Positions 1-27,321 of a stretch of DNA of 27,321 nucleotides are shown piece by piece; within the stretch, counting starts at the first letter, position 1; each line of letters begins with the position of its first letter. The notes beneath the pieces were generated by a model. That model was given only the letters and a program-made list of their open reading frames with translations, made no database searches and was not told the DNA's origin. The position numbers and the translations under genes are program-made. Source of the stretch: an uncultured beta proteobacterium. GTDB taxonomy: Bacteria > Pseudomonadota > Gammaproteobacteria > Burkholderiales > Rhodocyclaceae. The stretch spans positions 1 to 27,321 of the forward strand of contig CAJBIL010000077.1 in assembly GCA_903953145.1 (NCBI GenBank), written 5' to 3'.

Positions 1-1623
1 ACGCTGGATCGAGACCTATAAAAAGCCGGTAATTTCGCAGAGTGGCAAACTATTCGGCACTGTCGGTTTCGCGCGTGATGTTACTGACCGCAAGGAAATG
101 CAGCGCGCACTAAGTGCCAGCCAGGAGCGCTGGGAACTTGCCGTCATCAGCACTAACGACGGGATCTGGGACTGGAACACGGCGACTGGTGATGTCTATT
201 TTTCGACGCGCTCGAAGACCATGCTTGGATACAACGAAGACGAGTTGAGCGATAACGTGAGTGCCTGGGAAGAGCGTATCCACCCGGACGACGAAGAGCG
301 CGTGCTTGCCGAATTGCAGCAACATTTGCATGGCAAAACAGCGTTCTATCAGTGCGAATACCGTTTGCGCTGCAAGGATGGCAGTTACAAGTGGATTCTG
401 GCCCGTGGCCGCGCCTCGTTTGACACGGAAGGTGTCGCTGTTCGCATGTCCGGTTCGCACACCGACATCTCTGAGCAGCGCCAGGCGCAAGCCGAATTGC
501 ACGACAGAACCGAACAGCTGAATGCCATTTTCGAGTTAAGCCCGGATGGCTTCGTTTCGTTCAACGATGCACGCCGGGTCAAATATGCAAGCCCGGCATT
601 TACCCGCATGACCGGGATTGACCTGCGCCAGATTGACGGCCTTGGGGAGCAGGATTTCTCAGAATACCTCGCGCAACTTTGCCTTACTGGTGCACGTTTC
701 CGGGGGGTTCAGGTGCTGCGCGAAAATAGTGCTAACGATAAGTCCGGAAAAAGGGAATTTATCGAACTGTCGCAGGCCGGTAAGCGTGTTCTCGAAGTCG
801 GCTTGCGTGCAAGCGATGCGAGCAGCGTTTCACAGATTCTCTATTTCCGGGACGTGACGCACGAGACTGAAGTTGATCAGATGAAAAGCGAGTTCCTGTC
901 CACTGCCGCACACGAACTGCGAACGCCGATGGCCAGTATCTATGGCTTTGCCGAAGTGCTGCTTACTCAGGAGCTTGACGATGCCAGCTGCAAGGAGTTT
1001 CTGACGATCATCTTCAATCAGTCTGAATTGATGTCGTCAATCCTGAACGAACTGCTCGACCTCGCGCGCATCGAAGCGCGCCGGGGCAAGGATTTTGTGA
1101 TTGCAGAGACACAGGTGCAGACCCTGGTGAATGAAGTGGTGAGCGGATTCAAGCTGCCCTCAGGGCGATCGGCACCGACGCTTTCCATGCCCGCCACGCC
1201 CCTGTATGTCATGGCCGACTACAAAAAAGCACAACAGGCGATCCTCAATGTGCTGTCTAACGCCTATAAATATTCACCTGAAGGCGGCTCAGTGCGTATT
1301 GAGCTGATTGCGCCCGAAGCCAATACTGCCGCGACGCCGCGCACTGGTATTCGTCTGATCGACCAGGGGATCGGCATGACGTCAGCGCAACTTGCCCGTG
1401 TTTGCGAGCGCTTCTACCGTGCCGATACGTCGGGCAAGATTCCCGGCACCGGGTTGGGTATGAGTATCGTGCAGGAAATCGTCGGCCTGCATGGCGGCGA
1501 AGTGGTTATTGAAAGCGCAATCGGCAATGGCACGTCAGTGACCATCTGGCTGCCCGGCAAGAGCGCGCAGGCTGATACATCCATATCGCGGAGCCTGTTA
1601 CAGGTCGTCGCACCTTCAGGAAA

Positions 1624-1627
<4 letters not shown>
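1..1627 (+). CDS. Multi-PAS/PAC sensor histidine kinase, 5'-truncated by the window edge (PAC-PAS/PAC-PAS-like-HisKA-HATPase)
   Basis: The frame of ORF 98..1627 is open back to base 2 and reads RWIETYKKPVISQSGKLFGTVGFARDVTDRKEM (a PAC motif), so the real start is upstream. PAS_3-like WEERIHPDD and YRLRCKDGSYKWILARG; H-box AAHELRTPMASIYGF (His codon 911-913); N-box NVLSNAYKYS; G boxes DQGIGM and GTGLGM. Confidence 0.93.
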
Positions 1628-5886
<4,259 letters not shown>

Positions 5887-5893
5887 AAATCAA

Positions 5894-7120
5894 ATGACCA
5901 TGCTGATGAACCCACCATTGCGCCCGCCAGTACCGTATCCGAATCCGGCCAGTACTTTGATCCCCGCCGAAAAGCCCCGCGACACCGTACTGGTGATCGA
6001 CGATAGCCCGGAGATCCTCGGCATCATTAACGCACTGCTCAAGGATGACTACCGCCTGAAGGCGGCGAATGGCGGCGAGAAGGGGCTGCGGCTGGCCGTT
6101 AGCGAGCCGAAACCAGACATCATCTTGCTCGACATCATGATGCCGGACCTGAGTGGTCATGAAGTCTGCCGTCGTCTCAAGGCCGATCGTCTGACACGCG
6201 ACATTCCGGTCATTTTCCTGACGGCGATGAATAATGAGGCCGACGAGGAAACCGGCTTTGAACTGGGCGCCGTCGATTACATCGCAAAACCGATCAGTGG
6301 CCCGATCCTGCGCGCCCGGGTCAAGACTCAGCTAGGGGTAAAACTGGCGGCTGATTTCATCAAGGACAAAAACGTTTTTCTGGTCGGTGAGGTGTCCAAG
6401 CAGGCCAAGGAACTCGAATTCATCCAGGACGTAACTATTCTCGCCCTCGCCTCGCTGGCCGAAACACGCGACAACGAGACCGGCAACCACCTGCGTCGTA
6501 CCCAGCACTATGTGCGCGCGCTGGCGGTACACCTGCAGCGGCAACCGCACTTCTCTCATCTGCTGACACGGACCAACATCGAGCTGATTTTCAAGTCGGC
6601 GCCGCTGCATGACATCGGAAAAGTTGGCGTCCCCGACAGCATTCTGCTCAAGCCTGGCCGCCTGACTGCAGAGGAGTTCGAAGTTATGAAGTTGCACCCT
6701 GCACTAGGCAAGGAGGCGATTGAACACGCCGAACAGCAGATGGGTCGCAGCGCACCGTTTCTCCATTTTGCCAAGGAGATCGCCGGCAGCCACCAGGAAA
6801 AATGGGATGGTAGCGGCTATCCGGAAGGCCTGGCCGGCGAATCTATTCCTATCTCCGCACGACTGATGGCCGTCGCTGATGTGTATGACGCACTGGTTAG
6901 TCGCCGGGTCTACAAGCCGGGTATGTCGCACGAGGCTGCCAGCGAGATTATCCATGCGGGACGTGGCACGCACTTCGATCCCGAAATTGTGGATGCATTT
7001 GTCGATATTCAGGCGCAGTTTCGTGAGATTGCGGCACGTTTCAGTGACGATGCCGAAGCGAAAACAAACCCCGATACAAACGAAGATTTTGGCAAGGGCG
7101 TCGCCCGAGGCTGTGCATGA
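5894..7120 (+). CDS. REC + HD-GYP response regulator, putative c-di-GMP phosphodiesterase (RpfG-like)
   Basis: REC (VLVIDD, ILLDIMMP, IAKP) followed by RDNETGNH, LHDIGK, HQEKWDGSGYP, ADVYDAL. ATG 5894, 7 nt after the hybrid kinase stop, is preferred over the ORF-track start at 5837, which overlaps that kinase by 50 nt. Confidence 0.93.
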   Translation: MTMLMNPPLRPPVPYPNPASTLIPAEKPRDTVLVIDDSPEILGIINALLKDDYRLKAANGGEKGLRLAVSEPKPDIILLDIMMPDLSGHEVCRRLKADRLTRDIPVIFLTAMNNEADEETGFELGAVDYIAKPISGPILRARVKTQLGVKLAADFIKDKNVFLVGEVSKQAKELEFIQDVTILALASLAETRDNETGNHLRRTQHYVRALAVHLQRQPHFSHLLTRTNIELIFKSAPLHDIGKVGVPDSILLKPGRLTAEEFEVMKLHPALGKEAIEHAEQQMGRSAPFLHFAKEIAGSHQEKWDGSGYPEGLAGESIPISARLMAVADVYDALVSRRVYKPGMSHEAASEIIHAGRGTHFDPEIVDAFVDIQAQFREIAARFSDDAEAKTNPDTNEDFGKGVARGCA

Positions 7121-8016
7121 AAAAGATACTGATCGTAGAAGACCAAGCAAGCATCCGTAGGCTGCTTCGCCTTGCATTGCGCGACAGCTTTTCGCTGGAC
7201 GAAGCGAGCGAGGCCGATTCCGCCTATCAGCGAATACTTGCTGACCGCCCGGATGCAGTTGTGCTTGATGTGATGATGCCAGGCTCAATGAACGGGTATC
7301 AGTTGTGCGAGATGATCAAACGTGACCCTGCACTGGCAGATATTCATATCGTGCTGACTACGGCACGCGGCCAGGTGGCCGACCAGGAGTTCGGCCTTTC
7401 GCTCGGCGCCAACGCCTATTTTGTCAAACCATTCAGCCCGCTGGCACTGGCGCATCATTTGAGAGGTGCTTTGTTTGACGCTCCGGAAACGATGTCCGCT
7501 GCCGGCAAAACTGTTGCGGCTCATCAGGAAACCGAAAATGGCGCTCCCTTGCTTGGAGAATTTGAAGCTGCATGGGCGCACAGCCCATGGGCGATGGTTG
7601 CCATCGGTCGTGATGGCAATGTAAGTGCCGCGAATCCAGCTTTTGAGAGGCATACCGGGATGACCGGATCCGCCGTATTCGGCATGGGGGAGGCCGGACT
7701 CAGTGCGCTGTTCAGTTCGCTTTCACTCGAAAATTCGCGGGTCGAAACGAGTGGCAGTAATCTACGCGCAATCCATTACCTGAAAGAAGCGCCGGCAGGT
7801 AGAAACAACGAGCTGCAGCTGTCGCAGGTCGCTGAGCTACTGCGCGAACCGCTGGCCAGTATCTTCGGTTTTGCTGAACTGTTGCTGACGCAGAACTATG
7901 CCGAAGACGTCCGCCACGACCTGACGGAAACCCTGCTCAACCAGGTCGAAGCCATGTCGAACATCCTCAATGAGCGCCTGAACCTGACGCACAAGCCGAC
8001 ACCGGAGGTTCGTTGA
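7117..8016 (+). CDS. REC - degenerate PAS - DHp(HisKA)-like protein lacking the phospho-His and the HATPase domain
   Basis: Intact REC (IVEDQ, VLDVMMP, TTA, VKPF). HSPWAMVAI..AANPAFERHTGM resembles the PAS of the neighbouring kinases. The C-terminus VAELLREPLASIFGFAELLLTQ aligns to AAHELRTPMASIYGFAEVLLTQ. ATGA overlap with the upstream stop. Confidence 0.85.
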   Translation: MKKILIVEDQASIRRLLRLALRDSFSLDEASEADSAYQRILADRPDAVVLDVMMPGSMNGYQLCEMIKRDPALADIHIVLTTARGQVADQEFGLSLGANAYFVKPFSPLALAHHLRGALFDAPETMSAAGKTVAAHQETENGAPLLGEFEAAWAHSPWAMVAIGRDGNVSAANPAFERHTGMTGSAVFGMGEAGLSALFSSLSLENSRVETSGSNLRAIHYLKEAPAGRNNELQLSQVAELLREPLASIFGFAELLLTQNYAEDVRHDLTETLLNQVEAMSNILNERLNLTHKPTPEVR

Positions 8017-8221
8017 TGAGCGCCGTCTCCAGAAGGCAGTTAAATGCCAGCTTCGAGCGGCGCCCGGATAGCGGCAAGCTTCAGCTTTTCGTAAAACATG
8101 GCTGCAGAGCGCATGGATAGGCGATCTAGCATCAGCATGGCTGAAGATGCCCGTATTTGCTTGCGCTACAGCGTGCCACGTTATAGAACGCCAATTGGCG
8201 CGGCTTACAGAGGAGGTCTAA

Positions 8222-9109
8222 ATGCTTGATCGAGTTAAAAGCATGAATTCAAGGTTGCCTGGTTTTATCCTGTCGCTGTTACTCATCAGTTTTCCTGTTC
8301 TACTCAGCGCGCCTTTATCCGCTCAGGCACAAACCGCGCAAACTGGACAAAAATCACTGACGTTTGGCATCGTGCCGCAGCAATCTGCCAGCCGGCTGGC
8401 TGAAGAGTGGGGGCCGCTCTTTGCGGAGATCAGCAAGCGTTCCGGGGTCCCGCTGGTTTTCCGAACGGCGTCGAGTATTCCCATTTTCGAGGAGCGTCTG
8501 GCGCAGGGCGACTACGATCTGGCCTACATGAATCCTTACCATTACGTGGTCTTCCATTCGAGGGTTGGCTACCAGGCTTTTGCCAAGGAACAGGACCGGA
8601 AAATTCGAGGTATTCTGGTGGTAAGGAAAGATAGTTCCTATCAGAAACCTGGTGATCTAGCCGGAAAAACCGTGGTGTTTCCGGCACCGGCTGCCTTTGC
8701 CGCCAGTATCCTCCCGCAAGCCGAGTTCGGCCGGCTGAACATTCCCATCGATGCCCGTTTTGTTGCATCGCACGATTCGGTCTACCGCGCTGTCGCGTCC
8801 GGACTGCAAGCTGCTGGTGGTGGAATTCAGCGTACCTTCGAGGCAACGCCCCCGGAAATCCGAAATACACTGCGCATCCTGACCGAAACGCAGGCCTATA
8901 CCCCCCACGCTTTTGCCGCACATCCCCGAGTTCCACCTGAAGTCATTAACCGGGTATTGGCGGCGATGGCTTCTCTGGCCAATGACGAGGCCGGGCGACA
9001 TCTACTCGCACCACTGGCCTTCAAGGGCATCATGGCCGCGCAGAACAACGACTGGAACGATATCAGGGCACTCGACATCACGCTGCTTGAACGTTACGGC
9101 CGGCAGTGA
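8222..9109 (+). CDS. Periplasmic PhnD/phosphate-phosphonate-binding family protein (no ABC partners adjacent)
   Basis: AGGAGG RBS before the ATG; signal peptide ending LSAQA; motifs LTFGIVPQQS, DLAYMNPYHY, FPAPAAFAAS, SHDSV, PHAFAAHP that are typical of the family. Confidence 0.85.
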   Translation: MLDRVKSMNSRLPGFILSLLLISFPVLLSAPLSAQAQTAQTGQKSLTFGIVPQQSASRLAEEWGPLFAEISKRSGVPLVFRTASSIPIFEERLAQGDYDLAYMNPYHYVVFHSRVGYQAFAKEQDRKIRGILVVRKDSSYQKPGDLAGKTVVFPAPAAFAASILPQAEFGRLNIPIDARFVASHDSVYRAVASGLQAAGGGIQRTFEATPPEIRNTLRILTETQAYTPHAFAAHPRVPPEVINRVLAAMASLANDEAGRHLLAPLAFKGIMAAQNNDWNDIRALDITLLERYGRQ

Positions 9110-9145
9110 GTATTTGCCGAATCGCGTTAACGCATAAAATCAGCC

Positions 9146-10963
9146 ATGAACTTTCGCACTAAAACCATTCTCGGTGTGGCACTGATCGAAATGGTCTTGC
9201 TCGTCATTCTGGTCAGCAGTGCCCTGTCGATTCTGCGGGATTCCAACGAGGCCGAACTGACGCGTCGGGTGCAACTGGGCGGCCAACTACTTGCAGTCGC
9301 AGCCAAAGATGCGGTCATCTCGGAGGATCTGGCGACCCTCGACAGCCTCGTTGCCGAGGCGATGGCGTCGGGCCAGATTGCTTTCGTTCGCATCGTCGAC
9401 GCTGCTGGCGTGGTGCTTGCCGAGCGTGGCGACGCCTCCTTGCTTGCCCGCACCTTCCATCCGCAAGCGCATATTGATCAGGTAAGCGACGGCATCTTCG
9501 ACTGGGTTGCACCGATCATGGCGGGGCGCATTCAGCAGGGCGAGGTACGGCTTGGCGTGTCGACTGCGCCCATGAAAGGCCTTTTGGCCTCGGCTCAGCG
9601 CTGGGCAGCCGGCATTGCTGCAATGGAAATGGTGCTCGTCGCACTTTTTTCCTGGTTGCTCGGCAGCTATCTTGCCCGCCAACTGGTAGCGCTGCGTAGC
9701 GCCAGTTATCGCTTTGCCGCTGGCGATTTCGATTATCGCGTGCCGATCAAGGGTAATGACGATCTGGCACAGACTGCGCAGGCGTTCAACAGCATGGCGC
9801 AGCAACTGGGTGACAGCAATGAACTGCTGCGTACCGAGAATATGATGCGCCAGGATGCGCAATTAGTGGCTGAACGGGCTCAGGCCTGGGCCGAGGACAA
9901 AAGCGAGCAACTAACGGCTATTTTTGCCTTGAGTCCCGACGGCTTTGTTTCCTTCGATATGCAGCGTCGTGTCAAGTACGCCAGCCCGGCCTTCATGCGC
10001 CTGACCGGGTTGACCGAGTCCGAAATTGTCGGGCTCGACGAAAGTATGTTTTCAGAACGACTTGCGCGTGAATGTACCTCTCCGGCAAGCTTTCCAGGCA
10101 TTTCAGCACTGCGCAGTGCACAAAGAATCAGCACTTCCAGCGCGCAGCGTCAGACGATCGAAATCGCGGGCGCTGGCAAGCGCATCCTGGAAATTGGCCT
10201 GCGTGTATCCCAGGCAGGTACCGTCACGCAGATTCTCTATCTGCGCGATATCACCCATGAATCGGAAGTCGACCGTCTGAAGAGTGAATTTCTTTCGATG
10301 GCTGCGCATGAACTGCGGACACCGATGGCGTCCATCTATGGGTTCACCGAGTTGATGCTGACGCAGGCGTTTACACCAGAGGAGTGCAACGAATTTCTGG
10401 AGACAATTTTCCGACAATCGGAACTGATGATTTCAATCATCAATGAACTGCTCGACCTGGCCCGAATCGAGGCACGTCGCGGTACGGATTTCAGTATTGA
10501 GTCAATCGACCTGTGCGAACTGTTGCCCAAGATCATTACAGGTTTCCGGGCACCAAACGGTAGGGACTCTCCCGAATTACGAGTCGCCGTCGGTTCACAG
10601 TGTATTCGCGCCGACCGAAATAAACTGACCCAGGCTGTGCTTAACGTCCTCTCGAATGCCTACAAGTATTCGCCCGAGCGTAGCGCCGTAAGCGTTGAGC
10701 TGACGCCAATTGCCCCCGGCACATCGCTGAGTGGCATCCGCATCACCGATCACGGCATCGGAATGACGCCGGCGCAATGTGCCCGTATCTTTGAGCGCTT
10801 TTACCGCGTCGATACGTCCGGCAAAATTCCGGGCACCGGGCTGGGCATGAGCATCGTCCATGAAATTGTCCAGTTGCATGGCGGCCAGGTTGAAATTACC
10901 AGTCAGATCGGGGTTGGCAGCACTGTTACCCTCTGGTTTCCTACCCCGGTTGTTCCGTCTTGA
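9146..10963 (+). CDS. Membrane HAMP-PAS sensor histidine kinase
   Basis: Two TM segments around a periplasmic domain; HAMP (FAAGDFDYRVPIKGNDDLAQTAQAFNSM); PAS LSPDGFVSF; H-box AAHELRTPMASIYGF (His codon 10307-10309); NVLSNAYKYS; DHGIGM; GTGLGM. Confidence 0.94.
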   Translation: MNFRTKTILGVALIEMVLLVILVSSALSILRDSNEAELTRRVQLGGQLLAVAAKDAVISEDLATLDSLVAEAMASGQIAFVRIVDAAGVVLAERGDASLLARTFHPQAHIDQVSDGIFDWVAPIMAGRIQQGEVRLGVSTAPMKGLLASAQRWAAGIAAMEMVLVALFSWLLGSYLARQLVALRSASYRFAAGDFDYRVPIKGNDDLAQTAQAFNSMAQQLGDSNELLRTENMMRQDAQLVAERAQAWAEDKSEQLTAIFALSPDGFVSFDMQRRVKYASPAFMRLTGLTESEIVGLDESMFSERLARECTSPASFPGISALRSAQRISTSSAQRQTIEIAGAGKRILEIGLRVSQAGTVTQILYLRDITHESEVDRLKSEFLSMAAHELRTPMASIYGFTELMLTQAFTPEECNEFLETIFRQSELMISIINELLDLARIEARRGTDFSIESIDLCELLPKIITGFRAPNGRDSPELRVAVGSQCIRADRNKLTQAVLNVLSNAYKYSPERSAVSVELTPIAPGTSLSGIRITDHGIGMTPAQCARIFERFYRVDTSGKIPGTGLGMSIVHEIVQLHGGQVEITSQIGVGSTVTLWFPTPVVPS

Positions 10964-11436
10964 TCTTGCCTGGGCAAAGCTGTAATTGCAAAAATCCAGT
11001 CGGCGTGGTGCAAGCTGCCGCTTAATGCGGCCAGTTCAGTCGGGAAGTTCTCGCGTTTTAATGTTGGCGTATTGCTCAGACTATGTATGCCGAGGATGCG
11101 CTGGTCAGGACCGCGAACGACTCCCCATTCCGCTTTTCCGGTGAATGGATCGTAATAAATACGCCGTAAGTGGCGTTTGATGCCAGGGTGTCGAGGGTCA
11201 CGCAGCAATTCCTCTAGCGCAGCGGGTGTGTTGGGCAGGCCGTTGGGCGTTGCCTCGGCGTACGACTGAAGTGCGTTGCGAAACTCCAGACCGATGGCTA
11301 GCAATTCGGTTTCTGCACCGCGTTGTTGCAGGGTTTGTGCAACGTTCAATCCAACCGCCGATAAGCCCCCAATTAGCGCGATGGCCAGTAATAACGCTAT
11401 GTAAATCATGCCGGTTTGTCGTTTGAGGGCGGGCAT
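10903..11436 (-). CDS. GspK/PilX-like minor pseudopilin (no Glu+5)
   Basis: Prepilin-like N-terminus RQTG|MIYIALLLAIALIGG lacking E5; LEELLRDPR..RHLRRIYYDPF similar to the adjacent pilins; last gene of the coupled operon. Confidence 0.75.
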   Translation of the reverse strand: MPALKRQTGMIYIALLLAIALIGGLSAVGLNVAQTLQQRGAETELLAIGLEFRNALQSYAEATPNGLPNTPAALEELLRDPRHPGIKRHLRRIYYDPFTGKAEWGVVRGPDQRILGIHSLSNTPTLKRENFPTELAALSGSLHHADWIFAITALPRQDQDGTTGVGNQRVTVLPTPI

Positions 11437-11439
11437 GAG

Positions 11440-11811
11440 TTACCAACTGGAAAACCGACGACCATCACGCCCGATGCCGGGTGCTGCACTATGCAGATCA
11501 GAAACTTTTCCTCCGTTGGGCGGGAGAGGCTCGCTTAGCAGCCATTGGCGACTACTTTCCAGAATGGGGTCGATCGGTAGATTTTTCAGATAGCGGCGTG
11601 AAACCAGTTCATCCAGCGAGTCCGGGTAGCGTCCACGATCAGCATGAAATTGCTCCAGTGCATCGCGTGTCAGGCGCAGGTTTTCAGCGAGGACATTTTC
11701 GCGATGACGCTCAACATATTGCGCATAGCGTGGCATGGCCAGCGCGGATAGCAGGGCAACGATAGCCAGTACCACCAAGAGTTCGATCAGCGTGAATCCG
11801 CGTGCCATCAC
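11440..11811 (-). CDS. GspG-like minor pseudopilin
   Basis: Class III signal ARG|FTLIELLVVLAIVALL; YPDSLDELV..YLKNLPIDP. Confidence 0.88.
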   Translation of the reverse strand: MMARGFTLIELLVVLAIVALLSALAMPRYAQYVERHRENVLAENLRLTRDALEQFHADRGRYPDSLDELVSRRYLKNLPIDPILESSRQWLLSEPLPPNGGKVSDLHSAAPGIGRDGRRFSSW

Positions 11812-12281
11812 CAGTCTCTGTATGGCACGTTGTTCAGCCCCGACCGGGGAGAGCGGGAATGAATGTCATAGATGTCGGAGCCTTCCTTCGGGTCATTGGA
11901 TTCGCTGGTATAACTGCGCAGTCCCCACGTCTTTTCAGCGTCGATTGCGACGTCAGGAAACATAGGGTCTCGCGGTAAACGGCGTAAAAAGCGGATTTTT
12001 TGTCGTTTTGGGTGCTTTTCGTCACCAATGCCATCGACCAAAACCTGCAAACTGGCCGGATAGCCGTTGGCGGTGCTATCACGTGGCAAGCGACCTTCAT
12101 CGGCGGCGCGTTTATAGGCGTCGATGGCATTGCGAATTTCGCGCAGGGCAAGGCGCAATTCCTGCTCCTTGCTGCGCTGAACGCTGATTTGCGCCATCGG
12201 TACGACCAGCGTAGCGAGTACGGCAATGATGGCGAGGGTTACCATCATTTCAATCAGCGTAAAGCCGTGTCGGAATTTCAT
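11808..12281 (-). CDS. GspG-like minor pseudopilin
   Basis: Class III signal RHG|FTLIEMMVTLAII; YPASLQVLV..FLRRLPRDP; 4-bp overlap with the next gene. Confidence 0.88.
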   Translation of the reverse strand: MKFRHGFTLIEMMVTLAIIAVLATLVVPMAQISVQRSKEQELRLALREIRNAIDAYKRAADEGRLPRDSTANGYPASLQVLVDGIGDEKHPKRQKIRFLRRLPRDPMFPDVAIDAEKTWGLRSYTSESNDPKEGSDIYDIHSRSPRSGLNNVPYRDW

Positions 12282-13900
12282 TAGCGAGCAGTGGGCGCTG
12301 CGGGTGGGGGTGAAACCGGCACAGCCTCGGTGAAGTAGGACATGTCCGGCGCCGAGGGACGCATTGCCGATTCTGGCCCAATGCTGAATTCAGTCAGATC
12401 AATACCAGGGCGTTTATTGTTGCGAATCAGGCGCGGCGTAATGGACAAGACAAGTTCCGTTTTCTGCCCTTCATCGAGTTTGCTACCGAACAATCTGCCC
12501 AATATGGGAATATCGCCCAACCCCGGTACTTTTCTTCCGGTAGAGCGTTCTTCATCGCTAATCAGCCCGGCCAAAACCTGATTTTCGCCATCTTTAAGGC
12601 GTAGCACGGTTGAGGCGTTGCGCGTACCAATCTGATAAGCCTGCGTGCCGGACTTGGTCTGAATCAATCCGGTGATGTTGCTAACTTCCAGGTTGATCCG
12701 GATCGCTACTTCGTTGTCGAGGTAAATCGTCGGTTGGACATCCAGCTTGAGGCCGATATCGATGTATTGCACCGACTCGGCAACAAAACCAGTTGCGGTT
12801 GAGGTGGTGCTGATGTTGGGCACCCGATCGCCAATCATGATTTTGGCGATTTCTCGGTTGCGGGTACGGATGCGCGGGTTGGCAAGTACGTTGGTATCAC
12901 CACTTTCAGCGCGGGCATTGATGCCGAAGCTTGGCACGGTCGCGGCCAGGCTGGCTGATGTCGTGTTGACAAGATCTTTTAGGCTTACCGGGCCACCCGC
13001 TATTGAGGCGAGGGGGCTCAGCATCAAGGAGCTGGGCCAGAGCAGACCAAGCTCCAGCAATCGACTGCGTTTGACTTCAAGTACTTCGACTTCGAGCATC
13101 ACTTCCGGCTCGGGCATGTCATGCACCGCGAGCAGTTTTTCCGCCATTCGTATTGCCTCTGGGGTATCTCGCATAACCACCACGTTTTGCTTGTCATCGC
13201 TGATCAGGTCGCGCGCCTTAAGTATGGTGCGCAGTGTTGCTGCGGCTGTCTTGGCTTCGATATTGGTCAGGTAAAAACTACGCACCGTCAACGGCTGATA
13301 ATCACGCGCCTTATTGGGCGTGTTGGGATAAATCATCACTGTGTCGGCATTGACGGGGCGCTGTCCCAGTTGTTGAGAAAGCAGAATCAGCGAGAGCACT
13401 TCGCGCACCGGTGTGTGGCGCAGGGTGATGCTGATTGGTTGGTCGAGCGGCACATCCTTGTCAAAAATAAAATTCAGGCCTGATGTACGGTAAAGCACCT
13501 GACAGACTTGTGCCAGCGTAGCGCCCTTGAAATCAACGTTGATCGGCTTATCAAGACCCGTCGGAGCGGTCTGCTCTACGAGGGCAGGGCGCGCGGGCGT
13601 CTCAGTTTCTTGCTGGCGCTTGAGACTGTCCTGTTTTACTTGCGCCTGAATTTGCTGAAGTTGGCGCGAGCTGATTCTTTCGCGAGTTTGCGCCACGGCG
13701 AGACGTAATTCAGCATTGTTCGGGTTTTCCCGTAAAGCGTTTTCGAGGTGAACGAGTGCTTCCTCGTGTCGTCCCTGGATCATTAATACCTGGCTTTCAT
13801 GCAGTACCGGCGAGTTTGTCGCACAGGCAGCCAGCAGCATGGCGAAGCAAATTCCGCAAAAAGTACGCACGATTTTTCGCTGTGGTGATTCGTGTTTCAT
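12281..13900 (-). CDS. gspD: Secretin (GspD/PilQ family) with lipoprotein signal
   Basis: Lipobox LLAAC; TPR-like helix pair; N-domain INVDFKGATL; secretin core EVMLEVEVLEV, VLANPRIRTRNREIAKIMIGDRVP, LAGLI, VPGLGDIPILGRLF, TELVLSITPRLI. Confidence 0.93.
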   Translation of the reverse strand: MKHESPQRKIVRTFCGICFAMLLAACATNSPVLHESQVLMIQGRHEEALVHLENALRENPNNAELRLAVAQTRERISSRQLQQIQAQVKQDSLKRQQETETPARPALVEQTAPTGLDKPINVDFKGATLAQVCQVLYRTSGLNFIFDKDVPLDQPISITLRHTPVREVLSLILLSQQLGQRPVNADTVMIYPNTPNKARDYQPLTVRSFYLTNIEAKTAAATLRTILKARDLISDDKQNVVVMRDTPEAIRMAEKLLAVHDMPEPEVMLEVEVLEVKRSRLLELGLLWPSSLMLSPLASIAGGPVSLKDLVNTTSASLAATVPSFGINARAESGDTNVLANPRIRTRNREIAKIMIGDRVPNISTTSTATGFVAESVQYIDIGLKLDVQPTIYLDNEVAIRINLEVSNITGLIQTKSGTQAYQIGTRNASTVLRLKDGENQVLAGLISDEERSTGRKVPGLGDIPILGRLFGSKLDEGQKTELVLSITPRLIRNNKRPGIDLTEFSIGPESAMRPSAPDMSYFTEAVPVSPPPAAPTAR

Positions 13901-14385
13901 TCTTCATCTTTCCCGATATTGAAGGTTCGGCTCTGGCGGCTACGTGTGTTTTTGATGATCAACAAAGGGGGCGCCAGTTTGCTAACGCGAAAATTGTCAT
14001 TGAAGGCTTCTCCTTCGCGAACTACCCAGACCTCGCCGGGTTTTTCAGCGTCGCTAATGAATACCGCCCAGCCATCGTCATCTTCCTGTTTGCCTAAAAT
14101 CCTGAAGTCGGGAACCGGGGGCGCAGTATTGGCCAGCACAGGGGGAAACGAAGCGGTGGCTTGTTCAGTGGGTGCTGCTGTGGTTGGTGGTACAGCAAAC
14201 GGATCGCGCACTTCCGCATTGGCCTGATTGCTTTCTTTGCTGGTTCGTTGAAGCGTCCGGATCATTTGCGTATCTGGAGTTCCCTGTGCGCTGAGGAATT
14301 CGCTGCTGGCGATCACCGGCGTGTCTGTGCCGATGAACATGAGCAGCGCTAGCGCTAGCGGGATGATGAGCAGAATGGGTTTCAT
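13897..14385 (-). CDS. PilP/GspC-like periplasmic platform protein
   Basis: N-terminal hydrophobic anchor, RDPF motif followed by a Pro/Ala/Thr linker and a beta-rich domain (FRILG..WAVFI..VVREGE); lies immediately upstream of the secretin. Confidence 0.6.
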   Translation of the reverse strand: MKPILLIIPLALALLMFIGTDTPVIASSEFLSAQGTPDTQMIRTLQRTSKESNQANAEVRDPFAVPPTTAAPTEQATASFPPVLANTAPPVPDFRILGKQEDDDGWAVFISDAEKPGEVWVVREGEAFNDNFRVSKLAPPLLIIKNTRSRQSRTFNIGKDEE

Positions 14386-14386
14386 G

Positions 14387-14893
14387 TCAGCGGCGCTCAG
14401 TCAGGAATTGCGCGGTCAACGTCGCTTTGAGGGCTAAATTTTCCTTTGTTACGCTTTCGCGCTGGATGTTCAGGTGGCGGATCAAGAGGGCTGGCTGTGT
14501 GGCCAGGGCATTGTCGATGAACGTTCGGATGTTGGCGTAGCTGCCGGTCAGTGAAAAATTCATTGATGATCGGGCAAAGCCGGCACCGGCTTCGGTTTCC
14601 TGAGCGTATTCAACATGCCCAATGCTCAGTTGATGGCGCGCCGCGCTTTCCAGGATAGCTTGCTGTGCCAGGGCAAGGTCTGCTGGCGGGATCAGGATGT
14701 TTTGGAAATTCCGCTGAGCAGCAATGACCCGGGCCGGGTCAATGGCGTTAGTCAGTTCTGCGGGCTGGATTTCGTCGTTGTGCTTGAGCAGCAAGGCGGC
14801 CATGGCGAGAATGCTGACCAGGAGCAGGGTGGTGAGTGGCTGGCGCGTTAGCATCAGGCGCAGGTCAAGCAGCGTGAAAGTGCTTGAGGTCAT
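14387..14893 (-). CDS. PilO/GspM-like bitopic inner-membrane protein
   Basis: Single TM, then a ferredoxin-like pattern (FSLTGSYANIRTFIDNAL..LLIRHLNIQR); position in the operon. Confidence 0.65.
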   Translation of the reverse strand: MTSSTFTLLDLRLMLTRQPLTTLLLVSILAMAALLLKHNDEIQPAELTNAIDPARVIAAQRNFQNILIPPADLALAQQAILESAARHQLSIGHVEYAQETEAGAGFARSSMNFSLTGSYANIRTFIDNALATQPALLIRHLNIQRESVTKENLALKATLTAQFLTERR

Positions 14894-15378
14894 GGTTGCG
14901 CCCCTTCTGTACCCTGGAATATTACCTCTAGCGCAAAGCGCTCTGGAAAATCATGGTTATCGGCATTGCTGGCCGGGCTTTGGCTGACAACGCGGGCGTC
15001 TGCAATCGCCGGATTACGGCGCAAGCGGTTGGGGAGCTCGAGTACCGCTTTGCTGTTGCGTGCTTCGCCCTGCATGGTCATCCGCTTATCCCGTGTATCC
15101 GCATCGATTTGGAGGAAGCGCAGGCTTTCGTCGGCACTGGTTTCGATTGAGTTAAGCACGGCCAGCCAGGGAAAATTGAGGTCGTCGATGGCGTTATTGA
15201 TACTGCGGACTCCTTCTGCTGAGGGCATCCGGGCCTGATTGGGCGGCAGGCTGGCCTCGGTTTCATTGCTCTGCAACCACACCAGACCGAGGGTCAGGGC
15301 GAGCATGATGGCGCTTGTTACCAGCCGTTGTGGCGATAGCGGTTTCGCGGTCGGTGCAAAGTTGATTCGCAGACTCAT
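14890..15378 (-). CDS. PilN/GspL-periplasmic-like bitopic protein
   Basis: MSLRINFA start, single TM, PWLAVLNSIE..LRFLQI..MTMQGEARNS pattern typical of PilN-like proteins; position in the operon. Confidence 0.65.
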   Translation of the reverse strand: MSLRINFAPTAKPLSPQRLVTSAIMLALTLGLVWLQSNETEASLPPNQARMPSAEGVRSINNAIDDLNFPWLAVLNSIETSADESLRFLQIDADTRDKRMTMQGEARNSKAVLELPNRLRRNPAIADARVVSQSPASNADNHDFPERFALEVIFQGTEGAQP

Positions 15379-16127
15379 GCAGAATGCTCCATGGATACCC
15401 AGGGCAGGGGTTCGATCCGGTAGTCTTCAAAAAGCAGGCCGGCAACCCGGCATTCGCGGCGCAGCATGGCGGGTAAATCGGTCGCCAGCATGGCCAGTGG
15501 CGGATGGGTGCGTAGTGTTTGCCATTGCTCGGCGTTGCGGATGGCAATGGTTAATCCGTCAGGAGTATCCAAACTAAAAATAAACAGTTTTGAGCGCTTG
15601 AAAGGGTTGCGGCGCCAGTCATTTAAGCAGCGTACAAAACGCGTCTGGATTTTGGCCAGTTGCCAGCCGTAGCTGCCGGCAATTTCTATCAGTAGTGCGA
15701 GCAGCGCTTTGGGCAATGCAATTGCCGGCCAATGGCTGGCAAATGGTGTGGCATCAACCCGGATAACCCATTCGCCGGCATCCCCGTTGCCGTCACCAAA
15801 TAGCTCACCCATCTGGGAATCGGCCAGGGCTTCGATTTCTGCCAGCGTGGCGAGGCCAGGCAGGCGGTCGACAATCCAGCTGCGAACCAGGATGTCGCTC
15901 AGGGTGATTTCCAGCACTCGTTTTCTCGATGGAAAGGCGTCGCATAGGTTAACGATAGCCGTGCGCAACCCGGCGAGTGCTTCCAGGGAAGGTAGGCCGG
16001 ATTTCAGGGGCAAAGCCAGTTCACTAGTGGTGATTGATTTGCCGCTCTGTAAAACCAGGCATGAACAGCCTATGTCCAGCTGCAGTTTTTCTGGCCCGAG
16101 CAGATTTTTAATGGCGAGCCGTGACAC
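15375..16127 (-). CDS. PilM/GspL-cytoplasmic-like protein
   Basis: Soluble, about 250 aa, between the ATPase and the PilN-like gene; LEITLSDILVRSWIV. GTG 16127 has AGGAGG 6 nt upstream and is preferred over TTG 16142. Function is assigned mainly by position. Confidence 0.55.
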   Translation of the reverse strand: MSRLAIKNLLGPEKLQLDIGCSCLVLQSGKSITTSELALPLKSGLPSLEALAGLRTAIVNLCDAFPSRKRVLEITLSDILVRSWIVDRLPGLATLAEIEALADSQMGELFGDGNGDAGEWVIRVDATPFASHWPAIALPKALLALLIEIAGSYGWQLAKIQTRFVRCLNDWRRNPFKRSKLFIFSLDTPDGLTIAIRNAEQWQTLRTHPPLAMLATDLPAMLRRECRVAGLLFEDYRIEPLPWVSMEHSA

Positions 16128-17715
16128 GGCGTACCTCCTCAAGCGTGGTTAGCCCTTGCCGGGCCAGATCGAGAGCGGCTTCACGCAGGCTGCGTGCGCC
16201 TTGCCGGCGAGCAGCGTCGCGAATTTCGTTGAATGGTGCCCGTTGGGCTATCAGGGTACGCAGCACGTCGTCAAGGGCCAGGATCTCGACAATAGCGCTG
16301 CGTCCCCGATAGCCGGTATCACGACAGGCGTCACAACCAACGGCTTGCCTGAAGCCGTGATGCGGACTGTCGCCAGAAATTTGCAGTTCATGAATTTGTT
16401 GCGTGCTTGGGACATGCGCTCTGGCGCAAACCGGGCATAGTTTGCGCACCAGTCTTTGCGCCCAGACGCCGCTGATCGCTGAGGTCAGCAAATAGGGGTC
16501 AATGCCCATGTGGCTGAAGCGGCCAAAGACATCGAAGACATTGTTGGCATGCAGCGTGGATAGCACGCGATGCCCTGTTAGCGCCGATTGAATCGCGATT
16601 TCAGCCGTTTCGCGGTCGCGGATTTCCCCCACCATGATGGTATCCGGGTCGTGACGCAGAATGGAGCGCAGGCCACGGGCAAAATTCAGGCCTTTTTTCT
16701 CGTTAACCGGAATCTGTAGAACGCCGGGCAATTGGTATTCAACCGGGTCTTCAATGGTGATGATTTTCTCGCGGCCATTGTTAATTTCCGACAGCACGGC
16801 GTAGAGCGATGTGGTTTTTCCGCTACCGGTCGGGCCGCTGGCCAGCAGCATGCCATAGGGCTCGGCAGACAATTCGCGCAGGCGTTCTATGTCGCTGCCG
16901 GCAAAACCCAGTCCTTCCAGCGTCAGTGACGTGTCACCCTGCATCAGATGGCGTTTGTCGAGGATGCGTAATACCCCGTCTTCGCCATGCATGCTGGGCA
17001 TGATCGAAACACGCAAATCAATACGCCGGGCTTTATCGTCAAGCCGGATGGCCAGCCGGCCATCCTGCGGAATACGGGTTTCGGCGATGTCCAGCTCAGC
17101 CAGAACCTTGAGGCGCGAGATGACCTGTGTGGCCACCTCCGTGCCGCGCACGCTACGAATATGTTCCAGCACGCCATCAATGCGGTAACGGATATCCAGC
17201 CCGCTGCCGCTTGATTCAAGGTGGATGTCGCTGGCCCCTAAACGCAGCGCATCGTGCAGCGTGGCATTGACCAGCCGAACAATCGGGCTGGTTTGCTGGC
17301 TGCTCCGGGTGACCGCCAAAGTTTTTTCGGCACTTTCTTCGCCTGAATGATGCGACTCCTTTTCAGGCGAGGACATTAGCCGCTTACCTTCGGCTTGCTT
17401 GCTTAACCACGCGGTGAGGTCTTCAGTGCTGGCAAGATGCCAGATCACAAGATCGCCAGCGCGTGCCTCGGCCCAGCGTTGCAGTTTGCTGTCCAGCGGA
17501 TCGGCAATCACACCGATATAGCGGTTCACTGCGCCCCGTAGAACGTGCCCTTCGGATGCCACATTGTCACGAAAAAGAACGCATTGACGGTCCAGCGTAT
17601 CGCTCAAAGGCAAGCGGTCAAAAGCAGGGGTCAGGCTATTGAGCAGTGACAATGTCGCAACCGGGTAATCATCAAGCCAGGCATTTTGCTGATCGACAGG
17701 CAAATGTGCGCTCAT
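16108..17715 (-). CDS. gspE: GspE/PulE family secretion ATPase
   Basis: ASDIHLE, RIPQDGR, Walker A GPTGSGKT, TIEDPVEY, Walker B LRHDPDTIMVGEIRD, TGHRVLSTLH, tetra-Cys CPVC..CDAC, GYRGR. Confidence 0.96.
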   Translation of the reverse strand: MSAHLPVDQQNAWLDDYPVATLSLLNSLTPAFDRLPLSDTLDRQCVLFRDNVASEGHVLRGAVNRYIGVIADPLDSKLQRWAEARAGDLVIWHLASTEDLTAWLSKQAEGKRLMSSPEKESHHSGEESAEKTLAVTRSSQQTSPIVRLVNATLHDALRLGASDIHLESSGSGLDIRYRIDGVLEHIRSVRGTEVATQVISRLKVLAELDIAETRIPQDGRLAIRLDDKARRIDLRVSIMPSMHGEDGVLRILDKRHLMQGDTSLTLEGLGFAGSDIERLRELSAEPYGMLLASGPTGSGKTTSLYAVLSEINNGREKIITIEDPVEYQLPGVLQIPVNEKKGLNFARGLRSILRHDPDTIMVGEIRDRETAEIAIQSALTGHRVLSTLHANNVFDVFGRFSHMGIDPYLLTSAISGVWAQRLVRKLCPVCARAHVPSTQQIHELQISGDSPHHGFRQAVGCDACRDTGYRGRSAIVEILALDDVLRTLIAQRAPFNEIRDAARRQGARSLREAALDLARQGLTTLEEVRRVTARH

Positions 17716-18923
17716 TGGAAACTCCCCGCCAAGTCAAAAATTGGCATGTAAAGCAGCACCACGATGCCGCCGATGATGATGCCGATGGCCGCCATCAACA
17801 AAGGCTCAAAGCTGCGTGTAAAGCGGGCGATGAAACGCTCGATTTCGCCATCGTGAAAGCGCGCGGCGCGGGCCAGCATGTCGCCTTGCTGACCGGTGCG
17901 TTCACCGACGCGCATCAGACGCAGCGCAACCGGAGTGCACAAACCGGCTTCGTCAAAGGCGGTCGAAGCAAGTTGGCCTTCATCAATTCGCTTCGCTGCC
18001 TGGTGCAGAGCGCGTTGTATCCTGGTTGAGACCAGTCCGTCGCACAATTCAATTGCCGATAAGATTGGTAGTCCGCCTTCGAGCAGTGTGCCGAGCGCCA
18101 GATAAAGTCGAGCCAGCTCGAAGGTATGCAAGCGTTCGCCGATTTGCGGTAAGCGTCGTACTGCCCTCGAAAGTCCGGTACTCAAGGCTTTTCGTGTCTG
18201 TGGCTTGCGGATGAACCAGATCAGCGCCAGCAAAGCCGATACGCCAATACCGCCCAGCAGGCGAGCGTTGTCGGCAACAAAACGACCCCACTGCAACAAG
18301 AGTTTTGAGGCGAGCGGAATGTCGCGACCTGAACTTTGGTAAACACTCGAGAAACTCGGCACAACGTAGCCAAGCAAAAAAAGGCTGACCAGAAGGCCGA
18401 CGCCGCAAAGAATGGCGGGGTAAATCATCGCCTGCGTTACATGACGGCGCACCAGATCAACACGACTGCGATATTCGATGTAGCGGGCCAGCGAGTTATT
18501 GAGGCTTGCAGTGCCTTCAGCGGCACGCATCAGGCCGCAATATAAGGGCGGGAAAATCTCCGGCTGGGCAGCGAGGGCGGTTGCAAAACGCAGCCCTTCG
18601 CCGAGTCGGGCGCGCAAGGTGGCGAGCACTTTGTTGATTGCCGGCCTTCGTTCTTTTTCGTGTAAAGCGTCAAGAGCTTCCGTCAAGGTCAGCCCGGCTT
18701 CAAGCAGGGCCAGCAATTCCTGGCTGAATAACGGCAAGTCAAATGCACTTTGGCTGCTGCTGCCAGTGATCAATTGTTGCCAGGCCGGTTTGTCTGTCGC
18801 CTTGATGGATAGTGGGCGAAAATCCCGAGCAGCGAGGTGGCGGGCAGCTTCCTCCTGATTAGCGGCCTCAATATGGAGGGTTTCAACTCCGTTAGGGCCA
18901 ATGGCTCGGATGGCGAAATTCAT
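17712..18923 (-). CDS. gspF: GspF/PilC family inner-membrane platform protein
   Basis: LFSQELLALLEAGLTL, AMIYPAIL, RVGERTG, FEPLLMAAIGIIIGGIVVLLYMPIF. Confidence 0.95.
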   Translation of the reverse strand: MNFAIRAIGPNGVETLHIEAANQEEAARHLAARDFRPLSIKATDKPAWQQLITGSSSQSAFDLPLFSQELLALLEAGLTLTEALDALHEKERRPAINKVLATLRARLGEGLRFATALAAQPEIFPPLYCGLMRAAEGTASLNNSLARYIEYRSRVDLVRRHVTQAMIYPAILCGVGLLVSLFLLGYVVPSFSSVYQSSGRDIPLASKLLLQWGRFVADNARLLGGIGVSALLALIWFIRKPQTRKALSTGLSRAVRRLPQIGERLHTFELARLYLALGTLLEGGLPILSAIELCDGLVSTRIQRALHQAAKRIDEGQLASTAFDEAGLCTPVALRLMRVGERTGQQGDMLARAARFHDGEIERFIARFTRSFEPLLMAAIGIIIGGIVVLLYMPIFDLAGSFQ

Positions 18924-18928
18924 TTTGC

Positions 18929-19363
18929 TCAGAACCGGATGTCGGCGTTTTCGCCGCTACCGCCAGCGCGACCATCACGACCAAAGGAAAGCAGTTCGAA
19001 ATCCCGCCCGCTGCCGGCCGCATTGCTTAGACGATAAAAATAAGCATTGCCCCACGGGTCGGCCGGAACATCTTTCTGTAAGTAGGGGCCATTCCACCGC
19101 GGCTGGTTGTTGGGGCGCTTAAGCAGGGCAGTCAGACCAATTTCAGCCGGCGGGTAGTTGCCGTTATCAAGGCGATAGGATTCCAGTGCGCGGGCCAGCG
19201 CTTCAATTTGCGTGCGAGCAGCAGTGATTTCGGACTTGTTGAGTTGTGCTACATAGCGCGGCCCAACGTAGGCAGCGAGTAAGCCAATAATGGCGACGAC
19301 AACCAGCAGCTCGAGTAGGGTAAAGCCGGCAGAAGGCCGAGATATTCCGGGCTTGTAAAGCAT
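18929..19363 (-). CDS. gspG: Major pseudopilin GspG
   Basis: AG|FTLLELLVVVAIIGLL, ALESYRLDNGNYP, WNGPYL, DPWG, SFGRDG..GG.GENADI. ATG 19363 has an AGAGGAG RBS and is preferred over 19408. Confidence 0.94.
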   Translation of the reverse strand: MLYKPGISRPSAGFTLLELLVVVAIIGLLAAYVGPRYVAQLNKSEITAARTQIEALARALESYRLDNGNYPPAEIGLTALLKRPNNQPRWNGPYLQKDVPADPWGNAYFYRLSNAAGSGRDFELLSFGRDGRAGGSGENADIRF

Positions 19364-19417
19364 CGTTTCTCCTCTGGATAAAACCCGGGGTCGCGGACTT
19401 GTCCACAAACTCGGTCA

Positions 19418-19465
19418 GTAGGTCGGGCTGCAGCCCGAAAATGTCGGGTTGAAACCCGACCTTGC
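19418..19465. repeat. REP-like inverted doublet (GTAG-type palindromic repeats)
   Basis: GTAGGTCGGGCTGCAGCCCGA at 19418-19438 contains the perfect palindrome TCGGGCTGCAGCCCGA. A related inverted copy at 19442-19465 reads GCAAGGTCGGGTTTCAACCCGACA on the minus strand. Genome-wide copy number cannot be seen here. Confidence 0.55.
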
Positions 19466-19468
19466 TGG

Positions 19469-19503
19469 TAAAAGACCGGATTCGTTAAAAGTCACGAACC
19501 CGG
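19469..19503 (-). terminator. Probable intrinsic terminator of the fcc genes
   Basis: Minus strand CCGGGTTCGT-gactttta-ACGAATCCGG forms a 10-bp stem with one G-U pair, followed by TCTTTT, 12 nt after the fccB stop. Confidence 0.6.
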
Positions 19504-19515
19504 TCAGCCAAGTGC

Positions 19516-20817
19516 TTAGGCGAAGCTGTCTTCCATCAAGGTGTTAAACCACTTGATCATTTCTTTGTAGTTGTCCTGTGAGCGTGCTGCCGCTTCTCCC
19601 GCTGCACCTGGTACCGGTTGCATCGTGCGGCTCACCGGGTCATAAGCAAAAACAGCGGTCAGCCACGAGGCCGTATCTGCCGTGATCGGTGAATAGCAGG
19701 CCGAATTAGTGATTGGCGACGGATCCGGGCTGCGTCCGGCGAGCAGGCGAACAATGGCGTCGGCACAGATTTTTGCTTCCTGGTTGGCGATATGCCCAGC
19801 CTTGGGTTGCGTTGTTGCAGAAGCATCACCAATGACATGAATACCAGGTGCAGCAGTGGACTGATAGGTCAGTACATCAACGCCCGCCCAGCGCCCGCCG
19901 ACATTGGCCAGACCGTTATCGATAACAACCTTTCCGGCCTTGTGTGCTGGAATGGCGTTGATTACGTTAGCTTTGATACTGCCAAGGTTGGAATTCAGCG
20001 TCATCGTGCTGGCATCAATGCTGCTGATGCTGACTCCCGGGTGATATTCGATAACGCCCTTGTGCACCACCTCGAAAGCGTTGGTAAAGGCCAGCGGCTC
20101 GGCGGTAATGCCGGGATTCGCATCAAGCACGATCACCTTGGAACCTGCACGATTCTTCTTCAGCCAGTCGGCAACGACACAAGCGCGCTCATAAGGTCCC
20201 GGTGGGCAGCGATAGGGCTTGGCCGGAATGGTCATGGCAAAGACGCCGCCGGGTTTCATGGCGAGCAACTGGTTGCGCAGTTGGGTGGTCTGTGTTCCGG
20301 CCTTCCAGGCATGCAGCACCCTGGCTTGGGCAGCTGGTGTTTCCAGCCCGGCGATGGTGTCGAAATCGATGCCGGGCGCCACGACCAGACGGTCATAAGG
20401 CAACTTGCTACCATCAGCCAGACTAACGCTGTGGCCAACCGGATCAATCGCACTGACGTCGCCTTTAACCAGGCGAATACCATAGCGGGTCGCCAGATTG
20501 CTGTAGCCGAACTGCAGCGACGTCATGCTGCGTTGGCCGCTGAGCACCAGATTGCTGAGAATGTTTGAGTTATAGGCAGTTTCGCGCTCAATCAGAGTGA
20601 CAGAGACGCCAGTACCACCCCAAAGACGGAGATATTTGGCTACCGTGGCGCCAGCCATGCCGCCGCCAATCACGACGACGCGGCCACTAATGCCGGTGTT
20701 GGTTGGAACAGTGCCCAGTTGTGCGGGGGTTGCGGCGTTTACCAGGCCAGTCAAACCGGCAGTTGAGGCGCCTATGCCGGCCATACTGGCCAGACGGAAA
20801 AAATCACGACGATTCAT
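19516..20817 (-). CDS. fccB: Flavocytochrome c sulfide dehydrogenase flavoprotein subunit (FccB/SoxF family), Tat-exported
   Basis: Twin-arginine signal NRRDFFR; FAD motif VVVIGGGMAGATVAKY; YRCPPGPYERA; HVIGDA; PKAGHIAN; NSACYS; GAGGA RBS. Confidence 0.88.
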   Translation of the reverse strand: MNRRDFFRLASMAGIGASTAGLTGLVNAATPAQLGTVPTNTGISGRVVVIGGGMAGATVAKYLRLWGGTGVSVTLIERETAYNSNILSNLVLSGQRSMTSLQFGYSNLATRYGIRLVKGDVSAIDPVGHSVSLADGSKLPYDRLVVAPGIDFDTIAGLETPAAQARVLHAWKAGTQTTQLRNQLLAMKPGGVFAMTIPAKPYRCPPGPYERACVVADWLKKNRAGSKVIVLDANPGITAEPLAFTNAFEVVHKGVIEYHPGVSISSIDASTMTLNSNLGSIKANVINAIPAHKAGKVVIDNGLANVGGRWAGVDVLTYQSTAAPGIHVIGDASATTQPKAGHIANQEAKICADAIVRLLAGRSPDPSPITNSACYSPITADTASWLTAVFAYDPVSRTMQPVPGAAGEAAARSQDNYKEMIKWFNTLMEDSFA

Positions 20818-20837
20818 GATGTGGTCCTCGTTATCAG

Positions 20838-21158
20838 TTAGCGTTGTTTGGACAGGTAGTCCGCGATCAGGCGGATTTGTGCATCCGAGTAGCCTCGCGC
20901 ATGCATGTCCATCATTTTTGGCGGCACTTTGCTGCGCATCTCGCGTAGTTCGTTATAAATCTCGGATGATGATGAGCCGGCGAGTCGCTCAAAACCGATA
21001 TTTGATTTTCCATTGTTGCCATGGCACTGAAAGCAGTTCGAGGCCAATAGGCGACCTGCGGGTGGGGCTGCCGACGTTGTTTGAGCCGTAACGCAGGTGC
21101 TGGCCAGGGCGAACGGGAGCCAGAGCAAGACCCGCAAGCGCATTGTTTTTTGATTCAT
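20838..21158 (-). CDS. fccA: Monoheme c-type cytochrome, FccA-like subunit (106 aa)
   Basis: Sec signal, single CFQCH heme motif, distal MMDMHARG. ATG 21158 has a GGAGG RBS; the longer ORF-track start (21332) overlaps the divergent kinase. Confidence 0.85.
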   Translation of the reverse strand: MNQKTMRLRVLLWLPFALASTCVTAQTTSAAPPAGRLLASNCFQCHGNNGKSNIGFERLAGSSSSEIYNELREMRSKVPPKMMDMHARGYSDAQIRLIADYLSKQR

Positions 21159-21261
21159 GATGAACCTCCGAAGTTGTTTCAAGGTTTGATTGACTGCTTT
21201 TGCAAGACTCCTGGCCGGACTTGCAGGTCGAATATTCGTCGTTCGCAATATTTCTGACAGC

Positions 21262-21279
21262 TGTCGTCTACACCCGACA
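21262..21279. promoter_or_regulatory. GlrR(QseF)-type binding site TGTC-N10-GACA
   Basis: Exact TGTC-gtctacaccc-GACA in the fccA/glrK intergenic region, with an extra GACA half-site at 21256-21259; matches the motif described for enterobacterial GlrR. Confidence 0.55.
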
Positions 21280-21307
21280 CTTTTGTTGGCGCACGGTCTG
21301 GCATACG

Positions 21308-22753
21308 ATGGCGGCCATGAAACGTTATCCACGCTCCTTTCTGCAGCTGATCACCTTCGGCCATATCCTGTTTGCGCTCCCTTTGTTGATCGCATCGGGC
21401 TATGTTTTTTTCACGCTGCAAGTCCTCAACAGCCACTACCGGGCCGCTATTGAACACGCCTCGGTTTCTTCGCGCTTAAGTGGCGAGCTGGAGGAGGATC
21501 TTCTGCACATGGAGCGCAACCTGCGTCGATATGTCGTGCTGAAGGACGCAGAGTCGCTGAATGATTACGTGGCGGTGCGTACGGAATGGCAAGGGCATGT
21601 CGGTACCTTTTCCCGACTCTCGCCTTTGCCTGAACAAATCCTCAATGAGATCCAAGCCCAGTTAGCGCTTGAAAATGATGCTTTTGTCGTGCTGAGAGAC
21701 ACGGGTAGCTCACAGCGTTTGCAAGGGGTTATCGACGAACTCAAGCTGCGATCACAGAACTCGCTTGACGAGGCCAGACTGATCATGGAAAGCCAGCAGG
21801 AGCAATTCCTCAAGGACTCGGATGCCTTGAGTACCCGCCTCATGCTGGCAGCGGGCAGTTCCGTCCTAATTGCCTTTTGCTGTTTATGGGCAATCAGAAA
21901 ACTGCTGGCGCGTCTTATTGGTCGTTTTGAGCGGGCTTTGCTCCGATTGGGCAAAGGGGATTTGCAACAAGCAATCGAACTTGATGGACCCGGTGATTTG
22001 CGCTGGCTCGGACGTTGGCTGGAATGGCTTAGAAAACGCTTGCTCTCGCTTGAAGAAGGCCGCGCTCAAGTATTACGCCATGTTTCACATGAGTTAAAGA
22101 CACCGTTGGCCGCGATGCATGAGGGCGCTTCTCTGCTGGCGGAAGAGATTTCCGGCCCATTGACGCCTGACCAAAGACGGATCGTTAGCATATTGCAGAG
22201 CAATTCAAGGCGCTTGCAGGATCTCATTGAAGGATTGCTCCGCCTGCAACAGGCGGGGCATGCGGCAGAGCGCATTGGTTTTGAAGTCGTGCGTTTTGAT
22301 TTGACGATTGAGCAGGTGCTTGAAACCTGCCGTCTGATTGCCGGTGAACGACGCATTCAGTTTCAGTGCGTGCATTCTGAAACTGAGATCGTTGCAGGGC
22401 GAGAAGCACTGATGACCATCGTCCATAATTTGCTATCAAACGCCATCAAGTTCTCACCTGATGGTGGCTGTGTTTCCATCGCCCTTGTCCAGGATGGCGA
22501 AAAGGTCATATTCGATGTCATTGATCAGGGCGCAGGTGTCCCTGAGACGGATAAATTACAAATATTTGAACCGTTCTATCGTAGCGCTGCTTCCCGCCAC
22601 GTTGCCGGCATCGGCCTGGGTCTCGCAATTGCTCGCGAATTCGTGCTGGCACATCGCGGTGAACTTTTGCTCATAGATTCACCAACTGGCGCGCATTTTC
22701 GAGTTGTTTTGCCTTTGTCCGCGCCTTATTTGAGAATTCAACCGGATGTTTAA
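21308..22753 (+). CDS. glrK: GlrK/QseE-like sensor histidine kinase
   Basis: Two TMs; HAMP ending GPGDLRWLGRWLEWLRKRL; H-box HVSHELKTPLAAMHEGASLLAEEISGPLTPDQ, close to the GlrK-type SHELKTPL..EG..LL....GPLTPEQ; NLLSNAIKFSP; DQGAG; GIGLGL. Start is ATG 21308 or 21317. Confidence 0.85.
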   Translation: MAAMKRYPRSFLQLITFGHILFALPLLIASGYVFFTLQVLNSHYRAAIEHASVSSRLSGELEEDLLHMERNLRRYVVLKDAESLNDYVAVRTEWQGHVGTFSRLSPLPEQILNEIQAQLALENDAFVVLRDTGSSQRLQGVIDELKLRSQNSLDEARLIMESQQEQFLKDSDALSTRLMLAAGSSVLIAFCCLWAIRKLLARLIGRFERALLRLGKGDLQQAIELDGPGDLRWLGRWLEWLRKRLLSLEEGRAQVLRHVSHELKTPLAAMHEGASLLAEEISGPLTPDQRRIVSILQSNSRRLQDLIEGLLRLQQAGHAAERIGFEVVRFDLTIEQVLETCRLIAGERRIQFQCVHSETEIVAGREALMTIVHNLLSNAIKFSPDGGCVSIALVQDGEKVIFDVIDQGAGVPETDKLQIFEPFYRSAASRHVAGIGLGLAIAREFVLAHRGELLLIDSPTGAHFRVVLPLSAPYLRIQPDV

Positions 22754-22762
22754 CTCTTCGCC

Positions 22763-23077
22763 ATGTTAAAAAATATCGTGTTATTTGCGGCTGTTTTAGC
22801 TTTGAGCGGTTGTGCCTCAAACAACGCTAAGCAAGCCGATCAAGTCATCGTTTTTGAGCCGGCACCGGGCAACCCGCGTTCAGCCCTTGATGTCCAGAAA
22901 ATTGCCGAGTTGGAAAAGCAGCTTGCTGAGCGGCAACGTCAATGTCAGGCAGAAAAACGTCGTTTAGAACTCGCCCTTAAAGACAATCAGAAACAGAGTG
23001 ATGAACTACAGAAGAAACTTGATTCGCTCTTGGCCATTGACCGTGAGCTTCGGGGTCGGGCAAAAGTAGCTAAATGA
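22763..23077 (+). CDS. Small lipoprotein, minimal QseG(YfhG)-like
   Basis: Lipobox LSGC; C-terminal coiled coil ending ELQKKLDSLLAIDREL, similar to the QseG tail (RKLENLTDIERQL as I recall it); lies between glrK and glrR. Confidence 0.7.
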   Translation: MLKNIVLFAAVLALSGCASNNAKQADQVIVFEPAPGNPRSALDVQKIAELEKQLAERQRQCQAEKRRLELALKDNQKQSDELQKKLDSLLAIDRELRGRAKVAK

Positions 23078-24411
23078 GTGATGGCGCAAAAATTCTGATC
23101 GTCGATGACGATCTGGATATGCTGCACCTGATGGGCATGAGACTCAGTGCAGCCGGCTATCAGGTTAGTTCGGCAGAATCAGGCGAAGCCGCATTAATCA
23201 GTTTTCACCGCAATCGTCCGCAAGTTGTGGTTACTGATTTGCGCATGGGCGAGATGGACGGGTTGGCGTTATTCGAGCATTTGCAGGCCAAAGCGCCGAC
23301 CATGCCCGTTATCATTTTGACCGCCCACGGCACGATACCGGATGCAGTTGCTGCAACCCGGCGTGGCGTTTTTAGTTTCTTGACCAAGCCGTTTGATGGT
23401 CAGGAACTTTTGCGCCGAGTCGCCGATGCCATAAGGCTTTCCCCGACGCTGGACCCTGAGCAGAGTTCCGCGCATTGGCGAAAAGACTTAATCACCTCCA
23501 GTGTGCGTATGGAAGACTTGCTGCGTCAGGCTTTGCGCATCAGTGAAGAGAACACTAGCGCACTCCTGGTCGGGCCCAAAGGATCAGGCAAGACCACTTT
23601 GGTGCACGCAATTCAGCAGGCCGGAAAACGGCCAAATGGACCGTTTGTATGCTTGTCGTGTACAGATTTCCCGGCAGCAACTCTCGTAGAAATGTTGTCA
23701 CCAGCCAGTGCTGATAACGCATATACCCAGTCAGCCGGCGGCATGCTTTATTTAAAAGACATCGGCGCCTTGTCTCTCATCGCGCAAGCCCGCCTTTTTT
23801 CTGTGCTCTTTGCTCAGATGCAGGCCAAAGACCCTTTGAGCCGGCTTAAGTCGGGCACGCAGCAGAGTAGCGTTCCCGATGTGCAAATTATTGCTTCAAG
23901 TCCCCGGCCACTTGATTCGGCTGTCGCAGAGGGTGAGTTTCGCAGCGATCTCTTTTATTTGTTGAGTCGGATGACTCTGTTAATTCCGCCGTTAAGCGAG
24001 CGTAGTGAAGACATCCCCCCACTTGTGCAACATTTCCTGTTTCAAATTCAACCCAATGCAAATCTCTCCCTTGCCCCGGAGGCGCTGGCGGCTTTGTTGG
24101 ATGGACGCTGGCCCGGAAACGTACGGCAATTAAAGAATGTTCTGGAGCAGGCTTCCAAAATGAATCTGACGCCAATAATCACTGAATCTTCAATTCGGCG
24201 GGTAATGCGAGATCTCGAAGAGGACGATCTCGCTGCCTTTGATGATGCTCGCCGCGAATTTGAGCGGGATTATCTTTTGCGATTGCTCCAGATAACTGCC
24301 GGCAATGTTTCGCAAGCGGCGCGGGTGGCGCAGCGCAACCGGACTGAGTTCTACAAGCTACTGGCTCGGCACGGGCTTGATCCCATAAGTTTCAAACAAA
24401 AATTTCGGTAA
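23074..24411 (+). CDS. glrR: GlrR/QseF-like response regulator with degenerate AAA+ domain (REC-AAA+-Fis HTH)
   Basis: REC DLRMGEMDG..VIILTAHGTIPDAVAAT..GVFSFLTKP and HTH LLQITAGNVSQAARVAQRNRTEFYKLL closely match GlrR; WPGNVRQL is retained; GAFTGA is absent. Confidence 0.87.
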   Translation: MSDGAKILIVDDDLDMLHLMGMRLSAAGYQVSSAESGEAALISFHRNRPQVVVTDLRMGEMDGLALFEHLQAKAPTMPVIILTAHGTIPDAVAATRRGVFSFLTKPFDGQELLRRVADAIRLSPTLDPEQSSAHWRKDLITSSVRMEDLLRQALRISEENTSALLVGPKGSGKTTLVHAIQQAGKRPNGPFVCLSCTDFPAATLVEMLSPASADNAYTQSAGGMLYLKDIGALSLIAQARLFSVLFAQMQAKDPLSRLKSGTQQSSVPDVQIIASSPRPLDSAVAEGEFRSDLFYLLSRMTLLIPPLSERSEDIPPLVQHFLFQIQPNANLSLAPEALAALLDGRWPGNVRQLKNVLEQASKMNLTPIITESSIRRVMRDLEEDDLAAFDDARREFERDYLLRLLQITAGNVSQAARVAQRNRTEFYKLLARHGLDPISFKQKFR

Positions 24412-24415
24412 TTGC

Positions 24416-25771
24416 CTAATTCAAGTCTGTGGATTGAGGCATCACTTGCCGGTAAAGTCGAAGGTAGCGTTCGTCGGCTTGTTTCAGGCGTTCGGTAGCC
24501 AACCGGAAAAATATCTGTAGCATTTTGGATTGCAGTGCGGGAGATGCTTCACGAAGACGTGCGTAGGCCCATTTGCCAATCGTGCTTTCAGTTGCTGCGA
24601 CCACGGTGGCGGCACGCGGTGAGGGCTGCTCTTCAGCAAAAGCGAGTTCGCCGAATAGCGTTCCGGTATCCAGCAGGGCGATTAATTTTCCTTGTTGCAG
24701 TACACGGGCTTCGCCTTTGAGCAGGAGATAGCATGAGCGTGCGTTTCCACCTTCTCGCAAAAACACGGTTTTTGTCGGGACTTTTCGCCACTGAGAGATG
24801 CGTAGCAGCTCCCACAATTGGGCGTCGTTGAGCGAATTGAGCAAAGGCAGATGGCGTAGCTGATCATAAAGTTCGGCTTCGGCCGGGCGTTCTTCAGCGG
24901 ATGACTGTGCGATGGATGCACTGGCGCAGTGGGCGGTCAGTGCCGAAAGTACGGCCGGCCAGTTGGCGAAGCGATCTTCGAGGTTGCGCGCCAGCATCTT
25001 GTCGAGTAACGGATTGAGGCTCTCCGGTAGATCGGGACGGAAACTGGTCAACTGCTTTCGTTCTCCGTGCAAAATTTTATACATCAGCGATGCCTGATCG
25101 GGCGCATCAAAAAGATGTTTGCCAGTTAGCAGTTGATGCATGACAACGCCGAGTGCATAAATGTCGGCTTGTGGCGTTACCCATTGGCGAAATAGCTCGG
25201 GCGCCATGAAGGCCAGTGAGCCAATATCCATCACCTGGGTCGATGATTCATCGCGTGACCAGTACGCCGCACCGAAATCGCAGACTTTCGCTTCGCCGGG
25301 TCCGACGTACTGTAGATTGGCGGGTTTGATATCGCGATGGACGATGCCGGCGCGGCAGGCATAATCAAGCGCGCTGGCGCATTTGTAGGCGATCTCCAGG
25401 ACCTCGGTAATGGGCTTCAGGTTGTCTGGCGTTGTATAAGGCTCGAGTGTGCCATTGGGTAGATATTCCATGACCAGGTAGGCGGTATCGTCGCCAAAAC
25501 CAGCATCGAATACCTCGACGATATAAGGATGGTGGAGGCTGCCCGCCATGTGTACTTCGTTTAGCCAGGCTTTGCGTACAAGGGCTTGGTCCGGGTCTTT
25601 ACGGAATATCTGCGGATGTGCGACCTTGAGCGCCACTTCGCGTTGCGCGAAGGTGTCCCAACCGAGAAAAACGGTCCCTGTCGCGCCACGCCCGAGTTCA
25701 CCGCGCACTTCGTAGCGCTGGCTGAGTCCGGCGGGAAGCTTTATTTCGGATGGCGTTTTTTTGTCTGACAT
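24416..25771 (-). CDS. Hanks-type Ser/Thr protein kinase with C-terminal cyclic-nucleotide-binding domain
   Basis: LGRGATGTV, VALK, HRDIKPAN, DFG, APE, DIYALG; CNB domain FLREG..LLKGEARV..LFGELAF..PRAATVVA. Start is ATG 25771 or 25804. Confidence 0.92.
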   Translation of the reverse strand: MSDKKTPSEIKLPAGLSQRYEVRGELGRGATGTVFLGWDTFAQREVALKVAHPQIFRKDPDQALVRKAWLNEVHMAGSLHHPYIVEVFDAGFGDDTAYLVMEYLPNGTLEPYTTPDNLKPITEVLEIAYKCASALDYACRAGIVHRDIKPANLQYVGPGEAKVCDFGAAYWSRDESSTQVMDIGSLAFMAPELFRQWVTPQADIYALGVVMHQLLTGKHLFDAPDQASLMYKILHGERKQLTSFRPDLPESLNPLLDKMLARNLEDRFANWPAVLSALTAHCASASIAQSSAEERPAEAELYDQLRHLPLLNSLNDAQLWELLRISQWRKVPTKTVFLREGGNARSCYLLLKGEARVLQQGKLIALLDTGTLFGELAFAEEQPSPRAATVVAATESTIGKWAYARLREASPALQSKMLQIFFRLATERLKQADERYLRLYRQVMPQSTDLN

Positions 25772-25842
25772 TTCGTTAGCGCACCGTAAGTTTTCCAGTG
25801 CCATGTTAGCGAAATGATTGACGCTTGCGTAGCAAGCTTGAT

Positions 25843-25907
25843 TTATTCTATTTTGGAATAAGCAAATAAAAAAACAAACTTTGGTGTTCTATAGGTGTTG
25901 GTTATAG
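25843..25907 (+). promoter_or_regulatory. AT-rich sbp promoter region with two LysR-type (T-N11-A) inverted repeats, candidate CysB sites
   Basis: TTATTC-N7-GAATAA at 25843-25861 and CTATA-N9-TATAG at 25889-25907, upstream of the sulfate transporter. The CysB assignment is inference from the regulated gene. Confidence 0.4.
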
Positions 25908-25941
25908 TAGGCACCTTTCTGTGATTAATAGAGGCGCTTTG

Positions 25942-26943
25942 ATGAACAAACTGTCGCGTAGGCTTGCTGTTGCCCTGATTGCTGCAACTTTCTCTTTGCC
26001 AGTATTTGCCGAAGGTAGTTTGCTCAACGTTTCTTACGATGTAGCGCGCGACTTTTACAAGGATTACAACCCGATGTTCCAGAAATACTGGACAGCCAAA
26101 TCGGGCGAGAGTATCGAGCTGAAGCAATCGCACGCGGGGTCGAGCAAGCAGGTGCGTGCCGTAGCCGACGGGCTGGAGGCGGATGTGGTGACGATGAATC
26201 AGGCGTCCGACGTTGATTTTCTGGCAGACAAAGGCCTGGTCGCCAAGGATTACGCAAAGAAATTCCCGACCAATGCGTCGCCCTATACCTCGACGATGGT
26301 TTTTATCGTCCGCAAGGGCAACCCGAAAGCGATCAAGGACTGGGGCGATCTTGCACAGCCCGGCATGCAGGTGATTTTGCCGCATCCGAAAAGCACCGGT
26401 AACGGGCGTTACAGCTATCTGGCTGCCTGGGGCTATGCGCTCAAGCAGCCAAACGGCAATGATAAAAGTGCGCAGGAGTTTGTTGGCAAGGTATTGAAAA
26501 ATGCCCCGCTGTTTGCCGCCGGTGGTCGTGATGCGACGACTACTTTTATGCAGCGCAAGATCGGTGATGTTCTGGTTTCGTTTGAGAGCGAAGCCGAGCT
26601 GATTGCCCGCGAATTCGGCAAGGGCGAGTTTGAAGTCGTCTATCCGTCGTTGTCGATTCTCACCGAATTCCCGGTGGCCATTGTTGATAAGGTGGTCGAC
26701 AAGAAAGGCACGCGCAAACAGGCGCAGGCTTATCTTGATTACCTGTGGTCAAAAGAGGGGCAGGAGAATGCCGCGCAAAACTACCTGCGTCCGCGTGATG
26801 CCGACTTGCTTAAAAAATACGCAGCACAGTTTCCTGTGATCAAGACATTTACGGTTGATGAAGTCTTTGGCGGCTGGAGTAAGGCCTTTCCTGCGCACTT
26901 TAAGGATGGCGGCAGTTTCGACCAGATTTATTCACAGAAGTAA
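25942..26943 (+). CDS. sbp: Sulfate/thiosulfate ABC transporter substrate-binding protein
   Basis: Signal peptide ending VFA; LLNVSYDVAR, QSHAGSSKQ, SPYTSTMVFIVRKGNPKAIKDWGDL, PKSTGNGRY, GGRDATTTF, GDVLVSFESEA, HFKDGGSFDQIY. ATG 25942 preferred over GTG 25921. Confidence 0.95.
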   Translation: MNKLSRRLAVALIAATFSLPVFAEGSLLNVSYDVARDFYKDYNPMFQKYWTAKSGESIELKQSHAGSSKQVRAVADGLEADVVTMNQASDVDFLADKGLVAKDYAKKFPTNASPYTSTMVFIVRKGNPKAIKDWGDLAQPGMQVILPHPKSTGNGRYSYLAAWGYALKQPNGNDKSAQEFVGKVLKNAPLFAAGGRDATTTFMQRKIGDVLVSFESEAELIAREFGKGEFEVVYPSLSILTEFPVAIVDKVVDKKGTRKQAQAYLDYLWSKEGQENAAQNYLRPRDADLLKKYAAQFPVIKTFTVDEVFGGWSKAFPAHFKDGGSFDQIYSQK

Positions 26944-26957
26944 AATAGCGTTTTTAG

Positions 26958-26989
26958 CGGGCGCTGCCGTGCAGGTGGCGCCCGTTTTT
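26958..26989 (+). terminator. GC-rich hairpin plus T-run between sbp and cysT (terminator/attenuator or mRNA stabiliser)
   Basis: CGGGCGCTGCC-gtgca-GGTGGCGCCCG (11-bp stem, two G-U pairs) followed by TTTTT. Confidence 0.6.
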
Positions 26990-27015
26990 ATTGATTGAGA
27001 TCGATTGAATCACTG

Positions 27016-27321
27016 ATGGTTGCTGCGCTTTTTAATCACCGTCGCTCGCGTGTCCTGCCCGGGTTTAGTCTCGGGCTTGGCTACACGCTGGTCTATCTTT
27101 CGATCCTGATTTTGTTGCCGCTCTCCGGGCTGATCTTCAAGGCCAGTTCGTTGAGTTTCGCAGAGTTTTGGGATATTGCGACCGGCGCACGGGCGCTTGC
27201 TTCTTATCGCGTGACATTCGGGGCGTCGCTGCTGGCGGCGGGGATCAATGCTTTTTTTGGGCTGATCGTCGCCTGGATTCTGGTGCGCTACAGCTTTCCC
27301 GGTAAACGGTTTGTTGATGCG
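27016..27321 (+). CDS. cysT: Sulfate ABC transporter permease CysT (CysU), 3'-truncated by the window edge; missing from the ORF track
   Basis: My translation from ATG 27016: MVAALFNHRRSRVLPGFSLGLGYTLVYLSILILLPLSGL..ALASYRVTFGASLLAAGINAFFGLIVAWILVRYSFPGKRFVDA, the typical CysT N-terminus; open to the end of the window. Confidence 0.93.
   Translation, partial: MVAALFNHRRSRVLPGFSLGLGYTLVYLSILILLPLSGLIFKASSLSFAEFWDIATGARALASYRVTFGASLLAAGINAFFGLIVAWILVRYSFPGKRFVDA

Follow-up and report, generated by a model that had tools for sequence, protein, structure and literature searches.

What is a protein doing in a two-component gene cluster if it joins an intact receiver to the DHp hairpin of a histidine kinase, with Glu where the phospho-accepting His should be and nothing beyond the hairpin? 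The question is raised by an ORF at 7117..8016 of the window, the whole 27,321-nucleotide stretch of DNA analysed here. A sequence-only reading had given its layout as REC-PAS-pseudo-DHp and had taken it for a regulator of the kinases around it. Pfam, BLASTP and AF2 bear the layout out, and the locus reads as follows, with the pseudo-DHp written DHp* from here on:

2..1627, plus strand: PAS kinase, truncated at its 5' end where the contig ends; H-box AHELRTPMASIYGFAEVLLTQ; of the subfamily ancestral to the pseudo-DHp
1624..5886, plus strand: hybrid sensor kinase, 4HB_MCP-HAMP-GAF-PAS-HisKA-HATPase-REC-REC-Hpt by Pfam
5837..7120, plus strand: REC-HD-GYP gene, just upstream of the ORF; Pfam HD_5 and Response_reg, HDIGK and GSGYPEGL motifs
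7117..8016, plus strand: ORF encoding REC, linker, PAS and DHp*, 299 aa
7117..7476, plus strand: REC domain, residues 1-120; Pfam Response_reg at 4-115, E 1.3e-21
7477..7557, plus strand: linker, residues 121-147; disordered, pLDDT <50 at 122-146 in the AF2 model
7558..7794, plus strand: shortened PAS-like domain, residues 148-226; partial PAS_4/PAS matches, BLASTP to both PAS kinases, AF2
7795..7986, plus strand: pseudo-DHp (HisKA-type hairpin), residues 227-290; Pfam HisKA, ungapped kinase alignment, AF2 helices
7834..7836, plus strand: GAG, Glu240 at the phospho-accepting His position; sequence, and alignment with the HELRTP His of both kinases
7846..7848, plus strand: GAA, Glu244 at His+4 (Thr/Asn in HisKA kinases); sequence
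8014..8016, plus strand: TGA stop codon, ~10 residues beyond DHp helix 2
8222-9109: PhnD-like binding protein, ahead of the kinase at 9146..10963
9146..10963, plus strand: HAMP-PAS kinase of the same subfamily as 2..1627; Pfam, BLASTP, tree

The ORF starts within an ATGA at 7117-7120, where it overlaps the stop of the REC-HD-GYP gene. Its REC is intact, as had been claimed, combining a PF00072 profile match with the acidic pair E8/D9, the phospho-acceptor D51 (GAT 7267-7269), T81 and K104, and all 20 REC partners in the DHp* family keep the active-site residues. The linker behind it is nearly free-evolving (26% identity and dN/dS 0.73 against the closest orthologue, L081) and falls where the gene boundary lies in genomes with separate REC and PAS-DHp* genes. 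Pfam PAS matches at residues 149-190 are partial and sub-threshold (PAS_4 scores 20.7 bits against a gathering score of 23.1 and covers the first 40 residues only), and the AF2 model shows a unit of four strands plus helices at pLDDT ~80, the PAS fold being five-stranded. The neighbouring kinases have a homologue of this unit in their last PAS, and an earlier estimate that the unit is some 35 aa shorter than theirs holds at ~35-40 residues, with 41 gap positions against kinase 9146..10963. Next, HisKA (PF00512) matches residues 234-291 with 27.6 bits, above the gathering score of 26.9 (a split-form orthologue scores 32.5 bits), and AF2 predicts a two-helix hairpin of residues 227-258 and 263-288 at pLDDT ~80-86.

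The chain was also said to stop after the second DHp helix and to leave no trace of an ATPase domain, and both statements stand. Pfam finds no HATPase_c in the ORF, which is thus no sensor histidine kinase, and a permissive tblastn of the 205-nt spacer before the next gene (8222) with the post-DHp parts of the kinases gave only noise. A scan of 7900-8300 for promoters and terminators found nothing. The AF2 monomer has a pTM of 0.37 and an inter-domain confidence too low for the placement of REC against DHp* to be read, and a homodimer prediction from two whole-protein copies, run without controls, scored 0.15 against a mark of 0.42 and speaks for dimerisation as little as against it. Foldseek, run on the PDB with the whole model, brought up receiver domains almost exclusively and nothing telling about PAS-DHp*; searched by sequence, residues 140-299 had 0 matches in the PDB at E <= 0.01.

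Loss of the catalytic residues runs through the family. At the H-box the ORF reads AELLREP, versus AHELRTP in the kinases, so the His-to-Glu replacement first noticed by eye is real, and in place of the HisKA motif H-E/D-x-x-T/N it has E-L-L-R-E. Among 51 distinct relatives, the His position is occupied by Glu in 43, by Ala in three and by Lys, Thr, Gln, Asp and Gly in one each, and never by His; seven of the eight exceptions have Ala, Gly, Lys, Gln or Asp in place of Glu240, and the remaining one is P0124's second repeat. Glu stands at His+4 in 49 of the 51 and Thr or Asn in none, while His+1, a Leu in this ORF, is acidic in one. Related kinases, by comparison, carry H-E-x-R-T/N-P in 72 of 72 cases. 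As kinase activity of HisKA proteins needs the acid at His+1 and phosphatase activity needs Thr/Asn at His+4 (PMC3510030), the former present in one of the 51 and the latter in none, catalysis by DHp* is excluded by motif. None of the 51 relatives has the His or an ATPase domain, and all end past DHp helix 2.

Similar in form are phosphotransferases of the Spo0B/ChpT type, DHp-like helical hairpin dimers that dock receivers and have no kinase activity; in them the phospho-accepting His is conserved, and they hand phosphoryl groups on. DHp* is no histidine phosphotransferase by this mark, as no conserved His is found on either helix (residues 227-288) across the family. Two other His residues were weighed as acceptors and dismissed: His220, although common, gives way to Tyr in some relatives and sits in a PAS strand, and His267 is not conserved.

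The hairpin nevertheless remains recognisably that of the neighbouring kinases. BLASTP matches the ORF product to kinase 2..1627 at E 2e-15 and to kinase 9146..10963 at E 1e-17, and the gap-free alignment to both DHp hairpins that had been reported is reproduced at residues 239-290, far beyond chance. Within its own genome these two kinases are its closest DHp relatives, the one other match, on contig C16, being far weaker (E 1.6e-4). At 13 helix-1 positions spanning A239 to L257, DHp* is conserved and has the same residue as the kinases; conservation is lost on the N-terminal side of the His position and where helix 2 ends, and is gained around the hairpin loop (Q259, Y261, R266, L269, L274, E278 and N282), a DHp*-only signal that may in part reflect the narrower diversity of 21 DHp* versus 64 kinase sequences. 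Just past the loop, helix 2 departs from the kinases through L270T and I273L switches at conserved positions, by which the docking specificity of DHp* may have changed. Judged from conservation, the pattern of constraint fits a retained docking face and a lost ATPase-facing surface.

PAS-DHp* makes up a rare and conserved family, to all appearance undescribed, of freshwater Betaproteobacteria, known from metagenome-assembled genomes alone. At least 18 named species-level genomes carry it, spread over Propionivibrio, Rhodocyclaceae, Sulfuritalea, Sideroxydans, Methylotenera and Nitrosomonadales MAGs, and a limited literature search for a described His-less, ATPase-less DHp family or a REC + PAS-DHp* module returned nothing specific. 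Against L081, dN/dS is 0.09 for REC, 0.11 for PAS and 0.08 for DHp, compared with 0.06 for the neighbouring REC-HD-GYP gene, and close pairs give 0.05-0.13 in DHp and PAS; pairs with dS above ~1 are saturated and were excluded from the conclusions. A relaxed dN/dS in the C-terminal half was looked for, and this half proved to be under purifying selection as strong as that on REC. Together with the architecture shared by all 51 relatives, this upholds the earlier view of a selected regulator rather than a product of recent decay: the ORF encodes a functional non-catalytic two-component protein composed of a phosphorylatable CheY-type receiver, a linker, a shortened PAS domain and DHp*.

In most genomes REC and PAS-DHp* are two adjacent genes. 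All 20 tabulated members pair with a REC of one specific clade, which is encoded directly upstream in 15 (mostly with overlapping stop and start) and fused in five. In the trees of REC (clade support 98) and PAS-DHp* (clade support 100) the members form a single clade each, with the same groupings. Fused forms occupy two separate places, one being the clade of the window, L081, L006 and L083 and the other L082 beside the split L001, which implies at least two independent fusions of REC to PAS-DHp*. A frameshift assembly artefact was rejected as the origin of the fused form, given that four other independent assemblies are fused (L006/L012, L081, L082 and L083).

The DHp* clade is single, has a long stem and is nested among betaproteobacterial kinases of the neighbours' type, so that the suspected paralogy is now placed on a tree, with DHp* descending from their subfamily. 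Its partner REC clade is closest to single-domain RECs next to kinases of this type, whether or not the genome also has DHp*; identity to these kinase-adjacent RECs is 33-51%, versus 26-31% to the other RECs of the window, and L016 and L023 carry REC-kinase and REC-DHp* gene pairs in tandem. The module has a single origin, apparently in a duplicated pair of single-domain receiver and PAS kinase. The kinase of that pair looks to have lost both its His and its ATPase domain, and its subfamily looks like that of the two neighbouring kinases.

Most family loci have a REC-HD-GYP gene directly upstream of the module; in the window its true start is probably the ATG near 5894. The same hybrid kinase gene precedes REC-HD-GYP in L006, L013, L020, L024 and L034, and is likely to be the phosphodonor for the two downstream receivers in an RpfC/RpfG-like arrangement. 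The genes at 1624-5886 and 5837-7120 are indeed arranged like what we take to be an RpfC/RpfG-type relay, a hybrid kinase with Hpt followed by REC-HD-GYP. The REC + PAS-DHp* module is attached to such a pair in most genomes; we know of no such module in known Rpf systems, and in the window it is an added element. Downstream the content varies, with a 108-aa protein and HDOD in most genomes and the binding protein and kinase in the window. The window and L006, L016, L019, L023, L024, L025, L027 and L028 have kinases of the neighbours' type at a distance of a few kb from DHp*, and about half of the loci have none in their flanks (L001, L003, L013, L014, L015, L017, L020 and L021), a count made over flanks of at most 10 kb in which several kinase-less contigs are much shorter. 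At least two of the genomes concerned have such kinases at another site (L040 with L015; L034 with L022), and many genomes have the kinases but no DHp*. The REC partner is constant and REC-HD-GYP is upstream in most loci; the paralogous kinases accompany only about half. The four-kinase circuit that had been envisaged is not borne out, three kinases being seen in the cluster (2..1627, 1624..5886 and 9146..10963).

To the following account we give roughly even chances: the product of the ORF would be a dimer without catalytic activity on which its own receiver docks, working by a DivL/DivK-like logic within an HD-GYP phosphorelay. For this protein we infer dimerisation, REC docking, dependence on phosphorylation and a downstream effect. 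DHp* would form the dimeric platform with the receiver-binding face kept from its kinase ancestors, and its main client would be its own receiver, with other receivers that the kinase subfamily serves, the HD-GYP enzyme's REC among them, as possible further clients. Phosphorylation of D51, by the cluster kinases or by the Hpt of the hybrid kinase, would shift docking and the conformation of PAS-DHp*, and the protein would then read out or buffer the phosphoryl flow that controls the HD-GYP c-di-GMP phosphodiesterase, much as DivK~P binds the pseudokinase DivL.

To our knowledge, pseudo-histidine kinases are known from few cases only, of which DivL is the best studied. The likeness to DivL/DivK of Caulobacter (PMC4211667) lies in a kinase-derived protein that has a non-phosphorylatable residue in place of the acceptor His. 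DivL has Tyr at this position (Ala in one species), a dispensable CA domain and no kinase or phosphatase activity, and it binds DivK~P via its receiver-docking face, with PAS domains giving phospho-specificity (PMC4211667). It also co-evolves with the single-domain receiver DivK (PMC4211667), as the trees of DHp* match those of its own REC. DivL differs in that it is membrane-anchored, has several PAS domains and retains the ATPase domain that the DHp* family is without; of the two marks of a DivL-type pseudokinase, DHp* shows the replaced His but not the retained DHp-CA fold, the CA domain being absent. The DHp* family further has mostly Glu at the His position, Glu at His+4 and an often fused receiver. 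DivL is alphaproteobacterial and did not give rise to this family, whose place is within a betaproteobacterial kinase subfamily.

An unlikely reading, although one deserving to be weighed, is the decoy put forward by the sequence-only reading, in which DHp* enters mixed four-helix bundles with kinases 2..1627 and 9146..10963 and poisons their autophosphorylation, with REC phosphorylation switching the effect on or off. The 13 identical helix-1 positions agree with such heterodimers, as do the standing of these kinases as nearest DHp relatives in the genome and their presence within a few kb in the window and eight further loci. There is also a precedent in Pseudomonas aeruginosa, where the kinase-like RetS controls GacS via DHp-DHp contacts and not by phosphotransfer, blocking it by a disrupted DHp dimer interface (PMC8498467). 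RetS, however, has the complete make-up of a hybrid kinase, ATPase domain and receivers included, while the constant partner of DHp* is a receiver and not a kinase. The switched helix-2 positions (270 and 273), the absence of such a kinase from the flanks of about half of the loci and the many genomes with kinases but no DHp* also speak against a decoy. Docking of the protein's own receiver is favoured over kinase heterodimerisation by the constant REC partner, by co-divergence and by the occurrence of the kinases in only about half of the loci.

It is improbable, though conceivable, that REC + PAS-DHp* is an undescribed kind of two-component accessory, a kinase 'fossil' kept solely for its receiver-docking face, whose twin carboxylates would imitate a phosphorylated H-box and clamp the unphosphorylated receiver, setting a stoichiometric threshold for the HD-GYP/c-di-GMP phosphorelay, with repeated fusions tightening the clamp. 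Equally built on the two acids, and quite improbable in our estimate, is a receiver trap in which Glu240 and Glu244 mimic phospho-His and hold unphosphorylated REC-Mg2+ in a dead-end complex, be it the protein's own REC or the one of REC-HD-GYP, so that the relay would respond only above a threshold of kinase activity. The two acidic residues lie one helical turn apart, at the phosphoryl and catalytic Thr sites of active kinases, and are frequent in the family (43/51 and 49/51, respectively); the docking-face residues are retained and REC-HD-GYP is a nearly constant upstream neighbour. A tethered REC, on the other hand, would seem permanently barred from phosphorylation unless the PAS domain governs release, and natural Ala, Gly, Lys, Gln and Asp at 240 indicate that mimicry there is not essential. 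The original suggestion that Glu240 imitates phospho-His is weakened accordingly, this Glu being absent from 8/51 relatives when the Glu at His+4 is kept in 49/51.

We consider it very unlikely that DHp* is an auxiliary phosphatase that docks REC~P and speeds its hydrolysis without an ATPase domain, with Glu244 positioning the water. The phosphatase activity of HisKA proteins does lie in the DHp, independent of the acidic His+1 (PMC3510030), and His+4 is nearly invariant in the DHp* family, but the Thr/Asn required at His+4 (PMC3510030) is never present, Glu taking its place in 49/51, and DivL, functionally the nearest analogue, shows no such activity (PMC4211667). A decaying, functionless kinase remnant would explain why all catalytic parts are missing, yet it is refuted, to the point of having next to no probability, by low dN/dS in DHp and PAS (0.05-0.13 versus 0.73 in the linker), by the same architecture in at least 18 species-level genomes of several families and by the single old clade on its long stem.

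Labels such as 'response regulator' or 'signal transduction histidine kinase' mask a non-catalytic protein here, which is a warning for annotation. For the reuse of the kinase-receiver docking surface by bacteria in regulation instead of catalysis, the DHp* family is a minimal natural example, of ~165 residues, with no ATPase domain and one dedicated receiver. It comes in natural split and fused versions and with natural variants at the His position, and so lends itself, compact as it is, to the questions of what turns a DHp into a pure receiver sensor, how a PAS domain confers phospho-specificity and how such elements are wired into the control of c-di-GMP by HD-GYP enzymes.

The open reading frame at 7117..8016 encodes a receiver (REC) domain followed by a PAS-like unit and a pseudo-DHp hairpin without His or ATPase domain (DHp*). 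Pfam analysis identified the receiver (residues 4-115, E 1.3e-21), a HisKA DHp domain (residues 234-291; 27.6 bits, narrowly above the 26.9 threshold) and only partial PAS matches (residues 149-190). An AF2 model (mean pLDDT 67.8) provided the domain boundaries:

7117..8016, + strand: REC-PAS-DHp* gene, 299 residues
Residues 1-120: REC (AF2 model)
Residues 122-146: disordered linker (AF2 model)
Residues 145-224: PAS-like unit with four strands (AF2 model)
Residues 227-258 and 263-288: the two long helices of DHp* (AF2 model)

The protein contains a HisKA-fold domain both by profile and by model; a PDB sequence search found no solved structure of a PAS-DHp* relative. BLASTP matched the protein to both flanking kinases, 2..1627 (E 2e-15) and 9146..10963 (E 1e-17), with residues 239-290 aligning without gaps to their DHp hairpins. 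The reading frame stops about 10 residues past helix 2, the 205 nt before the next gene hold no ATPase remnant, and the receiver retains its acidic pair, D51, T81 and K104. The H-box, AAHELRTPMASIYGF in both flanking kinases, is VAELLREPLASIFGF here: the phospho-accepting His is replaced by Glu240 (codon GAG, 7834-7836), the acidic His+1 residue by Leu241 and the His+4 Thr by Glu244. The sequence-only reading had described the gap-free match, the His-to-Glu change, the missing ATPase and the intact receiver, and these analyses therefore bear it out in every checked detail except its count of four kinases, as three are seen in this cluster.

A search of 5.8 billion proteins recovered six full-length relatives (54-79% identity, 290-299 aa), one truncated relative (P0005, 236 aa) and about twenty ~170-aa proteins whose match is confined to the PAS-DHp half (~50% identity). 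Further short PAS-DHp* proteins came from an exhaustive representative search, as did stand-alone receivers of 121-135 aa with 48-64% identity to the N-terminal half. The sequence-only reading had named full-length, His-bearing orthologues as evidence against its own proposal. All PAS-DHp* relatives end soon after helix 2, and His is absent from all 51 distinct sequences (Glu in 43, Ala in three, and Lys, Thr, Gln, Asp and Gly in one each). His+1 is hydrophobic or small (acidic in 1/51) and His+4 is Glu in 49/51; all 72 related true kinases carry H-E-[LI]-R-[TN]-P. Kinase activity of HisKA proteins requires an acid at His+1, and their phosphatase activity requires Thr/Asn at His+4 (PMC3510030), so the DHp* family lacks both catalytic signatures besides the acceptor His.

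Scanning one genome per species revealed 18 carriers of the module, all metagenome-assembled Betaproteobacteria and mostly from lakes and groundwater. An evenly drawn sample of 400 genomes from the order contained a single further genome with the module, and in the window's genus it occurs, in split form, in two of four other genomes. REC and PAS-DHp* are two adjoining genes in most genomes, and the stop of the first usually overlaps the start of the second; the fused form is seen in the window and at L006/L012, L081, L083 and L082 (L numbers denote loci from other genomes or contigs). The commonest order is sensor kinase, REC-HD-GYP, REC (~125 aa), PAS-DHp* (~165 aa). The upstream kinase is either a hybrid kinase with Hpt, like that at 1624-5886, or one of the flanking kinases' type without Hpt (L016, L019, L027). 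Downstream lie either a 108-aa protein and an HDOD protein, or a periplasmic binding protein and a kinase of the flanking type (the window, Propionivibrio L006/L012, and L016).

The 108-aa protein (L003:5252-5578 and homologues), found between PAS-DHp* and HDOD in most other genomes, has no Pfam family; its AF2 model is confident (pLDDT 87) and resembles N-terminal domains of HD-GYP, HDOD and HD proteins in AlphaFold DB. On a different small contig of the window's genome, a distant copy (34% identity) precedes an HDOD gene (L084:387-710 and 710-1555), and at L018:1096-3525 the gene pair occurs twice in tandem, 3' of PAS-DHp*. L015 and L017 (genomes G404 and G401 of the window's genus) have split modules with 108-aa and HDOD genes, and share with the window 84% identity in REC-HD-GYP, 69% in REC and only about 52% in PAS-DHp*. 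L040, from the same MAG as L015, terminates within the hybrid kinase that opens L015; the joint locus probably contains the window's parts in a different order (binding protein, kinase, REC, kinase, hybrid kinase, REC-HD-GYP, REC, DHp*, 108 aa, HDOD). The longest REC-HD-GYP frame in the window starts at a GTG at 5837, inside the last stretch of the hybrid kinase gene, whose stop is at 5886; orthologues measure 378-398 aa, and translation more probably begins at an ATG near 5894 (MTMLMNPP...). In the interval 8222-10963, the gene immediately 5' of the HAMP-PAS kinase encodes a PhnD-like periplasmic binding protein, and transporter genes are absent; kinases of this subfamily are also paired with phosphonate-type or SBP_bac_3-type binding proteins in L006, L016, L019, L034, L040, L062 and L066. 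A REC-HisKA-HATPase gene is whole in L002:7398-8591 (397 aa) and split into 231-aa and 127-aa genes in the near-identical L001:14416-15609, owing to a frameshift or an assembly error.

A PAS-DHp segment tree (quick IQ-TREE search, midpoint root) placed all 21 DHp* sequences in one long-stemmed clade (SH-aLRT 100), nested within betaproteobacterial kinases of the flanking type. Receivers adjoining or fused to DHp* also formed one clade in the receiver tree (support 98). Closest to this clade are single-domain receivers found beside kinases of the flanking type, both in genomes with DHp* (L016, L023, L034) and in hosts without it (Aquabacterium, Roseateles, Methylovulum and a Deinococcus plasmid); L016 and L023 encode REC-kinase and REC-DHp* pairs in tandem. 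The simplest reading of these sequences is that a receiver-kinase pair was duplicated and that one kinase copy was trimmed to PAS-DHp, with loss of the His. Fused L082 groups with split L001 in both trees, apart from the window's fused clade, so fusion occurred at least twice. Repeated fusion of ever-adjacent, co-diverging genes is a classical sign, though not proof, that the products cooperate physically. Kinases of this subfamily also stand beside a related single-domain receiver, often with an HD-GYP-like gene, at L061, L057, L062, L067 and L077 (Aquabacterium, Roseateles, Methylovulum and a Deinococcus yunweiensis plasmid); the module of kinase and CheY-like receiver, with or without HD-GYP, is therefore far wider than the DHp* family and crosses phyla.

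When 21 DHp* hairpins were compared with 64 kinases position by position, 13 helix-1 positions from A239 to L257 were conserved and identical in both, and H240E, T244E, M246L, L270T and I273L were conserved switches from kinases to DHp*. Conservation in kinases and not in DHp* marks the stretch N-terminal of the His, which leads from the sensor, and the final turn of helix 2, which leads to the ATPase domain. The surroundings of the hairpin loop (Q259, Y261, R266, L269, L274, E278, N282) are conserved only in DHp*, a class inflated by the lower diversity of this clade. In kinase-receiver complexes, the docking site comprises the part of helix 1 that lies below the His, together with the portion of helix 2 near the loop. 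The conservation pattern is consistent with a hairpin that would have kept or refined its docking face and discarded its catalytic interface. One metagenomic relative (P0124, 244 aa) has a second pseudo-DHp hairpin in tandem after the first, with the H-box TLLHEPL.

By analogy with DivL, we favour, at roughly an even chance, a reading in which DHp* would act as a non-catalytic dimeric platform, its own receiver would be the client, and D51 phosphorylation would alter their complex. DivL shows that such docking logic exists: its His is replaced, its ATPase domain is dispensable, it has neither kinase nor phosphatase activity, and its docking face binds DivK~P, with phospho-specificity arising from the PAS domains (PMC4211667). 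DivL/DivK is probably the closest system in proposed working, although kinship is no nearer than superfamily. The decoy of the sequence-only reading, which would heterodimerize with the paralogous kinases, appears unlikely, though it draws on the helix-1 identity, the RetS-GacS precedent (PMC8498467) and kinases that are often, if not always, adjacent. A receiver trap in which the twin Glu would mimic phospho-His is rather improbable and is weakened by relatives that naturally carry Ala, Gly, Lys, Gln or Asp at position 240. We consider an auxiliary phosphatase more improbable still, given the loss of Thr/Asn at His+4.

A decaying remnant, of which the sequence-only reading had named relaxed C-terminal selection as a sign, is refuted by pairwise NG86 dN/dS between close pairs. 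The C-terminal half is under strong constraint (window vs L081, 0.10; window vs L006, 0.14; L015 vs L017, 0.06; L026 vs L029, 0.10). Between the window and L081, values were 0.09 for REC, 0.11 for PAS, 0.08 for DHp* and 0.06 for the adjoining REC-HD-GYP gene, with the linker, at 0.73, as an internal neutral control.

The functional hallmarks that define a histidine kinase, a phosphotransferase and DivL itself are missing from the protein, and we rate it as a variant among the pseudo-histidine kinases. No His-less, ATPase-less PAS-DHp family with a dedicated receiver was described in the literature searched. Small, rare and known only from uncultured bacteria, the DHp* family is a clean, minimal case that is tractable by experiment.

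Follow-up and report, generated by a model that had tools for sequence, protein, structure and literature searches.

Why would a two-component regulator that resembles GlrR in its receiver and DNA-binding domains have given up the residues with which enhancer-binding proteins (EBPs) activate sigma-54 promoters? Could the AAA+ domain between them still serve a purpose, and at what kind of promoter would such a protein act? These questions are raised by a gene in the 27,321-nucleotide stretch of DNA analysed here (the window), which belongs to the metagenome-assembled genome (MAG) of an uncultured beta proteobacterium. An earlier note, made from the letters of the window, had read the gene as a sigma54-independent offshoot of GlrR in which the AAA+ domain is only an oligomerisation scaffold. 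We consider it likely that the protein is a phosphorylation-controlled, sigma-54-independent DNA-binding regulator of GlrR (QseF) descent, of the kind represented by NtrX and VpsR, and that it acts at a GlrR-type box in front of its own operon.

The frame at 23074-24411 on the plus strand is open and codes for 445 amino acids (Table 1). The strings and positions quoted from it in the earlier note are all present in this frame. Pfam recognises in the product a Response_reg domain (101.5 bits), a Sigma54_activat domain at only 80 bits, AAA_lid_14 and a weak HTH_8. A comparison with the Sigma54_activat model, a check proposed at the outset, sets the protein apart: its score exceeds the Pfam cut-off of 20.2 for PF00158 but compares with 246.8 bits for E. 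coli GlrR, 234 for an EBP of the same genome and 240 for a canonical betaproteobacterial GlrR-like protein. Receiver scores, on the other hand, are alike across the regulator and the intact EBPs compared (101.5, 110.3 bits). The top NCBIfam model is GlrR (NF011695) with 382.4 bits, half the cut-off of 763, followed by NtrX with 243 and NtrC with 238 bits; the NtrX model NF051870 likewise stays below its cut-off (242.8 against 600 bits).

Table 1. Features of the regulator gene, its operon and the divergent genes (positions are those of the window)
Feature	Position	Strand	Basis
FCSD-type flavoprotein (FccB-like), probable target	19516..20817	-	Pfam FCSD_central 117.6 bits, FCSD-flav_bind
Small c-type cytochrome (FccA-like), divergent, probable target	20838..21158	-	Pfam PF00034/PF13442
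Exact GlrR-type box TGTCGTCTACACCCGACA (TGTC-N10-GACA), divergent intergenic region	21262..21279	.	Pattern scan
GlrK-like sensor histidine kinase (HAMP-HisKA-HATPase_c)	21317..22753	+	Pfam; alignment to E. coli GlrK
104-aa lipoprotein (lipobox LSGC, coiled coil), QseG position	22763..23077	+	
Response regulator, 445 aa: REC, degenerate EBP-type AAA+, GlrR-type HTH	23074..24411	+	Pfam, NCBIfam, BLASTP
Receiver domain, residues 7-116	23092..23421	+	Pfam PF00072, 101.5 bits
Walker A GPKGSGKT, kept, residues 167-174	23572..23595	+	Alignment
L1-region remnant, residues 197-221, without ESELFG and GAFTGA	23662..23736	+	Alignments, AF2 model
Walker B remnant MLYLKDIG, K228 D229 replacing D-E	23743..23766	+	Alignments
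L2 / pre-sensor I region: clade-specific 8-residue insertion (FAQMQAKDPLSRL...), then sensor I SSP replacing ATN/ATH	23800..23883	+	Alignments
FRSDLFYLL, residues 289-297; arginine-finger position (YRL in canonical EBPs) is Leu296	23938..23964	+	Alignments
GlrR-type HTH	24241..24396	+	BLASTP to E. coli GlrR, invariant columns

The two ends of the protein and its Walker A motif are strongly conserved. In a 118-sequence alignment the phospho-acceptor D55 of the receiver is invariant together with D12, T83 and K105, and D11 is conserved in at least 90% of the sequences; invariant too are G167, G170, G172 and K173 of Walker A and most columns of the HTH, whose recognition segment RNRTEFYKLL has the same letters in E. 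coli GlrR. WPGNVRQL is also present. The losses lie in between. C196 and G222 are separated by 25 residues (TDFPAATLVEMLSPASADNAYTQSA), 10 fewer than the 35 between the same Cys and GG in E. coli GlrR, and in BLASTP the 10-residue gap falls exactly over ESELFGHARGAFTGA, the E. coli segment that contains ESELFGH..GAFTGA. LYLKDIG, with K228 and D229 encoded by codons 23755-23760, aligns with E. coli LFLDEIG, IIASSPRPL at sensor I with IISATHRDL, and FRSDLFYLL with FREDLYYRL; the sensor I Asn is replaced. What marks a functional EBP is thus present as far as the AAA+ fold and Walker A are concerned and missing for GAFTGA, the Walker B D-E pair, the arginine finger and the sensor I Asn. With an EBP-homologous AAA+ domain that lacks the GAFTGA loop, the protein resembles the atypical EBPs NtrX, VpsR, HupR, TyrR and GAFTGA-less NtrC.

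The GlrR sequence with which the earlier note compared the protein agrees with that of E. coli K-12. The shortened Cys-to-GG stretch (25 residues for about 35), the altered Walker B and arginine-finger segments, the persistence of Walker A and WPGNVRQL and the GlrR-like character of REC and HTH all hold in alignments with the real sequence.

Is the loop absent, or has it only diverged beyond recognition? An intact GAFTGA-equivalent loop was sought in the alignments to E. coli GlrR and none was found. An AlphaFold2 model of the regulator, built from a 118-row alignment (mean pLDDT 84.7), joins helix 201-207 to the Walker B strand by nothing more than a loop of 8 residues and a short helix, with no L1 hairpin. 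Among the full-length structures matched by Foldseek, Brucella NtrX (5m7n/5m7o/5m7p) came first, followed by NtrC1, and VpsR was also among the matches. The isolated AAA+ domain matches those of NtrC1, PspF and FleQ at a target TM of about 0.8, and because of this structural match of the AF2 model we regard the AAA+ fold as retained.

A large protein search returned more than 100 full-length homologues that are 51-90% identical; those with a name belong to MAGs of Azonexus, Ferribacterium and further Rhodocyclales. GAFTGA and the arginine finger are absent from all members of the clade in a 20-sequence alignment (0/20), and the same motif losses relative to canonical proteins are seen in a 36-sequence alignment. 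In a maximum-likelihood tree of 98 rows (quick search, SH-aLRT support) the 20 clade members group together with a support of 100, and this clade is nested in a group of 53 rows, again with a support of 100, to which E. coli GlrR and canonical GlrR-like proteins also belong; three EBPs from the same genome are placed outside it. The losses thus define a clade within the GlrR group. Several further GAFTGA-less lineages lie in the same group, one of them an 88-sequence protein cluster of cultivable Aeromonas with a similar L1 deletion that has kept Walker B and the arginine finger. A count of independent GAFTGA losses on the tree (15 changes) was set aside, for the strict expression G[AS]F[TS]GA scores inexact rows as losses and the backbone is a polytomy.

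Within the clade, the Walker B D-E pair has survived in an outer subclade (P0112, P0116, P0121, P0122) and nowhere else. The inner subclade, in its place, has K/Q/E/R-D and carries an 8-residue L2 insertion (AQMQAxDPLxRL) in which DPLxRL is conserved. The order of loss thus appears to be visible in living lineages, L1 and the arginine finger having gone before Walker B, and some members, with the Walker B DE of the outer subclade, might still turn over ATP.

Does the degenerate domain still matter to the cell? In comparisons with relatives that are 85-89% identical, the AAA+ domain has a dN/dS of 0.04-0.12, REC one of about 0.05 and the HTH, more strongly conserved than any other part, one of 0.015-0.05; values obtained with relatives at 58-78% identity were discarded, as synonymous sites are saturated at that distance. 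The degenerate AAA+ domain evolves two to three times faster than REC and HTH, yet is clearly constrained. For the L2 / pre-sensor I region, dN/dS is about 0.05 in two of the four close comparisons.

The regulator is the last gene of a three-gene operon of GlrK-like kinase, small lipoprotein and regulator. E. coli GlrK aligns with the whole of the kinase at 32% identity, beginning at MKRYPRS, and the ATG at 21317 is the true start. The stop codon of the lipoprotein gene overlaps the start of the regulator (ATGA), and in relatives a gene of 55-113 aa is called at its place. Homology of the 104-aa lipoprotein to QseG was considered and rejected: BLASTP aligns the signal-peptide region only (E 0.014), with a short C-terminal resemblance, and neither Pfam nor NCBIfam reports anything specific in it. 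We treat it as a positional analogue of QseG only. A 157-bp intergenic region separates the operon from divergent flavocytochrome-c sulfide dehydrogenase-like genes. This fccAB-like synteny recurs, at 58-89% identity, in every inner-clade locus fetched (L011, L012, L014, L048, L049) and is absent at the one outer-subclade locus examined (L013), while the genes downstream of the regulator are not conserved between loci. The regulator probably controls its own operon and the neighbouring fccAB-like genes, the link to fccAB being drawn from synteny.

Where on the DNA would it act? The published consensus of the GlrR box is TGTC-N10-GACA (PMC3045617), a pattern that in a control recovers the three known boxes upstream of E. 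coli glmY. The whole window contains a single exact match, at 21262-21279, 38 nt upstream of the kinase ATG and with its centre about 111 nt from the fccA ATG. Across the assembly there are only 17 matches in 2.82 Mb, compared with about 40 predicted from base composition, which gives an expectation of roughly 0.001 in 157 bp. The box in front of the kinase gene is the only intergenic one. Each of the other 16 falls within a stop-to-stop frame of 150 aa or more, and four of them, of the extended form TGTCG-N8-CGACA, sit in frames of 357-1527 aa; given these long open frames, we propose none of them as further regulon targets. Six loci, reaching down to 58% protein identity, all show TGTCGT and CCCGACA without change, against a mean column identity of 78% for the whole region. 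At the outer-subclade locus the box has one mismatch and is followed by the TAGGAT-type element also seen here.

How, then, might such a protein work? The GlrK-like kinase, probably with the help of the small lipoprotein, would phosphorylate D55, and a dimer of the phosphorylated regulator would bind the one conserved TGTC-N10-GACA box that lies between this operon and the fccAB-like genes. Bound there, it would modulate sigma-70-type promoters in front of its own operon, fccAB or both, much as NtrX, VpsR and the GAFTGA-less NtrCs do, so that the ancestral DNA specificity of GlrR would be used at ordinary promoters. The distance of the box from the kinase ATG suits autorepression or class II-type activation at a TAnGAT promoter, and that from the fccA ATG suits activation of fccAB. 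That the conserved TAnGAT before the kinase ATG is a promoter element is a guess, and the nearby GGCGG could equally be a ribosome-binding site; a simple sigma-70 promoter scan of 20800-24700 gave no hits and no clear -35/-10 pair. The AAA+ domain is presumably unable to hydrolyse ATP or to contact sigma-54. Since Walker A is kept, it may retain the ability to bind nucleotide and may mediate oligomerisation. A scaffold-only role, as originally suggested, may be too narrow a description, because the Gly and Lys residues of Walker A are invariant and the 8-residue L2 insertion is conserved; judged from these sequences, nucleotide binding or a new contact surface may persist.

Could the protein instead have no promoter role at all and act on other proteins, as a phosphate sink for the kinase or as a poison subunit whose rings with a canonical GlrR-like paralogue would be mixed and inactive? 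The retained AAA+ fold and Walker A would suit this, and so would some genomes of the family (G092, G048), which hold a GAFTGA-less copy (50-52% identity) and a second match at about 45% identity, only the GAFTGA-less copies having been read for their motifs. Neither a sink nor a poison, however, needs an HTH that is the most conserved part of the protein, nor a matching box next door. A search of the assembled 79.5% of the MAG also turned up no canonical paralogue from the GlrR group, the next-best EBP lying outside that group. The same MAG carries at least five EBPs in which GAFTGA, D-E and the arginine finger are all intact. In a sample of 150 genomes of the family, reading of the loci gave seven with GAFTGA-less, arginine-finger-less copies at 50-52% identity and 19 with canonical GAF[ST]GA proteins at 45-50%. 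The four other species of the genus are without the gene; the best match in three of them is a canonical GAFTGA protein at 47-49% identity, and the fourth has no match. The inner-clade operon is thus patchy in its distribution. We regard a role confined to proteins as improbable and prefer a DNA-binding regulator that acts at the box.

Still less credit is due to the view that the protein remains a sigma-54 activator, with a non-canonical surface such as the new L2 insertion as its point of contact with sigma-54. The genome does carry rpoN, the Sigma54_activat score is well over its cut-off, and databases label the relatives 'sigma 54-interacting'. ATP hydrolysis, however, is obligatory for sigma-54 activation, and the regulator has lost the L1 loop, the arginine finger, the acids of Walker B and the Asn of sensor I. 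The conserved intergenic region also lacks a -24/-12 element: TGGCAC-N5-TTGCW has no match within two mismatches in 21159-21316, although the same scan finds the E. coli glmY promoter, and the multi-locus intergenic alignment contains no conserved GG-N10-GC. A sigma-54-like appearance of CTGGCCGGACTTGCA on the plus strand, and of its reverse complement, was dismissed, as the GG-to-GC spacings are 8 and 11 nt in place of 10 and vary between loci. Moreover, the characterised GAFTGA-less EBPs are all sigma-54-independent (PMC6158489, PMC3162934). The clade, the dN/dS values and a GlrR box without a -24/-12 promoter all agree with the sigma54-independent offshoot that the earlier note had put forward, as far as sequences can speak to it. 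Rfam, at gathering thresholds, reports no RNA family in the window, and hence no GlmY/GlmZ.

The least credible reading of all makes the gene a relic in decay, a pseudogene or an artefact of assembly found in this MAG only: the MAG is fragmented (574 contigs, 79.5% complete, 2.82 Mb) and the four other species of the genus lack the gene, but the frame has no interruption, its architecture and length recur in more than 100 homologues drawn from many samples, dN/dS is well under 1 in every domain, AAA+ included, and operon and box are conserved. The contig may have been horizontally transferred or mis-binned, which has no effect on the reading of the gene.

A bolder picture can be drawn, which we offer tentatively and think may well be wrong in part or whole. 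The GlrK/QseG/GlrR envelope-sensing module might have been rewired in Azonexus/Ferribacterium-type Rhodocyclales into a sigma-70 switch for periplasmic sulfide oxidation (fccAB), in which the dead AAA+ domain would be a nucleotide-binding oligomerisation module and the L2 insertion AQMQAxDPLxRL a newly evolved contact surface for RNA polymerase.

What follows from the preferred reading, that of a sigma-54-independent regulator at the GlrR-type box? Databases name the protein and its relatives "sigma 54-interacting" or "GlrR", and a regulon prediction would go wrong by taking it for a sigma-54 activator. With its several degenerate lineages, among them the 88-member Aeromonas cluster, the GlrR group would offer a convenient natural series in which to study the passage from EBP ATPase to ordinary transcription factor. 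The conserved fccAB-like pairing makes the protein a candidate regulator of sulfide oxidation in Rhodocyclales, for which we found none described in a literature search aimed at GAFTGA loss, not at fccAB regulation.

Atypical EBPs as such are an established concept, the listed members being TyrR, PhhR, HupR, HsfA, NtrX and VpsR (PMC6158489), and an earlier genome survey dropped GAFTGA-defective homologues from its counts of sigma-54 activators (PMC3162934). The defective-GAFTGA file in the supplement of that survey contains no Dechloromonas, and the Aeromonas entries shown there are a different protein. A search of the literature on GAFTGA together with GlrR, QseF and flavocytochrome c found no description of a GAFTGA-less GlrR/QseF lineage. 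What is added here is such a lineage, with an order of loss, a conserved box and a candidate target.

How does the regulator compare with the systems already known? E. coli GlrR (QseF/YfhA; L010:3470-4804, minus strand, in K-12) is 41% identical in BLASTP over the full length and has the same REC-AAA+-HTH layout. Its operon, GlrK-QseG-GlrR, has the same order of kinase, lipoprotein and regulator, with the same TGTC-N10-GACA box upstream of the kinase gene. E. coli GlrR differs in possessing GAFTGA, Walker B DE, the arginine finger and the sensor I Asn, none of which is found in the regulator. The E. coli system, moreover, has three boxes, glmY as a neighbour and a sigma-54 promoter, whereas here there is one box, fccAB and no sigma-54 promoter match.

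Among solved structures, NtrX of Brucella abortus (PDB 5m7n/5m7o/5m7p) is the best match in sequence and fold, at about 30% identity. Like the protein described here, it is a response regulator of REC-AAA+-HTH layout whose L1 is shortened and lacks GAFTGA, and NtrX is described as an atypical EBP that represses its own promoter (PMC6158489). Unlike the regulator, Brucella NtrX keeps Walker B (LYLDEV) and the arginine finger (FREDLFHRL); furthermore, the kinase here is GlrK-like, not NtrY-like, and the tree puts the regulator with GlrR. VpsR of Vibrio cholerae (PDB 7v2b), a structural match at 24% identity, has no GAFTGA and a degenerate Walker B, ND where the regulator has KD. [quoted passage not shown] VpsR is under the control of c-di-GMP and lacks a kinase of its own, in contrast to the regulator with its invariant phospho-acceptor pocket and co-transcribed cognate kinase.

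The NtrC proteins of Rhodobacter capsulatus and Caulobacter crescentus, finally, are GAFTGA-less, depend on phosphorylation and act at sigma-70 promoters; that of R. capsulatus is reported to need ATP binding for its activity, and that of Caulobacter is predicted to need both binding and hydrolysis (bioRxiv 10.1101/2023.06.06.543975). They belong to the NtrC subfamily, not to GlrR, and differ from the regulator, which is without hydrolysis residues. Like it, they represent a lineage-wide L1 deletion in an otherwise orthologous two-component EBP.

Is the GAFTGA-less regulator at home in the genome to which its contig was assigned? Among the four other species of the genus, the best match in three is a canonical GAFTGA protein of 47–49% identity, and in the fourth no match to the regulator was found. 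Its closest homologues, at 78–90%, occur in metagenome-assembled genomes, of which the named ones belong to Azonexus or to unclassified Pseudomonadota. The whole contig (CAJBIL010000077.1) may have been horizontally acquired or mis-binned.

The GlrR box motif TGTC-N10-GACA is rarer than expected in the assembly as a whole, with 17 matches against approximately 40 predicted from base composition. Within the divergent intergenic region that holds such a box, the CCTGGCCG block and the CGAATATTCG-like palindrome (see table) may represent promoter elements or the site of a second regulator.

Pfam FCSD domains are matched by the flavoprotein encoded on one side of this region. In NCBIfam it has only two matches, both far beneath the cut-off: it scores 103 bits with type III SQR, for which 525 would be needed, and 52 bits with a pyridine nucleotide-disulfide oxidoreductase family. 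The substrate of this FCSD-type flavoprotein may differ from that of classical FccB.

Features of the intergenic region and of neighboring genes.
Feature	Window position	Strand	Remarks
FCSD-type flavoprotein	19516–20817	-	
CCTGGCCG block	21210–21217		divergent intergenic region; invariant across six loci
CGAATATTCG-like palindrome	21229–21238		divergent intergenic region; conserved block
Ser/Thr protein kinase domain fused to C-terminal cyclic-nucleotide-binding domain	24416–25804	-	Pkinase 149.5 bits; cNMP_binding 48 bits
Sulfate/thiosulfate ABC substrate-binding protein	25921–26943	+	TIGR00971, 424 bits
Membrane protein after substrate-binding protein gene	26995–27321	+	

Downstream, the kinase fusion gene is oriented convergently to the regulator gene, and no such fusion was found at the equivalent place in any of the five relatives inspected on this downstream side. 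The membrane protein encoded at 26995–27321 is possibly the permease of the sulfate/thiosulfate substrate-binding protein. Genes of sulfur assimilation (25921–27321) lie near the fccAB-linked regulator, although the relatives' loci carry other genes at this downstream place.

Loss of GAFTGA is also seen in an Aeromonas cluster within the GlrR group of our tree (P0126; 88 member sequences from Aeromonas spp.), which bears a deletion of approximately 10 residues in L1; its Walker B still reads LFLDEI, and its arginine finger is retained. In Aeromonas genomes, the protein is annotated as GlrR or as 'sigma 54-interacting regulator'. Since Aeromonas is cultivable and its P0126 protein lacks GAFTGA, the function of a GAFTGA-less GlrR could be tested in this genus.
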